Part shown: piece by piece, positions 1 through 64,000 of the stretch | Position numbering within the stretch: position 1 is the first letter of the stretch | Layout of the letters: every line of letters starts with the position of its first letter | DNA from: an uncultured Eubacteriales bacterium | GTDB lineage: Bacteria > Bacillota > Clostridia > Lachnospirales > JAISER01 | DNA: 64,000 nt | Direction of reading: 5' to 3' | NCBI GenBank assembly: GCA_964545475.1 | Contig: CAZJGG010000001.1 | Coordinates: 6,173 to 70,172 of the forward strand | Position numbers and translations under genes: made by a program | The notes under the pieces: model-generated | Told to the model about the DNA's origin: nothing | Databases searched by the model: none | What the model saw: the letters and a program-made list of their open reading frames with translations, nothing else

Positions 1-121
1 AGCTATTGTTAGCAGAACAGGTATCTTAGAGAGTGAACTTACTATAGATGCAAAACTATTACGCACAATTGAATCAAAAATTCCTATGGGGTGCGAAACC
101 CCGGAAGGAATTTCATTTTAA
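1..121 (+). CDS. 3' end of an upstream phage ORF (partial), hypothetical
   Basis: Frame starting at nt 2 is open from the window edge to TAA at 119-121 (..KIPMGCETPEGISF*). Confidence 0.4.
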   Translation, partial: AIVSRTGILESELTIDAKLLRTIESKIPMGCETPEGISF

Positions 122-133
122 GGGGGTATAGAT

Positions 134-1201
134 ATGTCAACTGCTAAAGCGGCAGAGCCGCAGCCACAGGTTAATTTACCTGCAGAGGAAATAAGTAAGC
201 TTAACCATAGCGAACGTTTTGCAAACAAGGTAATTGCCGAATTTAACGGCAATATTGCAGGCGGTCTTCAAGTATCAGACTATCAAAGACAGCTGATACA
301 AGGTTATTTTATCGGAATAGACAGGGCTTTAAAAACGACTGAGGAAAATAGAGTTCGCAAGAATTCAAATAACTCTGACCACAAATATGACGAGCTGCTT
401 CCTGCAACGTGGGAAAATGTTAATCTCCCAGAGTTGGCAATAGATGTTGTCCATTATGCACGAATGGGTCTTGACATGATGCAATCTAATCATTTAAGCC
501 CTGTACCATTCAAAAACAAAAAGACTAATAAATATGATCTTACTCTTATGATTGGTTATAACGGTATACAGTATGTTGCTGAAAAATATGCATTAGAGAA
601 ACCTCTTGATGTGACAATAGAGTTAGTTTTTGAGACTGACCATTTTAAACCTATTAAAAAATCTCAAGCTAATAAAGTTGAAAGTTATGAATTTGAAATA
701 ACAAATGCTTTTAACCGTGGGAAAGTCATAGGAGGTTTTGGTTACATTGAGTATACCGACCCAAATAAAAACAAACTTATCATTATGACGTTAGAAGCCA
801 TCTTAAAACGTAAACCAAAATATGCCGCAGCAGAATTTTGGGGTGGCGAAAAAGATAAGTGGGAAAATGGAAAAAAAGCTGGCAAGGAAGAAATTGACGG
901 TTGGTTTGAGGAAATGTGCTTAAAAACCTTGAAGCGTGAAGTTTACGGCGCAAAGCATATTCCACGAGACCCTAAAAAGATTGATGATGATTACCAATAC
1001 ATGAAAATGCGTGAAGCAAGATTGGCTGAAATTGAAGTCCAGACTGAAATTGAACAAAACGCTAACTCAACTGTTATTGATATTGAACCATCTGCACAAT
1101 CACAACAGCCGCCTGTTCAGCCAGAAAAAACCAGCGAAACCCAACAAATGAGCTTTGATACAGCCCAAAGCACACCGGCGGCAAATGGTCCTAATTTCTA
1201 A
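134..1201 (+). CDS. recT: RecT-family single-strand annealing recombinase
   Basis: GGGGG RBS. Core HLSPVPFKNKKTNKYDLTLMIGYNGIQYVAEKY...VFETDHF matches the RecT pattern (lvPf..k...c.l.iGY.G). Followed by a nuclease-type partner. Confidence 0.8.
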   Translation: MSTAKAAEPQPQVNLPAEEISKLNHSERFANKVIAEFNGNIAGGLQVSDYQRQLIQGYFIGIDRALKTTEENRVRKNSNNSDHKYDELLPATWENVNLPELAIDVVHYARMGLDMMQSNHLSPVPFKNKKTNKYDLTLMIGYNGIQYVAEKYALEKPLDVTIELVFETDHFKPIKKSQANKVESYEFEITNAFNRGKVIGGFGYIEYTDPNKNKLIIMTLEAILKRKPKYAAAEFWGGEKDKWENGKKAGKEEIDGWFEEMCLKTLKREVYGAKHIPRDPKKIDDDYQYMKMREARLAEIEVQTEIEQNANSTVIDIEPSAQSQQPPVQPEKTSETQQMSFDTAQSTPAANGPNF

Positions 1202-1902
1202 TGGATATAAAAATTTTAGCTTCCGGCAGCACTGGCAACTGCTATAGAATTTCTGACGGTAAAACATCACTACTGCTAGATGCCGGAATACCTTTTAAAA
1301 AAATTCAGGTGGAATGTAGGTTTAAAATAAGTGATATACAAGGCTGCCTTATTACTCACACCCACCTAGACCATAGCAAAGCAGCAAAAGACCTTGTAAA
1401 AAACAGCATTGACGTTTATACATCTCAAGGCACTATTGCTGCTTGTAATTTAACAGGACATAGAATACATGCTGTTTCAGCCCTTAGTAAATTTAATATT
1501 GGAACATTTGAAATTATACCATTTGACGTTGAGCATGATGCGCCGGAGCCGTTAGGGTTTGTAATGGCTTCGGCACACACAGGAGAAAAACTTCTTTATA
1601 TCACTGATACTTATTACATTAAATATAAGTTTCAAGGGTTAACCCACATTATGGCGGAATGCAATTATGATGCTGAAATACTGTATCAAAACGTACGAAA
1701 TAATACCCTACCCGATTTTGTAGCAAAAAGAATAATAAAAAGCCATATGAATATAAACAATTTTTTAGACATGCTTAAAGTCAATGACTTAAGTAAAATT
1801 CAACAAATTTATTTACTTCATTTGTCGGATAGCAACGGCAACGAAATAGAGTTTAAAGAAAAGGTTCAAAAGCTTGTGGGGACAGAAGTTTATGTTTTTT
1901 AA
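1201..1902 (+). CDS. MBL-fold metallo-hydrolase (putative recombination exonuclease partner)
   Basis: HTHLDHS (HxHxDH) metallo-beta-lactamase motif. TAATG overlap with recT. Confidence 0.75.
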   Translation: MDIKILASGSTGNCYRISDGKTSLLLDAGIPFKKIQVECRFKISDIQGCLITHTHLDHSKAAKDLVKNSIDVYTSQGTIAACNLTGHRIHAVSALSKFNIGTFEIIPFDVEHDAPEPLGFVMASAHTGEKLLYITDTYYIKYKFQGLTHIMAECNYDAEILYQNVRNNTLPDFVAKRIIKSHMNINNFLDMLKVNDLSKIQQIYLLHLSDSNGNEIEFKEKVQKLVGTEVYVF

Positions 1903-1919
1903 AAAGAAGGGGGGCGCTT

Positions 1920-2555
1920 ATGTTTAAGGAAGTAAAGGCAAAAGTACATAAAGAAACGAAAGAAGGCACTTACTTTTTCGTTTTAGTTCCCCATGAGAGC
2001 TTAACGGATAAAGTTAAAAAGTTTACCGATAACGGCATTTTAAAAGGCGAACTAAGAATAGATGACGGTCGGCATATAACAGCAGAGCAAAGAAAAAGAG
2101 CATATGCTACACTTGCAGATATAGCCACTCATTTAGGCTATCCACCGGAAGAACTAAAGGAAATAATGAAATATCGTTTTGTAGCTGCAACAGGCAATGA
2201 TTATTTTTCTTTTAGAAATTGCAGTATAACAACTGCAAGGCATTTTGTAAACTTTATAATTGATTTCGCCCTTGAGTGGGGTATTCCTCTTTCTGAATCG
2301 CTGATTGACAGGACAGATGACATCAATGCCGCAATATATTCTTCACTTAAGCATAAGCGTTGCATTGTTTGCGGCAAAGAAGGCGAAGTACATCATTGGA
2401 TAGCAATTGGAATGGGGCAGGACAGGGAAAAATTTGACGATAGCAGACTTCCTAAGCTGTGCATATGCCGCCTGCATCATAATGAATCACACCAAATTGG
2501 CAACGTAGAATTTGAAAAGAAATATCATGTTTATGGAATAGTTTACAAAGAATAA
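1920..2555 (+). CDS. HNH nuclease (phage HNHc_6-like)
   Basis: C-terminal CIVCGKEGEVHHW...LCRLHHNESH zinc/HNH motif. N-terminal region resembles the phage putative HNHc nuclease family. Confidence 0.7.
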   Translation: MFKEVKAKVHKETKEGTYFFVLVPHESLTDKVKKFTDNGILKGELRIDDGRHITAEQRKRAYATLADIATHLGYPPEELKEIMKYRFVAATGNDYFSFRNCSITTARHFVNFIIDFALEWGIPLSESLIDRTDDINAAIYSSLKHKRCIVCGKEGEVHHWIAIGMGQDREKFDDSRLPKLCICRLHHNESHQIGNVEFEKKYHVYGIVYKE

Positions 2556-2561
2556 CCACAT

Positions 2562-3494
2562 ATGAACGGTGGTGACGAATTGAATTTTGAAACAGAAGTT
2601 ATTTGTTTTTATGATTGGCTCGAAACAAACTCCGTGGGATCATCTTCCATCAACTTATGGTTTGCGCTATTGCATACATGGTTTAAAGCAGGATGCCCAG
2701 TAGAGTTTGCGGTGGCTATATCTGTTTTAGAAACAAAAACTGGATTAAAGAAAGATGCTATATATGATGCAAGAAATAAATTGCAACAAGTGGGAAGGGT
2801 GTTGTGGCGTGAAAGAAAGGGTAATCAATCGGCAATGTACAAAATTGTGTCTTTTATTACGACACAGACAGTTTGTATCGGAAATACCGACACAAACACC
2901 CACACGAAACCCACGCAAACACCCACGCAATACCCCACGCAAGTACCAACCATTATTAGTAGTAGTAATAGTAATATATATAATAATACTCCTACTAATA
3001 ATGTATCGGAAATACCGACACAAACACCCACGCAGACAGTTTGTATCGGAAATACCGACACAAATACCCACGGAAAGCCTTTAGAAGATGATGGTACTTG
3101 CAATCCATTTATCCACTATCAAAGGCTTTTCGGAGTATTGCGCCCATTAGCCGTAGAAGAAATTAAAGACTATTCGGCGCAAGGGCTGGAAGATAAACTT
3201 ATTTGTTTAGCAATGGACAGAAGCCACGAAAACGGCGCTGGACACTGGAATTATGCAAAAAAAATACTAGACAGATGTGTTTTTGAAAAGGTTCTAAATG
3301 TTGACGTTTTTCTAGCGAAAGAAGAAGAATTTCGGGCTAAAAAAACTATAAAAATAAACAAAGATAGTCAGCAGTCTGTAAAAAGCAAATTTGCCAATTT
3401 CTCTCAGAGAGATTGGAATTATGAAGACATTGAGCGCAAGAGTCAAGAGGCATTAATACAGGAGTTTAATAACAATATCGGTAATCAACAGTAG
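2562..3494 (+). CDS. Replisome organizer / replication initiator with C-terminal DnaD (DnaB_2) domain
   Basis: N-terminal wHTH-like region, T/Q/P-rich linker encoded by the iterons, C-terminal FIHYQRLFG...EEIKDY...GHWNYAKKILDRC DnaD-like domain. The start may instead be TTG 2580. Confidence 0.7.
   Translation: MNGGDELNFETEVICFYDWLETNSVGSSSINLWFALLHTWFKAGCPVEFAVAISVLETKTGLKKDAIYDARNKLQQVGRVLWRERKGNQSAMYKIVSFITTQTVCIGNTDTNTHTKPTQTPTQYPTQVPTIISSSNSNIYNNTPTNNVSEIPTQTPTQTVCIGNTDTNTHGKPLEDDGTCNPFIHYQRLFGVLRPLAVEEIKDYSAQGLEDKLICLAMDRSHENGAGHWNYAKKILDRCVFEKVLNVDVFLAKEEEFRAKKTIKINKDSQQSVKSKFANFSQRDWNYEDIERKSQEALIQEFNNNIGNQQ
2865..3071. repeat. Iteron-like direct repeats flanking an AT-rich block: putative phage origin of replication inside the initiator gene
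   Basis: 29-bp unit tgtatcggaaataccgacacaaaYaccca at 2873-2901, 3002-3030 and 3043-3071. Copies 1 and 3 extend to 38 bp with cagacagttt. ACCCACGCAA sub-repeats at 2909-2942. AT-rich tract at 2951-3001. Confidence 0.6.
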
Positions 3495-3498
3495 GAAG

Positions 3499-4302
3499 GT
3501 GAGTAACGTTAAAGGTGACATTAACCATAGCAATGAGTTTATAGGGCTAATCAACAAGCTTTCGCAAAAATACAGCTCATGGAAAGTATTTGAGGATTTC
3601 CTTGCAATGTCTGCAATTTCTATAAGTAATGCTATTGATTGGGTTCACCGAGAGCAAAGAGAGGCGGAATATCTCTCTATAGTCGAAAGGTACACAAAAG
3701 AAGAAATTGATATGTTTCCGAAAATGCTTGCCCACATCATAGAGGAACTTGAAAAACACGCAGAATATCCTGTAGATGTTTTAGGAAAAATATTCCATGA
3801 GCTTGAGCTTCACAACAAATACAAAGGGCAGTTTTTCACCCCACAGCATATATGTGATTTTATGGGTATGGCAGCTTTAGACGAACATGATCCTGACATT
3901 GAAAAAAAGGGTTACATAAGCCTTTGCGAGCCTTGCGCAGGCAGCGGTGCCATGATTCTTGGATTTGCAAAGGCAATGAAGAATAACGGGTACAGTTTTA
4001 ATACGCAAATGGTTGTAAAAGCAACGGATATTGACATCAAATGCGTTCACATGTGCTACTTACAGCTTAGCCTATATGGCATACCTGCGGTGGTGGTACA
4101 TGGAAACACACTATCTATGCAGGAGTGGTCCAGATGGTACACACCGGTTTATATGATTGACGGATGGGCATGGCGGAGAATAAGTGAGGATAATCAAGAT
4201 AAACAGCAGATGAATAACGAACAAACCAGCGAAAAACACAAGTTTTATTTCACATTTAACCTAGATAATTTAACAAAAGAATCACAGCTAAGCCTATTTT
4301 AA
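3499..4302 (+). CDS. HsdM/N6-MTase-like SAM-binding protein lacking the catalytic (N/D)PP(F/Y) motif; C-terminal QLSLF
   Basis: Motif X QFFTPQHI, motif I EPCAGSG, motif II-like ATDIDI and HGNTL are present. No NPPF/NPPY follows. The protein ends KESQLSLF*. Confidence 0.6.
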   Translation: MSNVKGDINHSNEFIGLINKLSQKYSSWKVFEDFLAMSAISISNAIDWVHREQREAEYLSIVERYTKEEIDMFPKMLAHIIEELEKHAEYPVDVLGKIFHELELHNKYKGQFFTPQHICDFMGMAALDEHDPDIEKKGYISLCEPCAGSGAMILGFAKAMKNNGYSFNTQMVVKATDIDIKCVHMCYLQLSLYGIPAVVVHGNTLSMQEWSRWYTPVYMIDGWAWRRISEDNQDKQQMNNEQTSEKHKFYFTFNLDNLTKESQLSLF

Positions 4303-4320
4303 ACGATTGGAGGTCTTTAA

Positions 4321-4761
4321 ATGAAACAGGAAGCAATAAAGAAAATTACTGAAAGTTTGCAGGGCATTGAGGAAAAAAGAGTTCCAGCAGAACCGATTGC
4401 AGAGTTTCTAAAAAATAAATGTGAAGATGAAGAGTTTGCCACCCTTGTTATGCAAGAACATAAAAGTCTTAAAAGATGCTTGGATTTCGTTTATGAACAG
4501 GCAAGAAAGCATTTAGACGGTGCAAACGGTTGGATTGATGATAATGACGTTTATATGATGGCCGTTGATTATTTTGCATTAGATGACGAAGAACTAGAGC
4601 GCAAAAAAGCTGAGGAAGAAAAGAAACTTGAAGAGGAACGCAAACAGCGTGATGTAGAAAAAAAGAAGAAACAAGCTGAAGAAAAGGAAAGTAAAACCAA
4701 GGAATCCAAACAACAAGCAGCTGCTAAAAAAGTTGCTGAAAATCAATTATCGCTGTTTTGA
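4321..4761 (+). CDS. PcfK-like protein with Lys/Glu-rich tail; C-terminal QLSLF
   Basis: Size, KSLKRCLDFVYEQARKH..NGW.DDNDVY..AVDYF pattern and adjacency to a PcfJ-like gene. Family assignment is from memory. Ends AENQLSLF*. Confidence 0.5.
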   Translation: MKQEAIKKITESLQGIEEKRVPAEPIAEFLKNKCEDEEFATLVMQEHKSLKRCLDFVYEQARKHLDGANGWIDDNDVYMMAVDYFALDDEELERKKAEEEKKLEEERKQRDVEKKKKQAEEKESKTKESKQQAAAKKVAENQLSLF

Positions 4762-4776
4762 TGGAGGTAATGTCAT

Positions 4777-6744
4777 TTGGATAAGAAAGAGTTAAAGCTG
4801 CTCAAGATAGAGCAGCTCCCAAACACTATTGAGACGTCGCAAATCTCTGATAGTATGAAAATTAGATATGCCTTTGTAGCAAAAAAGCATAGCCTAGGGA
4901 AAGAGCAAATATTAGAAGTAATCTTCTTTTCCCTTTATACCAAGATAGCAGAATTTAGAGTGTTTTTCAATAAAAATTTATTTATTACAGAGAAATTAAA
5001 CCCAGAACGCTGCTGGTCTGAAAGCACAATTGAAAACTTAATTTGTGCGTGGAACACCGGAATTGTATGCGCCAATGAACATTCCAAGGAGCTTATATGC
5101 AAGTATTTTAAAACGGAGGAAAATCCTTACAAAGCAATGCGAGAATTCCAGGCGAAACTAAGAAAAACACAATTAGCGCAGCGTCACAAGAAAGAGACAG
5201 ATAAAATAGATGCACATATGAAATTGATGCCAAGCCTGCCTAAATATTTTGAAAGATGGGTCAATGAAGTTGCGCTTAACAAAAGCCGGTATATCTACTA
5301 CAAAAAAGTCACCTCAAATAAGATGGAGGGTTTTTGCACATCGTGTCTTTCAAACGTTACTTATCATATTTCAAAAAACAATCAATTCAAGGACGTGCGC
5401 CACAACCAACCTGGCAAGTGCCCGTTGTGTGGCAACCGTGTTATATATAAAGCCGTAGGAAAGACGACATTACTAGTTGATTATGTTAATGCGGCTATTA
5501 TACAAAAAACTAAAAAGGGCTTGGTTGTTAGGTATTTTGCCGTAACTAAGGAATATAAGGGTCATTATAAAAACCCCACGCTTCACATCCATGAACAGGT
5601 GCGGGATTTTTATGAAGACGGTCAATGCATTACCTATGAATACAACAATTACAAGCAAACCGGGCGTTTAAGATGGTGTTACAGCGCTAATAGGTTTAAC
5701 CCTTACAATGCGTGTTTGTATACCCGAAATTTAAGGCGTGTCTTAAACGATACAGAGTGGAAATACAGCTGCATATATGAATTAGCAAAAAATATGGATA
5801 ATTTCAATGTGGACATGTACCTTAGGGCTTATAAAAATTACCCAGTATATGAATACCTTATCAGGCTTAGATTATTCAAATTGGTTGCTGAAAACACAAC
5901 GGGTTATAGGTACAACAGCGAGATTAATTTAAATGGCAACGGTATAAATGAAGTTCTGGGCATTGACAAGCTAATGCTTAAACAGCTACAGCGGATTAAT
6001 GGATCAATTGAACACTTGGCGCTTTTAAAGTTAGCCTATAAGGCGACCATATATCTAAAAGACGATGAAATAAACTGGGTGGTTAAAAATGGGGTTAATG
6101 CTGACAATTTTGTAAAATTACTTAAATACACCACGGCTCACAAGGTCATTAAATACGTCGAAAACTGTTGTGTAACAATGAAAAAACAGCTTAAAGCGGA
6201 CGATGGGTTTTTCGCATACGGAAGCCCACAAGCAAACATTGTAAACGACTGGAGAGATTATCTCGAAAATAGCGCATTACTAGGATACGACCTAAAAAAC
6301 AGTATGCTGTTATTTCCAATGGATCTAAAATCACGCCATGATGAGGTGGTAGTGCGGATTAATGCCGAAAGTAACGAGCTCTTTAACAAAGCTATTATTG
6401 AAATGTCAGAGAAACTAAACTCAAGGTTCGGATATAAGGGCAAATCTCTTATTATTTACGCACCAAGGTCCGCTGATGAAATTATAGCTGAGGGACATGC
6501 ATTGCATCATTGTGTGGGAGGCAGATTATATATTGAGGGAATGGCTAAAGGCGAACACATCATTTTGTTTATTCGCAGGGTCACTCAACCGGATGAGCCA
6601 TTTTATACAATTGAGATTAAGGATAACATTGTAAACCAGTGTCGGGGAAAAAATAACCACGGAATGACAGATGAAGTAAAGCAATTCATTTCTGAATGGC
6701 AGAAAAAGAAGCTGAAAGTTAATAAAACTGATAAAAGCGCATAA
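4777..6744 (+). CDS. PcfJ-like protein
   Basis: C-terminal EGHALHHCVGGRLYIEGMAKGEHIILFIR...PFYTIEI...IVNQCRGKNN resembles the PcfJ-like domain. CxxC...CPLCG zinc ribbon mid-protein. TTG start with GGAGG RBS. Confidence 0.6.
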   Translation: MDKKELKLLKIEQLPNTIETSQISDSMKIRYAFVAKKHSLGKEQILEVIFFSLYTKIAEFRVFFNKNLFITEKLNPERCWSESTIENLICAWNTGIVCANEHSKELICKYFKTEENPYKAMREFQAKLRKTQLAQRHKKETDKIDAHMKLMPSLPKYFERWVNEVALNKSRYIYYKKVTSNKMEGFCTSCLSNVTYHISKNNQFKDVRHNQPGKCPLCGNRVIYKAVGKTTLLVDYVNAAIIQKTKKGLVVRYFAVTKEYKGHYKNPTLHIHEQVRDFYEDGQCITYEYNNYKQTGRLRWCYSANRFNPYNACLYTRNLRRVLNDTEWKYSCIYELAKNMDNFNVDMYLRAYKNYPVYEYLIRLRLFKLVAENTTGYRYNSEINLNGNGINEVLGIDKLMLKQLQRINGSIEHLALLKLAYKATIYLKDDEINWVVKNGVNADNFVKLLKYTTAHKVIKYVENCCVTMKKQLKADDGFFAYGSPQANIVNDWRDYLENSALLGYDLKNSMLLFPMDLKSRHDEVVVRINAESNELFNKAIIEMSEKLNSRFGYKGKSLIIYAPRSADEIIAEGHALHHCVGGRLYIEGMAKGEHIILFIRRVTQPDEPFYTIEIKDNIVNQCRGKNNHGMTDEVKQFISEWQKKKLKVNKTDKSA

Positions 6745-6906
6745 GAGAGGGGTAATTAATATTAAGTCAACTAATTTTAATACATTTGATAAATCAACAT
6801 TATGCAGAATGATTATAAATACTGTTCGTGCAGCTAAAGGTTTGCCTCCACTTAAGAGTAAATGTGTCGGGCAATCTTCTGAAAGCAAAAAGGGGGAGGT
6901 TTAACA

Positions 6907-7205
6907 TGGCTAAAGTAAAAAACGGCTATGAAGCTTTGATTACAAGAGAACAATTTAACGAACTTAGGAAAATGGATAGGGTAGAAACAGAGGCTTTTCT
7001 AAGGGTTATTTTTGAAAAAGGTTATACCAAAGGATATAAGGAAGCCGAAATCAAACTTTGCGAAGACTCTAGAGTAAGTAAAAAGGCAAACATTAGGGGT
7101 GAAATTGTTTCTTTTCTTTCCTCAATACCAGGTTTTGGACCAGCAACATTGCGAAAAATAAAAGAAGCCTTGGAAAAGTGGTGCGAACCAGATGTCGTAC
7201 AATAA
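6907..7205 (+). CDS. Small helix-hairpin-helix DNA-binding protein, hypothetical
   Basis: GGGGGAGG RBS 7 nt upstream of ATG 6907. IPGFGPATLRKIKEAL HhH motif. The upstream extension to 6828 has no RBS. Confidence 0.5.
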
Positions 7206-7307
7206 GCTACCCCCATCAAATAGAGGCTTAAATTTAATTTAAAACATAAGTATTGCCTGAAAAGGGTTACTTACACTATTAAAAAGGTATTGTTGATTGA
7301 GGTGTTA

Positions 7308-7350
7308 TGCATGGTTAAGACAGATTTATTAGCTTTGATGTGCATGGTTA
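7308..7350. repeat. Direct repeat tgcatggtta x2 spaced 33 bp apart, in the 220-nt gap upstream of dnaN
   Basis: tgcatggtta at 7308-7317 and 7341-7350, each followed by an agat(a)tttatt-like tail. Function unknown (operator or centromere-like candidate). Confidence 0.35.
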
Positions 7351-7425
7351 TGTTGGTAAAGATATTTATTTATTTTGCAAAAATTATGTTTAAACTAGCA
7401 ATCAATAAAATAGGGGGCAACAAAG

Positions 7426-8532
7426 ATGGATATAAAAATAGAAAAAAACACGTTACTTAATGGGCTTAACATAGTTTTAAAGGCTGTCAGTTACAGTAGT
7501 GTTATGCCAATATTAAAATGCGTATTGCTTAACGTTGAGGAAAGCGGCTTAAGGCTTACAACTAATGACTTGGAATTATGCATAGAAACTAAGGCACTTG
7601 ATGCAGATATTGAACAAACAGGTAAAATAGCCGTGGAAGCAAAGCTTTTCGCTGAGATTATAAAAAAACTGCCAGATGATTATGTGCAAATATTAACAAC
7701 CGATAAGCTTGAGGTAGAAATAAAAAGCGGAAAATCAAAATTTAAAATTATGGGTCAAGACCCTGAGCAATTCCCAGCACTTCCAGAAGTTATAAAAGAC
7801 AATAAGTTTACAATTGATCAGGGAACTTTAAAAGACGTGCTAAGACAAACATGCTTTTCAATTGATGCTGAGGCACAAAAAGCAGCTTTTACCGGTGAAC
7901 TCTTCGATATTTCCAAAAGTGAAATTAACTTGGTTTCTTCCGACGGATTTAGAATATCTCATCGTAGCCTTGAAGTTGATAAGACCGACTTAACATACAG
8001 TACAATCATTCCAGGCAAATCTATAATTGATATTATGAAAATTTTAGAAACAAGCGACAGCAAGGCAAATATATACTTTGAGAAAACATATGCTCTTTTT
8101 GACCTTGAAACATGTAAAGTCATTACAAGAGTAATTGCAGCAGATTTTATTGATTACCAAAATTTTTTTAATGCTGAATATTCAACTCTTGTTAAATTGA
8201 ATACAGAAGATTTTATTAACTGCGTAGATAGAGCCTGTATTGTAGCCGAAACTAATAAAAAAACACCTGTAAAGCTGGATATAAAAGATAAAAGCATAGC
8301 TATAACATCTCAAACACAGGTTGGTAATGTTTACGAAGAAATAAATGCCGATATTGACGGCAACTGTTTAACAATCAGATTTAATCCAAGGTACTTAATG
8401 GAAGCATTAAGGGCTATCGAAGATGAAGAGGTAACGATACAGTTTAGCTCATCACTTACACCATGTATTATACGTCCTGTTGATAGCGGTAATTTTGAAT
8501 ATTTGATTCTGCCGTTAAGATTGGAAAATTAA
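7426..8532 (+). CDS. dnaN: DNA polymerase III beta subunit (sliding clamp), phage-encoded
   Basis: 368 aa, collinear with bacterial DnaN (N-terminal ..NIVLKAVS....PILKCVLL...LRLTTNDLEL.., FPALPEV, SSDGFRIS). Confidence 0.85.
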   Translation: MDIKIEKNTLLNGLNIVLKAVSYSSVMPILKCVLLNVEESGLRLTTNDLELCIETKALDADIEQTGKIAVEAKLFAEIIKKLPDDYVQILTTDKLEVEIKSGKSKFKIMGQDPEQFPALPEVIKDNKFTIDQGTLKDVLRQTCFSIDAEAQKAAFTGELFDISKSEINLVSSDGFRISHRSLEVDKTDLTYSTIIPGKSIIDIMKILETSDSKANIYFEKTYALFDLETCKVITRVIAADFIDYQNFFNAEYSTLVKLNTEDFINCVDRACIVAETNKKTPVKLDIKDKSIAITSQTQVGNVYEEINADIDGNCLTIRFNPRYLMEALRAIEDEEVTIQFSSSLTPCIIRPVDSGNFEYLILPLRLEN

Positions 8533-8550
8533 TAAACAAACCATTAAAGG

Positions 8551-8805
8551 TTGATGTTTATGGACAAATTGGACTATGCAATATTAGATGTATTGTTAAA
8601 TACTTTTGGAGCTGTTACAAGGATGAAATCTGTAACTTTAAAAGTTATTTTAACTGAAATACAAATTAATGATAGAACTCTCTATCGTAGATTAAAAAAT
8701 CTTTTGATTAGAAACTATATTTTAAAAGGCATTCAAGATATTAGAGAACACACATATTACATCAGCGAACATGGAATGAAAATATTAGAGGAGGCTTTGA
8801 AATGA
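8551..8805 (+). CDS. Small winged-HTH DNA-binding protein (TubR-like candidate)
   Basis: 84 aa wHTH-like (LKVILTEIQINDRTLYRRLKNLLIRNYI). Overlaps the downstream tubulin-like gene (translationally coupled). Confidence 0.5.
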   Translation: MMFMDKLDYAILDVLLNTFGAVTRMKSVTLKVILTEIQINDRTLYRRLKNLLIRNYILKGIQDIREHTYYISEHGMKILEEALK

Positions 8806-9836
8806 AAGAAAGTATTGGATTTATAGCTGTAGGGCAAGGCGGTGGGAATATCGGCACTCTGCTTGAAAAAAACGACTATAACGTTTTATACCTCAACACC
8901 TCACTTGAGGACTTAGATACGTTAAAAACCTCGAAATTTAAACACCACATTAAAAACGGCGAAGGCTGCAACAAAGATAGGGATAAAGCAAAAGAACTTA
9001 TCATCGGAGATTTTGAAGCCATATCAGAGCAAATTAAGTCTAAGCTTCAGGAAGAATACATCTATGTTATTTTTAGCGCAGGAGGCGGCACCGGCTCTGG
9101 TGCTTCCCCAATGCTTGTTGACTTACTCATTAATAATACTAACAAAAAAGTCGGTGCTATAACTATACTTCCTGCAAAAACAGAGCCCCTCAAAACTTAT
9201 ATTAACTCTTACGAATGCTTTAAAGAACTTGAAAGCATTGAAAATATGTGCTGTACATTTATCCTAGACAATAATACCGGAGACAAACTTTCCATTAACA
9301 AAACATTTGCAGATTTATTTGAATCATTTATTGAAATACCACAATTTAAAAGCGTTAAGGGCAATATAGATAAAGCTGAAATTAAAGAGCTCTTGTCAAC
9401 CAGGGGAGCAGCCCATATATGCAAGCTTGGCAAAACAACCAGCTCAACACCACGGCTTATAAGCACAATTAAGGAAAACATATTTGCCCCTCTTGAGCCT
9501 GATAAAGTAATAAAATACATGGGCATTTCAACCGTGACCAACATTGATACTGATGCTCTCATAAAGGAATTTGGTTCATGCTTGGACATTTACCAAAGCA
9601 CAAACCAAATACATACCGTGTGTATGCTTTGCGGTCTATCATTCCCCTACTCTACGCTAGAAACCATAAAGTCCAAAGTAATGTCTTCGCAAGATGACAT
9701 TACCCGAAATTTAAAAGCCACACAAGAAAATAAACTTGATGATGATATTAATTTTGTTAATCGTATAACCACTAACTCTACTATAGCACCAAAATCTGAT
9801 ACAAAGGATATTTTTGCAAAATACCGGCGCAAGTAA
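8802..9836 (+). CDS. Tubulin/FtsZ-superfamily GTPase (TubZ/PhuZ-like)
   Basis: GQGGGNIG (aa 11-18) and the tubulin signature GGGTGSG (aa 94-100, nt 9081-9101), followed by ILP..T and DNN loops in FtsZ/tubulin order. Confidence 0.75.
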   Translation: MKESIGFIAVGQGGGNIGTLLEKNDYNVLYLNTSLEDLDTLKTSKFKHHIKNGEGCNKDRDKAKELIIGDFEAISEQIKSKLQEEYIYVIFSAGGGTGSGASPMLVDLLINNTNKKVGAITILPAKTEPLKTYINSYECFKELESIENMCCTFILDNNTGDKLSINKTFADLFESFIEIPQFKSVKGNIDKAEIKELLSTRGAAHICKLGKTTSSTPRLISTIKENIFAPLEPDKVIKYMGISTVTNIDTDALIKEFGSCLDIYQSTNQIHTVCMLCGLSFPYSTLETIKSKVMSSQDDITRNLKATQENKLDDDINFVNRITTNSTIAPKSDTKDIFAKYRRK

Positions 9837-9856
9837 AAGTAAGGAGGAATAGAATT

Positions 9857-10696
9857 ATGAACAAAACAAAGATAGATTGGTGCGATATGAGTTGGAATCC
9901 TGTTACTGGATGTTTACATGATTGTACATATTGTTATGCAAAAACAATAGCTAAACGGTTTGGAGGGCACAGTGATTTTGATTATTTTATAAACCATTTG
10001 GACGAAAAAGGTAATTATGTATCTGATGAATGCAAACTCCATGTTATTGAAGATGCAATGGTGAAACAAAGCTCGGATTTGGAGGGGCGTATCGCTCCAT
10101 ATCCATTTGAGTTTGAGCCTACATTGCATAAATATAGACTAAGTGAACCTCAAAGAAAAACTAAGTCTCAGAATATTTTTGTTTGTAGTATGGCTGATTT
10201 ATTTGGTGATTGGGTGCCGGACGAGTGGATACAAGAGGTTTTTGAAACTTGCGAAGCTGCACAGCAGCATAGGTATTTATTTTTAACAAAAAATCCTAAA
10301 AGGTATTACGAAAGCATAAGCAAAATAAGATTCCCCGTTCTTCAAAATTTCTGGTTTGGCATGACAGTTACAAGTAATATAGAGCTAATACGCAATTTTA
10401 ATAATCTAGAGAGAATGAAGCCTTTCAAAACCTTTCTAAGCATTGAGCCATTACAAGAAGACATTACTCGTTTTCATGATTATAAAATTACTTTCGATTG
10501 GGTTATCATTGGCGCAGAAACCGGAAACCGAAAGGGCAAGGTTATTCCTAAAAAAGACTGGATTGATAACATTGTTAGGCAGTGTCGCAAGTATGACGTT
10601 CCTATTTTTATGAAGCGTGGCGAAAAGCAAAAAGATGGTACATATTTTATGGAAAACTTAATGGGCGCAGATTTTGTTCAGGAATTTCCGTGGTAA
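9857..10696 (+). CDS. Phage Gp37/Gp68 family protein (DUF5131), three-Cys CX3CX2C motif
   Basis: N-terminus KIDWCDMSWNPVTGCLHDCTYCYA is typical of this family. C19-x3-C23-x2-C26 lies at nt 9911-9934. Confidence 0.75.
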   Translation: MNKTKIDWCDMSWNPVTGCLHDCTYCYAKTIAKRFGGHSDFDYFINHLDEKGNYVSDECKLHVIEDAMVKQSSDLEGRIAPYPFEFEPTLHKYRLSEPQRKTKSQNIFVCSMADLFGDWVPDEWIQEVFETCEAAQQHRYLFLTKNPKRYYESISKIRFPVLQNFWFGMTVTSNIELIRNFNNLERMKPFKTFLSIEPLQEDITRFHDYKITFDWVIIGAETGNRKGKVIPKKDWIDNIVRQCRKYDVPIFMKRGEKQKDGTYFMENLMGADFVQEFPW

Positions 10697-10710
10697 AGGA
10701 GGAAACAGAG

Positions 10711-11606
10711 TGATTGGCAATACTTATACATACAGAATATACGATACAACCATACTATTTACACACAAAAGTCGTATTGACTTTGATAAATTTAATCCAA
10801 TAAAATTTCCACATTACAAAATATTTAGGGATTCGCTTAATTTATTAGGTGCTAACGGCTTCTTTATTCAGCCGGACAAAACAATACCCCCGATAATAAG
10901 AAAGCACTATTTCATAGGGAAATATAAGGATTTAGAATTTAAAGCTCAGATATATCCTACCGGGCTTGAAATAACCTTCTTTCAAAATATTATTTGTGAG
11001 AATAAAAACGGTGGGCAGTATGATTTTGATAAGCTTCAAAAAATGCCCTACATGATAAGGCTTGAATTTATAAAAATCATTAATAAGCTAAAAGACTACA
11101 TGTCAATAGTTGGCGCTACTGACACGAGCGATAAGCATTATAAACTTGCCGTAGATAGAATTAAGCAAGATTATGTAAATAGTTGCCATAAGCCACAAAA
11201 AAACATGGACTTTGATTTAACAGAAATTCATGGAACAACATGCGACTATACTTATAACAACAAAGACCGTGACGGCAAAACTATTTACAACGGCGACATT
11301 AAATATTTTCGTGGTTACAATGGCGAGCTTCAAAGAGGCGTTGTATATTACGATTTAAATAGGAACTGGTATGTAATTATCAATAAATTTACATACAAGG
11401 TCGTGCAAAACTATAAATTATTTGACCCAACCGAAGAAGATTTTAAACGCCGTAGGGTTGCGACCGACCGAACTCCTAAAGAATATTTGATTAAAAAAGA
11501 GAAACTACAACAGGCAACATCAAGAGAACTGATTAATGAGCTTAAAAGGCGTGGAATAATTTGTAATTCTTTAAAACAAAAGAAGAAATCGGAATTTAAT
11601 GTTTAA
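10711..11606 (+). CDS. Hypothetical protein, coupled to the DUF5131 gene
   Basis: AAAGGAGGAAACAGAG RBS then GTG 10711. Coding-like composition. No motif recognised. Confidence 0.5.
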
Positions 11607-11701
11607 CGAGGAATTTTTATATTCTTTCAGCCAATGGATTAAGATGGCAAAAGAGGCGGTCAGTAATCTTGTGGAAATGCTCAACAACATCCAGAAAAGA
11701 A

Positions 11702-12079
11702 ATGAGCGTGAGAAGAAAAGTGGAGGAACTTTCAAATATTCTGAAGTGTTTAAGAGTTGGAGTAATAACAGACGAATATATTCTACAAAACCAAATAGCA
11801 GACCTACTACATACAAACAATATTTCACACACAAAAGAGTACAAGCTAGGTCGAGGCAGCCGAGTAGATTTTCTGACAGACAACGGCATCGCAATAGAAG
11901 TCAAGAAGGGCAAGCCCAACAAGCTTAAGGTATATGAGCAACTAATGAGATACGCTGAGTTTGAAGAAATTAACGGCATAATTTTGATTATAGAAACTAG
12001 CTTGCAAATACCAAACATTATAAACGGGAAGCCATGCCAAACTATTGGGCTTCGCAAGCAATGGGGGATAGCATTATGA
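11702..12079 (+). CDS. PD-(D/E)xK-type nuclease-fold protein (VRR-NUC/Hjc-like)
   Basis: RVDFLTDNGIAIEVKKG gives a D...E-x-K arrangement after an N-terminal acidic helix. ATGA overlap with the SNF2 gene. The start is uncertain (TTG 11669 or ATG 11702). Confidence 0.5.
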   Translation: MSVRRKVEELSNILKCLRVGVITDEYILQNQIADLLHTNNISHTKEYKLGRGSRVDFLTDNGIAIEVKKGKPNKLKVYEQLMRYAEFEEINGIILIIETSLQIPNIINGKPCQTIGLRKQWGIAL

Positions 12080-13812
12080 TACCTGCTCACATGCAGAAAA
12101 ATTTAACCGCAGATTATTATTATGGGGAATTAATAGCTGAGATTAATGCTAACATGGATATAGTCAACTGGATTATCGAGGGAGAGCCTATTGTTATACA
12201 AATGGCAAAACGGATTTTCCCAGGTTCATCCGGCAGAGGTGCAGGTATTGCAAAATTCCCAAACAGCAAACGCCTAATTAAAGATTTAAACTGGCTTATG
12301 CTTAAATATCCTCTTAAAATAAAAGATTTATCACATTGGGAAAGCGCATACAGCCAAGCATTAGACTACTCAATAAAGAAAAAATCCAACGAATTTATCA
12401 CCAAAACGACACCTTCTTTGGAATTTAAAGGTGAACTAAAAGATTTTCAAAAGCAAGGTCTTACGTTTTTACTCAATAACGACAGAACGCTTCTTGCGGA
12501 CGAAATGGGCTTAGGTAAAACCATTCAGGCACTTGCCTACCTTGCAAAAGAAAAACTATATCCTGCTATTATCGTCGCACCTCCTCACTTAATTAAAAAC
12601 TGGGAAAAGGAAATAAACCGCTTTGTTAGCTTACCGGAAACTGGTCAATTAAGGCTTGGAGAAACAAATACAGACACGTCAATCCACGTAATAAAAGGGC
12701 TTAAACCTTATGAGCTCCCGGAAGCAAGCATATATTTAATTCATTACCTCTTACTTAGGGGGTGGAAGACAGAGCTTCCTACTAGAAATTTTAAAGCTGT
12801 AGTATATGATGAAATCCAAGAACTAAGGCATGGAAAGACCGAAAAATATAGTGCGGCATCTTTGCTTTCCGACTCCGCTCAAAAAGTTGTTGGGCTTAGC
12901 GGCACACCTATTTACAACAGAGGAGGCGAAATGTGGCACGTGCTTAATATCCTTGAGTATCACTGTTTAGGCGACTGGGATAGCTTTACCAGGGAATGGT
13001 GCTATGGGTATGCCTCTGATATTGTCAAAAACCCAAGCATGTTAGGAGACTATTTAAAACGTGAGGGATTAATGCTTCGCCGCCTAAAGTCGGAAGTTTT
13101 AGAAGAATTGCCGTCTAAGCACAGGGTATTGCAAACAATTGACTTCGATAACAAAAAATATGGAGAATTAATCCAAAACGCTATCGAAAAGGCGAAAAGC
13201 ATAGATTTTATGACTGACCATTTTGAAAAAGGCAGAACCACACGAGATGTTGTCAATGAAACAAGACGGGCAATAGGTGTTGCAAAATCACCATATGTTG
13301 CGGAATTTATAAAAATGCTTTTAGATGCAGGGGAAAATGTATTGTTGTTTGCTTATCACCATGATGTGTTTGATATATACCGTGAGGAACTAAAAAGATA
13401 TTCCCCTGTTGAAATAACTGGAAAGCAAACAGCCAAAGAAAAGGATATATCAGTAACAAAATTTATGGATGGGGAAACTAATATTTGCGTAATAAGCCTC
13501 CGGGCTGCCGCCGGATTAAACCTACAAAGAGCAACTTGCGTTGTGTTCGGCGAACTCGACTGGTCACCGGCGATACACTCCCAAGCCGAGGATAGGGCGC
13601 ACCGCATGGGGCAAAAGGACAGCGTTTTGTGCTATTACCTTGTTGCGGAAGAAGGTACAGACGAAGTTATACAAGAGTTCCTAGGGCTTAAAGTGGCACA
13701 GTTTAACGGCATCATGGGTGACAAAGGAGAAACCGAGGAAGATAAAGTTATAGCCCAAGGCGTTGCTACAGAGCATATGTCTAGGATTGTTGATAAATTA
13801 AAAAAGAAATGA
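12076..13812 (+). CDS. SNF2-family DEAD/DEAH-box helicase
   Basis: LADEMGLGKTIQ (motif I), YDEIQELR (DExQ, motif II), SGTPIYN, AAGLNLQ, HRMGQKDSV (motif VI). Confidence 0.85.
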   Translation: MIPAHMQKNLTADYYYGELIAEINANMDIVNWIIEGEPIVIQMAKRIFPGSSGRGAGIAKFPNSKRLIKDLNWLMLKYPLKIKDLSHWESAYSQALDYSIKKKSNEFITKTTPSLEFKGELKDFQKQGLTFLLNNDRTLLADEMGLGKTIQALAYLAKEKLYPAIIVAPPHLIKNWEKEINRFVSLPETGQLRLGETNTDTSIHVIKGLKPYELPEASIYLIHYLLLRGWKTELPTRNFKAVVYDEIQELRHGKTEKYSAASLLSDSAQKVVGLSGTPIYNRGGEMWHVLNILEYHCLGDWDSFTREWCYGYASDIVKNPSMLGDYLKREGLMLRRLKSEVLEELPSKHRVLQTIDFDNKKYGELIQNAIEKAKSIDFMTDHFEKGRTTRDVVNETRRAIGVAKSPYVAEFIKMLLDAGENVLLFAYHHDVFDIYREELKRYSPVEITGKQTAKEKDISVTKFMDGETNICVISLRAAAGLNLQRATCVVFGELDWSPAIHSQAEDRAHRMGQKDSVLCYYLVAEEGTDEVIQEFLGLKVAQFNGIMGDKGETEEDKVIAQGVATEHMSRIVDKLKKK

Positions 13813-13825
13813 GGCATCAATAGTC

Positions 13826-14032
13826 ATGATAAAACAAAAAAATATCGGCGTTGACTGCCCTATGTGCAAACTCCCCCTAAATACATGGGACGAACGTTGC
13901 TCTAAGGCTTTGGGATATAAAGAATATGCGGCATGTGAGACTTGTCTTTGCAAGGAATACGGTAAAACAGAGGATGAATTTAGACGTATTATGGAATCGC
14001 ATTTTGGAATGAGACCTTGTATGGGGATTTAG
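13826..14032 (+). CDS. Small Cys-rich (zinc-finger-like) protein
   Basis: CPMC...C..(20)..CETCLC pattern. RBS GAGG. Confidence 0.45.
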   Translation: MIKQKNIGVDCPMCKLPLNTWDERCSKALGYKEYAACETCLCKEYGKTEDEFRRIMESHFGMRPCMGI

Positions 14033-14040
14033 GTGATTAT

Positions 14041-15165
14041 ATGGAACTAAATGAACTAACAAAGGTTATACTTACAGCAGGTTACAGTCCAGACGAAACG
14101 CCGCCATGGTGCAGAGAATACAATAAGTTTTATGGCGGATGGACTTACCATTATAAAATTGCTTATAGTCTTGTGTTTGAAACGCCGTGCGGATTGCTGT
14201 ATAAATTTAACACTTTGGGTATATACAGTTATCAGGGCGTTAATTGGATGCTTGAAAATAACAACCCTGTTGTATGCTGCCCAAAATTTGACAATGGAAA
14301 CTGTCTACTTAAAAATCCCTTACTTAAAACCAACAACTTGTCAAGCTCCAGCGGAACAATAAGAATGTGTGCTTGTCATTTAGCCAATAAGCCTTATGAT
14401 TATGAAAATAGCTTAGATAAGGCACATGATTTGGTTGACCAAGAAGCTGATAGCCTCTTTGAAGAATTTAAATTAGCTAAAAGTGGCAAGGTCTGCAAGC
14501 ATCACAGCACATATAACCGCACAGAGAAAAGATGGAGAATGCATTTTTACCCATTAACATGTGGCGATTGGTGTACATATTGTGATGTTTTAGGAAAAGA
14601 GCTTAACAGAAAAAAAGGCAACGTGTTTTATGACCTCAAAACAACACGTACTAAACCTGCAGAAGGTTTGTTTCCGTCAGAAACGGTCGTACATATTACA
14701 AAAGGGATAAAGTTTTTAAACGAGACAAAATCTTTAGATATATGTGCGATAATAGCAAAATGCGGTAAGCATCTAATTTATAACCATGAACGCAGTAAAT
14801 TACATAGAGATTTATTTACAGACAAAAGTTTTGCATTTAAGATATTAAATATAAGAGCAGTTCGTGTTGATAAAAGAGATATGCTACAAGACCTGCAGGA
14901 CGTTGCAAATGGGATCACAGTGAATCATAAATCTGACCTACTAAAAGTCTCAAAGGAACAAAAACGAGCTAGAAAACAGGCAAGAATAAAGCAAAAAATC
15001 AATAAGTATGAAAAACTTATACTTAGGATTGGCTTTAATAATCTTCCAGACCTGGCGCAAATAAGCTGTATTAAATGGCTAGGAGAGGAACGAATTGAAG
15101 AGATTGAATTTGTCAGGAGAGCAGAGAGAAGTAGTAATACGTTTGAGCAATTGACATTAGTTTAA
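14041..15165 (+). CDS. Cys-rich hypothetical protein ending EQLTLV
   Basis: AGGTG RBS. 374 aa with many Cys/His pairs. C-terminus resembles a degenerate clamp-binding motif. Confidence 0.5.
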   Translation: MELNELTKVILTAGYSPDETPPWCREYNKFYGGWTYHYKIAYSLVFETPCGLLYKFNTLGIYSYQGVNWMLENNNPVVCCPKFDNGNCLLKNPLLKTNNLSSSSGTIRMCACHLANKPYDYENSLDKAHDLVDQEADSLFEEFKLAKSGKVCKHHSTYNRTEKRWRMHFYPLTCGDWCTYCDVLGKELNRKKGNVFYDLKTTRTKPAEGLFPSETVVHITKGIKFLNETKSLDICAIIAKCGKHLIYNHERSKLHRDLFTDKSFAFKILNIRAVRVDKRDMLQDLQDVANGITVNHKSDLLKVSKEQKRARKQARIKQKINKYEKLILRIGFNNLPDLAQISCIKWLGEERIEEIEFVRRAERSSNTFEQLTLV

Positions 15166-15199
15166 AGCATCAAATCATTATATTGTTTAGGAGGCAAAT

Positions 15200-15373
15200 G
15201 TGAAAATTACTATCGAAACGGCTGATAACAAGTGTGTGGTCATTAAAATTGGAAAAGATAATATTAGAGAAACGCAAGCGGCTCAGAAAAAGAATAATAT
15301 CATTACGAAGAGACAAGCAGAGCAGATTCTAGAAAAATTAAGAAGCCCAAACAATAATGGAGGGATCAGATAA
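15200..15373 (+). CDS. Small hypothetical protein (57 aa, below the ORF-track cutoff)
   Basis: TAGGAGGCAAAT RBS then GTG 15200. Fills the gap exactly and stops 2 nt before the next start. Confidence 0.35.
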   Translation: MKITIETADNKCVVIKIGKDNIRETQAAQKKNNIITKRQAEQILEKLRSPNNNGGIR

Positions 15374-15375
15374 AA

Positions 15376-15633
15376 ATGAATGAGGTTGAAAAGGCTTTAA
15401 ATGGAATGAAAAATATTGCCGAATACTGGTCAATGCGCCCATCAGAACAGGAGGCAGCTAATATTGCCATATCCGCTCTTGAAAAGCAGATACAAAGAGC
15501 CTCCCTCACCATTAATGAAGCGGAGAATAAGTTTATATGCCCAAGCTGCAGTAAGACTATTGTATGGCTAGACGACAAGACAAGACATAAGCACTGCTTA
15601 AACTGCGGACAGGCGCTTAAATGGGGCGAATAA
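15376..15633 (+). CDS. Zinc-ribbon protein, hypothetical
   Basis: CPSC...(13)...CLNC four-Cys ribbon. GGAGGG RBS. Confidence 0.5.
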   Translation: MNEVEKALNGMKNIAEYWSMRPSEQEAANIAISALEKQIQRASLTINEAENKFICPSCSKTIVWLDDKTRHKHCLNCGQALKWGE

Positions 15634-15652
15634 ATAAAAGGAGCGAACTAAA

Positions 15653-16273
15653 TTGAGGTTAACAACTGAAAACCCGAAAAATAATCTTGAAACTGCCATG
15701 AATTATTGCTACATAAAGGATAAGTTGGCACATCTAAGACATGCTAGGGAAGGATATGATATACCATTACATACTTACACAATTAAACTCTGCCGTGAGC
15801 AAGGTTGCACTGATATACCACTTGATTGTACTTTAACTGATTTTATGGAACAAATAAACAAATTTATAGATTGTCCTGACTGCCCCGTCGCACAGATGTA
15901 TCACTTAGGCGCACAGGCTACAGATAACAATGCTAGGCTTATGGATTATGAAAACGCTTGCTACGCCGAAGATGGCATAGAAATTATTACCGTTGAGGAA
16001 ATCGCCGAGATTGTAAAAGCGAAGCAAGAGGAGCGGTTTATTCCTCCGTTGCCGTGCAAGGTTGGAGATAAAGCCAATGCGATTGTAAATCGTCCTTATA
16101 ACGGTCATAATTTAATAGTGACAGGAGAAGTAACGGACATAGCAACAATGATTAGGGTAAGGGATGGGTTTGATAGATATACTAATTTCTTTCTATCTGA
16201 TATTGGCAAAACAGTTTTTTTCACTTCAGAATCCGCCGAAGCCGAATTAAAGGAGCGTGGAATAGATGAGTGA
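15653..16273 (+). CDS. Hypothetical phage protein
   Basis: AAGGAG RBS with TTG start. Tight packing with neighbouring genes. Confidence 0.5.
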   Translation: MRLTTENPKNNLETAMNYCYIKDKLAHLRHAREGYDIPLHTYTIKLCREQGCTDIPLDCTLTDFMEQINKFIDCPDCPVAQMYHLGAQATDNNARLMDYENACYAEDGIEIITVEEIAEIVKAKQEERFIPPLPCKVGDKANAIVNRPYNGHNLIVTGEVTDIATMIRVRDGFDRYTNFFLSDIGKTVFFTSESAEAELKERGIDE

Positions 16274-16847
16274 TACAGAAAAAAACTGTAATTCGTGCAA
16301 GCTTGGTCTGTTTGGAAATTGCGATACATTAAAGAAAAACGAAGAATATCAAGAAATATGGAAAAAAGCAGAAATTGAAAAAAGATTTAGCGGAACATTG
16401 GAAGCCCATAAATTCAAGAATAACTTTATTTGTGAGCAATACAAAAGCTGTTATATTGAATACCCAATTACTGTTAGCAAGATAAATACTGATAGTGAAA
16501 TTTATACGTTAGGTAAAGACAGAATTGGCAAGTTTGCCAAGATACGCCCTTGTGGCGAAGAATATGGCAGCAAGACCTATTTAGGCCTGTTCTTAGGGGA
16601 ATTGCCAATAGGAATACATATAACGCATAATCCCGAAACATTGGAACTAAATGCGAGCTACAGTTGTAATCCAGCTATCTTTGTGTTTGACCTTAACAAA
16701 ATAGTTTACGGTTGCGAAAGTTGGTGGAGCGTGATTGAAAATGAGGGAGATTTGAAGCAAATAACGGATATTGATATTAACAATGTTTGGTATGTCAGGG
16801 CGTTAAATGCTTTACACCAAGCGGATAAGGAGACTGATAGCGAATGA
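16266..16847 (+). CDS. Hypothetical phage protein (N-terminal CxxC..C)
   Basis: Overlapping start/stop with the flanking genes. Confidence 0.5.
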   Translation: MSDTEKNCNSCKLGLFGNCDTLKKNEEYQEIWKKAEIEKRFSGTLEAHKFKNNFICEQYKSCYIEYPITVSKINTDSEIYTLGKDRIGKFAKIRPCGEEYGSKTYLGLFLGELPIGIHITHNPETLELNASYSCNPAIFVFDLNKIVYGCESWWSVIENEGDLKQITDIDINNVWYVRALNALHQADKETDSE

Positions 16848-17203
16848 ACAAAATAAATGTCTTAATGTCTTTAAATGACTTAGCCAACACGTGCGGCTAT
16901 TTCTTCAATGCCGAATTAACACCGCTAGACCCAAACGACGAAACTTTTTATCCCGGCAAGCAACCAAGCCCAAATAATGGCTACAATTGCCGACACTCAC
17001 AGCAAGAAGAAGTGCATGACGGTATAGGATGTTGCTACGGTTGGAGCTGTCCTCTTGAGAATGCTTTTGAAGCAGACGAAGAAGATTGCGATAAGTTTGG
17101 CTACGAGTATGAAAAAGGTGCATATATGCTTGTTGAAATTGAAGAAAGTGAGTTTGACCCTCATACCATGACTAAAGAAATAAAGGGGCGTGAAAACAAA
17201 TGA
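16844..17203 (+). CDS. Hypothetical acidic Cys-containing protein
   Basis: ATGA overlaps at both ends. Confidence 0.5.
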   Translation: MNKINVLMSLNDLANTCGYFFNAELTPLDPNDETFYPGKQPSPNNGYNCRHSQQEEVHDGIGCCYGWSCPLENAFEADEEDCDKFGYEYEKGAYMLVEIEESEFDPHTMTKEIKGRENK

Positions 17204-17670
17204 AAACTTTAACTATATGGCAACCGTGGGCAAGTTTGTTAGCCTGCGGTGCAAAACAATATGAAACAAGAAGCTGGGCTACAAATTACCGGGGTGAGAT
17301 TGCCATACATGCGGCGTTAAAAGATTTTGATACGTTAGGACTTGAATACGATACGGAATTTTGGGAAGCCGCCGCCACAGCTTTAAGCAATCCAGAACTT
17401 ATAGGATTGCCAAAAGGTTGTATTATTGCTACCGCTGAACTTGTAGAATGTTGGAAGATTACACATAGCGGACATACTATGGGAAGTAACAGAGCCGCAC
17501 GAATAGAGGGCGGTAAATTCGAGGGTAAAACAAACATTATTGATGGTAAAGAAATACTTTTCGGCGACTGGACACCGGGGCGCTACGCTTGGGAATTTGC
17601 CAATGTGCAGCTGCTATCAGAGCCCGTACCAACAAAGGGACGTCAAGGTCTCTGGGAATGGAATAGGTAA
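17200..17670 (+). CDS. ASCH (PUA-like) domain protein
   Basis: N-terminus LTIWQPWASLLACGAKQYETRSW..YRGEIAIHA matches the ASCH pattern. Confidence 0.7.
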   Translation: MKTLTIWQPWASLLACGAKQYETRSWATNYRGEIAIHAALKDFDTLGLEYDTEFWEAAATALSNPELIGLPKGCIIATAELVECWKITHSGHTMGSNRAARIEGGKFEGKTNIIDGKEILFGDWTPGRYAWEFANVQLLSEPVPTKGRQGLWEWNR

Positions 17671-17721
17671 AATACTGGGAAGGTAATAACTGTGATTAGT
17701 TAAGAGATTGGATGGGATATT

Positions 17722-17901
17722 ATGAAGCATGAAATTCAAATAATTACTAGGCTAATAAGAGACACTATATTTTTTATTCTTTTAGGTTTTTTAGTATACA
17801 GATGCAATATTAGCAATTGGTGGTTATTGCTATGTGTTTTGCCCTTCGTCTTTACAGAACAACAAACCGCCGGAAAAGAAGATAAAAATTTACAAAATTA
17901 A
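17722..17901 (+). CDS. Small membrane protein (59 aa), hypothetical
   Basis: Two hydrophobic segments. Followed by hairpin ggggctttcgcccc at 17905-17918. Confidence 0.3.
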   Translation: MKHEIQIITRLIRDTIFFILLGFLVYRCNISNWWLLLCVLPFVFTEQQTAGKEDKNLQN

Positions 17902-17974
17902 AAAGGGGCTTTCGCCCCAATAAACCCAATAACATTATAAACTTATTTACAATAAATGTAAAGGGGGCGAAAGC

Positions 17975-18505
17975 TTGATTTATTCAGAAATTGAATTAAA
18001 TACAGCAGAAGAACAACTCAGAGAATATTTCAGATGCATTACTTTTATTCACAGATTTAAAAATAAACTTGAAGTGCTTAATAAGCAGAGAGAATCAGTT
18101 AAAAAGGAACTTAATGATATTACGTTAAGCGTACCCGAGCAAGGCGTTTGCTATAATACTGTACAGGTGCAACACTCTTATAACGGTAGTACACAGGAAA
18201 AAGCCATTGATTTAGCTTATGCAAGATTAGAAAGGCAGTTAGATAAAATAAATGAGGAAATAACAAACGTTAATATTGATATAAGAAACTTCGAATTGGA
18301 ATCTTGTGACATTAGGTGTATATTAGATATGATGGATGACGATTCTAAAATGTATATTGAATTGCGATACGACAAAAAGAAAAGCAATACTCATATATCA
18401 CAAAAATTAAACTTTTCTCCTGCAACAATAACTAGGTTGCGCATTAAAATCCTTACCGCAATATGCAACTATAGGCACTATGAAAAAACAATGAAAAAAA
18501 CATGA
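17975..18505 (+). CDS. Late-gene transcriptional regulator, sigma-70 region-4-like / ArpU-RinA-type
   Basis: C-terminal HTH (SNTHISQKLNFSPATITRLRIKIL). Sits immediately upstream of the terminase genes. GGGGGCGAAAGC RBS with TTG start. Confidence 0.55.
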   Translation: MIYSEIELNTAEEQLREYFRCITFIHRFKNKLEVLNKQRESVKKELNDITLSVPEQGVCYNTVQVQHSYNGSTQEKAIDLAYARLERQLDKINEEITNVNIDIRNFELESCDIRCILDMMDDDSKMYIELRYDKKKSNTHISQKLNFSPATITRLRIKILTAICNYRHYEKTMKKT

Positions 18506-18523
18506 AAGAAATGTGAGCAATAA

Positions 18524-18553
18524 TTGATTAAAAGATGATTAAAGATTGATTAC
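18524..18553. repeat. Tandem (T)TGATTAAA(A)GA repeats (2.5 copies)
   Basis: ttgattaaaaga tgattaaaga ttgatta, read directly from the sequence. Lies between the late regulator and terS. Confidence 0.5.
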
Positions 18554-18633
18554 TTATTAAATAAATTATGTGGTAAGATTGTATCATAAGAAAAAGGCTT
18601 AGAAAGAAGCCCCCTCTTTATACTTTTTCTTTA

Positions 18634-18664
18634 ACGTCAGGTTTGCGCCTGGCGTTTTTATTTT
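18634..18664 (+). terminator. Rho-independent terminator upstream of terS
   Basis: acgtcagg-tttgcg-cctggcgt (8-bp stem with one G.U pair) followed by ttttatttt. Confidence 0.55.
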
Positions 18665-18747
18665 ATTAAGAAAAGGCTTAACAGTTATTATATAAAAAAT
18701 TAACTTATTGTTTTAACACAAAAAGTATGAGGCGGTGGTGATATGTA

Positions 18748-19554
18748 GTGAGCGATAATAAACCGCTGCATGAGCAAGCGTATGATGATTATAAAAATGG
18801 AGCTAAGGGCAAAGATATAGCGCAAAAATACAATGTATCTCCAGCTACAGTACGGTCATGGAAAAGCCGGTACTGGAATAAAAACGATAATGATAATGTG
18901 CAACAATCAAACGATAATGTTGCAACAAAAGACAAGCGTTGCAACGATAATCGCAAGCGTGGCGCACAGCCTGGTAATAAAAATGCAGTAGGCAATTCCG
19001 GCGGTGCTCCTATTGGGTCTAAAAATAATTATAAGCATGGGCTTTATGAAAAATTGAGGTCTACCACCCTTTCATCCGAAGAGCAGGATCTACTTTTAGA
19101 TATTGACACCATTGACATAGAAACCAAGCTTCGCAGGATTATCCGTGAGTGCGACTTAAATATATTAAAGTTTAATAAAGCTATTCATACAGCTGAAACG
19201 ATGCCAGAAAGCGAATATGTGCATAGAGGCATTGAAAAAACGGTTACATCTCACTCTAATAATGATTGTGATAATGAAGAAGACGAATCGTTAGGTAAGA
19301 AAAGTTCTGTTGATACTGTTCAAACCAACACGTTAACCAAACATGACCTTATATTACGGTATGCAAACGAACTGCAAAAATGGGAAGGCAAGCGCATCCG
19401 TTGTATTGAAACCTTGATAAAATACGGGTTTGAGTCTGAAAGGCTTGCGATGGAAAAGAGAAAGCTTGAAATGGATCAGAGCGGTGATGGTAACATGGGT
19501 ATGCTTATTGCAAGCCTAAATAAATCCCGCAAGCAAAGAGGCGATACAGAATGA
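18748..19554 (+). CDS. terS: Terminase small subunit (YjcR-like)
   Basis: N-terminal HTH IAQKYNVSPATVRSWKSRY and GNKNAVGNSGGAPIGSKNNYKHGLY repeats typical of this terS family. GTG start. Confidence 0.75.
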   Translation: MSDNKPLHEQAYDDYKNGAKGKDIAQKYNVSPATVRSWKSRYWNKNDNDNVQQSNDNVATKDKRCNDNRKRGAQPGNKNAVGNSGGAPIGSKNNYKHGLYEKLRSTTLSSEEQDLLLDIDTIDIETKLRRIIRECDLNILKFNKAIHTAETMPESEYVHRGIEKTVTSHSNNDCDNEEDESLGKKSSVDTVQTNTLTKHDLILRYANELQKWEGKRIRCIETLIKYGFESERLAMEKRKLEMDQSGDGNMGMLIASLNKSRKQRGDTE

Positions 19555-20816
19555 TTAACTGGGGTATTTGGGGCGGAAAATCTCTTGATTTTATTCTTAA
19601 TCCTATTGGAAAAGATGCACGCATTAACATTTTAGAGGGTTCGGTACGTTCGTCCAAAACGGTTACAATGATTCCTAAATGGATTGAATATATAAAAAAT
19701 GGTCCTGAAGGGCTTCTTTTAATGACGGGTGTTTCCAAGGATACCGTTTATGATAACGTGCTTAATGATTTATTTGATACATTAGGTCAAAGCAGCTACG
19801 AATACAAAAGTAATTCTGGTAACTTAACTATTTATTGGAAGGATTATTTACCTGACGGAAGAGAAGTAGCTGGACAAAGAAAAATTAAGGTTATTGGCGC
19901 AAAAGATGAGGGTTCAGAAAAATACCTTCGTGGTAAAACTATTGCCGGTGCTTATTGTGATGAACTTTCGCTTATGCCTGAAAAATTCTTTAAACAGCTT
20001 TTAAATCGCTTGTCTGTAAAAGGCGCAAAGCTTTACGGTACTACTAACCCAGACAGCCCTTTTCATTATTTATATGCCGAATATATTACTGACGATAAAA
20101 AGCTTGAAAGTGGAATGGTTAAAATATGGCATTTTGGACTTGATGATAACCCTAATCTTGACGAGGAATACAAAATCTTTGTTCGTTCTGCTTACACCGG
20201 GATGTGGTACGACCGCATGATATTGGGATTATGGGTTATCGGAGAGGGCAGGGTTTATGATATGTTTAATGATTCGCTGTTGTTTGAAGATAAAGATTTG
20301 CCATTTTCTTTCTTGTCAGAATCTTCAAGGTATATTTCTGTGGACTACGGCACATCTAACCCATGCGTATTTTTGGATATTTATGATGACGGAAAGACAT
20401 GTTGGGTTGTAAATGAGTATTATTACGATAGCAAAATAAAAGGCAGCCAAAAGGAAGATGCTCAATATTTGGCAGACATGAATGACTTCGTTGGAAACAA
20501 TCTTCCAAATTATATAATAATAGACCCTAGTGCTTCTTCGTTTAAAGTTACACTTAAAAACAACGGTTACAGAACTAAAGATGCTGATAATTCCGTTAAT
20601 GATGGTATTCGCATGGTTGGAAGCTTGCTTCACCGTGGTTTGCTTAAAATACATAAGCGCTGTGAAAACATGCGTAAAGAATTCGGGGCTTATGTATGGG
20701 ACGAAAAGGCAAAGCTAAGAGGCATCGAACAGGTTGTTAAGCAAAACGACCATGCTATGGATGCCCTTAGATATTTTGTTAAGACTATGATTACTAAAAG
20801 GAGGTTTGCTGCTTAA
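19551..20816 (+). CDS. terL: Terminase large subunit (PBSX/XtmB-like)
   Basis: Walker A-like GSVRSSKT, an acidic CDELS motif after the Walker A, C-terminal nuclease region (VDYG..DHAMDALRY). ATGA overlap with terS. Confidence 0.85.
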   Translation: MINWGIWGGKSLDFILNPIGKDARINILEGSVRSSKTVTMIPKWIEYIKNGPEGLLLMTGVSKDTVYDNVLNDLFDTLGQSSYEYKSNSGNLTIYWKDYLPDGREVAGQRKIKVIGAKDEGSEKYLRGKTIAGAYCDELSLMPEKFFKQLLNRLSVKGAKLYGTTNPDSPFHYLYAEYITDDKKLESGMVKIWHFGLDDNPNLDEEYKIFVRSAYTGMWYDRMILGLWVIGEGRVYDMFNDSLLFEDKDLPFSFLSESSRYISVDYGTSNPCVFLDIYDDGKTCWVVNEYYYDSKIKGSQKEDAQYLADMNDFVGNNLPNYIIIDPSASSFKVTLKNNGYRTKDADNSVNDGIRMVGSLLHRGLLKIHKRCENMRKEFGAYVWDEKAKLRGIEQVVKQNDHAMDALRYFVKTMITKRRFAA

Positions 20817-22501
20817 TGGGTAAAAGACGTATTAAAGATAAAAAACACGAAACAGCTTACAGCAAACAATACAGCAACCTTCCTGTTGGACTTTCTCTTG
20901 GTTATCCTCTTCCGGGCATAGGCTTGACTATGGATGGTTTTTCAAACCCACTTGCCCGAATGGGTTCGGGTACTCAAAATTTGCTAGAAGCTACTCAATA
21001 CACGATGTCCAAAATGACACGCAACAGCCAATTGATTAACACCCTGTACCGTGAAAATTGGATTATTAAGAGGATTATAGATACTATGCCAGAAGATATG
21101 ATAAAAAACTGGTATAAAATAGAAACTCAGTTACCACCGGATGACATAAGAAGGTTTGCAAGGCTTGAACGAACTACAAATATTCGTGCAAAAATTCTTG
21201 AGGGTTTAAGATGGGGCAGGCTATACGGAGGCGCAGCGGCTGTTATTATTATTGACGGACAAGATGATATCTTAGATCAACCTTTGGAATTAGATATGAT
21301 TATGCCTGGAAGTTTTAAGGGCTTAATCATACTTGACCGTTGGAGCGGCATATCTCCTAGCCTTGGATTAGTAACAGATATAAATGATATTAACTTTGGA
21401 TTACCGGAATACTACATTATTACTTCTGACGAATTAGGGACAGGAATTAAAGTACATCATTCTCGAATATTGCGCTTTATCGGACGTGATTTGCCATATA
21501 TCGAAAAGGTGGGCGAACAATACTGGGGCGCATCAGAACTTGAGCACGTTTATGAAGAACTAAAAAAGCGTGATAATACCAGTTGGAATATAGCAAGTCT
21601 TATATTTTCTGCTAATCTCAAGGTTTACAAAATGGATGGTATGGAGCAAATTGCTTTGTTACCAGAAAAGCAGCAATTAGATTTATACAAAACGTTATCT
21701 TGTCTCAATATGACAATGAATTCTAATGGTATGCAAGTTATTGGCATGAACGATTCATTTGAAACACATCAGTATTCGTTCTCTGGTTTATCCGATATAT
21801 ATGAACTTTTTATGCTTGATATAGCCGGAGCTGCTGAAACGCCTGTAACTAAGTTGTTTGGGCGTTCCCCTGCCGGAATGAATGCTACTGGCGAAAGTGA
21901 TATGCAAAATTACTATGACACAATTGAAGAAAAGCAGGAAAGCTATTTGCGCCCCGTCATTGATAGGTTGCTGCCTATTATGTGTATGTCAGAATTTGGT
22001 GCTGTTCCCGATGATTTAGATTATAGCTTTGTTAGCTGCAGACGACCAACAGAGCAAGAAAAGAAAAACCTGGCTCAACAAGTTGCGGGAGCTGTTAATG
22101 AACTATACAATTCAGGAATTATAAGCCATAGAATAGCACTTAAAGAATTAAAGCAGTCTTCAGAATTGACTGGTATGTGGTCTAATATAACCGATGAAGA
22201 TATAGATAGGGCAAGCGATAGCTTTGAAATTGGCGGTGAGTATTCGGAAATAGAATTTCCTAATTCCAAACCTGATGAAATAGATTTATCTGAAGGACAA
22301 GAATCCACTGTAAGTGAAATAGCAAACATTTTGAACGGAGCGCAAGGATCTAGTCTAGTTGGTATTGTTCAATCGGTTAATTCAGGGGCATTGCCAAGAA
22401 GTTCAGGTATTGCGATGATAATGTCCGCTTTTGGATACACACAAGAAAAAGCAGAAGAGGTTATGGGTAACGCTGGTTTGGAGGGTAATTCGCTTGAATA
22501 A
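20816..22501 (+). CDS. Portal protein (DUF1073-like)
   Basis: Position after terL, size of 561 aa, GLRWGRLYGGAAAVIIIDG motif. Confidence 0.8.
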   Translation: MGKRRIKDKKHETAYSKQYSNLPVGLSLGYPLPGIGLTMDGFSNPLARMGSGTQNLLEATQYTMSKMTRNSQLINTLYRENWIIKRIIDTMPEDMIKNWYKIETQLPPDDIRRFARLERTTNIRAKILEGLRWGRLYGGAAAVIIIDGQDDILDQPLELDMIMPGSFKGLIILDRWSGISPSLGLVTDINDINFGLPEYYIITSDELGTGIKVHHSRILRFIGRDLPYIEKVGEQYWGASELEHVYEELKKRDNTSWNIASLIFSANLKVYKMDGMEQIALLPEKQQLDLYKTLSCLNMTMNSNGMQVIGMNDSFETHQYSFSGLSDIYELFMLDIAGAAETPVTKLFGRSPAGMNATGESDMQNYYDTIEEKQESYLRPVIDRLLPIMCMSEFGAVPDDLDYSFVSCRRPTEQEKKNLAQQVAGAVNELYNSGIISHRIALKELKQSSELTGMWSNITDEDIDRASDSFEIGGEYSEIEFPNSKPDEIDLSEGQESTVSEIANILNGAQGSSLVGIVQSVNSGALPRSSGIAMIMSAFGYTQEKAEEVMGNAGLEGNSLE

Positions 22502-23366
22502 CAAACCTTATGAATACTGGAAACCAATAAAACGCATTGAAAGAGGCTATAGCAGGTCTCTTATTTTTTTGGTTAGACTTATGCAGAATGCGGTCGGTGA
22601 GACAAAAGACCCTCAAAAAATAGTATCTGCTTTAAAAGCGCTTTCTCAACAAAAGGCATTTAAAAAACATTGTGAAAGCTCAGCGATGACAATGGTTACT
22701 CAACTTTACAAGAAAAACAATATAGGTTGGCGACAAGCCGCACTAACCAATGGCAAAGGTAAAAACATTTATAACGCCATAATGAGAGAAATAAAAAGCG
22801 GAATGGTAGGTAATATTTTAAATGAGCAAATAGCTATTAATGCAGCTTACATAAAAACATTTCCTATAGACATCGCCACTGAATTAACAGATCGTATTGA
22901 GTATGAAACTTTCAAAGGTTTACGTGCTTCTGAAATTGCAGAGGGTATTCAGCAAGAGTTTCCGCTGAAAGCAAAATCACGAATTGAGCTAATTGCCAGA
23001 ACTGAGGTAAGTAAAACCCAATGCGCATTAGTACAGGCAAGAGCAGAGAATTTAGGACTTAATTGGTATATTTGGCGAACCTCACATGACGAACGAGTAA
23101 GAAGCTCTCACGACTTTATGGAGGGTGTTTTGGTAAGGTGGAGTGATCCTCCAAGTCCAGAAGCTTTGGCAATAGCGTATGGAAGCAAAAAGGGGAAAGG
23201 CAAACCCGAGCGACCATATGGCAAATATCATGCCGGAAACACTTTTAATTGCCGGTGTTACTCAGAGCCTGTAATTGATATTACGGATATTACTTTTCCG
23301 TGTAAAGTCTATTATAATGGAAATATTGTTAAAATGAAAAAAAGCGACTTTGAAAAAATCGCTTGA
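22494..23366 (+). CDS. Head morphogenesis protein (SPP1 gp7 / Mu F-like)
   Basis: RTEVSK...SSHDFMEGVLVRWSD...NCRCY motifs. TTG 22494 with GGAGGG RBS. Confidence 0.75.
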   Translation: MNNKPYEYWKPIKRIERGYSRSLIFLVRLMQNAVGETKDPQKIVSALKALSQQKAFKKHCESSAMTMVTQLYKKNNIGWRQAALTNGKGKNIYNAIMREIKSGMVGNILNEQIAINAAYIKTFPIDIATELTDRIEYETFKGLRASEIAEGIQQEFPLKAKSRIELIARTEVSKTQCALVQARAENLGLNWYIWRTSHDERVRSSHDFMEGVLVRWSDPPSPEALAIAYGSKKGKGKPERPYGKYHAGNTFNCRCYSEPVIDITDITFPCKVYYNGNIVKMKKSDFEKIA

Positions 23367-23380
23367 AACAGAGGTTAAAT

Positions 23381-24736
23381 ATGAGAGCTTATTATGCAAG
23401 CAAAATATCTGATAATATGGCACGGACGCCAGAGGGCTATTTAATTTGCTACAATGTGCCAATATCAAGAACCGGTATGCAAGAATATTTAGGTCGTGAA
23501 ATTGGATTAACCGGAGAATTTGAAAATACATTGATTCCGGTTTATAGATACTCTGATGACGTTTTTAACGTAGCAGCTCTTGCAAGCTTCGAAGGTAAGC
23601 CTGTTACAGATGACCATCCGTTTGAAAGTGTACGCCCTGACAATATAAGCAGATTTTTAAAAGGTGTTGCAACAAACATACGGCAAGGTAAAGATGATTA
23701 TAGCGACACTGTTGTGGCTGATTTAATAATATATGATTCTATTTTAATTTCTGAAATAGAATCAGGTAAAAGAGAAATTTCGTGCGGGTATGATTGTGTT
23801 TACGAGCAAAACGAAAAGGGCGAGTTTTGCCAGAAGAGAATTGAAGGCAATCATGTAGCTGTCGTTGGGGAAGGACGGGCAGGCGACAGAATAGCAATTA
23901 AAGATAATAATGTTAAAAAACCCGAAGGGAGATATAAATATATGTCTAGAAGTAAGAAAAAAGGCAATAACAGCGTTACAGGAGCACTTGCAAGAATATT
24001 ACCAATGTTTTCAAAAGATGCAGCACCAGAGGATATATCTGATGCTGTTGAAGCTTTAGTCGACAGTATCGCAGAATCTAACCAGGATGAGGAACCGCCT
24101 GTAAACCATCCGGCGCAAGCAGACAATGGCCCACCCCCGGAAAAAGACGATGAAACAACAGCTTTGTTACAGCAAATTGCTTCTACATTACAAAACCTTA
24201 CATCTCGCATTGAAAGCATGGAAGCGGCTAAAGTTACTGCAGATGATCCACTTTCAAAACTTGAAGTAGAGCTTTCCGGTGAAGAAGGTGGAGAGGAAGC
24301 TGTAACCATACCCGTTGAAGAAATGGACGAGGAAGCAGAAGATGAAGAAACCGAAGATGAAAATGTAGATGATGAGGAATATTCTCAAGATTCCGAAGGC
24401 GTTGTCTCCTCACCATCTGAACGCCCCGAAAACCCTATAGCTAATGCGGATAGAAAAGCAGTTTTAAAAGAAATACGTGCAATTAAGCCCGCAATTGCGC
24501 AAATTAAAGACAAAAAGCTTCAAAAGCAAGTATCTGATAGTCTTGCAAAAGTTTACCGACAAAGCTTAGGGCTTTCCAACAACAAAAAAAGTAACATTGG
24601 TTATGCGGGAATCATGAATACAAAACAAATGAAAGCACAGCAAATGGACAGTAAAATCCGCAAACAAAAGACAAATGATGATCAACTAGGTAAAGAAATT
24701 GCGAAAAAGTTTAATCCGCACTATAAAAATAAATAA
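23381..24736 (+). CDS. Scaffold / prohead-associated protein (DUF2213-like) with acidic C-terminal half
   Basis: N-terminus RTPEGYLICYNVPISRTGMQEY...FEGKPVTDDHP. Position before the capsid gene. Long E/D-rich region. Confidence 0.55.
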   Translation: MRAYYASKISDNMARTPEGYLICYNVPISRTGMQEYLGREIGLTGEFENTLIPVYRYSDDVFNVAALASFEGKPVTDDHPFESVRPDNISRFLKGVATNIRQGKDDYSDTVVADLIIYDSILISEIESGKREISCGYDCVYEQNEKGEFCQKRIEGNHVAVVGEGRAGDRIAIKDNNVKKPEGRYKYMSRSKKKGNNSVTGALARILPMFSKDAAPEDISDAVEALVDSIAESNQDEEPPVNHPAQADNGPPPEKDDETTALLQQIASTLQNLTSRIESMEAAKVTADDPLSKLEVELSGEEGGEEAVTIPVEEMDEEAEDEETEDENVDDEEYSQDSEGVVSSPSERPENPIANADRKAVLKEIRAIKPAIAQIKDKKLQKQVSDSLAKVYRQSLGLSNNKKSNIGYAGIMNTKQMKAQQMDSKIRKQKTNDDQLGKEIAKKFNPHYKNK

Positions 24737-24750
24737 GAGGAGGAAATACA

Positions 24751-25251
24751 ATGCCTGGTAAAGTAATTGGCACGTCTTTAAATTTAGGTTATCCCGGCAG
24801 TTTTAGCCGGATGAGCGATTGCGTTATAAGCAATCGAACCGCAAAGGATAAAATTCCTTTTGGTGCTCCTGTTGTTCTTAATGATGATAACACATATTCA
24901 CTTTTCGCTACAGGAAATACCGCTGATGATTTCGTTGGTGTTGCTGTTAGAGAAGTTAAGCAACAAACAGATTTTTACGAAGTTAGCGGGATATATAATA
25001 AAGGTGAGCCTACAGATGTATTACTTCGTGGCTCTGTTACAGTAGAAATTAAAAACGGTACACCAAAAGCGCAAGGAATAGTTTATATACGCACAGCACT
25101 TAATAGTTCTTATCCCAATTCGGAAATAGGAGACTTTGAGGCTGCAGCAGACGGTATAAATACAGTTGAATTAAAAAATGTTAAATTTACGACCGGGCAG
25201 ATTGATGGAAACGGCGTTGCCGAAATTACAATCTTGACCCGTCAAGCGTAA
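24751..25251 (+). CDS. Head structural/decoration protein, putative
   Basis: Strong RBS. Assigned by position between scaffold and capsid only. Confidence 0.4.
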   Translation: MPGKVIGTSLNLGYPGSFSRMSDCVISNRTAKDKIPFGAPVVLNDDNTYSLFATGNTADDFVGVAVREVKQQTDFYEVSGIYNKGEPTDVLLRGSVTVEIKNGTPKAQGIVYIRTALNSSYPNSEIGDFEAAADGINTVELKNVKFTTGQIDGNGVAEITILTRQA

Positions 25252-25262
25252 GGAGGGTGTTT

Positions 25263-26294
25263 ATGAGTTTTGGATTAAACAGTTTAAGAGGCGGTGTACC
25301 GGTTGTTGAGATGAAAGGTTCTTCAAACCCAATAGCAATGCAAGATGTGGCTATTGCCGGTGGTATGGCTTTTCTTATGGGGGAACTTGAAAAAAGAGAC
25401 CCTAAACTTAGAGAACCTTTAACGTCTGTTACATGGCCAAGAGATATTGTCGCTAAAACAGGCGGCGGTTGGGTAGACTTTACCTCTACATATAACGTGT
25501 CTTATGCAACCACAGGCAGTAACCAAAATGGCATAATTGGCGGTCAGACCAATAATATACCTGTTATTCAGGCAGATGTTGGCAAGGACACTCACAAAGT
25601 GTTTACATGGGCAAATAACCTTAAAGTGCCCTTCGTAGACCAGCAGAAGCTTCAAGGAATAGGCAGAAGCCTTGATGAAATGCTTGATAAAGGCATACGT
25701 TTAAATCATGACAAGACACTTGACATGAACGCGTATATGGGCTTTCCGGACATAGGAACATATGGGCTTGTAAATAACCCTAACATTACAACAGCATTAT
25801 CCCCAATGGGAGTACAAAGTTCAAGATTGTGGAAAGACAAATCCCCAGATGAAATACTAAGGGAAATAAACCAAATTATGCAGGAGACATGGGCAGCCTC
25901 TGAATACGATACAAACGGCATGGCTAACCATATTTTATTGCCACCACTGCTTTTTACATACCTTGTACAAACACCTGTCGCTATAGGCGGTACTAACGGT
26001 GCTATATCTATTCTTAAATATCTTCTGGAAAATAATATCGGCATTAATCAGGGCGTAGAACTTTCTATTGTGCCATGCCGTTGGTGTGTTGGTGCCGGTG
26101 AAGGTGGAACTGACAGAATGGTAGCTTATGCAAATGATGAAGATATGGTTAATTTTGATATGACAGTTCCTTTACAAAGGGCTATGACACAGCCTGATGT
26201 AAATCACTTAGCATATTTAACCGCTTATGTTGCACAATTTGGTGAAGTTAAGTATATGTATTTATCGCCTGCAAAATACTACGACGGCATTTAA
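25263..26294 (+). CDS. Major capsid protein (DUF2184/HK97-fold-like)
   Basis: Position, size of about 344 aa, AAGGAGGG RBS. Gene order matches the DUF1073-portal/DUF2213 type head module. Confidence 0.65.
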   Translation: MSFGLNSLRGGVPVVEMKGSSNPIAMQDVAIAGGMAFLMGELEKRDPKLREPLTSVTWPRDIVAKTGGGWVDFTSTYNVSYATTGSNQNGIIGGQTNNIPVIQADVGKDTHKVFTWANNLKVPFVDQQKLQGIGRSLDEMLDKGIRLNHDKTLDMNAYMGFPDIGTYGLVNNPNITTALSPMGVQSSRLWKDKSPDEILREINQIMQETWAASEYDTNGMANHILLPPLLFTYLVQTPVAIGGTNGAISILKYLLENNIGINQGVELSIVPCRWCVGAGEGGTDRMVAYANDEDMVNFDMTVPLQRAMTQPDVNHLAYLTAYVAQFGEVKYMYLSPAKYYDGI

Positions 26295-26320
26295 TTGTCT
26301 ATGAAAGGGGCGCAATATTA

Positions 26321-26707
26321 ATGAATGTTCGGATAATTGCAAAAAAAGCGTATGAATTTAAAACTGATGATACGCCGGATAAAGTGCTAAAGGTAAAGGT
26401 TGACCCTTTTGTTGTAACTTCTGTCCCGGATTGGGTGATAAAAACTGATTTATTTAAGCTTGCACAAAAAAGCGGTAATGTAGAGCTTATGAGTGATATA
26501 ACACAGGAAATGTCGCTATCCGAAATAGAAGAGCTTCAAGAGTTAGCAAAATTTTATAACATAAAAAACTATAAAAATATGAAACTTGCCACCCTTAAAG
26601 AAAAAGTTGCAGATGCTAAAGCAAAAGCAGAAGAACAAACGACTAACGGAGTGCATAGCGGCGAACCGCCGGAATACGAAAATGATACAGAAGAAGAGCA
26701 AAATTAA
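26321..26707 (+). CDS. Hypothetical head-module protein (acidic C-terminus)
   Basis: ORF with RBS, assigned by position. Confidence 0.4.
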   Translation: MNVRIIAKKAYEFKTDDTPDKVLKVKVDPFVVTSVPDWVIKTDLFKLAQKSGNVELMSDITQEMSLSEIEELQELAKFYNIKNYKNMKLATLKEKVADAKAKAEEQTTNGVHSGEPPEYENDTEEEQN

Positions 26708-26721
26708 GGGGATGAGATTAT

Positions 26722-27204
26722 ATGAACATCTCCTTAATTATTGCTGGAGCATCAAACATAAAGGGAGGGGACAACCCTCCTTTTACTGTTGAAGACTTTA
26801 AAACTCTTTATCCCCACTTTTTTGTAGTTACAGAAAATGAAACTGAACCGCTTGCTCCAATGGCTGTTATTGAAGCTTGCATTAGATTAGCCGACAGCTC
26901 AGTTAAAAAATCAAGGTATCATGAGGCGTGGGAAATTTGCATGGGTTTATTTGTTGCTCATTTTATCACGTTATACTTGCAAACGCTATCTGAGCCTAAC
27001 GGCGGTGCAAACGCTGCAGCACAAGCAGGGCTTACAAAGGGCATTATATCATCTGCATCAGTAGACGGTGTATCAGTGTCTTATGATTTAAACCAGTCGT
27101 TAGCAGATTTAGACGGTTGGGCAGCTTGGAAACTTACAAATTATGGCGTTCAGCTTGCCACATTTGCCAAGTTGTTTAGTATGGGCGGCATGTACATTCC
27201 ATAG
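26722..27204 (+). CDS. Head-tail connector/adaptor (DUF4054-like), putative
   Basis: Position and size. Weak recollection of the family. Confidence 0.45.
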   Translation: MNISLIIAGASNIKGGDNPPFTVEDFKTLYPHFFVVTENETEPLAPMAVIEACIRLADSSVKKSRYHEAWEICMGLFVAHFITLYLQTLSEPNGGANAAAQAGLTKGIISSASVDGVSVSYDLNQSLADLDGWAAWKLTNYGVQLATFAKLFSMGGMYIP

Positions 27205-27219
27205 CCAGGAGGTATCGTC

Positions 27220-27759
27220 ATGCTTGAATTTGTTGCCAGCGTAGTAACAAACGATGATAAATTAAAGCTTGTATTTTCAGCTGTTAGAGAAATGAAAAAT
27301 CTTGAAGTGTTAGTAGGCATACCTGAAGAAGATAGCTCCAGACCTCCAACAGATGATAACAAGGGTAGCCCTGCTACGAACGCAGAGCTTCTTTATATTC
27401 ACACAAACGGATCCCCAATAAATAATATACCGCCCCGCCCTGTCATAGAACCAGCTATAAATGATGCCAAAGAATTAATATCAGAAAACCTAAAACAAGC
27501 ATCAATAAGTGCATTTGACGGCAATATACAAGGGTTTATGCAAAACCTTGAAAAAGCTGGATTAAGAGGTGAAAATGCCGCTAAGGATTGGTTTACAAAT
27601 CCAAAAAATAATTGGGCACCAAACTCCACTATTACCATTGAAGGTACTGAAGCTTATAAAAATGGTGAGAAATTTATAAAAGGAAAAAAAAGCAGCAATC
27701 CTCTTATTGACACTGGGGAATTAAGAAAGTCAATTACTCACGTTGTAAGAAAGAAGTGA
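27220..27759 (+). CDS. Neck/head-closure protein, putative
   Basis: AGGAGG RBS, assigned by position. Confidence 0.4.
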   Translation: MLEFVASVVTNDDKLKLVFSAVREMKNLEVLVGIPEEDSSRPPTDDNKGSPATNAELLYIHTNGSPINNIPPRPVIEPAINDAKELISENLKQASISAFDGNIQGFMQNLEKAGLRGENAAKDWFTNPKNNWAPNSTITIEGTEAYKNGEKFIKGKKSSNPLIDTGELRKSITHVVRKK

Positions 27760-27763
27760 TTAG

Positions 27764-28156
27764 ATGATAAACGTAAGCCAGCTCATGACAGACTCTAATT
27801 TTTCAACAAGCTATAAAGTTCATCGCACAATAGGAAAATGGGTTAATGGGCGATTCGTCTTAGGGGATGAAAAAATACTTACCTATTATGGGCCTGTGCA
27901 GCCAGCAGATAGTGATGACTTAGAACAGCTTCCAGAAGGTGATAGGCAAAAAGGAATAATGAAGTTTTTTTGTGCTCCTCCTAATGACATATTCATAACC
28001 ATGGATAACAATAACACCGAAGACGAGGAACACTTTACATCTGACGTAATTGAATACGACAAGAAGTTATATAAAATTATTAAAGTTACGCCTTGGAGAC
28101 ATAACGGCTTTATAAGAGCCTTTGGCTATAAAATAGGTGCCGTTCAAGCGGGGTGA
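27764..28156 (+). CDS. Neck/tail-completion protein, putative
   Basis: Position only. Confidence 0.4.
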   Translation: MINVSQLMTDSNFSTSYKVHRTIGKWVNGRFVLGDEKILTYYGPVQPADSDDLEQLPEGDRQKGIMKFFCAPPNDIFITMDNNNTEDEEHFTSDVIEYDKKLYKIIKVTPWRHNGFIRAFGYKIGAVQAG

Positions 28157-28161
28157 GCTAG

Positions 28162-28767
28162 ATGCCAGAAATTATAAAAACAGCGGAGGAAATTGAAGAC
28201 TTATTCCGCTTAGTGGTTTTAACTATTTTAAAACTTGATCCTAATAAAAACAACAAGCGTGTAAGATTCCCTTGGGGCTCTAATTTAAAAGCTGGTATAG
28301 GCAGCGCACCTGCATGGAAAAAAGAAGAAGATGTCTGTTTAATATATGAACTTCCGCAGGATGATGGCTATAACAGACGGCGAAATAGGAGTTATGCTGA
28401 CCAAGGCGGCAGAGACTTAATTGCAGTTGATGAGCATACTGACGTTCATTATTTTAATTTTGTAAATTACGGACCTAATGCCTATGAATTTGCCAGAGAT
28501 ATACGTGACGGATTATTCCTTGACGAAACTCGTAGACTCTTAAGTAAAAATAATTTTTATTTAGTGACGGATGTTCCAGCTATAAAACGTATACCAGAAC
28601 TTTGGAACGGCGAATGGTGGAATAGAGCAGATATTTCAGCGATTTTTAACGAATATGTCCGCAGAGAAAGCACTATGATGGTGATTGAAAAAGTACCTTT
28701 AACAGTTACGGAAGTCACCAGTCGTGGGCATACTCTATCAAGAAAAGAAATTATAGAAAGAGGTTAA
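28162..28767 (+). CDS. Tail-completion/sheath-terminator protein, putative
   Basis: Position only. Confidence 0.4.
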   Translation: MPEIIKTAEEIEDLFRLVVLTILKLDPNKNNKRVRFPWGSNLKAGIGSAPAWKKEEDVCLIYELPQDDGYNRRRNRSYADQGGRDLIAVDEHTDVHYFNFVNYGPNAYEFARDIRDGLFLDETRRLLSKNNFYLVTDVPAIKRIPELWNGEWWNRADISAIFNEYVRRESTMMVIEKVPLTVTEVTSRGHTLSRKEIIERG

Positions 28768-28774
28768 TTACAAT

Positions 28775-30214
28775 ATGGCTAAACTTTCATTGAATGATAT
28801 TGTAAATATTGTTGTTAATCTTTCACCCAAATCTGTCGTCAGGAAAGGCTTCAACCTCGGTTTATTTGTTGGCACGAGTGAAGTTGTTCCACCAGATGAG
28901 AGGGTCAGATTATACAACAATTTAGACGACATGTACGAAGATGGTTTTAGAGAAGACATGCCGGAATATAAAGCGGCTTCTAAATATTTTCAGCAAACAA
29001 AAAGACCAAACAAAGTGGCTATCGGTCGCCATGTAACAGCAGATGGATTGACGGAATTTACTGTAGCAACAGAAGAGGGAACTGAAGCAGGGCAGTTTGT
29101 TATTAACATAGAGCCTAACAATTTGGAATCCGGTAATAAATATGTTTACAAAACAGCGGTATCTTCTATTACCCTGCCTACATATTTGCAAACTCTAACA
29201 TCAGGATGGATAGAAATTGCAAACGGAGATGAAGTAACCGCTGTACAAGGAAACCTTATACTAATAGCCGAAGTTGATTCTGCAAATAGAGCTTTAAAAG
29301 TAGGCAAAGCCGTAATAGGTGGCGACAGCATACCTCTTAATTTACCTAAAAATGAAACAGTACTAGAGGCTATAAGAGCTTGTCGCAACAAAAATACCGA
29401 CTGGTATATAGTCATGTATTGCGGAGCTTCTAAGGATGATATTTTGGCAATATCCGAATACATAGAAACGGCAGTCCCCTCTTCTCTTTTCGGCTTCACT
29501 TCTAATGAAAAAGACGTGTTTACTGGGAGTAAAGAAAATATCTTCAACTTATTAAAGGATTATAAACGTATAAGGACATTTGGGCAATATACGGAAACTG
29601 AAGATGCGGTTGCTGCCATTATAGGCTACGCTATGGGTGCAAACACAAAAACAAGCCGAAGCGCATTTACCCTTATGCATAAAACAGAGGTCGGCGTTTT
29701 GCCGGACGACATTGACGAAACACAAGTTTACTATCTAAAAAAAGCAAACGCTAATTATTATGTAAGCCGTGGCTATGACGGCGAATACAGTATGTATGAA
29801 AACGGCGTAATGTGCGGTGAAGCATACTTTGATGAAATACTTAACCTTGACATGCTGGTAAATGACATGCAGCTGGCTATATTGGACTTGCTTAAAAGCC
29901 GTCCAAAGATACCTCAAACAGAAGCAGGAATGAATGATATAAAATTGGCAGTTAAACCTTCGCTTGATAAATCTAGGCTTATAGGCTTTATTGCACCAGG
30001 TAAATGGAATGGGCCAAGCATTTGGCTAACAAATGATTATTGCCCATTAGAAACCGGAGATATGATGCCTGACGGTTATATGATTTTATCCGAACCGATA
30101 GACAATCAAACCCAGGCGGACAGAGATGAGCGTAAGGCTGCACCTATTTATACGCCTATTAAGCTTTCTGGTGCAATTCATTCAGCTATAGTTCAAATTG
30201 ATGTCAATAGATAA
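28775..30214 (+). CDS. Tail sheath protein (DUF3383-like)
   Basis: 479 aa. Immediately precedes the tube, chaperone and tape measure genes. Confidence 0.65.
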   Translation: MAKLSLNDIVNIVVNLSPKSVVRKGFNLGLFVGTSEVVPPDERVRLYNNLDDMYEDGFREDMPEYKAASKYFQQTKRPNKVAIGRHVTADGLTEFTVATEEGTEAGQFVINIEPNNLESGNKYVYKTAVSSITLPTYLQTLTSGWIEIANGDEVTAVQGNLILIAEVDSANRALKVGKAVIGGDSIPLNLPKNETVLEAIRACRNKNTDWYIVMYCGASKDDILAISEYIETAVPSSLFGFTSNEKDVFTGSKENIFNLLKDYKRIRTFGQYTETEDAVAAIIGYAMGANTKTSRSAFTLMHKTEVGVLPDDIDETQVYYLKKANANYYVSRGYDGEYSMYENGVMCGEAYFDEILNLDMLVNDMQLAILDLLKSRPKIPQTEAGMNDIKLAVKPSLDKSRLIGFIAPGKWNGPSIWLTNDYCPLETGDMMPDGYMILSEPIDNQTQADRDERKAAPIYTPIKLSGAIHSAIVQIDVNR

Positions 30215-30228
30215 GGGAGGAATATTTA

Positions 30229-30660
30229 GTGGGATATAGCACTTATGCATTTGAAGATTTATCCGTTGTTGTTACCCACAGCGCTTTAGGACAATTGACA
30301 TTGCAAGGCACTGGCGTTGGTAATATACAGTTTAATATGGCAAACGATGTATCGGCTCACGACCTTGCCGCAGATGGTTCTGTAATGACATCAAAAATCA
30401 AGGCAGGAAACGGCACAATTGCAATATCAATACAGCAAACGTCAGAAGCACACCAATGGTTTACAAAGCTTTATAATTACCTTGTAACTGCTTCTTCTAG
30501 TGAGTGGGCACAAATTGCAATTATGGCAACTGCTCCTAATATGCAAGTGACCCATGAGGGTAGCAATCTTTCATTCCAAAAAAGAGCTGATAAACCATAT
30601 CAAGCGCAAGGACAGCAAGTTACATGGACGTTTCTTGCAGGGGACTTGAAAGAATATTAA
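30229..30660 (+). CDS. Tail tube protein (DUF3277-like)
   Basis: 143 aa, position after the sheath. GGGAGG RBS with GTG start. Confidence 0.6.
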   Translation: MGYSTYAFEDLSVVVTHSALGQLTLQGTGVGNIQFNMANDVSAHDLAADGSVMTSKIKAGNGTIAISIQQTSEAHQWFTKLYNYLVTASSSEWAQIAIMATAPNMQVTHEGSNLSFQKRADKPYQAQGQQVTWTFLAGDLKEY

Positions 30661-30675
30661 AATGGAGGGTTTTAA

Positions 30676-31179
30676 ATGTCTAATAATATTAAACACATTG
30701 AAATTGAAGGGCGTAGGTTTGGCATAAAGAAATTTGATGCGAAAACCAGCTTAAAAGTATCTAAACTTATTATTGCTAAAATCCTCCCGGTATTTGACCA
30801 GTTTGTTCCTCTGTTATCCGGGGGCGATGTAAACAATATACAAAAGGAATTGACAACAAAAGCAAGCGCAAATATAGAAGAATTTATCAATCTTGAAAGC
30901 ATATCAAAAGCATTAGATATGATGACAGATGAGGATATAGACAAAATTATTGATGTATCACTAAAGCATTGCTATGAGCAGCTTGCGGCAGGGCAAACGC
31001 AAGTATTAAGTCCTTTTGGAGTATACAGCGTACCTGATGTAGAAGATGATCCTATTCTTGTTATGCGATTAACCGTTGAGGCTATTATGTGGAGCATTGC
31101 CGGTTTTTTCGACGTAAACCGCTTGAGTTCAATATTGAAGCCTCTTGCGGGTATATTGTCGCAAAGTGCACCAATGTAG
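30676..31179 (+). CDS. Tail assembly chaperone (G-like, zero-frame product)
   Basis: Position between tube and tape measure. Carries a slippery site near its 3' end. Confidence 0.65.
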   Translation: MSNNIKHIEIEGRRFGIKKFDAKTSLKVSKLIIAKILPVFDQFVPLLSGGDVNNIQKELTTKASANIEEFINLESISKALDMMTDEDIDKIIDVSLKHCYEQLAAGQTQVLSPFGVYSVPDVEDDPILVMRLTVEAIMWSIAGFFDVNRLSSILKPLAGILSQSAPM

Positions 31180-31355
31180 ATGATCTTTTGTTTACTCCTG
31201 TTTTAGCCGGGCACTGGAAACAGCATGAGCTTTGGGATGGCACGTACACTCTTGACGATTTGTTGGACATAGTTGAGGTACTACAAGTTAAGGCTGAAAA
31301 CGAACGAAGAGCTAACGAAGCTGCCGAAACGGAGGCGAAGATAAGAAATGGCTAG
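30676..31355 (+). CDS. Tail assembly chaperone, -1 frameshift fusion product (GT-like)
   Basis: A slip at T TTT TTC (31104-31110) joins ..IAGFF to RRKPLEFNIE...ETEAKIRNG in the -1 frame. The product ends 8 nt inside the tape measure gene start. Confidence 0.6.
31104..31110 (+). promoter_or_regulatory. Programmed -1 ribosomal frameshift heptamer T TTT TTC
   Basis: X XXY YYZ heptamer in the correct zero frame (GGT TTT TTC). The -1 frame is open for 82 further codons. Confidence 0.6.
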
Positions 31356-33870
31356 CAACATACTATCAGAATACCTTGTAAAGCTTGGCATTAAAGATGA
31401 CCTCTCTAATAAACTTAAAGATATTTTGAGTAAATCATCTCAAGAAGTAAATCTTTTTGCTAAAGGTTTTGTTATTGCAGGTGGAGCTGTAGCCAGTCTT
31501 CTAGTCGCCGCCAATACAGGTATAGCAAAATTTGCTACAAACCTTGTTAAATCAGATGATGAGCTTACAAAATATGCAAAATCTATAAACAAAAGCAAAG
31601 AAGAGGCTTTTAAACTAAAAACTTCGCTTGATGCCATGGGTAAATCTATGGATGAAATTAAAAAGAGTGCAGAGCTTACTACAGTCTTTAAACAGCTCCA
31701 AAGGGATGCCGAAGGTATTAAGCCTCCTGATATGTCTGAAGGTCTAAAACAAGTAAAAGAAATTCAGACTGAGTTTGTGCGCCTAAAGCAATCCGGAAGC
31801 TACGCAATCCAGTGGGTAGGCCATTATTTACTAAAATACTTGCAGCAACCCATGACAAAGATGAAAGAGATATTTGGAGGCTTAAACGATTCTGTAATAA
31901 AAAACATGCCTAAATGGTCGGAAAAAATAGCTTCCGTCATGGCTTCTTTTGTTAGGCTTGGATTGACTGTTATACGAGGAGCATCTGCAATATTTAATGC
32001 TGTAAAGCAAATTTTTGATATGATTCCTAAAGAGATAAAGATTGTGGGGGGAGCGTTGGCTGCCCTTGCTTTGTTTATACGTGCAGGACCTATAGGAAAG
32101 TTAATAACAATTATTTCACTTGCTTTGTTACTTCTTGAGGATTTTTATACATACCTTGATGGCGGTGATGCTTTACTAGGAGGTATTTGGCAAAAGCTAA
32201 TAGACATCTGGAAAGTGCTTAAAGATAGTGGTGTTTTAGAAGCATTTAGGAATGGATTTGTAAATGCTTTAAATCTTATTGTAGAAAAAGCTACCGCTGT
32301 AATAGACATATTAAATAAATTCGGTTTAACTGATAAGATAATTAAAGGACTATTGATTACATTTCTTGGTTTTAAAGGTGTTGATATTGTAACAAATAAA
32401 TTAAACGCCTTTGCCAAAATATTAGGCAGTATATCAAATACAAATAAAACAGGTAAAATTGCAGGGCTTTCAAAAGCCTTTGGAAATGTCGTAAAGTCTA
32501 TTCCTAAAGTACCGCCATTCGTCTTGTGGATTGTAGGCATAACCGCATTAATAGGTATACTTGCTTTACTTTTTAAAAATAAAGAAAAAGTTCAAGAATT
32601 TATAAATGTCATTAAAGAAAAGACTAGAGAATTTTTAAATAAGTTAACTGAAATGCTTCCAGAACTTGTCCGAATAGGTGCAGAAATTGTTAATTTTTTA
32701 ATAGAAGGCGCAATGCAGATACTGCCACAGCTTATAGATGCCGGTATTAAAATTCTCACGTTTTTAATAAAAGGATTTATTAGGACCTTACCAAAGATTA
32801 TTAGTACTGTTTTAGTTTTAATTAATAAAATATTATCTACCCTAATTCAACACCTTCCAATGATTGTGCAGGCTGGCATAAATATTATTATGGCATTAAT
32901 CAATGGAATATTGAGTATTTTACCTGCATTAATAGAAGCTACAATTCAGCTTGTTATGGCAATATTAGATGCGATTATTAGTAATCTTCCATTTATAATT
33001 GAAGCTGGTATTCAAATATTACTTGCACTGATAAACGGAATCATACTGATCTTACCTCAGTTAACTGAGGCTGCAATAAACCTTATAATCACAATAATAA
33101 AAGCATTAGTTGAAAACTTGCCAACGATAATTGAAACTGGCATAAAAATTCTCATTGCCCTGATTAATGGTATTGTAAAAGCTATACCAAAACTTGTTGC
33201 TGCTATGCCTAAAATTGTTAAAGCTATTCTTAATGGATTAAAGATATTAAGCGTGGAACTTTTGAAACTTGGAGCAGATTTAGTAAGAATGCTTTGGGAA
33301 GGCATTCTTTCAATGGGTTCGTGGATTGGAGGCAAAGTCAGCGGGTTTTTTAAAGATTTATTTAATAAACAGAAGATTGAGGCAGAAGTCGAAACCATAA
33401 ACGCTAACGACCCAAAACCAAAACCATCCCCAAGTCCTGTCTCAGGCGGGGCTAGGGGTTACGCAGATGGTGGAATCGTAGACAAAGAGCAAATAGCCCA
33501 TATTGCAGAGGGTAACAAACCAGAAGCGATTATCCCTCTAACAAAACCTAATAGAGCCAGAGAATTATTGTCTGGTGCAATGAATTATTTGGGAATGGAT
33601 AATAAGGATAAACTCTCGCAAAAAATAGCTATGCTCACACAATTTACTGAAAAAGCTTATAACAAGCTTAATACCTTAGATGCTGGGTTAAATCAAAACT
33701 CAAGCTACTTATATACAACAAACAATACCGCTACAAACTATTATAATATTGAAATGCCAAGCAACTATACTATAAATGATGTGTCTGGCAGACCAGAGGC
33801 AATATCACAAGCAGTTGATAGGACTGCACAGATAAGGTTAAGAAACTTGCAGGGTGTTTTAAATACTTAA
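31348..33870 (+). CDS. Tail tape measure protein
   Basis: 840 aa with a long helical/hydrophobic repeat region (..LPxIIxAGIxILxALINGI.. repeated about 8 times). Position after the chaperone. Confidence 0.85.
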   Translation: MASNILSEYLVKLGIKDDLSNKLKDILSKSSQEVNLFAKGFVIAGGAVASLLVAANTGIAKFATNLVKSDDELTKYAKSINKSKEEAFKLKTSLDAMGKSMDEIKKSAELTTVFKQLQRDAEGIKPPDMSEGLKQVKEIQTEFVRLKQSGSYAIQWVGHYLLKYLQQPMTKMKEIFGGLNDSVIKNMPKWSEKIASVMASFVRLGLTVIRGASAIFNAVKQIFDMIPKEIKIVGGALAALALFIRAGPIGKLITIISLALLLLEDFYTYLDGGDALLGGIWQKLIDIWKVLKDSGVLEAFRNGFVNALNLIVEKATAVIDILNKFGLTDKIIKGLLITFLGFKGVDIVTNKLNAFAKILGSISNTNKTGKIAGLSKAFGNVVKSIPKVPPFVLWIVGITALIGILALLFKNKEKVQEFINVIKEKTREFLNKLTEMLPELVRIGAEIVNFLIEGAMQILPQLIDAGIKILTFLIKGFIRTLPKIISTVLVLINKILSTLIQHLPMIVQAGINIIMALINGILSILPALIEATIQLVMAILDAIISNLPFIIEAGIQILLALINGIILILPQLTEAAINLIITIIKALVENLPTIIETGIKILIALINGIVKAIPKLVAAMPKIVKAILNGLKILSVELLKLGADLVRMLWEGILSMGSWIGGKVSGFFKDLFNKQKIEAEVETINANDPKPKPSPSPVSGGARGYADGGIVDKEQIAHIAEGNKPEAIIPLTKPNRARELLSGAMNYLGMDNKDKLSQKIAMLTQFTEKAYNKLNTLDAGLNQNSSYLYTTNNTATNYYNIEMPSNYTINDVSGRPEAISQAVDRTAQIRLRNLQGVLNT

Positions 33871-33939
33871 TGCAAACATATAGACACGATTATTTTGTTG
33901 TGTTAGTATTGATTTATATTATATTTTGGAGGGGTAAGT

Positions 33940-34467
33940 GTGAAAAATGGTATTAAAGGGTTCATTGTCGGTTTATTTGTAAGCGTTGTAGGGGTTGCCA
34001 CTGCATTTGCTTCTGGAGGTATAAGAACGGCAGAGTTCAACTCCAACAAGGTCATTTTCAACGGAAAGCAACTAGATTTATCTTCCCAACAACTTATATC
34101 TGTTGTTAAGGACGGCGAATCAAGCGTTAGTAACTATATGCCTGTAAGGGCTGTTTTGGAACAGATGGGCTATAATGTAGGTTGGGATTCACCGACAAAC
34201 AGCATAACCATATCACATAATAAGATTGGTTTAGATGACATCATTGAGGATAGCGGAGTTACACTTAGACAGATGTTACTTAGAGAAGGTCATCGCATTG
34301 ATCTCAATACTATTAAAAACTTAGAATCTTATAGTGACCTAGAGTTTTTTAGTAGCGTATTAGAGCCTGAAATGCTTGCGATACTAATTGTCGATGACTA
34401 CATAACATGGAAAGATGAAGGAGAATCACTTTTTTCTGATATATGGGAGAATTTTTATATTAATTAA
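33940..34467 (+). CDS. Secreted protein with copper-amine-oxidase-N-terminal-like (stalk) domain; moron
   Basis: Signal peptide (..VATAFA/SGG). VIFNGKQLDL...YMPVRAVLEQMGYNVGWDSPTNSITIS. Has its own GGAGGGG RBS, an upstream AT-rich gap and a downstream terminator. Confidence 0.65.
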   Translation: MKNGIKGFIVGLFVSVVGVATAFASGGIRTAEFNSNKVIFNGKQLDLSSQQLISVVKDGESSVSNYMPVRAVLEQMGYNVGWDSPTNSITISHNKIGLDDIIEDSGVTLRQMLLREGHRIDLNTIKNLESYSDLEFFSSVLEPEMLAILIVDDYITWKDEGESLFSDIWENFYIN

Positions 34468-34470
34468 ATT

Positions 34471-34500
34471 AAAACACTCGCTTGATTGCGAGTGTTTTTT
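34471..34500 (+). terminator. Rho-independent terminator after the moron
   Basis: acactcgc-ttgatt-gcgagtgt followed by ttttt. Confidence 0.7.
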
Positions 34501-34514
34501 GATGGAGGCGTACA

Positions 34515-35111
34515 GTGGCTGAATACAATAAATCCCCACACGGTCAAGATGACGTATCCCAGCTAATAAGTGTAAAAACTAATATAAGCGGTTATTTCTT
34601 CGATGCATTCTTAAAACTTGACCACAGCAGTAAACTAAAAATAACAGAACACCCGGTTGAGGAAGGCGCAAACATAGCCGACCATGCATATGTAGAACCA
34701 CAATCTCTAACTATGGAAATAGGCATGTCTGATGTTTGCACAAGTTATGTAGATGGTCAGTTTAATCAGAGCTACACTCGTTCAGTATCAGCTTTCGACA
34801 CATTGAAAACATTACAGGAAAAAAGAGAGCCTTTAACTGTACACACACGTTTAAAGACGTATGAAAATATGCTTATTGAAACAATAACCGTACCAGACGA
34901 TTATATGACACTAAATGGTCTTCGTGCTACAATTGGGCTTAGGGAAATAATAGTAGCAAAAGTAAAAACGGTTGCAATGCCGAACAGAACGAGTGCAAAG
35001 CCACAAAAAACAGGGGAGACAAAGAAAGGCACAGTTACTCCTGTTAATAATTCGGTTATTCGTGATATATCAAATTTATTTACCAGAAACAGCGGTAGAA
35101 ACAAGGAATGA
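34515..35111 (+). CDS. Tail/baseplate protein (distal-tail-like), putative
   Basis: GGAGG RBS with GTG start. First gene of the baseplate block. Confidence 0.45.
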   Translation: MAEYNKSPHGQDDVSQLISVKTNISGYFFDAFLKLDHSSKLKITEHPVEEGANIADHAYVEPQSLTMEIGMSDVCTSYVDGQFNQSYTRSVSAFDTLKTLQEKREPLTVHTRLKTYENMLIETITVPDDYMTLNGLRATIGLREIIVAKVKTVAMPNRTSAKPQKTGETKKGTVTPVNNSVIRDISNLFTRNSGRNKE

Positions 35112-35115
35112 TTTT

Positions 35116-35460
35116 ATGTATTTTGAGATACCTCTAACGTCAGATCCTAACCAAAGCTTTAGATGTACAATTCCGGTTAATGATAACAACATGACATTTG
35201 TTTTTGACATAAGGTACAATTCAATAGCCGAGTATTGGGTTATGACAATAACTGACGATTTAACAGGTGAAATTTTAATTGATTCATTACCTCTAATTGC
35301 TGGAGAATATCCAACGATAAATATTTTAAGTGGATATGAACATTTACGAATTGGCAGTGCATATATCGTTAAGAGCAACCCGGACAATTTGTCAGTATGC
35401 CCTAATGATTTAAATTTAGGTACAGATTTTATTCTTGTTTGGGGTGACAATGATGAGTGA
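35116..35460 (+). CDS. Baseplate-associated hypothetical protein
   Basis: ATG 35116 lies just after the previous stop. The upstream ORF-track extension overlaps the prior gene. Confidence 0.45.
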   Translation: MYFEIPLTSDPNQSFRCTIPVNDNNMTFVFDIRYNSIAEYWVMTITDDLTGEILIDSLPLIAGEYPTINILSGYEHLRIGSAYIVKSNPDNLSVCPNDLNLGTDFILVWGDNDE

Positions 35461-36367
35461 TATAGATGGTAATGCTCTGTTTGGCAGACGATATAAAGTA
35501 ATTATTGGCACAGGCTCAAATGGTTTTGACGTTTCGGAGCTTAGGTGCACTTTTCAAATAGAAAAGAGCATGGCTGAAACACCAAACTATTCCGAAATAA
35601 CCATATACAATCTATCTCCACAAACAGAAAATATACTCATAAAAACAGGCAATAGGGTTTTGCTTGAAGCTGGCTATGAAGGTCCTCAATATGGTTTAAT
35701 ATTTGACGGTGAGGTTGTGCAGCCTTTAAGGGAACGTGAAAACGGACTTACGTATAAGCTAACGCTTGTCTCCCAAGATGGCGACAAATTCCTTAATGAC
35801 GGGATTGTAAATGCTTCTTACTCCGCAGGACAAACTCCCCGAACAATAGCTAATCAAGTTACAAGCGGAGCGACTAATCCAATACAAATTGATAGTATAT
35901 CTGAAAACTTAGAAGATAAAAAGCTTGTTAGAGGCAAAGTTGTATTTGGGCTTGCACGTGATTATTTAAGGCAAATTGCAAAGACTGAACAGGCGGCTTT
36001 TTATGTAAATGACGGAAAGGTTAATATTGTTAAAGCGACAGACGTGCCAAAAGGCAGAATTATTGATTTATCTCCTTCAAGCGGACTCATTGGAGATGTC
36101 CAGCAGACCGAAAACGGCGTTAAAGCAAAATGCTTATTGAACCCTTTGCTTAACATAAATTCTTTTGTGAATATTGATAATAGTTATGTAAGACAACAGA
36201 AAGCAAGCAGAGGGGCACAGCCTAAACAGGTGCATTATGATGGTGTGTATAGAATTATTAGCCTAACTCATACAGGTGATACCCGAGGCGCAACATGGTA
36301 TACCGAATTTGAAGGCGTTTCACAACCTGGGAAAACACCAAATACAGGGAAATCTATGAGAGGGTGA
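35450..36367 (+). CDS. Baseplate hub protein (gpD / XkdQ-like)
   Basis: RYKVIIG...ELRCTFQIEKS....SEITIYNLS...LEAGYEG pattern typical of late-control-D/XkdQ-type hubs. Confidence 0.6.
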   Translation: MMSDIDGNALFGRRYKVIIGTGSNGFDVSELRCTFQIEKSMAETPNYSEITIYNLSPQTENILIKTGNRVLLEAGYEGPQYGLIFDGEVVQPLRERENGLTYKLTLVSQDGDKFLNDGIVNASYSAGQTPRTIANQVTSGATNPIQIDSISENLEDKKLVRGKVVFGLARDYLRQIAKTEQAAFYVNDGKVNIVKATDVPKGRIIDLSPSSGLIGDVQQTENGVKAKCLLNPLLNINSFVNIDNSYVRQQKASRGAQPKQVHYDGVYRIISLTHTGDTRGATWYTEFEGVSQPGKTPNTGKSMRG

Positions 36368-36371
36368 GAAA

Positions 36372-37118
36372 ATGGGACTTGATGTTGGAATTGGACAAAA
36401 AATAGCCGAAGGTGAAGAGCAACAACGCAGAGCCATTGATAACGCCTTGGCGAATGCTCGGTTTTCAATGCCCGGGGAAATTGTTGATTTTGACGAAACA
36501 AAACAAACCGCAACGGTGCAACCACTCATAAAAGAAAGAGTAGATGACAAATGGGAGCAACTTCCCCAGTTATTAGACGTGCCTTGTTTCTTTCCCCGTG
36601 CTGGCGGTTATTGCGTAACGTTTCCGGTTAAACCTAGTGACGAATGCTTAGTTATTTTTGGCGATATGTGCCTAGATTCGTGGTGGCAATCCAGTGGTGT
36701 GCAAACACAGCTTGAAATGCGCCGTCATGATTTATCTGATGCCATGGCTCTTCTTGGTATAACAAGTGTACCAAAAGCCGTAGAGGATTACTCTACAAAT
36801 TCAATGCGTTTACGTAATGAAGATAACGATGCTTATTTTGAAATATGCGATGATAAAATAATGAATATTTATTGCGCTGAAACTATAAACGTCGAAACTC
36901 AAAAAGACTTAAATGTTAAAGCCGCTCAAAACATCAATGTTTTAGCAGAAGCTCAAATAAACATCACTGCACAATCTGATATTACAGTTAAATCAAGCGC
37001 AAGTATTAACGTTGAATCGTCTGGCGACATGCACTTAAAATCTAGTGGTGAGATAACTGTTGAAAGCGGAGGAAAAATGAAGCTTAAAGGTGTGAAAGTT
37101 GATATTAATGAAGGATAG
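36372..37118 (+). CDS. Baseplate central spike (Mu gp45 / Gp138-N-like) with C-terminal beta-helix repeats
   Basis: MPGEIVDFDETKQTATVQP...DVPCFFP..GGY.VTFPVKPSDECLVIFGD. C-terminal repeated INV..xx motifs. Confidence 0.65.
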   Translation: MGLDVGIGQKIAEGEEQQRRAIDNALANARFSMPGEIVDFDETKQTATVQPLIKERVDDKWEQLPQLLDVPCFFPRAGGYCVTFPVKPSDECLVIFGDMCLDSWWQSSGVQTQLEMRRHDLSDAMALLGITSVPKAVEDYSTNSMRLRNEDNDAYFEICDDKIMNIYCAETINVETQKDLNVKAAQNINVLAEAQINITAQSDITVKSSASINVESSGDMHLKSSGEITVESGGKMKLKGVKVDINEG

Positions 37119-37126
37119 GTGATTTT

Positions 37127-37417
37127 ATGCCAGAAGCTGCAAGACTAGGTGACAAAAGCACCGGTCATGATGATTGCGCCCCAACAGCATTAGTTACGGG
37201 TAGCCCAAACGTATTTATTAATGGAAAACCAGCTGCAAGAGTATCAGACAAATTTGCTTCCCACGGTTGCGATGAACATCCCCCACATCAGGATGAAGTA
37301 ATTCAAGGAAGCTCTACAGTATTTATTAATGGGCTTCCGGCTGCTAGAAAAGGTGACAAGCTTAAAATAGCTGGGACAATAGCAGAAGGAAGCCCAAACG
37401 TTTTTATAGGTGGTTGA
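37127..37417 (+). CDS. PAAR-domain spike-tip protein
   Basis: Three SPNVFINGKPAAR / STVFINGLPAAR / SPNVFIGG repeats with His/Cys ligands. Confidence 0.75.
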   Translation: MPEAARLGDKSTGHDDCAPTALVTGSPNVFINGKPAARVSDKFASHGCDEHPPHQDEVIQGSSTVFINGLPAARKGDKLKIAGTIAEGSPNVFIGG

Positions 37418-37418
37418 T

Positions 37419-37796
37419 ATGAAATACAGAGCTTTAGACGAAAAAGAAGATTATTCTTTTGGGACAAACAAGTTTTATACAAAAGTTGAAGCTGTGGCTC
37501 AAGCTATTTTAACTCGAATGCGGCTTTTATACGGAGAATGGTGGGAAAACACCGAAGATGGTTTACCGTTGTTTGAAAAAATATTAGGCACGTTTGGCGG
37601 TGCCGAAAACAAGAACGCTGTTGACTTAATCATAAGCGAACGCATTCTTGGGACAGAGGGAGTTACAGAAATCATAAGCTTTGAAAGTACTTTTTTAAAT
37701 AGAATTTACAGTGCACAATGCGTAGTTAATACCGTTTACGGTCAAGCTACGCTTTTTATTTCTGAAAATGCAAAGGCTGTGGAGGTGAAGTACTAA
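37419..37796 (+). CDS. Baseplate wedge protein (gpW/gp25-like), putative
   Basis: Size and position directly before the baseplate J gene. Confidence 0.5.
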   Translation: MKYRALDEKEDYSFGTNKFYTKVEAVAQAILTRMRLLYGEWWENTEDGLPLFEKILGTFGGAENKNAVDLIISERILGTEGVTEIISFESTFLNRIYSAQCVVNTVYGQATLFISENAKAVEVKY

Positions 37797-38983
37797 TGTC
37801 TTATTTTGCTCCGTATATAGACGAATCCGGCTTTCATATGCCCACCTATAACGACATAAAATTCCATTTGCTTGAAGAGGCTAGGAGAATATTCGGGCAA
37901 GACATTTATTTAGAAAACGACAGCCAAGATTATGAATTTATATCTCTTATGGCTGATAAACTTCATGACACATTTTTAACCGCACAGCTTGTGTATAATA
38001 ACCGCTCTCCTGCTACAGCAATTGGAGGGGCTTTAGACGGGTTAGTCATGTTAAACGGTTTAAAACGCAAAAGGGCTACTAAAAGCACTTGCGAAGTTGT
38101 TTTAACAGGAACAGCTGATACCAAGATTGTTAATGGGATAATTGCAGACAGCTATAACATTAACTGGGATTTACCCCCGGAAGTAATTATTCCTGAAAGC
38201 AAGACATTAAATGTTTTAGCTACTTGTCAAAAATATGGACCTAATCCAGCAGCAATCGGTCAATTAAGCAGAATTATAACACCAACCGAGGGTTGGTTAA
38301 GCGTAACTAACCTTGTGCCTGCTATTATGGGTCAATCAGTTGAAGGTCAAGAGGAACTACGAGCAAGGCAAACAATAAGCACAGCTAAACCATCACGCAC
38401 TGTTATTGAAGGTACAATTGGCGGCATTGCGGAAATCCCCGATGTTACACGCTATCGGGTTTACGAAAACGATACAAACGTTCCCGACAAAAACACTATT
38501 CCTGGGCACTCTATTTGTGCCGTTGTCGAAGGCGGCAAGGATTATGACATAGCTAATGAAATATACTTACGCAAAACTCCCGGGTGCGGTACGTATGGCG
38601 ACATAATTATTAACGTAGAAACAGGAGTTGGCGACACAATACTAAAAACAATGCCTATTAAATTTTTCAGACCAAAATATTGTGATATTTACGTGACTGC
38701 CACTGTAAAGCAATTGCCGGGCTATGTTACATCAATTACAGACAAAATAAAAGAAAACATTAGCACTTACTTAAACAGTCTGCAAATTGGTGAAATTTTA
38801 ACTGTGTCGGCATTGTGGGGAGTTTCTCTTCAAGCTATGCCCTCGCTGTCCACGCCTCTATTTTCAATTATTTCAGTAACAGCAGGAACAGAGCAGGATA
38901 AACAAGATACCACTGATATTGATATACTTTTTAACAATGTTACAAAGGGTGATATAAATAACATTACCGTTAATGTAGTATAA
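37796..38983 (+). CDS. Baseplate J-like protein
   Basis: 395 aa. TAATG coupling. Position and general baseplate-J-like layout. Confidence 0.65.
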   Translation: MSYFAPYIDESGFHMPTYNDIKFHLLEEARRIFGQDIYLENDSQDYEFISLMADKLHDTFLTAQLVYNNRSPATAIGGALDGLVMLNGLKRKRATKSTCEVVLTGTADTKIVNGIIADSYNINWDLPPEVIIPESKTLNVLATCQKYGPNPAAIGQLSRIITPTEGWLSVTNLVPAIMGQSVEGQEELRARQTISTAKPSRTVIEGTIGGIAEIPDVTRYRVYENDTNVPDKNTIPGHSICAVVEGGKDYDIANEIYLRKTPGCGTYGDIIINVETGVGDTILKTMPIKFFRPKYCDIYVTATVKQLPGYVTSITDKIKENISTYLNSLQIGEILTVSALWGVSLQAMPSLSTPLFSIISVTAGTEQDKQDTTDIDILFNNVTKGDINNITVNVV

Positions 38984-38995
38984 GGCAGGGATTTT

Positions 38996-39670
38996 ATGCT
39001 TGATAAATCATATTACTTAAACCGTGTACCTCCACAGCACCGCAGACCAAAATTTATGAGTTGGCTTACAAAACACATTGATATAGCAGATGATGCAGTA
39101 AACGCCATTGAAACGATAAGCCCTAAATTTGAAATAGAAACCGCTGTTGGGGCGCAACTTGATGTTACCGGCGTTATTGTTGGAAGAAAACGTTTGTTAA
39201 ACTTTGAACCCCCCAATGGGTTATCACCAGTTTTGGATGATGATTTATATAGAACATTACAAAAAGCCAAAATAAGCATAAACAACTGGAACGGCACAAT
39301 ACCCGGAATGTACGAACTATGGAATAACCTTTTTCCCTATTTTAGCGTTATTGTGGAAGACAATCAGGACATGAGCATGAATGTTAAGATTGTAGGCGAT
39401 ACGTTGGTTTTAGAAAGAGAATTAATGTCAAGAGGTTATATAACCCCAAAGCCTGAGGGTGTAAGAATTAACTATAGCTTTGTTGTTCCCAGCTATGAAA
39501 TAAATACACAAATTTTTGTTGGTGGAGCTGAAATAGGCGATATTTCATATGTAACTTTGCCTTCTATAATACGCACTAAACATAGTTTTGATAAAGTAAC
39601 AATATATGCCGGTGGCTACACAATGAAAGATTATACATATGCGTTTATAGATGCAAAGCCTATAAACTAG
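38996..39670 (+). CDS. Baseplate/tail-fibre attachment protein (DUF2612-like), putative
   Basis: Position after baseplate J. Confidence 0.4.
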   Translation: MLDKSYYLNRVPPQHRRPKFMSWLTKHIDIADDAVNAIETISPKFEIETAVGAQLDVTGVIVGRKRLLNFEPPNGLSPVLDDDLYRTLQKAKISINNWNGTIPGMYELWNNLFPYFSVIVEDNQDMSMNVKIVGDTLVLERELMSRGYITPKPEGVRINYSFVVPSYEINTQIFVGGAEIGDISYVTLPSIIRTKHSFDKVTIYAGGYTMKDYTYAFIDAKPIN

Positions 39671-39686
39671 CAGCGGAGGTGAAAAA

Positions 39687-40520
39687 GTGGATTATTCCCA
39701 TTATCATGCATTTGAACTGACAGAAAAAGGATTGGAATTAAGACAACTAGCCATTGCCGGAAGCAAAAACGACAATGATAAAATATGCGTTGTGTTTACT
39801 AAAGGTGCAATTGGGCAAGGACGGCCTACAGATGATAATGATATTTTTTATATGACATCTTTAGTTGACCCTGTTATGGATGTGCCAGTTAAAGAAAGTT
39901 ATGCGGACCATGTAAATCACGTTGTAACAGTTGTTGTAGATAACACAAATATACCACATGAAACAAATATGACTGAAATAGGCGTTTTTGCAAAGCTTAT
40001 AAACCCATTGGATAACACAGTAGTAATGGGCGAAATACTTTATGGTTATACATATACGGATAAATACGACTATATCCCAATGCCGTACAATTATGTTATG
40101 ACGAGGGAGATTTCTTTTAATACGGTGCTTTCTAAAGCGGATAATATCAATATTTCCCTTGACAACAGTAAAGTATATGTTACTGAAAAGGATTTAGAAG
40201 ACCATAACAATGATATTTATGCACATGCAAAACATGCTCTAAACGTGGTTTTTAAACATAACCTTAATAACTACCCAAATGTTGTTGTGATGGAGGTTGA
40301 TTATGGCTTTGGCTTTGGCGGGTACGGCGGAACGCCGTTTGGTGGCGTAGATTTACCGCAAATAAATTGCCATATAAACTGGATTGATACTAATGCTTTT
40401 AAGATTAGCCTAGCCAGAAAATATGATGACACGCCAGAGCTTGAAAAAGTTAACGACAAAGCGTTTATAGTAAGATTTAATGAGTTGCAAAAAGCATTGT
40501 TTATAAAATTATTTATTTAA
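39687..40520 (+). CDS. Tail fibre / receptor-binding protein, putative
   Basis: Position. Gly-rich GFGFGGYGGTPFGG segment. GGAGGTG RBS with GTG start. Confidence 0.45.
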   Translation: MDYSHYHAFELTEKGLELRQLAIAGSKNDNDKICVVFTKGAIGQGRPTDDNDIFYMTSLVDPVMDVPVKESYADHVNHVVTVVVDNTNIPHETNMTEIGVFAKLINPLDNTVVMGEILYGYTYTDKYDYIPMPYNYVMTREISFNTVLSKADNINISLDNSKVYVTEKDLEDHNNDIYAHAKHALNVVFKHNLNNYPNVVVMEVDYGFGFGGYGGTPFGGVDLPQINCHINWIDTNAFKISLARKYDDTPELEKVNDKAFIVRFNELQKALFIKLFI

Positions 40521-40531
40521 GGAGGAATTAT

Positions 40532-41038
40532 ATGGAGCTAGAAAAAACACCATATTGCAGATTTAACAAAATACCAAAAGGGTATCCGGATTGGGATAAA
40601 CCGCTTAATGATAACTTTGATATTGCCGAGACTATTTTATCGCAAATGCCTAGCCAATATCCAATCCCCTATTTATCCGCATTTGAGAGTGTTAAGGGAA
40701 CGTGTTATTACTCAATCTCTAGAGAAGGATACGTTATAGGTTCTTTTATTGTCAAGCGAAAAGATGGCTCGAATATATTTAGCCCTGAAAACGGCTATGC
40801 TGATTATGAGAATCTTATTTATCTACCTCGTGGATTAAGACCTAAATATGATGTTACTTTTGCGTATTTGTCAGATGGTACAATATCTGGTGCTAGAAGA
40901 CAACTTTTGCAAGGCGTTGTATATCCAGGCGGCAACCTAGCTGTGTATGGCATAAAAGATACAGATCTAAATACTATACAAATTGTTAGGGGAACGTTTT
41001 ACTACTACGCTAACAAAGAAGAGGGAGAGAGTTATTAA
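40532..41038 (+). CDS. Tail-fibre-associated hypothetical protein
   Basis: AAGGAGG RBS, assigned by position. Confidence 0.35.
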   Translation: MELEKTPYCRFNKIPKGYPDWDKPLNDNFDIAETILSQMPSQYPIPYLSAFESVKGTCYYSISREGYVIGSFIVKRKDGSNIFSPENGYADYENLIYLPRGLRPKYDVTFAYLSDGTISGARRQLLQGVVYPGGNLAVYGIKDTDLNTIQIVRGTFYYYANKEEGESY

Positions 41039-41691
41039 TGGAAACCAGGAAACATGCTATAGTAATTAATGCAATGGGTAATTATGTCGAATTTATATGT
41101 GTTGATATAAATGAAAACCCAATGTTCTATGCTCTGAAAAATGGAGAATCTCTTATATTTACCGCCATTTCAGTGGCCCTCACAATGAATAAACCTAGAT
41201 GGGACGGCGAAAAATGGGTTGAAACCCAAAAAATCGAAATAACGCCGGAAACGATAGACAATGCGAGGTCTGCAAAATTAAATGAAGTTAATAAGGCATG
41301 CCAGGCAGCTATACAAGCAGGAGTTGACATTAATACATCAAAAGGCATAAAACATTTTTCTCTTACGCTGGAAGACCAAGTAAATATCGACTGCTTAGCT
41401 AGGCGAATCGATAAAGCGATGATGGAACAGTCGCAATTAATAAATTTTTCTAAGGGCGTACCTTATCATGCAGATGGTGAATTCTGCGATTTTTGGTCAC
41501 TTGAAGACTTCGCAAAGATTGAGGCAGCTGCTACAGCCCATAAATTATATCATCAAACATACTGTAATTACTTGCGCCAATACATACAAAGTTTGTCAAG
41601 CTTAGACGAAATTAATACCGTTAAATATGGTATAATTTTGCCGGCAGAGTATGCAGACAAACTTGCTTTGTTATTGGGCATAATTCAATAG
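41038..41691 (+). CDS. Tail-fibre assembly/DUF4376-like protein, putative
   Basis: AKLNEVNKACQAAIQAGVD...FSLTLEDQVNI resembles the DUF4376 domain. Confidence 0.4.
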   Translation: METRKHAIVINAMGNYVEFICVDINENPMFYALKNGESLIFTAISVALTMNKPRWDGEKWVETQKIEITPETIDNARSAKLNEVNKACQAAIQAGVDINTSKGIKHFSLTLEDQVNIDCLARRIDKAMMEQSQLINFSKGVPYHADGEFCDFWSLEDFAKIEAAATAHKLYHQTYCNYLRQYIQSLSSLDEINTVKYGIILPAEYADKLALLLGIIQ

Positions 41692-41706
41692 GAGGGAGGT
41701 TTTTAA

Positions 41707-42177
41707 TTGCAAAGATTATTTTTATGGTTGCTGTTCGGAGGTTTAGTATATTACGGCATAGAGGGCATATGGCACATACCAATAAACGGCGGATGGGCTA
41801 ACATATTAATGCTTTTTATAGGCGGTATTTGCTTTGTTTTAATTGGCGGCATAAACCAAATACCAAAATTTTATAAATTATCAATACGGGCACAATCATT
41901 TATCGGCACTCTAATTGTACTTATTGTAGAATTTTTATCAGGTTACATCTTGAACATACGACTAAAGATGGACATTTGGGATTATTCGGAAATGCCATTT
42001 AATATTCTAGGACAAGTTTGCTTGCTTTATGGTGCGTTATGGCTTCTTCTTTTACCGTTTGCAATATGGCTTGAGGACAGGCTTAACTTAATATATGTAT
42101 CTTATAAAAAAATGCCTTTAAACAACGTTTATGATTATACACTGCTTGAGGCATACAAAGAATTTTTTAAATTATAG
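41707..42177 (+). CDS. Polytopic membrane protein (about 4 TM, DUF1113-like)
   Basis: Four hydrophobic segments. GGAGGGAGG RBS with TTG start. Confidence 0.5.
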   Translation: MQRLFLWLLFGGLVYYGIEGIWHIPINGGWANILMLFIGGICFVLIGGINQIPKFYKLSIRAQSFIGTLIVLIVEFLSGYILNIRLKMDIWDYSEMPFNILGQVCLLYGALWLLLLPFAIWLEDRLNLIYVSYKKMPLNNVYDYTLLEAYKEFFKL

Positions 42178-42245
42178 AAAAAAACAAAAAAATAAAAAAG
42201 TTATTCATATATCAAAATTTAATTACAGGAGATGAACTAAACAAT

Positions 42246-42992
42246 ATGGATAGCTTTATAGCATGGGTGGGCGGTAAAAAGCTTTTACGCAAAGAAATTT
42301 GCAGCAGATTCCCCCAAAATTTTAATAAATACGTTGAAGTTTTCGGAGGTGCGGCATGGGTTCTATTTCACAAAGAAAACCATGCAGACACTGAAATTTA
42401 TAACGACCTAAACAGCAATTTAACCAACCTTTTTAAATGCGTTAAATATCATTCCAACGCTATTGGTGAGGAGTTAGAACTTGTTTTAAATTCAAGAGAC
42501 TTTTTTAATGATTTTAAATGTCTCTATAACGTTGATACACTCACCGATATTCAAAGGGCAGCGAGATATTTATATATGATAAAGGCAAGTTATGGCGCAA
42601 AAGTCACTACATATGGCGGTAAAACCAGAGATATTACCAATACCGATTTTTTAAAAACGGTTAAAGAGCGCTTAAAACACGTTATAATTGAAAACAAAAG
42701 CTTTGAAAAAATAATTGAACAGCACGATGCCGAAGATACTTTATTTTATTGCGATCCGCCTTACCACGGGGCAGAAAAATATTATGGATTACAATTCGCC
42801 GATGAACAGCACAGTCTTTTAAATAAATGTTTAAGTGACATTAAGGGGAAAGTTATTGTTTCATATAATGATTGCGAGTTTATCGAACATCTTTACAAGG
42901 GATGGAACATTGATAAAATCCAGCGTTCAAATAACCTTTCTCTAAAAGCAGAAAATAAGACTTATAAAGAACTTATAATAACTAATTACTAA
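42246..42992 (+). CDS. dam: DNA adenine methyltransferase (Dam / D12 class), orphan
   Basis: N-terminal FIAWVGGKKLL, FGGAAWV (SAM-binding) and the DPPY catalytic motif. Confidence 0.85.
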   Translation: MDSFIAWVGGKKLLRKEICSRFPQNFNKYVEVFGGAAWVLFHKENHADTEIYNDLNSNLTNLFKCVKYHSNAIGEELELVLNSRDFFNDFKCLYNVDTLTDIQRAARYLYMIKASYGAKVTTYGGKTRDITNTDFLKTVKERLKHVIIENKSFEKIIEQHDAEDTLFYCDPPYHGAEKYYGLQFADEQHSLLNKCLSDIKGKVIVSYNDCEFIEHLYKGWNIDKIQRSNNLSLKAENKTYKELIITNY

Positions 42993-43103
42993 TTTTTTTA
43001 AATGGAAAATAACCTATTTAGTAATTAAATAACTTAAATCGCTTAAATATTTTTAAAAATGATAATATCGTACTAAATACGTAATTTAGGAGTGGATATT
43101 GTC

Positions 43104-43349
43104 ATGATTAAAATACATCTATCAAGAATTTTAGGAGAATTACGCATGACACAAGCCGAGCTTGCACAAAAAACAGGAATTCGCCCGGCGACTATAAACG
43201 AAATGTATCACGAGCTAATCGAACGAATAAATTTAGAATATTTAAGCCGCATTTGTAAAGTCCTTGACTGCGAAGTTCAGGATATTCTTCAATATATACC
43301 TGATGATAAATATAAGCATGTAAAAAATAAAAAGAATATCTTTAATTAG
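43104..43349 (+). CDS. XRE-family HTH transcriptional regulator
   Basis: LRMTQAELAQKTGIRPATINEMY helix-turn-helix. Confidence 0.7.
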   Translation: MIKIHLSRILGELRMTQAELAQKTGIRPATINEMYHELIERINLEYLSRICKVLDCEVQDILQYIPDDKYKHVKNKKNIFN

Positions 43350-43400
43350 CCATTAAATATTTTAAAGACAGCATTAAATTAAAATTAAGAAAGGTGAGAC

Positions 43401-43856
43401 ATGATGTCAAACAATATAGCGACAAGAGGCGCAATAGCGTCTTTTCTTTTTGTGCTTAGTTATTTATACAATTGCATTGGCACTATGGTTATCGTACTTG
43501 CGTTTGCAATGGCGTTAGACTATATTACAGGGCTTGCAGCGGCATATACTCTAAAGGAAATAAACAGTAAGACAGGCATTATCGGAATAATAAAAAAGGT
43601 ATGTTATATAATTCTGCTATTTATGGCTTTCTTGTTTGATCTAGCAATCGGCTATTTATTAGATGATTTAGGCATACAAATGCCAATACGAGAGATTTTC
43701 GGCGTTATGACGACATGCTGGTTGTTTGCAAATGAAGGTATAAGTATATTTGAAAACCTCATAAAGTTAGGAGTACCTGTGCCGGAGTTTCTGCAAAAAG
43801 GATTCAAACATTTAAAACAGTCCATAGATGATAAAGCTAACAAGGGGGGGTGCTGA
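43401..43856 (+). CDS. Holin (phage_holin_4_1 / toxin-secretion holin family)
   Basis: LDYITGLAAA and NEGISIFENLIKLGVPVPEFL family motifs. 3-4 TM segments. Immediately precedes the endolysin. Confidence 0.8.
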   Translation: MMSNNIATRGAIASFLFVLSYLYNCIGTMVIVLAFAMALDYITGLAAAYTLKEINSKTGIIGIIKKVCYIILLFMAFLFDLAIGYLLDDLGIQMPIREIFGVMTTCWLFANEGISIFENLIKLGVPVPEFLQKGFKHLKQSIDDKANKGGC

Positions 43857-43858
43857 TA

Positions 43859-44503
43859 TTGATAAATAGTAGGAATATCACAGACCTCCACCCTACGTTG
43901 CAGAGGGCGGCAACCGAGCTGATGAGGCGTTGCCAGTCTGAAAATTTGCCTATATTAATAACACAAACATACCGGGACAAAGAGTATCAAGATGACCTTT
44001 ATTCACAGGGGCGCACAAAACCCGGTTCAATAGTTACAAATAGCAAGGGTGGTCAATCCATGCATAATTATCGGATCGCCTTTGACTTCTGCAAAAACCT
44101 TAAAGGGCATGAATTTGATGATGCAATTTTTTTCACAAAGGTTGGAAAGATTTGGCGAGATATGGGCGGCGTTTGGGGCGGCGACTGGACAAAATTTATT
44201 GACAAACCGCATTGTGAGTTTACAAATGGATTGACACTCACGCAATTACAAAAAGGCATAACAATGCCAAATGAGACTAGGATGAAATGGGAGGAAAATA
44301 ATATGGCTGAAATCAAGTTAGATATAAACGGTAAAAAGGTAACTATACCTGGAGATAATATAAACGGTACAAATATGGTTAAGTTAAAGGACTTGTCGGT
44401 TATCATTCCTAATGAAGTAGTACCAATTCGATCCATATTCGAAGCGGCAGGGTATTCTGTGGGCTGGAACGGCAACACCGGAACAATAGAATTAAAAAAA
44501 TAG
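43859..44503 (+). CDS. Endolysin: peptidase M15 (VanY/L-Ala-D-Glu peptidase-like) with a C-terminal Cu-amine-oxidase-N-like wall-binding domain
   Basis: [20 protein letters not shown]...[11 protein letters not shown]...[13 protein letters not shown] (H, D, H zinc ligands). C-terminal INGKKV...[25 protein letters not shown]. The start is TTG 43859 or GTG 43850. Confidence 0.8.
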
Positions 44504-44506
44504 GAA

Positions 44507-44546
44507 CCCCCGTTATTGACAACAAACCAAATGACGGGGGATTTTT
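44507..44546 (+). terminator. Putative terminator after the endolysin
   Basis: cccccgt (44507-13) pairs with acggggg (44534-40) across a 20-nt loop, then attttta. The large loop lowers confidence. Confidence 0.45.
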
Positions 44547-44619
44547 ATGCCCTGACAAATTAAAAACGATACTTAAAGGCCTTAATTGGCGCAATATTAA
44601 CGATGCCCTGATAGATGAG

Positions 44620-45081
44620 ATGTATTCCTGCATAATGCGTTTTGAGATTAATAATCCAGAGCGCATTTATCATTTTGTAAGCCAATGTGCACATGAAAGT
44701 GGATTGGGTTTATACAAAAAGGAAATTGCTTCAGGAGATGCCTATGAAGGACGCAAAGACCTAGGTAATATACTGCCAGGAGATGGCAAGAAATACAAAG
44801 GAGCTGGATATCTGCAAATGACTGGGCGCTCTAATTATCAGCGCTTTGCTAATTTCGTTAACGACCAACAAGTAATGGAGGGCGTTGATTATGTAGCTGC
44901 CATGTATCCATGGACAAGTGCTGGGTTTTGGTGGCATCGCAACAACATGAATGCTCTGTGTGATAATGTTGTAAAACTTGACATAGTACAAAAGGTTACT
45001 GCCGTGACTAAAAAAGTAAACGGAGGTACCAACGGACTTAATGAGCGTTTGAAATTTTACATGCTATGCAATGAGAAGTAA
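44620..45081 (+). CDS. GH19-family (chitinase-like) muramidase, second lysin; N-terminus unresolved
   Basis: [17 protein letters not shown]...YEGRKDLGN...[15 protein letters not shown] matches phage GH19 lysins. Homologous-looking sequence continues upstream of the first ATG. Confidence 0.65.
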
Positions 45082-45156
45082 GTTCTATTGATATTTACCG
45101 CCAGTACACGGGCGGTTTATATATATTATAATTTATAATCTTAGGAGGAAATTATT

Positions 45157-45438
45157 ATGTCAAAAATGTTATTAACTGAAGGCGAAGTTGTTCAAGAGGT
45201 AAAAAAACCTTTAAACGGTCTTACAATTGCAAGCTTTATTATTGCTACAGCTACGGCTGCAACGCTTGGTATCGGTGCTGTGGCGGCAGCCGTAAACAAT
45301 GAGTACAAGGAATTAAAGAACGAAATAAAAGAAAGTAATAGACACCGCAGACACTGGGACTGGGATGACGATGAAGATGCTTACAGATATCGGAGGCGCA
45401 GGAACAGAGATGTGGACAATACATGTAGTAAAGAATAA
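45157..45438 (+). CDS. Small single-pass membrane protein with Arg/Asp-rich tail
   Basis: AGGAGG RBS. TM segment LTIASFIIATATAATLGIGAVAAAV. Flanked by hairpins. Confidence 0.5.
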   Translation: MSKMLLTEGEVVQEVKKPLNGLTIASFIIATATAATLGIGAVAAAVNNEYKELKNEIKESNRHRRHWDWDDDEDAYRYRRRRNRDVDNTCSKE

Positions 45439-45449
45439 TTTATAAAATA

Positions 45450-45485
45450 AAAACGCTCAAAGCGGTGTACAGCTTTGAGCGTTTT
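45450..45485 (+). terminator. Rho-independent terminator
   Basis: aaaacgctcaaagc-ggtgtaca-gctttgagcgtttt, a 14-bp perfect stem ending in tttt. Confidence 0.7.
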
Positions 45486-45499
45486 ATGGGGGTTATAAT

Positions 45500-45925
45500 T
45501 TGAGTATAGTTTATTTAAAGCCTGTCATTAATGGTCTTTTACAAAAAGCAATGGAATATGGTGGGGAAAAGTTAATCACTAAAGCCAATGATATACTTAA
45601 AAACAGTTCGTTGTCTAACCATTTTTCGCTTGATGACCCTCCTTTGCCAGAAGAACCGGTTTACACTCAAATCTCACAACGGGAAGAGGATGAGATGATT
45701 AAGGACTTCTTGTATAGTGATGAGTTTGAAGAATTTCTTATGTCGAAAAACGGTCAAAGGAGGATTGCTGAACTTGGATACGACAAACGCATTATTGACT
45801 GCACTGATAACACTTGTTTGCCTCCAGGTGACAATAACGACAGTGTTATTAATGCCAATAGCTTGGCTGATAATGAAACTGATGCTAATAAAAATCAGAC
45901 CGAAGCCAAAAAAGGAAAGCGGTAA
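45500..45925 (+). CDS. Hypothetical cargo protein
   Basis: GGGGG RBS with TTG start. No motif recognised. Confidence 0.4.
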   Translation: MSIVYLKPVINGLLQKAMEYGGEKLITKANDILKNSSLSNHFSLDDPPLPEEPVYTQISQREEDEMIKDFLYSDEFEEFLMSKNGQRRIAELGYDKRIIDCTDNTCLPPGDNNDSVINANSLADNETDANKNQTEAKKGKR

Positions 45926-45930
45926 AGAAT

Positions 45931-46242
45931 ATGGAAAAAGTCAAAAACCTAATCAAAAAAATTGAGTGCGAAATGAACGATGCTGAGCGATACGCTGATG
46001 AAGCCATTTTAAATTCGCACAACCGTCTCTATTGTGAGCTTTTGATGAATCTTTCCAAAGAAGAACTAGGTCATGCAGAAAAGCTCTACTCATACTGCGT
46101 AACTGTTATTGCAGAGCACCAAAAAACATACGGAGAACTTTCTCCAAGCATACTTAGTATATGGAACAAAGCCCGTGATGTTTATATCCCATGGAAAGCC
46201 AGCATTTTAGAAAAAATACAAATAATGAAAGGATGTGTATGA
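45931..46242 (+). CDS. Hypothetical helical protein
   Basis: ORF 5 nt after the previous stop. Confidence 0.4.
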   Translation: MEKVKNLIKKIECEMNDAERYADEAILNSHNRLYCELLMNLSKEELGHAEKLYSYCVTVIAEHQKTYGELSPSILSIWNKARDVYIPWKASILEKIQIMKGCV

Positions 46243-46243
46243 T

Positions 46244-46426
46244 ATGAAAAATACTTGTCTTTGTAAGATATGCGAAAGGGTAGAAGAAATTGGGCAAAAG
46301 CTTGAGGAAATAACCGAGAAAATAAATTCAATAAGCGTTAATGTTAATGAGATTAGTGTGTCAGAGGAAAAACTTGATGTTATTATTGCAGCAGTTACAT
46401 GCGACGGTGAATGTGATATTACTTAA
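46244..46426 (+). CDS. Small Cys-containing hypothetical protein
   Basis: CLCKIC...CDGEC. The start is ATG 46244 (or 46235). Confidence 0.35.
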   Translation: MKNTCLCKICERVEEIGQKLEEITEKINSISVNVNEISVSEEKLDVIIAAVTCDGECDIT

Positions 46427-46548
46427 AATACAGTGCATAAATATCATTGGCACACTAGCGGCACATATTTTTATTTTCAAACGGATACAAGTGTCTACAT
46501 ATGTCATTAACCATTAGACCTTGCAAATTAACGAATCCCTTTTATTGC

Positions 46549-46575
46549 AATAAAAATCGCCCTTTTTAGGGCGAT
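46549..46575 (-). terminator. Terminator downstream of tRNA-Gly (hairpin also readable on the + strand)
   Basis: Minus strand reads atcgccc-taaaaa-gggcgat followed by ttttatt. Confidence 0.6.
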
Positions 46576-46585
46576 TGATTTTTAA

Positions 46586-46656
46586 AGCGGGTGATGGGAA
46601 TCGAACCCACGCATCCAGCTTGGAAGGCTGGTGTTCTACCATTGAACCACACCCGC
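46586..46656 (-). tRNA. tRNA-Gly (anticodon UCC)
   Basis: Reverse complement GCGGGTG-TG-GTTC-AATGGTA-GAAC-A-CCAGC-CTTCCAA-GCTGG-ATGC-GTGGG-TTCGATT-CCCAT-CACCCGC-T folds as a cloverleaf. No CCA is encoded. Confidence 0.9.
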
Positions 46657-46703
46657 AATTTTGCTTCCAGTATATTAACACATATAATAAGATTTTGCAA
46701 TAG

Positions 46704-47198
46704 TTATTTTAAAAAATTTAATAAAATTTTGTATTTTTCAATTAAAGTATCAAAATTGTAATATCTTTTATTGGCTGGGCTTGTTGACGGCAGATATACA
46801 GTAGCTATTTTTGTTTTATCAAAACAATATTTATTGTATAGCTTAGTAGCTGTTGCACCTGTTGTAAAAACTGCTTTTATTTTTGATTTAGACAGTATTT
46901 CAGAAAAATCATTAACAACCGGGTTTTTGATAGATGAATCACTTGCGCCGGAAATTTCGCAGGAATGCAATACATCCCATAAAGCTATATTATTTTTTAG
47001 AAGCATTTCTTTTTTATCCTCTATAGTTAAAGGCACCTGGCAATTAAGTATTTGTGCCGTAACTTTCCAAAAATTATTTTGGGGATGACCATAAAAAAAG
47101 TTTGCTTCTCTGGATTTTGGAGACGGTATTGTCCCAAGTATTAAAACTTTTGAATTTTCGTTGTAAACAGGCTGGATATTGTGAAAAATTAAACTCAT
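46704..47198 (-). CDS. DNA-deoxyinosine (hypoxanthine) glycosylase, UDG family 6
   Basis: VLILGTIPSPKSREANFFYGHPQNNFW and YLPSTSPAN motifs. Confidence 0.75.
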   Translation of the reverse strand: MSLIFHNIQPVYNENSKVLILGTIPSPKSREANFFYGHPQNNFWKVTAQILNCQVPLTIEDKKEMLLKNNIALWDVLHSCEISGASDSSIKNPVVNDFSEILSKSKIKAVFTTGATATKLYNKYCFDKTKIATVYLPSTSPANKRYYNFDTLIEKYKILLNFLK

Positions 47199-47222
47199 AA
47201 AAATCTCTTTTCTTTAGTTAGA

Positions 47223-47366
47223 GTCTGTTCAAAGTCTCGCTTTTGGTGGATTTTCGTGCAAATTTTTTGAGGCAACCGCTAAAGCGGTATCTAAGTGCAA
47301 GTAAGCAGAGACAGCGTATATTGACAAAAACTGTCAAAAAACAAAAAATGGAGATTGTGAACAGAC
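47223..47366. repeat. Imperfect inverted repeat (14/16) bracketing a 112-nt structured intergenic segment
   Basis: gtctgttcaaagtctc (47223-38) against the reverse complement of gagattgtgaacagac (47351-66). Inner hairpins accgc-taaa-gcggt (47275-88) and ttgaca-aaaac-tgtcaa (47321-37). Confidence 0.6.
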
Positions 47367-47385
47367 CCTTAAAGATTACCGTTTT

Positions 47386-47919
47386 TTAGTTAGAGGTAAT
47401 ATAACAAGAGCCATCTCTCAAGCCCATACCGCCGATACCACGGCCGCCGCCGCCGCCCTGACCTCTGCCTACACCATAACCTGTGCCACTGCCAGCCCCA
47501 CATGCGCCAAAACCTGCGCCACTACCGCTACCGCAGAACCCTGCGCCCATGCTCTGACCGATTCTTGCTGTTCCTGTGCCGTTGCAGACAGTTTGATTCT
47601 CTTCAATAGCCTTTAAAATGGCGTCTGCTCTTTCTTGTGTAATTCTACCAGCTGCCACTTGAGCGTCTAAGCTATCTTTTTTCATTTCAAGGCTCTCTGC
47701 CTTATACTCTTCAAGCATTCCAGCTTCATCGGCAATAGCACCATATGTTTTGCCTGTTTCGATTCTTTCGGCAATTACACTTTCAACTGTTCTGCCAGTA
47801 AGCCCTGCCACTGCTTCGGCAGGAGTTTTGTAAATAGATGCCGCAAACGCAGAGAGTGACGTTGCGCTGAGTACGAGAGTCATTGTTCCTACAGCCATTA
47901 CCTTTTTAAAGCTTTTCAT
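47386..47919 (-). CDS. Secreted protein, DUF2680-like helical domain with Gly/Cys-rich C-terminal tail
   Basis: Signal peptide (..LSAFA/AS). ITQERADAILKAIEEN. Tail GAGFCGSGSGAGFGACGAGSGTGYGVGRGQGGGGGRGIGGMG. GGAGG RBS before ATG 47919. Confidence 0.55.
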   Translation of the reverse strand: MKSFKKVMAVGTMTLVLSATSLSAFAASIYKTPAEAVAGLTGRTVESVIAERIETGKTYGAIADEAGMLEEYKAESLEMKKDSLDAQVAAGRITQERADAILKAIEENQTVCNGTGTARIGQSMGAGFCGSGSGAGFGACGAGSGTGYGVGRGQGGGGGRGIGGMGLRDGSCYITSN

Positions 47920-48069
47920 TGTGATTACCTCCATAAACTTAATTAATTTTGCAGTTTGCTTCCTGCTTATGTCTTAATAATATTATTAAATTGTGTCATA
48001 ACTGTGTTTTTAGTTTTTTTATTTTATGATAAAAACGGAGCTACTTTGTGACTTTTAGAACATGTGTTC

Positions 48070-48123
48070 AATATAGCTATTTGCAAAAACATAGCTGTTT
48101 AAGTTTTTGCAAATAGCTATATT
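48070..48123. repeat. Perfect 21-bp inverted repeat with a 12-nt spacer
   Basis: aatatagctatttgcaaaaac (48070-90) and gtttttgcaaatagctatatt (48103-23). The spacer atagctgtttaa repeats atagct. Confidence 0.85.
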
Positions 48124-48185
48124 AATGTGAGAATTGCTCCGCAATTAAGCCACTAAAACGGCTTTTCGACTTCGTCGAACTCACG

Positions 48186-48590
48186 TTATATTAAGTTTTT
48201 TATTTTTTCGGTAAGCAGACGAATCTTTTGCTCAATTTCTTTTATCGTCCGAATAAATTCCTCGTCGCTTTTGCCCGTCGGGTCTTCAAGACCCCAATCG
48301 TAACGCTCCTTGCATGGCAAATAAGGGCAGTTTACATTGCAACCCATTGTGATAACAATGTCTATGGCTGGTATTTCGTCTATAAGCTTAGACCGCTGTG
48401 TAAGTTCCATATCAATACCATATAGCTGTTTCATAAGGCGAACAGCATCTTGATTAATTTGCGGCTTTATCTCCGTTCCCGCCGAATAACTTTCAAACAC
48501 ATCACTGGCGAAGTGTTTTCCAAGAGCTTCGGCTATTTGGCTTCGACAGGAATTATGAACACATATAAATGCTATTTTTTGTTTATGCAT
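48186..48590 (-). CDS. arsC: Arsenate reductase, LMW-PTP/thioredoxin-coupled type
   Basis: CVHNSCRS (CX5R P-loop) plus downstream Cys pair GCNVNCPYLPC. Confidence 0.75.
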   Translation of the reverse strand: MHKQKIAFICVHNSCRSQIAEALGKHFASDVFESYSAGTEIKPQINQDAVRLMKQLYGIDMELTQRSKLIDEIPAIDIVITMGCNVNCPYLPCKERYDWGLEDPTGKSDEEFIRTIKEIEQKIRLLTEKIKNLI

Positions 48591-48631
48591 TTTAATAAAT
48601 CACTCTTTCATATTAAATAATAGATTTGCAA

Positions 48632-49939
48632 TTATAGCTGAAAAATAAATGTTGCTCCTTTGCCATTATTACTTTCGGCAGTCAGTTTTATACCGTGTCT
48701 TTCGGCAATCTGCTTTGCAATAGCAAGCCCAAGCCCTGTACCAACCTTGTTATCTTCTGTCCTTGATTTATAAAAACGATCGAAAATATACAAAATATGT
48801 TCCGGAGCAATGCCGGGGCCGCTGTCCTTAATAGAGAGGCGACTTGCGGAAAACTCTATCTCGACTACGCCGTTTTCCGGAGAAAACTTAATGGCATTAT
48901 CTAACACAATCATTAACATTTGCCGTAACCTGCCGTAATCACCAAAAAATTTACATTTTGGGGTAATGTTACGTATCATTATAAATACATTTTTAGATTT
49001 GGCAAGTTGCTCGGCGCTTCGTGTAACATCGTCAAGCACATCGCATATAGATATTTCACTTTTTTCAATTACAAAATCCATATTTTGCAGGCGTGATAAG
49101 TCCAAAAGGTCGCCCACAAGCCGCTCTAAAAACTTTGCTTCGGAAAGCATTTGAGCGTGGTAATTTTCAACCTTTACCGGGTCGGTAACGACTTTTTCAA
49201 TCAGCGCTTCTAACGAACCACGAAGCACTGTCACAGGGGTTTTAAGTTCGTGGGAAACATTGGCTACAAAATCACGCCGGATTTTCTCCATCCGTATGGC
49301 ATCGGCGGCTTCTTTGGCAGTAATCGGGGCGGTAAAGCGTTTTGAAAGCCACACCGACAGTATAAAAGAAACGGCAAGCGCAAGCGCAATGCTAACAAGC
49401 AAAATCATAACCCCTTGACCTACTGCTTCATCCACACCATGCACTGGCGAATGAAGAAGAACAACGCCAATAACTGCAGAACTGCTGTCTTTTATCGGAA
49501 CGCCAACAGTTAAGGTGGACTCTGAAAGAATACCGCTGAAGCTTTCGCTAAATACTGTTTTATCGTCGAATACTTCATCAATAATTAGCTCTGCATTTAC
49601 GGGTAAATCTGTGTAATTATATCCACCCCCCATCATTCCATGCCCTCGTTCTACAGTTAGCAAATTATATTGTTTATCCACAATCCACACATCAGTTCCG
49701 GCAATATCGCCAATAAACCGCATATATGCTCCGAAGCCGCCCATGCCGCTGCCTCTGTACATAAAGCCGGAAATCGTTTCCGCAATAGAATTGGCACGGT
49801 TCTCCATACCTGTTTTATGAATGCCTAAGGTATGGTTACGAAATAACAGTATAAAGACACTGCCTATAATTAAGGAGAAAATTAAAAGTGCAACGGCAAA
49901 ATAAAAACTCAATTTTCTTGCAATAGGGCTTTTAAGCAT
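48632..49939 (-). CDS. Sensor histidine kinase
   Basis: Two TM segments, H-box VSHELKTPVT, N/G boxes (DNAIKFSP, DSGPGI, GTGLGLAI). Confidence 0.85.
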   Translation of the reverse strand: MLKSPIARKLSFYFAVALLIFSLIIGSVFILLFRNHTLGIHKTGMENRANSIAETISGFMYRGSGMGGFGAYMRFIGDIAGTDVWIVDKQYNLLTVERGHGMMGGGYNYTDLPVNAELIIDEVFDDKTVFSESFSGILSESTLTVGVPIKDSSSAVIGVVLLHSPVHGVDEAVGQGVMILLVSIALALAVSFILSVWLSKRFTAPITAKEAADAIRMEKIRRDFVANVSHELKTPVTVLRGSLEALIEKVVTDPVKVENYHAQMLSEAKFLERLVGDLLDLSRLQNMDFVIEKSEISICDVLDDVTRSAEQLAKSKNVFIMIRNITPKCKFFGDYGRLRQMLMIVLDNAIKFSPENGVVEIEFSASRLSIKDSGPGIAPEHILYIFDRFYKSRTEDNKVGTGLGLAIAKQIAERHGIKLTAESNNGKGATFIFQL

Positions 49940-50621
49940 CTTTTAGCACCTCAAATTTATATCCCACACCCCATATTGTTTTAATCTCCCACGCCGGATG
50001 CTGGTATTCGTCTAGCTTTGCACGCAAACGTTTAATGTGGCTATCTACTGTGCGGTTGTCACCAAAGTAATCATATCCCCACAAAGAATTTAAAAGATTA
50101 TCCCTAGAGAACACTTTGTTTTTGCTTGTTGCAAGTGTCCATAATATCTCTATTTCCTTTTTTGTTAGCGATACGTTTTCTCCTCCAATAACTACAGTGT
50201 AATCATCAATATTTATAACCAGATTGTCAAGTTCAAAACGCTGTGCCGCCCTTTCCTCACGAGCAATCCGGCGCATAATAGCTTTTACATGAGCCATAAC
50301 TACGCTTGGAGAAAACGGCTTAACTATGTAATCATCTGCGCCGATTTCCAACCCCATTATTCTTTCAAAGTCCTCACCACGAGCCGTTACCATAATAATA
50401 GGCACGTTGGATCTCTTACGAATATCTCTGCACACCTCGAAACCATCTTTCTTTGGCATCATCACGTCCAACAGCAAAATATCAGGCTTATCAAGCTCAA
50501 ACTTCCTAAGAGCTTCATCTCCGTCAAGAGCTATAACCGATGTGTAACCCTCCTTTATAGCGTACTCTTCTAAAATAGAAGTGATCTGCTTATTATCGTC
50601 AACAATAAGTATCTTTGGCAT
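49932..50621 (-). CDS. OmpR-family response regulator
   Basis: Receiver domain (ILIVDD...LLDVMMPKKDG...KPF) and wHTH (LTKKEIEILW...RTVDSHIKRLRAKL..IKTIWGVGYKF). GGAGGG RBS before ATG 50621. Confidence 0.9.
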   Translation of the reverse strand: MPKILIVDDNKQITSILEEYAIKEGYTSVIALDGDEALRKFELDKPDILLLDVMMPKKDGFEVCRDIRKRSNVPIIMVTARGEDFERIMGLEIGADDYIVKPFSPSVVMAHVKAIMRRIAREERAAQRFELDNLVINIDDYTVVIGGENVSLTKKEIEILWTLATSKNKVFSRDNLLNSLWGYDYFGDNRTVDSHIKRLRAKLDEYQHPAWEIKTIWGVGYKFEVLKDA

Positions 50622-50793
50622 CAGCACGCCCTCCTTTTCTTCCATATCATTATATCATATATTTGTGGCGTTTTTGTGTTTGGCGAATTAAATTGCTATA
50701 TAGAAAAAAAGAATAAAATCTGCTATACTAAGTTGTATCTATAAAAAGCGCTTTTGTACTTTAAAAAATGATATTTTGGAGGGGACTATTAAA

Positions 50794-51117
50794 ATGACAA
50801 CTGTTAAAATTGATCCAGGAATTTGTGGACTTATTACCAACGTTACCGCAGAAAGCGAAGATGGAATGGAGGTTAAACTTACGGTTAAGTCTGGGTGCAA
50901 GTCAATAATTCAAATGTTTGGTGAACTTGGGCAAACATTTGACAGCTATGAGTTATGCCTTGCAAAGCCGGGAGATAATTGCTTTTATGAATATGCAAGA
51001 AAGAAACTACCAGGTCACGCATCGTGCCCCACAATCGCCGGTATTATTAAGGCTGTTGAGGTGGAGTGTAAACTGGCGCTTCCTAAGAATGTTAGTATTG
51101 AGATTTTGTCAAATTGA
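50794..51117 (+). CDS. Cys-containing conserved hypothetical protein
   Basis: GGAGGGG RBS. 107 aa with 7 Cys residues. Divergent from the two-component system. Confidence 0.45.
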   Translation: MTTVKIDPGICGLITNVTAESEDGMEVKLTVKSGCKSIIQMFGELGQTFDSYELCLAKPGDNCFYEYARKKLPGHASCPTIAGIIKAVEVECKLALPKNVSIEILSN

Positions 51118-51146
51118 TCTATTTAATATGGTTTTAGAGGTGAAGC

Positions 51147-52106
51147 ATGAATAACAAAACAAAAACAATCCTTGGTATCGGCGTTTTTGCAGCACTTTTC
51201 GTTGTAGCAATGTACGCATACAATGGATTGTCTGAGCGTTTTAAGCCCCAAACATCGTTTAGCCTTAATTCTGCTAACAGCCAACCCGAGGAAAAGCAAG
51301 TAGAAGAAACACCTGTAAAAGAAGAAACGCCTGAGCCCAATGAAGAAAACGAGACATTAAGTGCTCCAGATTTTACAGCATACGATAATGACGGTAACCC
51401 AGTAAAGCTTTCGGATTATTTCGGCAAACCAATTGTGTTAAACTTTTGGACTACTTGGTGTGGTTATTGCAAGGACGAAATGCCGTATTTTGATAAAGTT
51501 TACAATGAAGTTAAAGATGATATAGTCTTTCTCATGGTAGACGTAGTGGACGGTGTTCAGGAAACAGAGGAAAAGGGCAAAAAGTATATTGCTGACAGCG
51601 GCTTTACATTTCCCGTCTTATACGATTTAGATATGGACGCAGCAATAGCTTATGGCATACGAGCGTATCCAACCACAATTGTTATTAATAAAGATGGCAC
51701 AGTTTTTGGCGGCCATGAAGGCGCACTACCTGAGGAAGCTTTGAGGGAAGTTATAGATTCTATAAAAAGCGAGGACATACCAGTGAAAAAGGCAGAATAT
51801 AATAAAATAACTGCAGAAGAAGCAAAGAGCATGATTGAAGCAAATTCCAACGCTATTTTGCTTGATGTAAGAACAGAGGAAGAATTTTTGCAACAACGAA
51901 TTGAAGGTGCAGTACTCATTCCCGACTATGAATTAAAAGACAGAGCTGAAGCTGAACTTCCAGACAAAGACGCACTAATTCTAATTTACTGCCGGAGCGG
52001 CAACCGAAGTAAAACTGCTGCAAATATACTTGTAGCTATGGGGTATACCAATGTTTACGATTTTGGCGGAATCACCACATACCCTTACGAAACAATATCG
52101 GAATGA
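51147..52106 (+). CDS. Membrane-anchored TlpA-like thioredoxin fused to a rhodanese domain
   Basis: N-terminal TM, WTTWCGYCKDEMP (CxxC redoxin), C-terminal LIYCRSGNRSKTAA (rhodanese active-site loop). Confidence 0.8.
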   Translation: MNNKTKTILGIGVFAALFVVAMYAYNGLSERFKPQTSFSLNSANSQPEEKQVEETPVKEETPEPNEENETLSAPDFTAYDNDGNPVKLSDYFGKPIVLNFWTTWCGYCKDEMPYFDKVYNEVKDDIVFLMVDVVDGVQETEEKGKKYIADSGFTFPVLYDLDMDAAIAYGIRAYPTTIVINKDGTVFGGHEGALPEEALREVIDSIKSEDIPVKKAEYNKITAEEAKSMIEANSNAILLDVRTEEEFLQQRIEGAVLIPDYELKDRAEAELPDKDALILIYCRSGNRSKTAANILVAMGYTNVYDFGGITTYPYETISE

Positions 52107-52140
52107 TAAATTGTTATAAATAAAAACCTTCCTATAAAAT

Positions 52141-52193
52141 AAAATGAGTTCGGCGGAAATTACAAAGATGTAATTTCCACCGAACTCATTTTT
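52141..52193. terminator. Bidirectional terminator hairpin between convergent genes
   Basis: aaatgagttcggcggaaattac-aaagat-gtaatttccaccgaactcattt, a 22-bp stem with 1 mismatch and A/T runs on both sides. Confidence 0.7.
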
Positions 52194-53382
52194 ATAAAAT
52201 TGCCTCTGCAAATTGTTTGCCGAAATTTTCCGCTTTTTTAATTTCATCGTCTGATGGGTTAAACATTATTCTTAAACCGGGAACAGGCATTTTGAACTTA
52301 AGCTGACTAAGGCGTGCTTCAATATTTGGTACAGCCTCGCCGCTCCAGCCATACGAGCCGTAAGCTCCGGCAAGCTTGCCTTTGTGTATTACAGGGTTAA
52401 GCTCCGCAAGAATGTTCATAATAGGTGGCAATGCATCGCCAACTAACGTCGGGCAGCCTATAAGTATTCCGTTTGCCGCTGTAACCTTTGCCATAATATC
52501 CTCTTTTTTAGAATCCACAATATCAAAAGTAAAAACGTCAATTTCTCCGGTCTTTCTAATAGCTTCCGCAATAACTTCCGTAAGCTTTTTAGTATAACCG
52601 TAAGCAGAGCCATAAACCATTGCTACGCTTTTTTTGCCTTGAGCCGGAGGAGTTGCCCATTCTTTATACATTTTAATGTATTTCTGAGGATTTTCACGGA
52701 TTACAGGACCGTGACCGTTGCAAATGGTCTCAATTTCAAGGGGAGCAATTTTTTCAATTGCAGAAAGCATATAGCTTTTAAAAGGACCGATAATGTTATC
52801 AAAGTAATATTTATATGCGTCAATAAATTCGTTTTCTATTTTATCATTAAAAACGTTTTCGTCGCAGTAATGGCAACCAAAAGAGTCGCAAGTAAATAAA
52901 GTTTTTCTTTCGGGAATGTATGTGAACATGGTATCAGGCCAGTGCAAAAACGGAACAACAATAAATTTAAGTGTTAAGTCTCCAAGGCTTAATGTTTCGC
53001 CATCTTTAGCCTCAATAAAGTCAAATTCTTCATTGACAATGGCTTTAACAAAGCTAAGGGCTGTTTTGGTTGCCACAACTTTCGCATTTTTAGCATATTT
53101 TAAAAGCTTTTTAAGCCCACCCGAATGATCCGGTTCTGTATGATCCAAAACAATATAATCAATTTTTTCAACATCTGTAACAGATTTAATTCTTTCTAAA
53201 AATTCATCAAAAAAAGCGTCCTTAACTATTTCAAAAAGAGCCGTTTTTTCAGAGCCCTTAACTAAATATGCATTGTATGTTGTACCATATTCTGTGTGCA
53301 TAATAATATCGAAAACTCTAATATCAAAATCAAGTGCGCCGACCCAGTTAATACTTTCTTTTACTTCAAGTGACTTTTTCAT
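52192..53382 (-). CDS. Flavodiiron protein (FprA-type; MBL-like plus flavodoxin domains)
   Basis: LDHTEPDHSGG di-iron motif. C-terminal flavodoxin-like VYGSAYGYT. RBS before ATG 53382. Confidence 0.85.
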   Translation of the reverse strand: MKKSLEVKESINWVGALDFDIRVFDIIMHTEYGTTYNAYLVKGSEKTALFEIVKDAFFDEFLERIKSVTDVEKIDYIVLDHTEPDHSGGLKKLLKYAKNAKVVATKTALSFVKAIVNEEFDFIEAKDGETLSLGDLTLKFIVVPFLHWPDTMFTYIPERKTLFTCDSFGCHYCDENVFNDKIENEFIDAYKYYFDNIIGPFKSYMLSAIEKIAPLEIETICNGHGPVIRENPQKYIKMYKEWATPPAQGKKSVAMVYGSAYGYTKKLTEVIAEAIRKTGEIDVFTFDIVDSKKEDIMAKVTAANGILIGCPTLVGDALPPIMNILAELNPVIHKGKLAGAYGSYGWSGEAVPNIEARLSQLKFKMPVPGLRIMFNPSDDEIKKAENFGKQFAEAIL

Positions 53383-53556
53383 AAATACTCCTTCCAAATG
53401 GTAAAATTAGGTAAGATTTTTTAAATGATATTTATTATTATGTAACAATTTTATTTATTTGTCAAGTGTAAACTACATATAAATAAAGGTTTGTGACTCA
53501 ATAATTATTCCCTAAACATCAGATAATTTATTCTTAATTTTAAAAATATACCGCAC

Positions 53557-53585
53557 TTGACAAACATTTTTGCTTCCAATATAAT
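53557..53585 (+). promoter_or_regulatory. Consensus sigma-A promoter of alaS
   Basis: TTGACA (53557-62), 17-nt spacer, TATAAT (53580-85). Lies 34 nt upstream of the alaS ATG. Confidence 0.65.
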
Positions 53586-53619
53586 CAAAACAATGAATTC
53601 TTAAAACGGAGGAATAGCT

Positions 53620-56274
53620 ATGAGATATTTAGGTGTTAACGAGGTAAGGGAGATGTTTTTGTCTTTTTTTGAATCTAAGGAGCATATCAGGCTTAAAAGC
53701 GCATCACTTGTTCCTCAAAACGATAAAAGCCTGCTTTTAATAAATTCCGGCATGGCGCCTTTAAAACCATATTTTACAGGGCAGGAAAAACCGCCAAAAA
53801 AACGTGCAACCACATGCCAAAAATGCATTAGAACCGGTGATATCGAAAATGTAGGCAAAACAGCTCGCCACGGCACTTTTTTTGAAATGCTTGGCAACTT
53901 CTCTTTCGGAGATTATTTTAAAGAGAACGCTATTCCGTGGTCTTGGGAATTTTGCCTTGATGTTTTGGAAATTCCCGAGGACAAGTTATATGTATCCATT
54001 TATCTTGACGATGATGAAGCTTTTGAAATATGGAACAAAACTGTGGGTGTTCCTGAAGACCGTATTTTCCGTATGGGAAAAGAGGACAACTTCTGGGAAG
54101 TTGGGCTTGGTCCTTGCGGCCCGTGTTCTGAGCTTTATTTCGATAGAGGAGAAAAATTCGGCTGCGGCAAAGAGGGCTGCACAGTAGGTTGCGATTGCGA
54201 CAGATATATAGAATTTTGGAACTTGGTATTTACACAATTTGATAAGCAGGAAGACGGAAGCTACCCACGCTTGCCAAAGCCAAACATTGACACTGGTATG
54301 GGGCTTGAACGTGTTGCCGCAATGATGCAGGGCGTTGAGTCTATTTTTGACGTTGATACAGTTGTTGCAATACGTAATAAAATTTGCGAAATTGCTGGAG
54401 TTAAATATAATGAAGACCCTAAAAATGATGTATCCATAAGGGTTATTACAGACCATGCTCGTTCTATGACGTTTATGACGTCTGACGGCGTTTTACCGGC
54501 TAATGACGGCAGAGGATACGTTTTAAAAAGGCTTTTAAGACGTGCCGCAAGACACGGCAAGCTTTTGGGCATAGACAAGCCATTTTTGCCGGAGATTTGC
54601 AAAATTTGCATTGATGTTTCCAAAGGGGCATACCCTGAACTTTTGGAAAAGCAAGATTATATATTAAGAGTTATTTCAATGGAAGAAAACCGTTTTTACG
54701 AAACTTTAAATGACGGTATTGAAATATTAAAGGAACATGTAGCAGACCTTAAAGCAGAGGGGAAAACCGTTTTAGGGGGGAAAGAAGCTTTCAAGCTTTA
54801 CGATACGTTTGGATTTCCGCTGGATTTAGTTATAGAAATGCTTGAAGATGAGGGCTTTACAGCAGATGAAACAGGCTTTCATGAAGAAATGGAAAACCAG
54901 CGTACAAGAGCAAGGCTTGCAAGGGGAGATTCTTCATTTATGGGAGCGGAAGAAACTGTTTTCCATAAACTAGAGCTGGAAGAAGTAACTATTTACCAAG
55001 GGCACGAAGCAATTGAAACAGATAATGTTAAAGTATTAGCTCTTGTTGTTAACGGCGAAATAACAGATACGGCTAACGAGGGTGACGAAGTTTCAGTCGT
55101 ACTTGACAAAACGCCTTTTTATGCGCAAGGCGGAGGGCAAGCAGGAGATGTTGGTGAAATTTTCTCCGACACATGTGTTGTTTTTGTTGAGGATACGGTT
55201 AAAGTTGTAGGTAACAGAATTGCCCATTTAGCAAACGTTAAAAGCGGGCAAATAAGCGTAGGGGATGTTGTATGCGCTAAAATTGACCTTAATAACCGGA
55301 AAGACACACAAAGAAACCATTCGGCAACACATTTGCTCCAAAGTGCGCTTAAACAGGTTTTAGGCAAGCATGTTGAACAATCCGGCTCTCAAGTTAACGC
55401 CCAAAAATTAAGGTTTGACTTTACCCACTTTCAGCCGATTTCAAAAGAAGAAATTCTTAGAGTTGAAGATATTGTAAACGAATATATTTTAAACGGCATT
55501 CAAGTAGAAGTTTCCGAAAGGTCTATTCAAGAAGCAAGAGATATGGGCGCAATAGCTATTTTTGGTGAAAAATACGGGGAAACCGTTAGAGTGGTTGATA
55601 TATCAGAAGCAAGTATGGAGCTTTGCGGCGGCACACATGTTTACAACACATCTCAAATCGGCTCTTTTAAAATATTAACAGAAGCAAGCGCAGCTGCCGG
55701 AATTAGAAGAATTGAGGCAGTAACAGGAAGGGCGGCTTTAGAGCATTACAGAAGCCTTGACGAAAAGCTTTCCATAATTGCGCCAATTTTAAAGGCAACG
55801 CCTGAAAATGTTGTAATACAGGTTAAATCTATTATTCAAAACAATAAAGAGCTTCAACAGGAAATTTCTAAATTTAAAATGAAGAGCGCTTCTCTTTTAA
55901 TTGATAATATGATGGAAGAAATGATTAATAAAGCAGAAACATTTAATAATTTTAAAATTGTAGCTTGCAAAGTTGAAGGCCTTGAACCCCACATTTTCAG
56001 AGAACTTGGCGATAGGGTAAAAGACAAAATAAAATCCGGCGTTATAACTCTTGTTTGTGTTAACGAAGATAAAGCAAATATGCTTGTTATGGCAACAGAC
56101 GATGCAGTAAAAGCCGGAATTAATGCAGGAAGCGTAATAAAAGAGGCTGTGGCAGTCCTTGATGGCAAAGGCGGCGGAAAGCCCAATATGGCTATGGCTG
56201 GCGGTAAAGACGTACAAAAATGCGAAGAAGCTCTAGCTAAAGCTAAAGAAATAATAAAAAATAGTTTCAAATAG
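53620..56274 (+). CDS. alaS: Alanine--tRNA ligase
   Basis: 884 aa collinear with AlaRS (FFESKEH, GMAPLKPYF, RHGTFFEMLGNFSFGDYFK, HSATHLL, C-terminal DHHA1-type GGGKP). Confidence 0.95.
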   Translation: MRYLGVNEVREMFLSFFESKEHIRLKSASLVPQNDKSLLLINSGMAPLKPYFTGQEKPPKKRATTCQKCIRTGDIENVGKTARHGTFFEMLGNFSFGDYFKENAIPWSWEFCLDVLEIPEDKLYVSIYLDDDEAFEIWNKTVGVPEDRIFRMGKEDNFWEVGLGPCGPCSELYFDRGEKFGCGKEGCTVGCDCDRYIEFWNLVFTQFDKQEDGSYPRLPKPNIDTGMGLERVAAMMQGVESIFDVDTVVAIRNKICEIAGVKYNEDPKNDVSIRVITDHARSMTFMTSDGVLPANDGRGYVLKRLLRRAARHGKLLGIDKPFLPEICKICIDVSKGAYPELLEKQDYILRVISMEENRFYETLNDGIEILKEHVADLKAEGKTVLGGKEAFKLYDTFGFPLDLVIEMLEDEGFTADETGFHEEMENQRTRARLARGDSSFMGAEETVFHKLELEEVTIYQGHEAIETDNVKVLALVVNGEITDTANEGDEVSVVLDKTPFYAQGGGQAGDVGEIFSDTCVVFVEDTVKVVGNRIAHLANVKSGQISVGDVVCAKIDLNNRKDTQRNHSATHLLQSALKQVLGKHVEQSGSQVNAQKLRFDFTHFQPISKEEILRVEDIVNEYILNGIQVEVSERSIQEARDMGAIAIFGEKYGETVRVVDISEASMELCGGTHVYNTSQIGSFKILTEASAAAGIRRIEAVTGRAALEHYRSLDEKLSIIAPILKATPENVVIQVKSIIQNNKELQQEISKFKMKSASLLIDNMMEEMINKAETFNNFKIVACKVEGLEPHIFRELGDRVKDKIKSGVITLVCVNEDKANMLVMATDDAVKAGINAGSVIKEAVAVLDGKGGGKPNMAMAGGKDVQKCEEALAKAKEIIKNSFK

Positions 56275-56295
56275 ACATAATAAGATAAATAAAAA

Positions 56296-56340
56296 GTTCG
56301 ATAAAAATTGAAAATGCTCAATTTTTATCGAACTTTTTAT
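56296..56340. terminator. Strong bidirectional rho-independent terminator (alaS / aspA)
   Basis: gttcgataaaaattg-aaaatgct-caatttttatcgaac, a perfect 15-bp stem. tttttatt follows on the + strand and aaaaa precedes it. Confidence 0.85.
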
Positions 56341-56458
56341 TAAGTAGAGAGCTACTTGTTTGAAACAGGCGAAATAACTGGTTGTCCATCCCTGCCAAGC
56401 AGTGGTGTAAATCTCCACCTTATGCCGGGTTATTTTATACCAAATAAAATCGGCGTTT

Positions 56459-57886
56459 TTAATGTGATAACAATATATCTTTATTAAGCTGCCCTGGCTC
56501 GGTCATGCGGTAAGGGTCAAGCAAGCTATTAAGCTGGTCCTCGTTAAGCAAATTTCGTTCTAAAACAATTTCACGTATTGTTTTGCCTGTTTCCATTGCT
56601 TCCTTGGCAATTTCTGCTGATGTATCATAACCGATATAGGGGCTTAATGCCGTAATTGTACCAACGCTTTTGTCCACATAATCTTTACAGCGTGATGCAT
56701 TACATGTTATACCGGAAATGCAGTTATCAACAAAAGTATTGACAGCAAAACCTAATGTATCAATTGACTGAAACAGACAGTACAACACAATTGGCTCAAA
56801 AGCGTTAAGCTCCAACTGCCCTGCCTCAGAAGCAAGTGTAATTGTTAAGTCGTTGCCGATAATGTTAAACGCAACCTGGCTGACAACCTCTGGTATAACA
56901 GGGTTAATTTTTCCGGGCATTATTGAAGAGCCGTTTTGCTTCGGCGGCAAGTTAATTTCTCCAAAGCCGCAGTAAGGTCCGGAGGACATAAGCCGCAAAT
57001 CGTTAGCGATTTTAGAGAGGGTTACGGCACAGGCTTTAATTGCGCCGGAAACAGCAACAAATGAGTCGAGGTTCTGGGTGGCATCAATTAAGTCTTCAGC
57101 TTGGGTAAGGCGCAAGCCTGAAACATCACTTAACACGGGAACAATGCTGTCAAGATAACGTTTGTCAGCGTTAATTGCAGTACCAATTGCCGTTCCGCCA
57201 AGATTAACATCACGCATTTCATCTTTAGCCTTATCTATACGCCTAACATCTCTAAATATTGCGCATGCATAAGCTTCAAATTCTTGCCCAAGCCGTATTG
57301 GTACGGCATCTTGCATTTGGGTACGCCCCATTTTTATGACAGAATCGAATTCAACCGCTTTTTGCTTTAATGCCTCGTGCAGGCGCATTAATTCTTTATG
57401 AGTGTATTTAAGCAGTTTAAGCGCAGTTATTTTTCCGGCTGTTGGAATAACGTCGTTTGTGGATTGCCCTTGATTCACATGGTCGTTAGGGTTAACAAGA
57501 GTATAATCTCCTTTTTCCCCACCTAATATTTCAATTGCACGGTTTGCAATAACTTCATTGGCGTTCATGTTAAGGGATGTTCCAGCGCCGCCCTGTATGG
57601 GGTCAACTATAAACTGGTCGTGAAGTTTCCCTTCTGTTATTTCATCACAAGCTTTTACAATAGCTTGGGAAATGTTTTCCTCCATTAAGCCGCATTGATA
57701 ATTTGTTATAGCCGCCGCTTTTTTAATTTGCGCCAAACTGTTTATAATTTCATTATGCATACTAAGCCCTGTTATGCGGAAGTTTTCAGAAGCACGCATG
57801 GTTTGAATGCCGTAATAAGCATTAGTTGGTAAGCTTTTTTCTCCAATAGAGTCTCTCTCGGTTCTAAAGGTTGTTGTATCAGTCAT
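56459..57886 (-). CDS. aspA: Aspartate ammonia-lyase
   Basis: RTERDSIGEKSLPTNAYYGIQTMRASENF, signature GSSIMPGKINPV, TQMQDAVP. GAGGTG RBS before ATG 57886. Confidence 0.8.
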   Translation of the reverse strand: MTDTTTFRTERDSIGEKSLPTNAYYGIQTMRASENFRITGLSMHNEIINSLAQIKKAAAITNYQCGLMEENISQAIVKACDEITEGKLHDQFIVDPIQGGAGTSLNMNANEVIANRAIEILGGEKGDYTLVNPNDHVNQGQSTNDVIPTAGKITALKLLKYTHKELMRLHEALKQKAVEFDSVIKMGRTQMQDAVPIRLGQEFEAYACAIFRDVRRIDKAKDEMRDVNLGGTAIGTAINADKRYLDSIVPVLSDVSGLRLTQAEDLIDATQNLDSFVAVSGAIKACAVTLSKIANDLRLMSSGPYCGFGEINLPPKQNGSSIMPGKINPVIPEVVSQVAFNIIGNDLTITLASEAGQLELNAFEPIVLYCLFQSIDTLGFAVNTFVDNCISGITCNASRCKDYVDKSVGTITALSPYIGYDTSAEIAKEAMETGKTIREIVLERNLLNEDQLNSLLDPYRMTEPGQLNKDILLSH

Positions 57887-58029
57887 AAATTTCACCTCGT
57901 ATATCTTTTTTATATGTTGAAACTTCTATATAAATATTGTAATATTTTATTGGGATATAATCAAATATAAATATAATTATAATATATATATTGATTTGTT
58001 TATATTATAGAGGGATGGGGTCAAAAATT

Positions 58030-58971
58030 ATGTTTAGCCATGTAGAATATTTTTTAGAAGTATACAAAACAGGAAGTTTTTCAAAGGCGGCAGATAATTT
58101 ATACATTTCTCAGCCATCTCTAAGCGCAACAATAAAAAAAATAGAGGACCGTATTGGTTGTAGAATTTTTGACCGAAGCACAAACCCAGTTCAGCTAACA
58201 GACTGCGGACAGGAATATATTAAAGCTGTAATGCGCATTACGGAAATAAAAAACGAATTTGAAAATTATTTAAACGACAGAAATGAATTAAAAATAGGGC
58301 GTGTTGCTGTAGGGGTTAGCAATTTATTTGCCTCGTTTATACTTCCGCCTATTATTACCCGTTTTAAACAGCAATATCCCGGCATAGAAATAAACCTTTT
58401 GGAAGCAAGTACAACTCGTTTGGAAAAACAATTATTAGACGGAGAACTTGATATTATTATTGATAACTACGATTTAAACACCGCACTTTATAAAAAAATA
58501 TTTTTCTATAAAGAAAATTTAATACTTGCCGCTCCTTTATCAATGATTATAGACAGCCATTTAGAACCATATCGGCTTACAGCTATGGATATTAGGCAAG
58601 AGAGACATCTCCAGCATGATTTGCCTCAAATTGATTTAAATATGTTTGAAAACCGCCCATTTATATCATTACGAAGCGGCAACGATACTAAAACCCGTTT
58701 TGATAAAATATGCGCAGAAGCCCATTTTAAGCCCAATGTTATATTAGAGCTGGACCAGCTTGCAACAGCTTATCATATAGTGTGTTATGGCATGGGAGTA
58801 ACCCTTGTAAGTGATATGCTTGTTAAAAAAGTTAAGCCGGATGAATCAGTGGCGTTTTTCAAAGTAAATAGCCCTAACATTGTCCGTGATGTGTTTTTTT
58901 ATTATAAGCTTAATAAATATGTTACCAGATCTATGGAAGCTTTCTTATCTATTGCTATGTTACAGTCATAA
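58030..58971 (+). CDS. LysR-family transcriptional regulator
   Basis: N-terminal HTH FLEVYKTGSFSKAADNLYISQPSLSATIKKIE. Divergent from aspA. Confidence 0.85.
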   Translation: MFSHVEYFLEVYKTGSFSKAADNLYISQPSLSATIKKIEDRIGCRIFDRSTNPVQLTDCGQEYIKAVMRITEIKNEFENYLNDRNELKIGRVAVGVSNLFASFILPPIITRFKQQYPGIEINLLEASTTRLEKQLLDGELDIIIDNYDLNTALYKKIFFYKENLILAAPLSMIIDSHLEPYRLTAMDIRQERHLQHDLPQIDLNMFENRPFISLRSGNDTKTRFDKICAEAHFKPNVILELDQLATAYHIVCYGMGVTLVSDMLVKKVKPDESVAFFKVNSPNIVRDVFFYYKLNKYVTRSMEAFLSIAMLQS

Positions 58972-58974
58972 CAA

Positions 58975-59017
58975 AAAACCGTTATTCCTACCCCGACGGA
59001 GTAGAAATAACGGTTTT
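58975..59017. terminator. Bidirectional terminator hairpin
   Basis: aaaaccgttattcctac-cccgacgga-gtagaaataacggtttt, a 17-bp stem with 1 mismatch. Confidence 0.7.
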
Positions 59018-59026
59018 AAATAATTT

Positions 59027-60421
59027 TTATGCTTCCGCAAAGAAAATTTTGCTTTTATCCATCATAAACGGCCAATACACTCCGCAAAGATTAGACATTG
59101 GTAAAACTTCGTCACGAATATTAATTCCCAAAACTTCACGCATCATTTTTTGTCTTTTCATAATTTTAGTGTAAATTTCTGGGTATTCTTTTTCAAGCTC
59201 CTTGCGTAATTTCTCGTCTGCAATTATAATGCCGTCTTCGCAAATTGCTTTTTTGGTTGGGTTTGTGCCTGATGCAATAATATCGCATTGTAAATGGCTT
59301 CCGCTGTGAAGCTTTATTTTAGAGTCTTTATAGAAAGAAGAGTTGGTCCATTCGTCTGCCCCAATGTTATGCCCTGGGTTTAAAAGCAATCCGAAATAAT
59401 CTCCGCCAACAATGTCCATTACACCGTCATAAATTTTGCCTGTTTCTTCGCCAATTTGGAGAGATTCATACCACTTAACAACCGCTTGGTAGTAACCTTT
59501 ATAAAAGCCTTCTATCTCTTTTTCAAGCCCGTTTTTGCAGCTTGCTTCGTCAAAGGCGGCAATGCTTGCCCTGCATGTAAGGCTATAACGTAAGGAATAA
59601 CATATAGAAGCAATTTCTCCAATTTCAAGCTTATATTCTGCCGGGCTTTTTAAACCTATATTAACGCTTTCTTCACCAAAGCAAACCATTGGGTGAACGT
59701 TTGTAGGGTGCATATATGAGGGTATACAACTTAATTCAATTTCAGTTATGCCTTCTTTCATTTTGTTAAACATGGTTAAAAAGACATTACTTACATTTGC
59801 GTTCATATAATCAATCATTGCAATTTCTTTAGCTGTTCTGACAGACATTCTAAGCCCATCCGGCAAACCTGTCATAATATCTGTATAATTTTGTACGTTG
59901 CATTTTTTACTTTCAATTGCTTTAAGAATATAATGAGGAATGTCAAACTCATCTCTTATTATGTTGTTTTCATTGTCTGTTAAATATTTGTAACCCATTA
60001 CGCCAACTTTGCTGGTTGGTAAAATGCCCATATCGTCAAAAATTGCTTCCAATGGTTTTACGTTGTCTCTTTGCTGCCCTTGAAGCCCAAAGTTTAGATA
60101 CAAAATTACTGTTAATGGATAAGGAATTGCGGAGCTGTAGCCTAACCCTTCCGTACCAACAAGAAGCCACATATTTTTATTTTTATCAACTACAAATAAC
60201 GTTTCTTCAAACCTTGGGTCGTAACCTGTGAAGTAGTCAACATTCATAAAATGCTCTCTGTCGCCGTACATAACGGCAAAGTCAAGTCCATTCGCCTTCA
60301 TTTTATCGGCAAGTCTGTCAATTCTATCTAAATAATCCTCTTTGTTAAACTTAACCATTTCTCCGATTTTTTCTTCTTGTAAAAAAAATGAATCACATGT
60401 TTTTATACCAATTTTTTTCAT
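59027..60421 (-). CDS. M24 (creatinase/prolidase)-like hydrolase, putative
   Basis: N-terminal creatinase/prolidase-N-like region (YLDRIDRL..KM..NGLDFAVMYGDREH) and a pita-bread-like C-terminus (NPGHNIG). Metal ligands not verified. Confidence 0.45.
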   Translation of the reverse strand: MKKIGIKTCDSFFLQEEKIGEMVKFNKEDYLDRIDRLADKMKANGLDFAVMYGDREHFMNVDYFTGYDPRFEETLFVVDKNKNMWLLVGTEGLGYSSAIPYPLTVILYLNFGLQGQQRDNVKPLEAIFDDMGILPTSKVGVMGYKYLTDNENNIIRDEFDIPHYILKAIESKKCNVQNYTDIMTGLPDGLRMSVRTAKEIAMIDYMNANVSNVFLTMFNKMKEGITEIELSCIPSYMHPTNVHPMVCFGEESVNIGLKSPAEYKLEIGEIASICYSLRYSLTCRASIAAFDEASCKNGLEKEIEGFYKGYYQAVVKWYESLQIGEETGKIYDGVMDIVGGDYFGLLLNPGHNIGADEWTNSSFYKDSKIKLHSGSHLQCDIIASGTNPTKKAICEDGIIIADEKLRKELEKEYPEIYTKIMKRQKMMREVLGINIRDEVLPMSNLCGVYWPFMMDKSKIFFAEA

Positions 60422-60458
60422 TATACACCTCGTAAGTTATACTGATTTTAGAATTTTA

Positions 60459-61463
60459 TTATATTTCAAACAAAAGCTTGTAAACTGCCGTTTCCATACC
60501 GCAATCGTTTTTAACGGATTCCGGGAAGTTTTCTTTAAGCTCATTAATAAGCTCTTTGTCTTTATATCCGATCTGTTCAAGTAAACGTATAGTAATCAGG
60601 TTAAGCAAGTCATAAGAACCGTCTGCAAGCTTTATGAAAAACCCGATACCTTCGTCTTTTAGCCCAAGGCATTGTATGCCTAATGCACCCTGCTTGCAAA
60701 TCATGTTTTCATTGCCGCTTATTATTGTGTCGATATGACCGTGTGCGGAATAAAGCCTTGGGGCTGTTTGAACCGCTTTTACACATACCTCTGCGGCACT
60801 TCTAATGTCACTGTTTCTAACCATTTCCGGCTTAACAAGCTTTAAAAACGACTTTGCAATATTCATGCTTTTAACGCCGAAAACAGGTACGCCGCAACCG
60901 TCAGTCCCTAGGACTACTTCTGTCGCTTCTGTTTCTGAAAAATCCGAGATCAGCCCTAAAATATGCTTCTGTACTAAGCTATCCGGCTTATAATAATCGG
61001 CTTCATTGCCGCCAAGTTCTCTTTGAACAATATTACATGCAATATGTTTGCCGATACAGTTGTGATAAAGTTTGCTTTTAGGCTTATCTTCCCGTATCAT
61101 ATAATCTCTTGCTTCCTGAAACAAAGGGTAGGTGGGAAGCATTACGAGATTATCGTATTTCACTTTTGTTTTTTCCATTAAAGACTCAATATAAGGAATA
61201 TGGCTAAGTTCACACCGTTGTGAACCGCACATAACCGCCAATTCTTCATCGGTTATACCGTATTTGTCTTTCAAACCTAGGTAAACTACAGGCAGCGCTT
61301 GAATAGGCTTAGAAGCGGAGCGATAAAACGCTGTATTTTCGGAGTTACCAAAAGACCAACACTTTTCGCCGGAAAACATGGAGATATTCCCGTAATATGT
61401 ACACTCCGTAAGCCCTCCTCTTTCCAAAACAGCTATTGGCTCGTAATTATTCAAGTGTCTCAT
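60459..61463 (-). CDS. Asparaginase-II family (PF06089-like) protein
   Basis: ERGGLTECTYYGNISMF, FYRSASKPIQALP, GTDGCGVPVF motifs. Confidence 0.65.
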   Translation of the reverse strand: MRHLNNYEPIAVLERGGLTECTYYGNISMFSGEKCWSFGNSENTAFYRSASKPIQALPVVYLGLKDKYGITDEELAVMCGSQRCELSHIPYIESLMEKTKVKYDNLVMLPTYPLFQEARDYMIREDKPKSKLYHNCIGKHIACNIVQRELGGNEADYYKPDSLVQKHILGLISDFSETEATEVVLGTDGCGVPVFGVKSMNIAKSFLKLVKPEMVRNSDIRSAAEVCVKAVQTAPRLYSAHGHIDTIISGNENMICKQGALGIQCLGLKDEGIGFFIKLADGSYDLLNLITIRLLEQIGYKDKELINELKENFPESVKNDCGMETAVYKLLFEI

Positions 61464-61466
61464 CTC

Positions 61467-62306
61467 CTATTCTTTAACTGCTCCAGATGTAAGACCGGAA
61501 ACAATATATTGCTGAACCATAAAAAACATAATGACAACGGGAATAAGCGTTACAATACCTGCCGCAGACATTTTTCCCCAGTCAATATCATATTTTTGCA
61601 CAAAGTTCATAAGCCCGGCGGGGATTGTTCTTTTTGCTTCTGATGAAATCATCATTGTGGCATAAAAAAGCTCATTCCATGCGCCGGTAAATGCGAAAAC
61701 AAACACCGCTACAACCCCGGGAAGCATTGTAGGCAAAATTATGCGAAGAACAGCTTGAAACCTGCTGCAGCCGTCCATCATGGCGGCTTCTTCCAGCGTT
61801 ACAGGAATTCCCTTAAAAAATGTTGAAGCAGTAATTAAGCAAAACGGTATGTTGCTAACTGTATAGCTTAAAATTAGGGCTAAATGATTGTCTACTATGC
61901 CAAGCTTAGAATACATTACAAACATTGGTATAATTGCCGTTATCATGGGGATCATTTGGGAACAAATAAGAAAAATAAAAATAAACCCTTTGCCCCTAAA
62001 TTTATACCTAGCAAGCGCATATCCGCCCAAAAGTGCAATTACCAAAACATTAGCAGAGCTTATTAACGTTACAAATAAGCTGTTTTTAATATATGTATCA
62101 AAATGTGTTACCTTAATCATATCTATATAGTTTTGAAAAGTTGGCATATGGGGAAAAAATGTAGGCTTTGTAAAATGTATTTCAATGCTTGTTTTAAGCG
62201 ACGTATTCAAAAGCCAATAAAAAGGAAACAGCGTAATAAATAAAAATATAAGCAGTGCAATATATTTAAAAATTTTTAATGCCAATGCATTATAGTTTTT
62301 CTCCAT
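61467..62306 (-). CDS. Carbohydrate-type ABC transporter permease (MalG-like)
   Basis: 6 TM segments. EAA loop LEEAAMMDGCSRFQAVLRIILP. Confidence 0.85.
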   Translation of the reverse strand: MEKNYNALALKIFKYIALLIFLFITLFPFYWLLNTSLKTSIEIHFTKPTFFPHMPTFQNYIDMIKVTHFDTYIKNSLFVTLISSANVLVIALLGGYALARYKFRGKGFIFIFLICSQMIPMITAIIPMFVMYSKLGIVDNHLALILSYTVSNIPFCLITASTFFKGIPVTLEEAAMMDGCSRFQAVLRIILPTMLPGVVAVFVFAFTGAWNELFYATMMISSEAKRTIPAGLMNFVQKYDIDWGKMSAAGIVTLIPVVIMFFMVQQYIVSGLTSGAVKE

Positions 62307-63205
62307 TAGCTATCACCATCGCTTTCATATTTAGTAATGCGTAAATAAAGCACAGCGAATACCGCTAGAATAGCCATAATTAAAATACCAACCGCCGCAC
62401 CGTAGCCAAAGTCCAACGTGTAAAATGCCTGATTAAACACATAAAGAGGAAGTATGTTGGAGGTATTAGCCGGTCCTCCGTTTGTCATAACATAAATAAC
62501 GTCTGGGGAATTAAACACCCATATAACACGCAGCAGTAACGTCATTAATATTGTAGGCTTAACAAGCGGAACTGTAATGTAAAAAAACCTCTGAGTACTG
62601 CTTGCGCCGTCTATATGCGCCGCCTCAAATATGTCATTTGAAATAGATTGAAGTGCCGCAAGAATCATAATGCCGAAAAACGGAATTCCGTACCATATCA
62701 TGGCAACTATAGGACCAACTAAAGAAAACTTTTCAGTACCCAGCCATGAAATTGGCTCTTTAATAATATTTAAATCCATTAAAAATATATTTAAAATACC
62801 GCCGTTTTCATTAAATATAAGCTTAAAAATTAAGCCGATTAAAAACCCGGAAACAGCCCAAGGCAAAAAAGTAAGGGATTGATATGTTTTTTTGCCAAAA
62901 AATTTTGTGTTAAGCAACATTGCAATGGTAAAGCCAAGTACAAACTGAACAGACACAACACAAGTAACCCATTTTATAGAATTTACTATAACCATGCCAA
63001 GCTCTTTATCTTGAAAAAGCTTCATGTAATTTTTAAATTGATTGAAATATATGTCCCCCGGTGTAAGCAAGTTATAATTAAGCAACGATATACGCACACT
63101 GTCAATAAACGGATACCCCATTAATGCAATGATAAAAATTATAGCCGGCGATAAAAGCAAATAGGGAGCTAATTTTGATTTCCAGTTGGTTTTGTAACCA
63201 TCCAT
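62306..63205 (-). CDS. Carbohydrate-type ABC transporter permease (MalF-like)
   Basis: 6 TM segments. EAA loop FEAAHIDGASSTQRFFYITVP. Confidence 0.85.
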   Translation of the reverse strand: MDGYKTNWKSKLAPYLLLSPAIIFIIALMGYPFIDSVRISLLNYNLLTPGDIYFNQFKNYMKLFQDKELGMVIVNSIKWVTCVVSVQFVLGFTIAMLLNTKFFGKKTYQSLTFLPWAVSGFLIGLIFKLIFNENGGILNIFLMDLNIIKEPISWLGTEKFSLVGPIVAMIWYGIPFFGIMILAALQSISNDIFEAAHIDGASSTQRFFYITVPLVKPTILMTLLLRVIWVFNSPDVIYVMTNGGPANTSNILPLYVFNQAFYTLDFGYGAAVGILIMAILAVFAVLYLRITKYESDGDS

Positions 63206-63290
63206 TTTACCACTTCCTATATATCATGCGTAATATTACAGCACTTTGGTTTTATATATAAAGCCAAAGTGCTGTTTTAATCCGCCAAAA

Positions 63291-64000
63291 TTATTGGTTT
63301 AAAACGTCTTTTTCATAGTTTTCTTTCATCCATGCAGCAATATTTGCCAATGTTTCTTCTGCAGTTTGCTTGCCGGACATATATTTTTGTGTTTCAAGCT
63401 TTCCAAATTCTGATAAGAAATAACCCCATTGAGAAAGCTCTGTAGGCTGAGAAGCATAAGAAATCTTAGGATCAAGCAATTGGTCTGCATAAGGTTTCAT
63501 ATTATCAGACTGGAAGAATTCGTTTTGCAAGCCTGATTGATAAATCGGCAATGAGCCTGTTGCTATACAATATTCTGTGTTAATATCCGGCTGGCTAATG
63601 TATTTAACAAATTCAGCTGCGCCATCAGCCGCTTTGGATTCTGCGGAAATCATATAAGCGGAAGTATAACCGAATGTCATATAATTTTTTTCTGCTCCTG
63701 ATTTAACTGGTTGTCTAAGGATTTTCCATGTTCCCGGTTCCATACTGCCTTGGCATGTTAAAGCAACTTCCGGAGTTTGGTTAAGCGTTGCGCATTGTCC
63801 GTTTAAGAAACCTTCAACCATTTCTTTAAAGCCCCAGTTTATGGAATCTGTCGGTGCTTCATTATTCATATATGGTGCAAAAAATTGTTTAAAAAGGTCA
63901 AGTGCTCTTGGGTCTTCAAAAATAGAAGTGCTTGTGCCATCTGGGAAAGCGCTTCCAACTTCAAGGTTTGAAACCATATATTCATACAAGCGTAAATTGC
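63291..64000 (-). CDS. ABC transporter extracellular solute-binding protein (C-terminal part; continues past the window edge)
   Basis: The frame stays open upstream of the listed TTG to nt 64000. SBP-like composition. First gene of the permease operon. Confidence 0.7.
   Translation of the reverse strand, partial: NLRLYEYMVSNLEVGSAFPDGTSTSIFEDPRALDLFKQFFAPYMNNEAPTDSINWGFKEMVEGFLNGQCATLNQTPEVALTCQGSMEPGTWKILRQPVKSGAEKNYMTFGYTSAYMISAESKAADGAAEFVKYISQPDINTEYCIATGSLPIYQSGLQNEFFQSDNMKPYADQLLDPKISYASQPTELSQWGYFLSEFGKLETQKYMSGKQTAEETLANIAAWMKENYEKDVLNQ

Follow-up and report, generated by a model that had tools for sequence, protein, structure and literature searches.

Proteins that dock on a sliding clamp are known from phages, transposons and eukaryotes. 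In phage T4, gp33 and gp55 share a handle for gp45, T4's own non-DnaN clamp; the Tn7 transposition protein TnsE binds the beta clamp; and eukaryotic DNMT1, an active C5 methyltransferase, is tethered to PCNA by a PIP box behind the fork. Among bacterial proteins, Bacillus subtilis PolC has QLSLF as its C-terminal motif and binds DnaN with a KD of ~7 uM (PMC12309361), and the initiator TrfA of plasmid RK2 binds beta through QLSLF at residues 134-138 (PMC8034659). The phage Mu proteins MuC and Mor use terminal clamp-binding motifs that are conserved in their families and on which phage function depends (PMC12867686), while IS transposases and the Tn3-family TnpA are reported to use the clamp cleft to find replicating DNA (PMC3971601, PMC4549789, PMC11417375). 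Methylases do not feature in a 2024 review of the beta clamp, and our literature search, which included phage, conjugative and leading-region contexts, found no paper linking the HsdM-like, PcfK or PcfJ families to the clamp, in agreement with the sequence-only reading of this DNA, which knew of no description of clamp tails on these families.

In the window, by which we mean the whole 64-kb stretch of DNA that was analysed, two neighbouring early prophage proteins end in QLSLF and a third ends in a related pentapeptide. The relevant genes are as follows.

2562..3494, + strand: DnaD-like replication organiser (PHROG 186, DnaD-like helicase loader, E 9e-25; Pfam DnaB_2)
3499..4302, + strand: HsdM-like half-methylase, 267 aa, ending ...LTKESQLSLF, with the pentapeptide encoded at 4285-4299
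4321..4761, + strand: PcfK-like protein, 146 aa, ending ...KVAENQLSLF, with QLSLF encoded at 4744-4758
4777..6744, + strand: PcfJ-like protein, 655 aa (Pfam PcfJ, E 1e-34), without a clamp tail
7426..8532, + strand: prophage-encoded DnaN, the beta sliding clamp, 368 aa, with three Pfam DnaN domains
14041..15165, + strand: Cys-rich uncharacterised protein, 374 aa, ending ...NTFEQLTLV, with QLTLV encoded at 15148-15162

Retranslation of 3499-4302 and 4321-4761 agreed with the sequence-only reading that the two ORFs end in QLSLF written in different codons (cag cta agc cta ttt vs. caa tta tcg ctg ttt), and translation of 14041-15165 gave the related C-terminus claimed for it. The HsdM-like and PcfK-like annotations were likewise borne out by Pfam matches to N6_Mtase (partial) and PcfK, as was the phage's own dnaN by its three DnaN domains and a TIGR00663 score of 255 bits (cut-off 137.65). 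The sequence-only reading had also noticed no polymerase, primase or helicase in the window; profile scans for polymerase, primase and replicative helicase came out empty among the scanned prophage ORFs of the window, beyond which the left end of the prophage lies. Since 5 of the 15 bases differ between the two tails, their identity is indeed kept at the peptide level, and DNA duplication was ruled out as the source of the paired tails.

Compared with the described systems, the likeness to PolC is an identical QLSLF at the extreme C-terminus, for which binding to a Firmicute DnaN was measured in PolC (PMC12309361), although PolC is a replicative polymerase and the prophage tailed proteins have no polymerase domain. 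TrfA is also a mobile-element protein in which QLSLF engages the host beta clamp (PMC8034659), but there the motif lies within the protein and works in replisome assembly at oriV, whereas here the motif is a C-terminal tail on proteins without Rep homology. MuC and Mor are also small phage proteins, two from one phage sharing the same clamp handle; they differ in being DNA-binding transcription factors with the near-consensus motifs QHDLF and QPDLF (PMC12867686), and neither a transcription-factor domain nor Mor/MuC, sigma or co-activator homology was found in the three tailed proteins by Pfam, NCBIfam or PHROG. Unlike the beta-clamp-binding transposition proteins, which are recombinases choosing targets, the prophage tailed proteins are not transposases.

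The frequency of the motif was then compared with chance. In the six frames of the window, QLSLF occurs at only two sites, each immediately 5' of a stop codon, and the looser pattern QL[SDTE]L[FLIV] occurs at four, namely the three C-termini and one site in a 17-codon open frame. Under a model using the amino-acid composition of 55 long + strand prophage ORFs, the probability of QLSLF at any one C-terminus is 5.7e-7, the expected number in the prophage is 3e-5, and the probability of at least two such C-termini is ~5e-10. Within the last 25 residues, Q-[LMI]-[SD]-[LMI]-F was found in 102 of 120 HsdM-like homologues and in 156 of 176 PcfK proteins, and a Q[LIM]x[LIM]F-type motif in 86 of the 118 homologues found for ORF 14041-15165. 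The protein of this ORF matched no Pfam, PHROG or NCBIfam profile, and its own QLTLV, ending in V, is a weak form of the tail conserved in its family. Shuffling of the same tails gave ~5 matches per family set. The tail is thus a family trait of all three prophage protein families; a conserved C-terminal QLxLF, which the sequence-only reading had suggested looking for among homologues, was strongly present in relatives of the HsdM-like, PcfK and third proteins alike. These conservation data refute the reading that the tail is a chance or compositional coincidence without function. Only the shortness of the motif speaks for such a coincidence, and it is made vanishingly improbable by the prophage expectation of just 3e-5, by the ~5 matches in shuffled tails against 86-156 observed, and by the different codons, which exclude duplication.

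Closer inspection of the PcfK family revealed the tail in 27 of 28 close homologues, in which Q is invariant, and in 125 of 148 representatives clustered at <=50% identity. Among the matched tails, position 3 is S or D in 147 of 153 and position 5 is F in 139 of 153, Q being fixed by the search pattern there. Written out by position, Q / L,M,I / S,D / L,M,I / F, the tails reproduce the textbook QL[SD]LF. The protein searches had the tail within the query or profile, a small possible bias that is offset by a tail-independent scan, in which the tail was present in 43 of 78 HsdM-like loci and all 6 PcfK ORFs, compared with 9 of 2315 other ORFs of at least 100 aa, all nine of which adjoin HsdM-like genes.

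The same motif was observed in Clostridia, Alpha-, Beta- and Gammaproteobacteria, Acidobacteria, Bacteroides and Campylobacterales, and its constancy across phyla fits a universally conserved host target. The linker between domain and tail differs in length and sequence among homologues while the motif is kept. Further unrelated small tailed ORFs lie beside HsdM-like genes in other phyla (Acidobacteria, Alphaproteobacteria and Campylobacterales), for which Pfam gave one weak DUF488 match and nothing else; with at least three tailed families in the prophage in addition, the two-protein scope of the sequence-only reading proved too narrow. Tail-bearing plasmids include pCAR1 and the MOBF plasmids of Xanthomonas. 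A sizeable minority of HsdM-like relatives have no tail, including the abundant versions on enterobacterial IncF and IncI and on Acinetobacter plasmids, which implied that the domain can work without it.

To characterise the HsdM-like protein, profile and structure searches were combined. Its Pfam N6_Mtase match is partial, aligning residues 105-211 with profile positions 21-121 of 311, and its NCBIfam hsdM score of 25.6 bits is below the cut-off of 242.75. The AF2 model (pLDDT 87) comprises a helical N-domain and a 4-stranded SAM-binding half Rossmann fold (residues ~10-240), rather than a complete seven-stranded methyltransferase fold, followed by a disordered linker (242-262); residues 242-267, which include the tail, have pLDDT below 50. 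Foldseek gave weak matches to PacII M and HsdM (TM 0.43 or less), and together the Foldseek and profile searches yielded no more than weak, partial similarity to methyltransferases of types I and IIG. The SAM-binding motifs X and I and the acidic motif II are present, GQFFTP, EPCxGSG and ATDID being invariant or nearly so in the family, whereas the catalytic motif IV, (N/D)PP(Y/F/W), is absent from both the window protein and the consensus of its family; W-Y-T-P-V-Y stands at the position that follows strand 4. As judged from these motifs, the domain probably still binds SAM and cannot be a conventional N6-adenine methyltransferase. The sequence-only reading had called this ORF a methylase remnant, a label that does not hold, as the protein belongs to PHROG 5696, has at least 1,289 homologues and occurs on 2,123 PLSDB plasmids, 1,479 of them conjugative. 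A decayed methylase pseudogene was likewise rejected because the family is large with a conserved core.

The likeness to DNMT1 on PCNA is a methyltransferase-type domain on a sliding clamp, predicted here, and the difference is that catalytic motif IV is missing from the HsdM-like protein, as is half of the fold. Orphan DNA methyltransferases have been reported as enriched in plasmid leading regions, in an article that does not mention the clamp (PMC11541004). HsdM-like relatives annotated as 'N-6 DNA methylase' are also found in leading regions, one of them between psiA and traM on a pKpQIL-type plasmid, but their family has no catalytic motif, so any anti-restriction role would not be simple methylation.

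The PcfK-like protein scored 47.6 bits against PF14058 (cut-off 27), covering profile positions 8-137 of 139. In its AF2 model, residues 1-86 form a small helical domain and residues 89-141 a long single helix rich in Lys and Glu, after which comes the tail; the model had no match in the PDB by Foldseek (best E 1.6), and PcfJ gave only noise against PDB sequences by phmmer. The gene order HsdM-like/PcfK/PcfJ recurs in five other loci (L007, L009, L020, L037 and L082), in which, as in the window prophage, dnaN lies just downstream of pcfJ. Fusions of PcfK with PcfJ (P0325) and of the HsdM-like protein with PcfK (P0142 and P0342) were also identified. The gene fusions tie the three proteins together as one functional unit.

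The question then was which clamp the tails would address. The phage DnaN, which among solved clamps comes closest to 7ybd (E 4e-85) and 3t0p, retains G174, R176, N320, Y323, P363, R365, L366 and the hydrophobic cleft positions; compared with E. coli beta, whose sequence supplied the numbering, its cleft residues are either kept or conservatively substituted. Within 10 kb of the tail-bearing HsdM-like loci, dnaN is absent in 39 of 43, which argues against the neighbouring phage dnaN, one of the two clamps that the sequence-only reading had considered, as the general partner. The host clamp is therefore the default predicted target, and the phage DnaN would be an optional extra, a candidate platform.

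Taken as a whole, the data are best explained if the tails are genuine beta-clamp-binding motifs on prophage early proteins, which we regard as quite probable, and they support the sequence-only reading of clamp-tethered accessory factors in its overall outline. It is unlikely that the tails serve chiefly to block the clamp, filling its clefts so as to displace host clients (PolC, DnaE, MutL, translesion polymerases, initiation regulators) and thereby redirect clamps or slow the host's replication or repair, with the prophage dnaN compensating for the titration. Competition is physically plausible, as PolC ends in the very motif of the tails; MuC, when overproduced, is toxic on account of its clamp motifs (PMC12867686); and the prophage lineage (the window and the five loci above) has three tailed proteins together with its own dnaN. 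However, 39 of the 43 tail-bearing relatives come without a clamp gene, conjugative plasmids, on which the families are common, need a healthy host, and the tail is joined by a long spacer to a large conserved folded domain that would be needless for a simple plug. Tethering and competition at the clamp do not exclude each other.

Less probable still is that the tail binds something else, for instance PcfJ or a further protein of the element, or is a degradation or export signal that resembles a clamp motif. The gene order and fusions that tie the HsdM-like protein, PcfK and PcfJ make a common dock on PcfJ conceivable, but pcfK and pcfJ are both absent within 10 kb in 39 of 43 tail-bearing HsdM-like loci, on which ground PcfJ was rejected as the ligand of the tail, and FP_Taranis gp23 is tailed with neither of them nearby. 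Moreover, an element-encoded partner would co-evolve, whereas the motif stays constant from phylum to phylum and in no fewer than three unrelated families, and the S/D preference at position 3 with a near-universal Q and F matches the clamp consensus exactly.

On the clamp-binding reading, each tailed prophage protein would consist of a folded domain, a flexible or rigid-helix spacer and a terminal Q-L-S/T-L-F/V peptide, which would dock in the hydrophobic domain II-III cleft of a DnaN protomer, from the host by default and from the prophage too. The tail is predicted to be accessible, lying at the extreme C-terminus, disordered in the HsdM-like model and placed after the single long helix in PcfK. 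Structure and PDB sequence searches suggest no clamp-requiring activity for the folded domains. We infer that the tails bind the clamp physically and that the tailed proteins act on nascent DNA: docking would concentrate them on DNA with freshly loaded clamps, that is, replicating phage DNA or, for the plasmid relatives, newly converted conjugative DNA, and the HsdM-like protein, PcfK and PcfJ would act at the clamp as a single unit. It may be speculated that the docked proteins protect or mark newly made mobile-element DNA so as to keep the host from restricting or repairing it.

On conjugative elements and temperate phages, few proteins of unknown function are more common than PcfK, PcfJ and the short "N-6 DNA methylase". 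The conserved clamp handle may indicate the place and time of action of many of them, namely freshly replicated DNA, and offers a first testable clue to the role of the widespread PcfK and HsdM-like proteins; it would also add a methyltransferase-like domain, as a predicted client, to the list of bacterial clamp clients, and suggests why some prophages carry their own dnaN. More tentatively, and with the balance still against it, a portable docking tail may have been gained independently by many unrelated phage and conjugative proteins (the HsdM-like, PcfK and ORF 14041-15165 families and at least two or three small families beside HsdM-like genes) to form an unrecognised clamp-tethered toolkit for establishment. 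The HsdM-like/PcfK/PcfJ unit might then be a replication-coupled machine that modifies nascent mobile-element DNA or shields it from the host's restriction or repair. In that case it would parallel DNMT1-PCNA in bacteria, with a non-canonical SAM-binding domain that lacks motif IV. If this were true, plasmids and phages would also depend for their establishment on the clamp cleft, an existing drug target.

With regard to the surroundings of the locus, megablast of positions 3000-9000 found no match among GenBank phages, and scans of viral contigs gave no match for the HsdM-like protein and two PcfK loci, both on one contig. The DnaD-like ORF is located directly upstream of the HsdM-like ORF, with 4 nt between its stop codon and the start of the latter, which places the tailed genes in a replication operon. 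An iteron-like 42-nt repeat is present in three copies at 2862-3071, inside the coordinates of the DnaD-like ORF (2562..3494).

The window holds an integrated prophage of the myovirus type (G+C of the window, 37%), and the relatives of this region are mainly found in Clostridia. Its structural and lysis genes lie at the following positions, and host genes, including a two-component system, an alanyl-tRNA synthetase and an aspartase/fumarase-type lyase, occupy the region from about 46.7 kb on.

18748, small terminase
19551, large terminase
20816, portal
25257, major head protein
28775, sheath
31348, tape measure
37796, baseplate
43401, holin
43850, endolysin

The genes of the HsdM-like protein and PcfK are located in a tightly packed replication/recombination module, as listed here.

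134, + strand, RecT
1201, + strand, metallo-beta-lactamase-fold protein
1920, + strand, HNH nuclease
2562-3494, + strand, DnaD-like organiser
3499-4302, + strand, HsdM-like protein
4321-4761, + strand, PcfK
4777-6744, + strand, PcfJ
6903, + strand, small helix-hairpin-helix protein
7426-8532, + strand, DnaN
8551-8805, + strand, small HTH protein
8802-9836, + strand, tubulin-like protein

Translation confirmed the claims of the sequence-only reading that the neighbouring early ORFs 3499-4302 (HsdM-like) and 4321-4761 (PcfK) both end in QLSLF followed by the stop, and that a third early protein (ORF 14041-15165) ends in QLTLV before its stop. The codons of the two QLSLF tails differ, as that reading had also noted, and a duplicated piece of DNA as their common source was therefore ruled out. 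Six-frame translation of the 64 kb window showed no further QLSLF, and the number of C-terminal QLSLF expected from the amino-acid composition of the prophage and its 55 long ORFs is 3e-5.

Judged from homologous sequences, the tail is a trait of protein families and not a peculiarity of this phage. Among 28 close PcfK homologues, Q is invariant, and Q-[LIM]-S-L-F stands at the C-terminus or a few residues before it, behind a Lys/Glu-rich spacer whose length varies. When 1.84 billion representative proteins were searched with a profile, 1,817 PcfK family members emerged; 125 of the best 148 (mutual identity ≤50%) carry the motif within the last 20 residues, and the remainder are mostly truncated fragments. 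Of 153 matched PcfK tails, all beginning with Q because the search pattern required it, 90 have S and 57 have D as their third residue, and 139 have F as their fifth; in these columns the profile agrees exactly with the QL[SD]LF consensus of the literature. Conservation of the C-terminal motif, which had been proposed as a check, also held for the HsdM-like family: a penta- or hexapeptide form (QLSLF, QLTLF, QIRLF and GQLSFDF among others) occurs in the last 25 residues of 102 of the 120 best among at least 1,289 homologues. In the third family, 86/118 homologues carry the motif among their last 25 residues, and many of the others show near variants such as QTSLF and QISLSDL, which makes the QLTLV of the window a weak version of a tail that the family conserves. 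When the last 25 residues were shuffled, about five matches per set remained in each of the three families.

Since the tail was part of the query in these protein searches and might bias them, a tail-independent genome scan was seeded on two internal core motifs of the HsdM-like protein only, which gave 80 loci. The results showed the strict motif within the last 14 residues of 43/78 HsdM-like ORFs and 6/6 PcfK ORFs, while just 9 of the 2,315 other ORFs with a length of ≥100 aa have it. These nine adjoin HsdM-like genes and represent three or more additional, unrelated small families. Such extra tailed small ORFs (L043 10778-11272, L058 12746-13219 and L059 12256-12771; L047 10596-10910, L074 4853-5185 and L084 9456-9806; L033 16499-16969; named by relative locus) come from Acidobacteria, Alphaproteobacteria, Campylobacterales and Clostridia, belong to at least three families that are unrelated to PcfK, and end in QLSLF, QLVLF, QLALF, QMSLF, QLNLF or QLSIF; Pfam gave no match to them except one weak DUF488.

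QL[SD]LF-type motifs are known to be bound by the beta clamp. The motif is unchanged across loci from Clostridia, Alpha-, Beta- and Gammaproteobacteria, Acidobacteria, Campylobacterales and Bacteroides, and it is present on unrelated folds. Within 10 kb, 39 of the 43 tail-bearing HsdM-like loci have no dnaN, and profile searches found neither pcfK nor pcfJ in 39/43; likewise, gp23 of the cultured Faecalibacterium phage FP_Taranis ends in GQLTFF, and dnaN, pcfK and pcfJ are absent nearby. This constancy and these absences make an element-encoded partner unlikely and point to a universally conserved host protein. The pentapeptide of the HsdM-like and PcfK tails is the same as the C-terminal QLSLF of Bacillus subtilis PolC, for which the KD of DnaN binding is ~7 uM (PMC12309361), and as the QLSLF through which RK2 TrfA, a known clamp user of mobile elements, binds beta (PMC8034659); MuC and Mor of phage Mu, also known clamp users, act via motifs of this type (PMC12867686). 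The predicted structures agree with clamp docking: the last 26 residues of the HsdM-like AlphaFold model (pLDDT 87) are disordered, and the PcfK model runs from a small helical domain through a 50-residue single helix to the tail.

The dnaN noted earlier at 7426-8532 indeed encodes a full-length DnaN (255 bits; TIGR00663 cut-off, 137.65 bits), to which clamps 7ybd and 3t0p are the closest solved structures. The positions known to form the peptide cleft of E. coli beta, among them G174, R176, N320, Y323, P363, R365 and L366 (E. coli numbering) and the hydrophobic residues 155, 177, 247, 344, 360-362 and 364, are conserved or conservatively replaced, so the prophage clamp should accept the same tails and that of host PolC. 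Of the two targets originally envisaged, own or host clamp, the host protein is thus indicated by the 39/43 loci and the prophage clamp appears suited by its cleft, while a neighbouring dnaN as a requirement falls away. The dnaN gene follows pcfJ by ~0.5-3 kb in this phage lineage (the window and relative loci L007, L009, L020, L037 and L082), a linkage that is a lineage feature not needed for the tail.

The suggestion that the HsdM-like protein is a methylase remnant was not upheld, and decay of the gene was rejected, as a core of ~225 residues is kept in at least 1,289 proteins. The protein belongs to PHROG 5696, a family without assigned function, and its invariant columns are the SAM-binding motifs GQFFTP, EPCxGSG and ATDID. 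The catalytic motif (N/D)PP(Y/F) is absent from the protein and the family consensus, with T-P-x-Y in its position, the AlphaFold model has four strands only, and the score is far below the NCBIfam hsdM cut-off; it was therefore not filed as a methyltransferase. A D12-class (Dam-like) N6-adenine methyltransferase is encoded at 42246-42992, in the late region just before holin and endolysin, so that the motif-IV-less HsdM-like protein is accompanied in this prophage by a conventional methylase. Fusions of HsdM-like with PcfK (proteins P0142 and P0342) and of PcfK with PcfJ (P0325), together with the fixed gene order, indicate that these three probably act together. Many PcfK members have N-terminal extensions of 100-250 residues without Pfam match, and a structural search with PcfK and a sequence search with PcfJ returned no informative match.

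We consider it quite probable that the tails dock their proteins onto clamps left on newly synthesised DNA. In a replicating phage, these would be clamps remaining on the nascent DNA, and in the plasmid relatives, those of the incoming conjugative strand. Our best guess for the role at the clamp, drawn from context, namely the early or leading-region position and the SAM-binding domain of the HsdM-like protein, is to protect or mark the new DNA of the element against restriction or repair. In the principal rival reading, the tails would compete with host clamp clients; competition and tethering are compatible and do not exclude each other.

The HsdM-like family occurs on 2,123 PLSDB plasmids, 1,479 of them conjugative. 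On a pKpQIL-type IncFII(K) plasmid of Klebsiella (L086 7863-8696), the gene sits between psiA and traM, within the leading region. Tail-less forms dominate among the sampled enterobacterial (IncF, IncI) and Acinetobacter plasmids, and tailed versions end in QIALF (pCAR1), QLTLF (a Xanthomonas MOBF plasmid) and QLTFDF (a Bacteroides element). The plasmid relatives thus form two groups, tail-less (L086, L087, L093, L094) and tailed (L085 6938-7786 from pCAR1, L092, L095). An HsdM-like gene whose contig was assigned to a Methanomicrobiales archaeon by binning (L042 10007-10810) has the tail QYEALSLFDE. This tail differs from the bacterial motif, and either mis-binning of the contig or an archaeal form of the tail may explain it.

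TnsE and T4 gp33/gp55 are further known clamp-using proteins of mobile elements. IS and Tn3 transposases are also such proteins (PMC3971601, PMC4549789 and PMC11417375). In our literature search, no paper connected the clamp with PcfK, PcfJ, the third family or the short "N-6 DNA methylase", in line with the earlier remark that clamp-binding tails were not known from the HsdM-like and PcfK-like families; the words methyltransferase, methylase, plasmid and transposase are absent from a 2024 beta clamp review, and a 2024 survey of plasmid leading regions (PMC11541004) does not mention the clamp. Since mobile-element clamp users are known and these families had not been linked to them, the HsdM-like, PcfK and third families would be additional members. 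A wider reading, in which portable tails added independently to many unrelated element proteins would make up a clamp-tethered toolkit, seems to us rather unlikely.

Several other features were observed in the early region. The HTH gene (8551-8805) and the tubulin-like gene directly behind it (8802-9836), whose product has the GGGTGSG signature and matches Pfam Tubulin and the PHROG family 'tubulin PhuZ', give this integrated prophage a TubR/TubZ-like pair. At 9857-10696, a protein of DUF5131 (phage Gp37/Gp68) is similar to 'radical SAM mobile pair protein A', with a TIGR04471 score that does not reach the cut-off, and is followed by ORFs of PHROG families only, function unassigned. Within the DnaD-like gene (2562-3494), a 42-nt direct repeat (ACAGACAGTTTGTATCGGAAATACCGACACAAACACCCAC) is present at 2862-3071 in three copies of 79-95% identity, accompanied by shorter ACCCAC-rich repeats. 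The array encodes a repeated TQTVCIGNTDTNTH peptide in the DnaD-like protein, and, being iteron-like, may mark a phage replication origin inside the organiser gene.

Follow-up and report, generated by a model that had tools for sequence, protein, structure and literature searches.

A predicted c-st-type TubRZ cassette without an upstream centromere array in the early operon of a chromosomally integrated prophage

The stretch of 64,000 nucleotides analyzed here (the window) contains a two-gene cassette, which encodes the two protein components of a type III tubulin-based segregation system for DNA and is located in the early/replication module of a prophage. It is close to certain that its products are a TubR and a TubZ; a TubR/TubZ-like tubulin cassette had been proposed in a preliminary description of this DNA, and Pfam, PDB, profile and structure matches agree on it. 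The copy in the window has lost the centromere tubC at the canonical position. By analogy, the likeliest role of the cassette would be the tethering or positioning of replicating phage DNA after induction rather than plasmid partition. All coordinates refer to the forward strand of the window unless stated otherwise.

The gene tubZ (8802..9836) codes for a protein of 344 amino acids, which Pfam, PDB, AF2 and Foldseek comparisons assign to the tubulin/FtsZ-fold GTPases and, within these, to the c-st TubZ clade; on these sequence and model comparisons, the product is classified as a TubZ. In the HMM search suggested in the preliminary description, the protein exceeded the Pfam cut-offs for both Tubulin (50.4 bits vs 33) and TubZ_C_3 (59.1 bits vs 27), a match that chance would by no means explain. 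Its best solved relative is the TubZ protein of c-st (PDB 4xcq/3v3t; E ~1e-38 to 5.5e-38), and it is matched by phrog_17961 at 4e-38 and by phrog_4733 at 4e-9, the latter over the N-terminal domain only. Structure prediction, which had likewise been suggested, yielded an AF2 model with a pLDDT of 86.8, for which the c-st TubZ structures 3v3t/4xcq are the top Foldseek hits (TM 0.88-0.89, rmsd 2.6 Å; E 7e-28 for 3v3t). The TubZ relative 4ei7 was deposited in the PDB as the plasmid replication protein RepX. Both GQGGGNIG and GGGTGSG, which had been reported in FtsZ/tubulin order, can be read from the sequence: GQGGGNIG spans amino acids 11-18 and includes the T1 nucleotide-binding loop GQGGGN (8832..8849), and the T4 tubulin signature GGGTGSG forms amino acids 94-100 (9081..9101). 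In an alignment of 32 family sequences, G11, Q12 and N16 of the first motif and G94, G95, G96, G98, S99 and G100 of the second are invariant, as are G187, D190 and E193 in the T7-loop-like segment GNIDKAE (9360..9380), which aligns with GVVDEDE of c-st TubZ. From what is known of FtsZ and tubulin, the acidic residues of this loop are predicted to stimulate the hydrolysis of GTP within the polymer. The protein ends in a tail that is predicted to be flexible (9729..9833): in the AF2 model, residues 310-332 have pLDDT values of less than 50, and residues 334-341 form a helix. Its conserved end, DIFAKYRRK, corresponds to the family consensus DIFxKYxxK and to the C-terminus ...DFFSKYM of c-st TubZ. 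All 58 family-invariant TubZ residues are kept in the window copy. An identity as FtsZ or CetZ was rejected, since the E-values for FtsZ (1e-7 or weaker) and CetZ (9e-10) are far weaker than that for TubZ (5e-38) and since the gene is located in a phage early module. The same applies to PhuZ: phrog_4733 matches far less well than phrog_17961, Goslar PhuZ is found at Foldseek rank 39, and the basic RRK end of the tail, the presence of TubR and the moderate size of the phage also speak against it.

The small gene upstream, tubR (8560..8805), is predicted to encode a winged-helix centromere-binding adaptor of 81 amino acids, which is classified by its sequence as a c-st-type TubR. A profile of 27 upstream partners from the family reached c-st TubR (PDB 6tey) with an E-value of 1.6e-16 and Bacillus megaterium TubR (4asn) with 2.5e-4, and hhalign aligned the protein with c-st TubR at 98.7% probability over 77 of its 81 residues. 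The assignment rests on these two profile methods, since the single-sequence structure model is poor (pLDDT 55). Members of the TubR family also score as PadR/winged-helix regulators; the gene upstream of tubZ is the sole TubR-like open reading frame in the 64-kb window. This reading frame is also open from the TTG at 8551, and a winged-helix protein of 84 amino acids had been described before. The adaptor stands, but the length does not: the most likely start is the ATG at 8560 (MDKLDY..., 81 amino acids), which agrees with the N-termini of the family and with the start called for this gene on independent contigs; it is preceded by AAAGG 9 nt 5' of it. Translational coupling of the two genes, also proposed earlier, is supported by a 4-nt ATGA overlap between the tubR stop codon (TGA, 8803-8805) and the tubZ start codon (ATG, 8802-8804) and by a GGAGG motif 7 nt upstream of the tubZ start. 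Of 81 loci, 74 have a homologous small open reading frame ahead of tubZ, and in most of them the two genes overlap by 4 nt as well.

The cassette is part of a co-directional early/replication operon, in which it follows the stop codon of dnaN after 27 nt; its neighboring genes encode DnaN and DUF5131. The gene dnaN (7426..8532) encodes the phage beta sliding clamp and contains all three DNA_pol3_beta domains (phrog_947), which confirms the clamp ascribed to the phage earlier. It is probably co-transcribed with tubRZ, and no promoter-like site was found in the 27-nt gap between dnaN and tubR. The order dnaN-tubR-tubZ is common to the window and its closest relative, L086. An origin-like iteron array is located inside a DnaD-like gene of the prophage, and genes for HTH_17, an AAA ATPase and RecT are encoded in 3.8 kb further to the left. 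The phage has a size of at least 50 kb and possesses a full set of terS, terL, portal, major head, sheath, tape measure, baseplate, holin and endolysin genes; it is apparently an intact, contractile-tailed, temperate prophage. When 25 kb were compared with 50,697 phage records by megablast, nothing matched, and no relatives sharing terS were found in IMG/VR.

That the prophage is contiguous with housekeeping genes and appears to be chromosomally integrated had been recognized before, and both points were confirmed. A tRNA-Gly(TCC) gene (46586..46656, reverse strand; ARAGORN) lies at the right boundary between prophage and chromosome, and tRNA-Gly, alaS, aspA and a two-component system are contiguous with the prophage in the window. 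The phage end is identical in two independent contigs as far as position 46612 (zero mismatches), and chromosomal genes follow in the window; TubZ and AlaS are both recorded on one contig of 92.8 kb. The integrated junction is reproduced in independent assemblies, which contain no alternative junction, and assemblies of at least three samples carry the tubRZ sequence without any change. No recombinase gene was found in the 64-kb window, no second att copy in the window or in L085, and no integrase or repressor in the 3.8 kb gained leftward; the left end of the prophage lies beyond the available sequence. As this end, with the integrase and the repressor, is outside the available sequence, inducibility of the prophage is only assumed.

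Sequence comparisons place the cassette in a large family of tubRZC loci of integrated prophages, for which at least 644 TubZ proteins were counted; 98 loci lie in genomes of species representatives, and viral contigs with a member number at least 80. The loci are found in mid-sized prophages of Lachnospirales, and the nearest TubZ (68%) is encoded by a Defluviitaleaceae metagenome-assembled genome. Contigs of more than 100 kb carry 32 of 80 family loci, every long contig with a family member has a chromosomal placement, and relatives are present in three closed chromosomes (4.85, 6.4 and 6.8 Mb). Anaerocolumna sp. AGMB13025, Cellulosilyticum sp. ST5 and Blautia schinkii DSM 10518 are examples of lysogens in culture. 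No family member with more than 40% identity was found among 72,556 plasmids (PLSDB) and 50,697 phage records. IME8 looked like an earlier case of an integrated element with tubZ, but was rejected because its tubZ marks a plasmid. A short tyrosine recombinase gene with the same transcriptional direction occurs in 69 of 145 relatives. An iteron array with a 10-nt period is located in the canonical zone directly upstream of tubR in 116 of 145 loci (~80%), outscores all other arrays within +/-10 kb in 102 of the 145, and contains two iteron types in some relatives; based on its sequence and position, it is assigned as the canonical centromere tubC.

In the window, the canonical tubC position at the dnaN-tubR junction (8533..8559) is reduced to 27 nt without iterons, whose periodicity score of 0.38-0.40 equals background, and no tubC array was found upstream of tubR. 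The preliminary description had stated that no centromere array lies directly upstream of the winged-helix gene, and this turned out to be its most informative point. In L086, the same junction measures 103 nt and contains seven or eight 10-nt iterons; around 75 nt of iterons that L086 has are absent from the window copy, and the window locus is among those with the lowest array scores of 145 loci. With the upstream array lost, TubR would have to use another site, or the system would run untethered; as the canonical cis site is missing, it is conceivable that the cassette does not tether DNA at all. A tblastn search with TubY of c-st (CST188) gave no match in the window at E-values up to 10.

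The best candidate for a TubR site, judged by its repeat pattern, is an array 9.7 kb downstream (18478..18554), which might represent a displaced tubC. It consists of seven units (three ATGAAA-type, one ATGTGA and three TGATTA-type), whose TGA cores are exactly 11 nt apart (18481-18547), and no other array in the window is comparable: its helical-period score is the highest in the 64 kb (0.683 vs 0.525 +/- 0.026 for random sequence). No exact-phase run of a 3-mer in the window is longer, and the array is also the only cluster of the clade iteron core ATGA[AG]A there (0.17 expected). The array sits between a late regulator gene and terS and could, due to this location, also be a packaging or promoter element; a pac/cos site or a late promoter is also expected around this position. 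Its period is 11 nt, whereas the arrays of the family have 10 nt, and secondary arrays in relatives are always located directly downstream of tubZ and never kilobases away; both observations speak against a displaced tubC. Another candidate had been put forward earlier, namely the TGCATGGTTA repeats at 7308-7350; these are two copies, 33 nt apart, in a segment (7303..7350) of the 220-nt gap upstream of dnaN. The repeat search confirmed the repeats, but not their role as a centromere. That they are the tubC of the cassette is very unlikely, even though no non-coding gap of appreciable size upstream of the operon is nearer than the one they occupy (7206-7425) and, by our own estimate, two identical 10-mers would arise by chance in a single gap of 220 nt with a probability of about 0.02. 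There are only two copies at a distance of 33 nt, and two-copy repeats are typical of operators; moreover, they contain no TGA, ATCAGA or TAATCC-type core as found in relatives, they do not resemble family iterons, and the periodicity score of the region is at background. A function as an operator or promoter element is more likely for the TGCATGGTTA pair.

How could the cassette act? The following account of a c-st-type TubRZ system working on phage DNA after induction, for which we infer the timing of expression, the polymerization, the contact between tail and TubR, the biological role and the displaced centromere, is as a whole just about probable. The genes tubRZ would be transcribed together with those for RecT, the DnaD-like initiator and DnaN after induction or infection, and not in lysogeny. 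TubZ would form dynamic filaments with GTP, TubR would coat repeated sites of the phage genome once this is excised and replicates, and the conserved C-terminal tail of TubZ would couple the TubR-coated DNA to the filament, which would then move or position phage DNA for efficient replication and/or packaging, much as proposed for the actin-like AlpAC/alpS of the integrated prophage CGP3 and for PhuZ of jumbo phages. In the window phage, TubR might use another site, with 18478-18554 as the best candidate, or the filament might be untethered. The preliminary description had raised both an episomal state and a role in the lytic cycle; the context favors the latter because tubRZ is located in a co-directional early operon behind dnaN and has neither its own promoter nor its own centromere. 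The array upstream of tubR in relatives is of the autoregulation style, as in plasmids, which fits expression in a plasmid-like state and counts against a lytic role.

Instead of acting in the lytic cycle, TubRZ could serve a facultative episome: the phage would also persist as a low-copy circular plasmid (by pseudolysogeny or by unstable lysogeny, as for c-st), which TubRZ partitions at division, and the integrated copy would represent just one of its two lifestyles. Every characterized TubZRC system serves plasmids or the plasmid-prophage c-st, partition systems that serve the excised form are known from integrative conjugative elements, and the relatives keep a plasmid-style tubC array, which overlaps the likely promoter, as well as, in nearly half of the cases, the short co-directional tyrosine recombinase, which is reminiscent of dimer resolution in plasmid-prophages. 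However, the chromosomal placement of the family on every long contig and its absence from PLSDB above 40% identity do not fit this view, nor does a window cassette in a lytic early operon without its own centromere or promoter, in a window that lacks a recombinase and whose integrated junction is the only one seen in independent assemblies. We consider an episome to be improbable. A slightly lower probability is assigned to an orphaned cassette in early decay, in which the deletion of tubC disabled tethering and the genes are functionless and intact only because the loss is recent. The missing L086-type iterons, the low array score and the absence of TubY from the window would be explained in this way; however, both open reading frames have their full length, the invariant TubZ residues and the translational coupling are kept, the sequence is identical across samples, and a statistically unusual array with the clade iteron core is present elsewhere in the phage.

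The least probable of these proposals is a host-directed or other non-segregation role, in which the tubulin, for instance, perturbs FtsZ and division or organizes a site of replication or assembly with no binding to phage DNA, and TubR mainly functions as a transcription factor. It would account for the absent cis site and for the PadR-like scores of the TubR family, and PhuZ works without a TubR-like adaptor, although its relation to the protein studied here is distant. The strict pairing of TubR and TubZ and the iteron arrays throughout the family point to DNA tethering instead, and contacts of the tail with an adaptor or filament would fit its conserved terminal motif, which c-st TubZ has as well.

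In the accessible literature, tubulin-based DNA segregation has been studied only on plasmids of Bacillus and Clostridium, on the plasmid-prophage c-st and in jumbo phages (PhuZ), and a survey of 200 integrative conjugative elements revealed no type III partition system. At least 644 TubZ proteins, along with corresponding TubR adaptors and iteron centromeres, are encoded in integrated prophages of ordinary size, and it is puzzling that an element inherited with the chromosome should need a segregation motor; the simplest answer would be a role in phage DNA replication or positioning after induction. If this is true, the idea of a phage cytoskeleton extends from jumbo phages to common temperate phages of the gut, and the cassette would be a tubulin counterpart of AlpAC of the prophage CGP3. 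It is tempting, if rather speculative, to go further and propose that mid-sized integrated phages of gut Clostridia widely carry a complete tubulin-based tubRZC "mini-spindle", which would serve the movement or organization of replicating genomes after induction and not plasmid inheritance and whose centromere was relocated here from the tubR promoter to the boundary between early and late genes; we regard this as unlikely. If the centromere was indeed relocated beside the packaging genes, DNA positioning would be linked to packaging. The window copy is a natural centromere-deletion variant and, together with L086, which keeps the array, provides a ready pair for assessing the contribution of tubC.

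Among the known systems, TubZRC(Y) of c-st from Clostridium botulinum, which consists of TubZ (CST189), TubR (CST190), tubC and TubY (CST188), is the closest, and PDB and Foldseek ranks support the earlier suggestion of such a system over PhuZ. The TubZ proteins are homologous over their full length (about 30% identity, TM 0.89) and share the terminal motif D-[IF]-F-x-K-Y, the short TubR of 81 amino acids lacks an N-terminal dimerization helix as in c-st, tubR precedes tubZ, and both elements are phage-borne; via the relatives, the likeness extends to the upstream iteron centromere, in some cases with two iteron types as in c-st. However, c-st is a plasmid-prophage of 186 kb, whereas the window phage, of at least 50 kb, is chromosomally integrated. 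The tubC of c-st covers ~500 nt upstream of tubR as opposed to 27 nt without iterons, its tubR and tubZ are separated by 18 nt instead of overlapping by 4 nt, and the MerR-like fourth component TubY is absent here. In type III systems, the direct repeats of tubC were described as "always upstream" of tubR (PMC6009700). Of the features of the c-st subtype, TubZ, TubR and the tail motif are thus present, and tubC, TubY and an autonomous low-copy replicon were not found. The TubZRC systems of Bacillus (pBtoxis, pXO1 RepX, pBM400, pBsph) follow the same logic of a tubulin GTPase, a winged-helix adaptor and a direct-repeat centromere, but are far more distant: their TubZ proteins are longer and reach a TM of about 0.7 and 15-17% identity in structural alignments, their dimeric TubR proteins have extra helices, and they are borne by plasmids and not by phages. 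PhuZ of jumbo phages (phiKZ TubZ) is a phage tubulin as well, which positions phage DNA in lytic growth and has a weakly similar GTPase domain. It functions without a TubR adaptor or a centromere and possesses an acidic C-terminal "knuckle" tail, in contrast to the basic RRK end of the window TubZ. It is also found in phages of more than 200 kb that build a phage nucleus (PMC3678025), whereas the window phage is mid-sized. A functional parallel is offered by the integrated prophage CGP3 of Corynebacterium glutamicum, in which the filament former AlpC is co-transcribed with AlpA, a protein that binds repeats upstream of the operon; both genes are switched on early after prophage induction and are required for efficient phage DNA replication (PMC4446434); a drop of roughly 2-fold has been seen for alpC. 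AlpA/AlpC/alpS is not homologous to TubRZC, AlpC being actin-like and CGP3 a cryptic prophage of an actinobacterium; however, in both cases an integrated prophage encodes a filament former and an adaptor, and by analogy the two systems are proposed to work alike.

The two open reading frames of the preliminary description are present in the sequence as it described them. The 344-amino-acid product of the downstream gene (8802-9836, forward strand), here termed TubZ, contains the tubulin motifs GQGGGNIG (residues 11-18) and GGGTGSG (residues 94-100; nt 9081-9101), and a GGAGG motif is found at Shine-Dalgarno position, 7 nt ahead of its ATG. The suggested tubulin/FtsZ-like fold was borne out by profile searches and structure prediction: TubZ matches the Pfam families Tubulin (50.4 bits, cut-off 33) and TubZ_C_3 (59.1 bits, cut-off 27), and the nearest solved structures are the two entries for TubZ of c-st, the plasmid-prophage of Clostridium botulinum (4xcq, 5.5e-38; 3v3t, 3.5e-37), a protein with around 30% sequence identity over the full length. 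Matches to the structures of CetZ (9e-10), FtsZ (at best 1e-7) and Bacillus RepX/TubZ (3.5e-4) trail by a wide margin. Among PHROGs, the unannotated phrog_17961 scores best (4e-38), and that of the jumbo-phage tubulin PhuZ matches the N-terminal domain only (4e-9). An AlphaFold2 model, for which 32 family members served as input, is confident (pLDDT 86.8, pTM 0.86) and predicts that residues 310-332 are disordered and followed by a short terminal helix. When this model was searched with Foldseek, c-st TubZ ranked first (E 7e-28, TM 0.89, rmsd 2.6 Å); CetZ, Bacillus TubZ and FtsZ came next, and a PhuZ appeared in 39th place. The nucleotide-binding loops are kept across the family alignment, as is a GxxDxxE segment (G187, D190, E193), which aligns with GVVDEDE of c-st TubZ. 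The terminal motif DIFAKYRRK fits the DIFxKYxxK consensus of the family and is similar to DFFSKYM, with which c-st TubZ ends.

The small protein encoded upstream is likewise real; however, its start had been placed at TTG 8551, and the most likely start is ATG 8560 (81 amino acids, MDKLDY...; gene 8560-8805), since family N-termini, gene calls on independent contigs and an AAAGG motif 9 nt upstream agree. The proposed coupling is evident from the TGA of this gene, which overlaps the tubZ ATG (ATGA, 8802-8805), and a 4-nt overlap is common to most tubR/tubZ pairs of the family. Searched singly, the small protein has no match in Pfam. A profile built from the upstream partners at 27 related loci matches PDB entry 6tey ('DNA-binding protein TubR'; E 1.6e-16), whose chain is identical in sequence to c-st CST190; further matches of this profile are B. 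megaterium TubR (2.5e-4) and winged-helix proteins of the PadR type. HH-suite identified the protein as TubR with 98.7% probability over 77 of 81 residues. The identification of the cassette by sequence homology is considered solid.

At least 644 relatives of TubZ were found in the protein collection. Species-representative genomes contain 98 TubZ loci, nearly all in Lachnospirales or other Clostridia, and at least 80 are present on IMG/VR viral contigs of approximately 20-70 kb. Three loci lie in closed chromosomes, one of Cellulosilyticum (4.85 Mb) and two of Anaerocolumna (6.4 and 6.8 Mb), and 32 of the 80 genome loci listed are, by our own count, on contigs of more than 100 kb. Among 72,556 plasmids and 50,697 phage records, nothing exceeded approximately 33% identity to TubZ. 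A homologous partner of 80-90 amino acids is encoded directly 5' of tubZ at 74 of 81 loci according to phmmer, and at two more according to the profile. The other neighbours of the pair are not conserved; it therefore has the character of a mobile cassette of two genes within the early regions of phages. In the subgroup L048, L049, L059 and L063, a 126-166-amino-acid protein with a hydrophobic N-terminus replaces TubR directly upstream of tubZ (~250-500 nt), and the iteron array is located beyond it, at -715 to -833 relative to the tubZ start. Just 3' of tubZ (~+1200 nt from its start), L049, L059, L064 and L066 show weak MerR/TubY-like matches. Of 145 related loci, 69 have a short, usually co-directional tyrosine-recombinase gene a few kb 3' of tubZ (median ~+5.7 kb, counted from its start), for instance L004, where it encodes ~209 amino acids (12513-13142) just ahead of the packaging genes; no such gene was found within the window.

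The phage genome extends from position 1 to ~46.4 kb with all genes in one direction. Its early genes encode RecT, an MBL-fold protein, an HNH nuclease, a DnaD-like initiator, a methyltransferase, PcfK/PcfJ-like proteins, DnaN, TubR, TubZ, a DUF5131 protein and an SNF2 helicase; next come a regulator gene, terS, terL and the genes for portal, head, sheath, tape measure, baseplate, holin and endolysin. The left prophage end is located beyond the window: a further 3.8 kb recovered on that side still contains early phage genes, with no integrase or repressor gene among them, and no second att copy was found in the window. A megablast search of 25 kb against the 50,697 phage records revealed no DNA-level likeness to known isolates. 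The gene for the MBL-fold protein (1201-1902), beside RecT, may serve in anti-defence; its product has a weak Pfam match to the anti-Pycsar nuclease Apyc1, precomputed for a Logan contig of identical sequence. Within the DnaD/DnaB_2-like gene (2562-3494), around five tandem copies of the 12-nt unit AAACACCCACGC (2882-2942) probably form the phage replication origin, with iterons in the initiator gene as in lambdoid phages. The PcfK-like and PcfJ-like gene pair (4321-6744) belongs to families named after genes of the conjugative plasmid pCF10. The DUF5131 protein, encoded directly 3' of tubZ (9857-10696), has a radical-SAM-like CxxxCxxC start; members of this family are also found 6-9 kb downstream of tubZ in 11 relatives, and the gene is therefore a frequent constituent of phage early regions and does not belong to the cassette. 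Two differing lysis enzymes are encoded side by side 3' of the holin gene (43850-45081): a VanY/Peptidase_M15-type endolysin extended at its C-terminus (43850-44503) and the product of another ORF (44620-45081), which looks lysozyme- or chitinase-like by eye only.

Chromosomal integration, as supposed from the contiguous housekeeping genes, was confirmed. From 46.6 kb onwards, the window contains tRNA-Gly(TCC), a deoxyinosine glycosylase gene, a two-component system, alaS (equivalog match of 964 bits), aspA and a gene for a LysR regulator, and TubZ and AlaS are recorded on the same 92.8-kb NCBI contig. The phage end recurs with zero mismatches in contigs from two other samples, both of which end at 46612, 27 nt into the tRNA gene; this position marks a repeat boundary, either an att core or a multi-copy tRNA. 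The tRNA gene and its own terminator hairpin (46553-46656) are intact beside the phage end.

In all characterized systems, the centromere tubC consists of direct repeats upstream of tubR (PMC6009700), and the relatives match this canonical arrangement. Their iterons include ATCAGAGnnA (8-10 copies), nnTGAAAnn (6-7 copies), ATAAAA-type units and alternating TATGAAA/TAATCCG units, the latter recalling the two iteron types of c-st. Arrays were scored in windows of 60 nt as the fraction of bases identical to those 10-11 nt away, a measure which under-scores 20-nt two-iteron types; as a yardstick, the 99.99th percentile across the window is 0.667. The zone upstream of tubR scores at least 0.65 at 91 of 145 non-redundant loci and 0.55-0.65 at 25 more, and holds the best array within +/-10 kb at 102 of the 145; approximately nine low-scoring loci have their array a few hundred nt further upstream. 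In L161-L170, an IMG/VR sub-clade with 36% TubZ identity, TCCGAG-core arrays lie on both sides of tubRZ, the second directly 3' of the tubZ stop (~+1068 to +1138 from its start), an arrangement that reads as a bipartite centromere flanking the operon.

The absence of a centromere array directly upstream of tubR, already noted in the preliminary description, holds for the window: the dnaN stop and the tubR start are just 27 nt apart, and the array score of 0.38-0.40 equals background. L086, the closest relative (TubZ identity 72%), shares the dnaN-tubR-tubZ order but has a dnaN-tubR gap of 103 nt, which contains seven (C/T)TATGA(G/A)A iterons with TGA cores exactly 10 nt apart, and pairwise alignment places a gap of ~75 nt in the window where these iterons lie. 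The window copy thus lacks the canonical tubC.

The best helical-period array in the 64 kb is located at 18478-18554 (score 0.683; in 100 random sequences of the same composition, the maximum averaged 0.525 +/- 0.026 and never exceeded 0.633). The TGA cores of its seven units recur at intervals of exactly 11 nt, and no other trinucleotide run in exact phase is as long anywhere in the window (random sequence averages 4 and reaches 6 at most). Only here does the clade iteron core ATGA[AG]A occur three times within 45 nt, against an expectation of 0.17 in 64 kb. A precedent for the 11-nt period is found in c-st tubC, whose high-affinity part repeats TTGAC with 6-nt spacers; however, family arrays have a 10-nt period, and the secondary arrays of relatives (9 of 85) adjoin the tubZ 3' end and are never kilobases away. 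The array overlaps the stop codon of the regulator gene (17975-18505, phrog_36) and lies ~200 nt ahead of terS, with a terminator-like hairpin in between (near 18636-18660), so that a role in packaging or as a late promoter has to be taken seriously as an alternative. The array is a candidate for the TubR site, though less likely than not to be it. The TGCATGGTTA pair at 7308-7350, previously put forward as the nearest centromere candidate, has just two copies, is unlike any family iteron and ranks lower still.

The best-supported reading is that TubRZ would position or move phage DNA after induction. The cassette would be expressed together with the replication genes, and TubR would couple TubZ filaments to iterated sites on the excised phage genome, so that the filaments position or move the replicating DNA. 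This role is suggested by the place of the cassette in the early lytic operon, directly behind dnaN and across a gap without a promoter-like site, by the consistently chromosomal family and by the intact catalytic and tail motifs, which also speak against the rival view of an orphaned cassette left behind after the loss of tubC. A facultative plasmid state of the phage is another rival; alongside the integrated junction and the two other-sample contigs, no alternative circular junction was seen. A host-directed role has also been considered. Post-induction positioning has a precedent in CGP3, an integrated prophage of Corynebacterium glutamicum, in which the actin-like AlpC and its adaptor AlpA bind repeats upstream of their own operon, are induced early and raise the phage DNA copy number approximately two-fold (PMC4446434).

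In the papers found by full-text searches, phage tubulins are treated solely as c-st-type partition proteins or as jumbo-phage PhuZ. Among 200 ICEs surveyed in one study, partition systems of types I and II were present and none of type III, and one paper mentions that some Clostridia have TubY in the chromosome; type III genes in a chromosomal setting have therefore been glimpsed before. What is unusual about the cassette is its context, and this copy naturally does without a canonical centromere. An upstream tubC, TubY and an autonomous replicon are defining features of type III partition systems, whereas the window locus is without all three (for TubY, by tblastn with c-st CST188 as query), and it is thus a variant rather than a standard member. 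As proteins, TubZ and TubR are assigned by homology to the type III partition family, within its c-st branch. Bacillus TubR proteins possess an N-terminal dimerisation helix; in contrast, the window TubR is short and lacks this helix, as does c-st TubR.

Follow-up and report, generated by a model that had tools for sequence, protein, structure and literature searches.

A moron-like cassette in the tail module of a Clostridia myophage prophage encodes a predicted exported protein that resembles the tape measure protein at its C-terminal tip

Why does a prophage tail module, whose genes otherwise follow one another almost without a break, hold a small gene with a terminator and a putative promoter of its own between the genes for the tape measure protein (TMP) and a Dit-like baseplate protein, and what might the product of that gene do? 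The question is raised by a segment at 33.87–34.50 kb of the 64,000-nucleotide stretch of DNA analyzed here, which we refer to as the window. The gene, designated X, was singled out in a preliminary description as a self-contained moron and a candidate for lysogenic conversion. One goal of this report is to define the cassette and its relatives; a second is to weigh the functions that the two parts of its product might support.

The cassette, its prophage and its relatives

By its gene content, the element in the window is an integrated Clostridia myophage prophage. Genes for terminase, portal, head, sheath, tube, baseplate and lysis functions extend to ~46.2 kb and are followed by a tRNA-Gly gene (46586–46656) and then by genes of host type (UDG, a phosphatase and a two-component system). 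The left 15 kb of the window are still occupied by phage replication and partition-type genes, and the left end of the prophage must therefore lie outside the window. The TMP is recognized through a best tail-annotated PHROG match at E 1e-39, and syntenic TMP homologues are present at loci L005, L011, L012 and L023–L031. Apart from the cassette, the structural genes are as tightly coupled as the preliminary description had them, overlapping or separated by gaps of ≤16 nt, with the single exception of the chaperone/TMP junction, which contains a frameshift ORF.

Table 1. Features of the X cassette and of the genes to which it is compared, in window coordinates
Feature	Position	Strand	Basis or remark
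TMP gene, 840 aa; stop codon TAA at 33868–33870	31348–33870	+	PHROG tape-measure families; directly 5' of the insertion
TMP residues 258–286, LALLLLEDFYTYLDGGDALLGGIWQKLID, conserved helix-loop-helix motif	32119–32205	+	BLASTP, hhalign, HMM
Intergenic region, 69 nt, AT-rich, putative promoter and RBS	33871–33939	+	Sequence
Putative sigma-A promoter: -35 TAGACA 33881–33886, 17-nt spacer, extended -10 TGtTAGTAT 33901–33909	33881–33909	+	Consensus scan
RBS, GGAGGGG	33928–33934	+	Sequence; GGAGG core 33928–33932, GTG 7 nt beyond core
Moron ORF X, 175 aa plus stop, GTG start at 33940	33940–34467	+	ORF translation
Signal-peptide-like N-terminus of X, residues 1–24, predicted cleavage A-F-A/S	33940–34011	+	Rule-based layout, family conservation
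PF07833 (Cu_amine_oxidN1, "stalk") half-domain of X, residues ~28–93	34021–34218	+	Pfam; conserved part of the family
C-terminal predicted five-helix domain of X, residues 96–175	34225–34464	+	No library match; fast-evolving
TMP-like motif at the C-terminus of X, residues 145–173, MLAILIVDDYITWKDEGESLFSDIWENFY	34372–34458	+	BLASTP, hhalign, HMM
Intrinsic terminator: 11-bp stem, 6-nt loop, T-run	34471–34500	+	Folding; hairpin itself 34471–34498
Dit-like baseplate gene	34515–35111	+	PF21821, E 6e-36; tail module resumes here
C-terminal PF07833 half-domain of the M15 (L-Ala-D-Glu peptidase-type) endolysin	44294–44497	+	Pfam, BLASTP, HMM

Set into this array are an AT-rich gap beyond the TMP stop codon, a GGAGGGG sequence, a GTG start with its ORF and a clean terminator, each of which had been described before and each of which we find in place (Table 1). 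NCBI and Logan (P0001) make an identical call of the start codon. The terminator hairpin, which begins 3 nt beyond the end of the ORF, folds with an energy of -16.2 kcal/mol (z = -5.8; none of 200 shuffled sequences is as stable), and a hairpin with a T-run lies 3' of the gene at 12 of the 14 loci with X homologues. An A-run 5' of the window terminator renders it potentially bidirectional. The promoter-like sequence of the window is a weak match (9 of 12 hexamer positions) from a consensus scan that is itself unenriched (69 sites vs 67 expected); it is non-significant when taken alone, and is credible only because of a comparative test carried out across the family. An extended -10 element (TGnTAnnnT) was found 15–60 nt 5' of the start at 11 of 12 family loci vs 2 of 33 control genes, and, when loci are counted by independent groups, in 8 of 9, which at a chance of 0.077 per locus corresponds to a binomial p of ~1e-8.

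The X family is rare. Searches of 5.8 billion proteins returned 13 and then 35 members, the 35 proteins making up a subfamily of PF07833 that is marked by a conserved SNYMPVRAVLEQMGY, and the homologues of X are 36–52% identical over their full length. Full-length copies that include the C-domain of X belong mostly to one lineage of syntenic myophages, in which they occupy four different slots: between TMP and Dit (the window, L005 and L010), between Dit and plug (L011, L012, L023–L029, L040 and L041), between head-completion and connector (L001 and L002), and between chaperone and TMP (L037). Three of these four slots adjoin the TMP gene or stand one gene away from it, and X always lies on the same strand as the structural genes. 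The TMP–Dit slot is filled in other ways among relatives. At L031 and L032 it holds a Gp49/HigB-like gene and an HTH_3 gene instead of X, of which neither locus has a copy in its sequenced TMP-to-baseplate region; at L025 it holds a 67-aa ORF; and at L030, whose Dit-like protein is the closest to that of the window (85% identity), it holds a reverse-strand HicA-like fragment, with the plug gene directly 3' of Dit and no X downstream of the Dit-like gene. Comparison of these loci shows that, in this myophage lineage, the junction of TMP and Dit is a hot spot for apparent cargo, either X or genes of toxin–antitoxin type. Full-length copies also occur outside tail modules, at L043 among chromosomal-type neighbors and at L039 beside an antitoxin-like ORF and a tRNA-like region.

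A moron in the sense of Juhala and Hendrix is an extra gene whose two neighbors, in related phages, are adjacent or have their junction differently filled. Further hallmarks are a promoter and a terminator of its own, an atypical base composition and expression from the repressed prophage. X is an extra gene in a variable slot and carries its own terminator. Its base composition is unremarkable, the GC content of the cassette (0.33–0.39) lying within the range of the flanks (0.30–0.44), and no foreign-DNA signal was seen in the cassette by GC and skew. Given the varied slots, the family-wide extended -10 element and the recurrent terminator, it is well supported at the sequence level that this segment, with its gene, its terminator and a putative promoter, is a self-contained cassette and structurally a moron, and on this point the preliminary description is borne out.

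A predicted export module and a tape-measure-like tip

The N-terminus of X has the layout of a signal peptide, as had been suggested from the sequence AFA/SGG: lysines at positions 2 and 6 are followed by ~18 hydrophobic residues and by A22-F23-A24/S25-G-G, and an AlphaFold2 (AF2) model places a helix at residues 4–25. The call for the family is rule-based, resting on the charge of the n-region, the h-region and small residues at -3/-1. By these rules X conforms to the sequence pattern of Sec/SPase I substrates, with cleavage predicted, and the same layout of two K/R, ~20 uncharged residues and [AV][FY]A/[AS] is kept in 17 of 17 full-length family members. A lipobox Cys is absent from all 17, and 16 of them have no Cys at all in the first 40 residues.

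The signal-peptide-like segment leads into a PF07833 half-domain, which scores 27.0 bits against a gathering cut-off of 24.2 over residues 65–95 and covers positions 20–50 of the 108-position profile. The N-terminal 95 residues are strongly conserved across the family, with an invariant SNYMPVRAVLE..G..V.W, and the region downstream is variable; the half-domain is modeled at a pLDDT of 81–88. The preliminary description had assigned the same stalk-type domain, that of the copper amine oxidase N-terminus, to X and to the C-terminus of the endolysin, and both parts of this claim hold, with each protein scoring above the cut-off and each carrying a half-domain. The M15/VanY endolysin (gene at 43850–44503) matches PF07833 at 28.0 bits over residues 149–214, its last ~65 residues corresponding to the other half of the profile from that found in X. 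BLASTP aligns X residues 37–92 with lysin residues 156–216 at 30% identity (E 3e-6), and an HMM of the family N-domain, searched against 369 six-frame ORFs of the window, recovers only X and the lysin (lysin E 3.8e-8; next best 0.76). The alignment of known phage lysins to the window lysin is confined to residues ~1–150, its catalytic part, so that the half-domain occupies the position of a cell wall-binding domain (CBD). In this respect, the window lysin resembles the modular M15 endolysins of Listeria and Bacillus phages, which likewise join the catalytic domain to a C-terminal module, but it differs from those with a CBD in that its C-terminal module is a PF07833 half-domain, a putative CBD by position. 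This half-domain was found in 0 of 184 matching phage records, and a homology search with the lysin C-terminal domain alone returned no candidate.

PF07833 domains are frequent in wall hydrolases and surface proteins (PMC4137172). The N-module of X is also found fused to a periplasmic sugar-binding domain (P0019), to BLIP/DUF3862 (P0012) and to other unrelated C-terminal regions, and on a chromosomal gene beside PTS genes (L007); a PepSY protein (P0033) and a PPIase (P0035) are distant PF07833 matches only (E 3e-8 and 2e-5). With such varied partners and a chromosomal location among its occurrences, the module looks like a generic device for export and surface retention, and, if it is a generic carrier, the specificity of X more likely resides in the C-terminal domain. 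The half-domain is probably a dimerization module as well. In PaSOD-1, a half-unit of the PF07833 type is a homodimerization domain that reconstitutes a CAO-N-like arrangement (PMC10432803), and X resembles the N-terminal domain of that protein (PDB 8IMD) in having about half of a CAO-N unit behind a signal peptide, which in X is a predicted one; between X and 8IMD there is no significant match by sequence or by Foldseek.

The C-terminal part of X is of a different kind. Its 81 residues have no match in Pfam, and a phmmer search with them against 1.84 billion representative proteins gave seven matches, of which five are true relatives; the other two, P0039 and P0040, were set aside as noise, each being a long repeat protein that is matched weakly at several stretches. 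X as a whole has no significant match to a known superinfection exclusion (Sie), defense or structural family in PHROGs, NCBIfam and PADLOC, nothing better than E 0.19 in a sequence search of the PDB, and one weak partial match among GenBank phages, and a Foldseek search with its model found no match in the PDB (8IMD included) or BFVD.

The C-terminal domain does show one similarity within the prophage itself. When an HMM of the C-domain was searched against the 369 window ORFs, the TMP was the sole match (E 1.6e-5; next best 1.6). BLASTP of the C-terminal tip against the prophage's own TMP gives E 7e-5, aligning X residues 146–172 (LAILIVDDYITWKDEGESLFSDIWENF) with TMP residues 258–284 (LALLLLEDFYTYLDGGDALLGGIWQKL), and a profile of 17 X sequences, aligned by hhalign to one of 8 TMPs, yields a probability of 89% and E 2.1e-6 over 29 columns. 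In a search of 3,046 ORFs from all fetched loci (336,757 aa), a 35-column HMM of the motif retrieved every copy of X and then 11 of 11 TMP ORFs, the latter at E 4.7e-8 to 8.1e-5 (window TMP 1.3e-6), before the next match at E 0.57. The C-terminal motif common to X and the TMP is a new finding that goes beyond the preliminary description. In the TMP, the motif lies behind a hydrophobic stretch at residues ~230–263, and this segment of the TMP has no match among GenBank phages. In the better AF2 model of X (pLDDT 78), the motif forms a terminal helix-loop-helix and is the most confidently predicted part (pLDDT ~94, with 85–94 over residues 120–170). We considered whether the motif had lately passed from one gene to the other by gene conversion, and rule this out, since its nucleotide identity between X and the TMP gene is just 47–53%, which speaks against any recent exchange. 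The motif is only ~29 residues long, and may be left over from recombination with the neighboring TMP gene or be a generic helical hairpin.

A second new finding is that evolutionary rates also differ between the two parts of X. For four moderately diverged phages (L011, L012, L023 and L029), dN/dS is 0.14–0.25 in the N-part, which argues that X is a real coding gene, and 0.49–1.83 in the C-part, the latter being drawn from an 85-codon region with indels in which relaxed constraint or alignment error could explain high values. The corresponding values are 0.08–0.24 for the Dit-like gene, 0.07–0.09 for the hub gene and 0.00–0.02 for the tube gene. These rates are suggestive of a C-domain that is diversifying or relaxed, with its tip kept conserved across the whole family.

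Candidate functions of X

The reading that we favor is that X is an exported, envelope-retained protein, expressed from the prophage, that interferes with TMP-dependent genome injection and thereby confers superinfection exclusion. We hold it tentatively, at somewhat less than even confidence. It is supported by the mobility of the cassette, the family-wide transcription signals, the conserved signal-peptide layout and varied partners of the N-module, the motif common to X and the TMP, the closeness of three of the four slots to the TMP gene, the conflict-like contrast in evolutionary rates and the precedents of HK97 gp15, Ltp and SNIPE. We infer that X is exported and retained at the envelope, that it is expressed in the lysogen, and that it acts in exclusion with the TMP as its target. 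X would be made from the repressed prophage, from a cassette inserted between the TMP and Dit-like genes; the Sec-type signal peptide would export it, and the PF07833 half-domain would retain it either in the wall or on the external side of the membrane. From there, the TMP-like tip of the small helical domain would disturb the action of the TMP that a related phage ejects on infection, or of the membrane partner of that TMP, and injection of the phage genome would be blocked in a manner analogous to that of HK97 gp15 or Ltp. That the C-domain carries a TMP-like motif points to the injection step, not to adsorption or lysis. Counted against the injection reading are the weak promoter match of the window, the unremarkable GC content of the cassette, the shortness of the shared motif, the relaxed constraint or alignment error that could lie behind the high dN/dS values, the copies of X that stand outside tail modules and its lack of homology to known Sie or defense families.

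The HK97 gp15 moron (Cumby et al. 2012, summarized in PMC3594210) adjoins the TMP gene and blocks injection, its N-terminus is bacterial-like and its C-terminus diverged, and exclusion depends on tail features of the incoming phage. Like gp15, which has its own promoter and terminator, X is a single small gene in the tail operon near the TMP gene, with a terminator and a putative promoter, and the slot between chaperone and TMP at L037 is identical to that of gp15. The gp15 protein is targeted to the envelope, as X is predicted to be exported, and both proteins join an N-terminal region common to ordinary bacterial proteins to a diverged C-terminus. However, gp15 is very small and sits in the inner membrane of a Gram-negative host, whereas X is a two-domain Clostridia protein of 175 aa that is predicted to be exported and carries a TMP-like motif, and the two share no sequence similarity (X has no PHROG match). 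Ltp of Streptococcus thermophilus phage TP-J34 is prophage-encoded and surface-exposed, and blocks DNA injection with the TMP as its target (Bebeacua 2013, cited in PMC3952083). X resembles it in being encoded by a prophage of a Gram-positive host and in its predicted surface location. Ltp differs in being a lipoprotein with a lipobox Cys and HTH-like repeat domains whose gene lies in the lysogeny module; X lacks a lipobox, has different predicted folds, is encoded in the tail module and resembles the TMP, which Ltp is not reported to do. Finally, SNIPE associates with TMPs during injection (PMC13190303).

One way in which X might act, to which we assign a low probability, is as a "tape-measure mimic", a decoy in which the juxtamembrane helix-loop-helix of the lineage's TMP is mounted on a generic surface-retention module. 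Such a decoy could poison TMP oligomerization or channel formation, or could occupy the TMP's membrane partner during injection by a related phage, and the remainder of the C-domain would diversify in an arms race. For Sie proteins, an exclusion mechanism based on mimicry is not described in the searchable literature.

Other functions must be weighed against interference with injection. The preliminary description proposed that X could occupy the envelope ligand used by the lysin or the phage receptor, giving superinfection exclusion or lysis protection; on this model, X would bind that ligand in the wall through its stalk domain and so block adsorption or shield lysogens from lysis from without. 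This proposal draws on the restriction of the PF07833 half-domain to X and the lysin within the window, on the CBD position that it takes in the lysin and on the frequency of PF07833 in wall hydrolases and surface proteins (PMC4137172), but we consider it rather unlikely: a probe made with a CuAO-N domain left Paenibacillus cells unlabeled (bioRxiv 10.64898/2026.09.23.753664), in PaSOD-1 the domain serves dimerization (PMC10432803), the domains of X and the lysin are just 30% identical, and a module that carries unrelated cargo domains is unlikely to set phage specificity. Additionally, binding to such a ligand would leave both the conserved TMP-like tip and the fast-evolving C-domain unexplained. 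A variant built on the same half-domains, namely that those of X and the endolysin pair and that X thereby tethers or neutralizes the lysin, affecting the timing of lysis or protecting siblings, strikes us as very improbable. X and the lysin do each carry about half of the 108-position profile, and a half-unit of this kind is known to dimerize (PMC10432803), yet the idea is purely a structural analogy and leaves the TMP-like motif without an explanation.

X might instead be a lysogenic-conversion factor with no part in conflicts between phages, a small protein kept at the surface that changes the host envelope, or serves adhesion or signaling in the gut, and that is carried merely as cargo. 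The moron architecture of the cassette, the ordinary chromosomal surface proteins among the relatives of the N-module and the full-length copies outside tail modules would all suit such a role; we nonetheless judge it unlikely, as full-length copies occur for the most part in a single myophage lineage, clustered around the TMP gene, and the conserved tip matches the TMP of that same lineage. The co-orientation of X with the structural genes, its usual proximity to the TMP gene and the motif that it has in common with the TMP might also be accounted for if X were a late accessory protein working with the TMP or the tail, for instance an envelope-side helper freed at lysis or a factor in the phage's own infection, which we regard as improbable. 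On this reading, the TMP-like motif would reflect a binding partner common to both proteins, such as the TMP or the chaperone of tail assembly. Late transcription has to cross the X terminator in any case, and presumably reads through it because only 47 nt separate X from the Dit-like gene. Against a late role, however, a signal peptide would take X out of the cytoplasm, the site of tail assembly; X has a putative promoter and a terminator of its own; it matches no PHROG structural family; and its slot is variable, X being missing from the L030, L031 and L032 regions, whose TMP–Dit slot has cargo of toxin–antitoxin type.

The kind of element to which X belongs, a moron and probably an exclusion gene, is one already known; for the X family, its C-domain and the sharing of a motif with the TMP, there was no match in the libraries searched and no description was found in the searchable literature. 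Even if its function proves mundane, X is still a tidy, ordinary moron. Its N-terminal half appears to define a compact module for export and retention, a signal peptide with a PF07833 half-domain, that Clostridia seem to attach to diverse extracytoplasmic domains. Finally, genome injection by phages of Gram-positive bacteria, and of Clostridia in particular, is poorly understood, as is the role in it of the membrane segments of the TMP, and a prophage protein in which a defined TMP segment of 29 residues is copied would offer a direct handle on injection, one that could be mutated in either partner.

Cargo at the tape measure–baseplate junction and a probable insertion near the holin

The junction between the tape measure protein (TMP) and Dit-like baseplate genes, which in the window holds the 175-aa moron ORF encoding a predicted exported protein (here X), is a hot spot for cargo in related myophages, as different cargo fills it in loci fetched for comparison (L031, L030 and L025; table). 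A D12-class N6-adenine methyltransferase gene is probably a second moron-like insertion in the window, since it is bounded by gaps of 68 nt (42178-42245) and 408 nt (42993-43400).

Features of the window and of comparison loci
Sequence	Position	Strand	Feature	Setting
L031	3170-3866		Gp49/HigB-like gene and HTH_3 (XRE) gene	TMP–Dit junction cargo
L030	1-83	minus	HicA-like toxin fragment	TMP–Dit junction cargo
L025	6032-6235		67-aa ORF	TMP–Dit junction cargo
L043	1-1606		X copy outside tail module	beside ~400-aa radical-SAM-like ORF and second chromosomal-type ORF
L039	74-1455		X copy outside tail module	beside DinJ/RelB-like antitoxin ORF and tRNA-like region
Window	4777-13812		PcfJ-like, DnaN-like sliding clamp, TubZ-like tubulin, DUF5131 and SNF2 helicase genes	left part of element
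Window	37127-37417		PAAR-motif protein	after spike gene
Window	41707-42177		PF06541 membrane protein	immediately upstream of methyltransferase gene
Window	42246-42992		D12-class N6-adenine methyltransferase gene	between tail-fibre genes and holin
Window	44620-45081		second lysin-like ORF	directly 3' of M15 endolysin gene
Window	46586-46656	minus	tRNA-Gly(UCC)	junction of last phage-like ORFs and host genes

Lysis cassette and ends of the element

A second wall hydrolase may accompany the M15 endolysin in the lysis cassette. The second lysin-like ORF matches PHROG endolysin families (E 1e-29), and a Pfam search of this ORF returned no match. At the right end of the element, the tRNA-Gly(UCC) gene is the likely integration site of the prophage. 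Separately, the TubZ-type partition gene on the left is an unusual constituent of a prophage integrated beside a tRNA gene.

Copies of the moron protein outside tail modules and tandem N-domain matches

Some full-length copies of X, including the conserved C-terminal motif that resembles a TMP segment, reside outside tail modules, in L043 and L039. Read by eye, the ORFs neighboring the L043 copy are putatively hemW-like and hrcA-like. Additionally, two termite-gut Clostridiales MAG contigs each carry, within one locus, two tandem matches to the N-terminal domain of X, which includes a PF07833 'stalk' half-domain (L021:7001-7504; L022:4124-4672), and therefore some relatives may hold two half-stalk units in a single protein.
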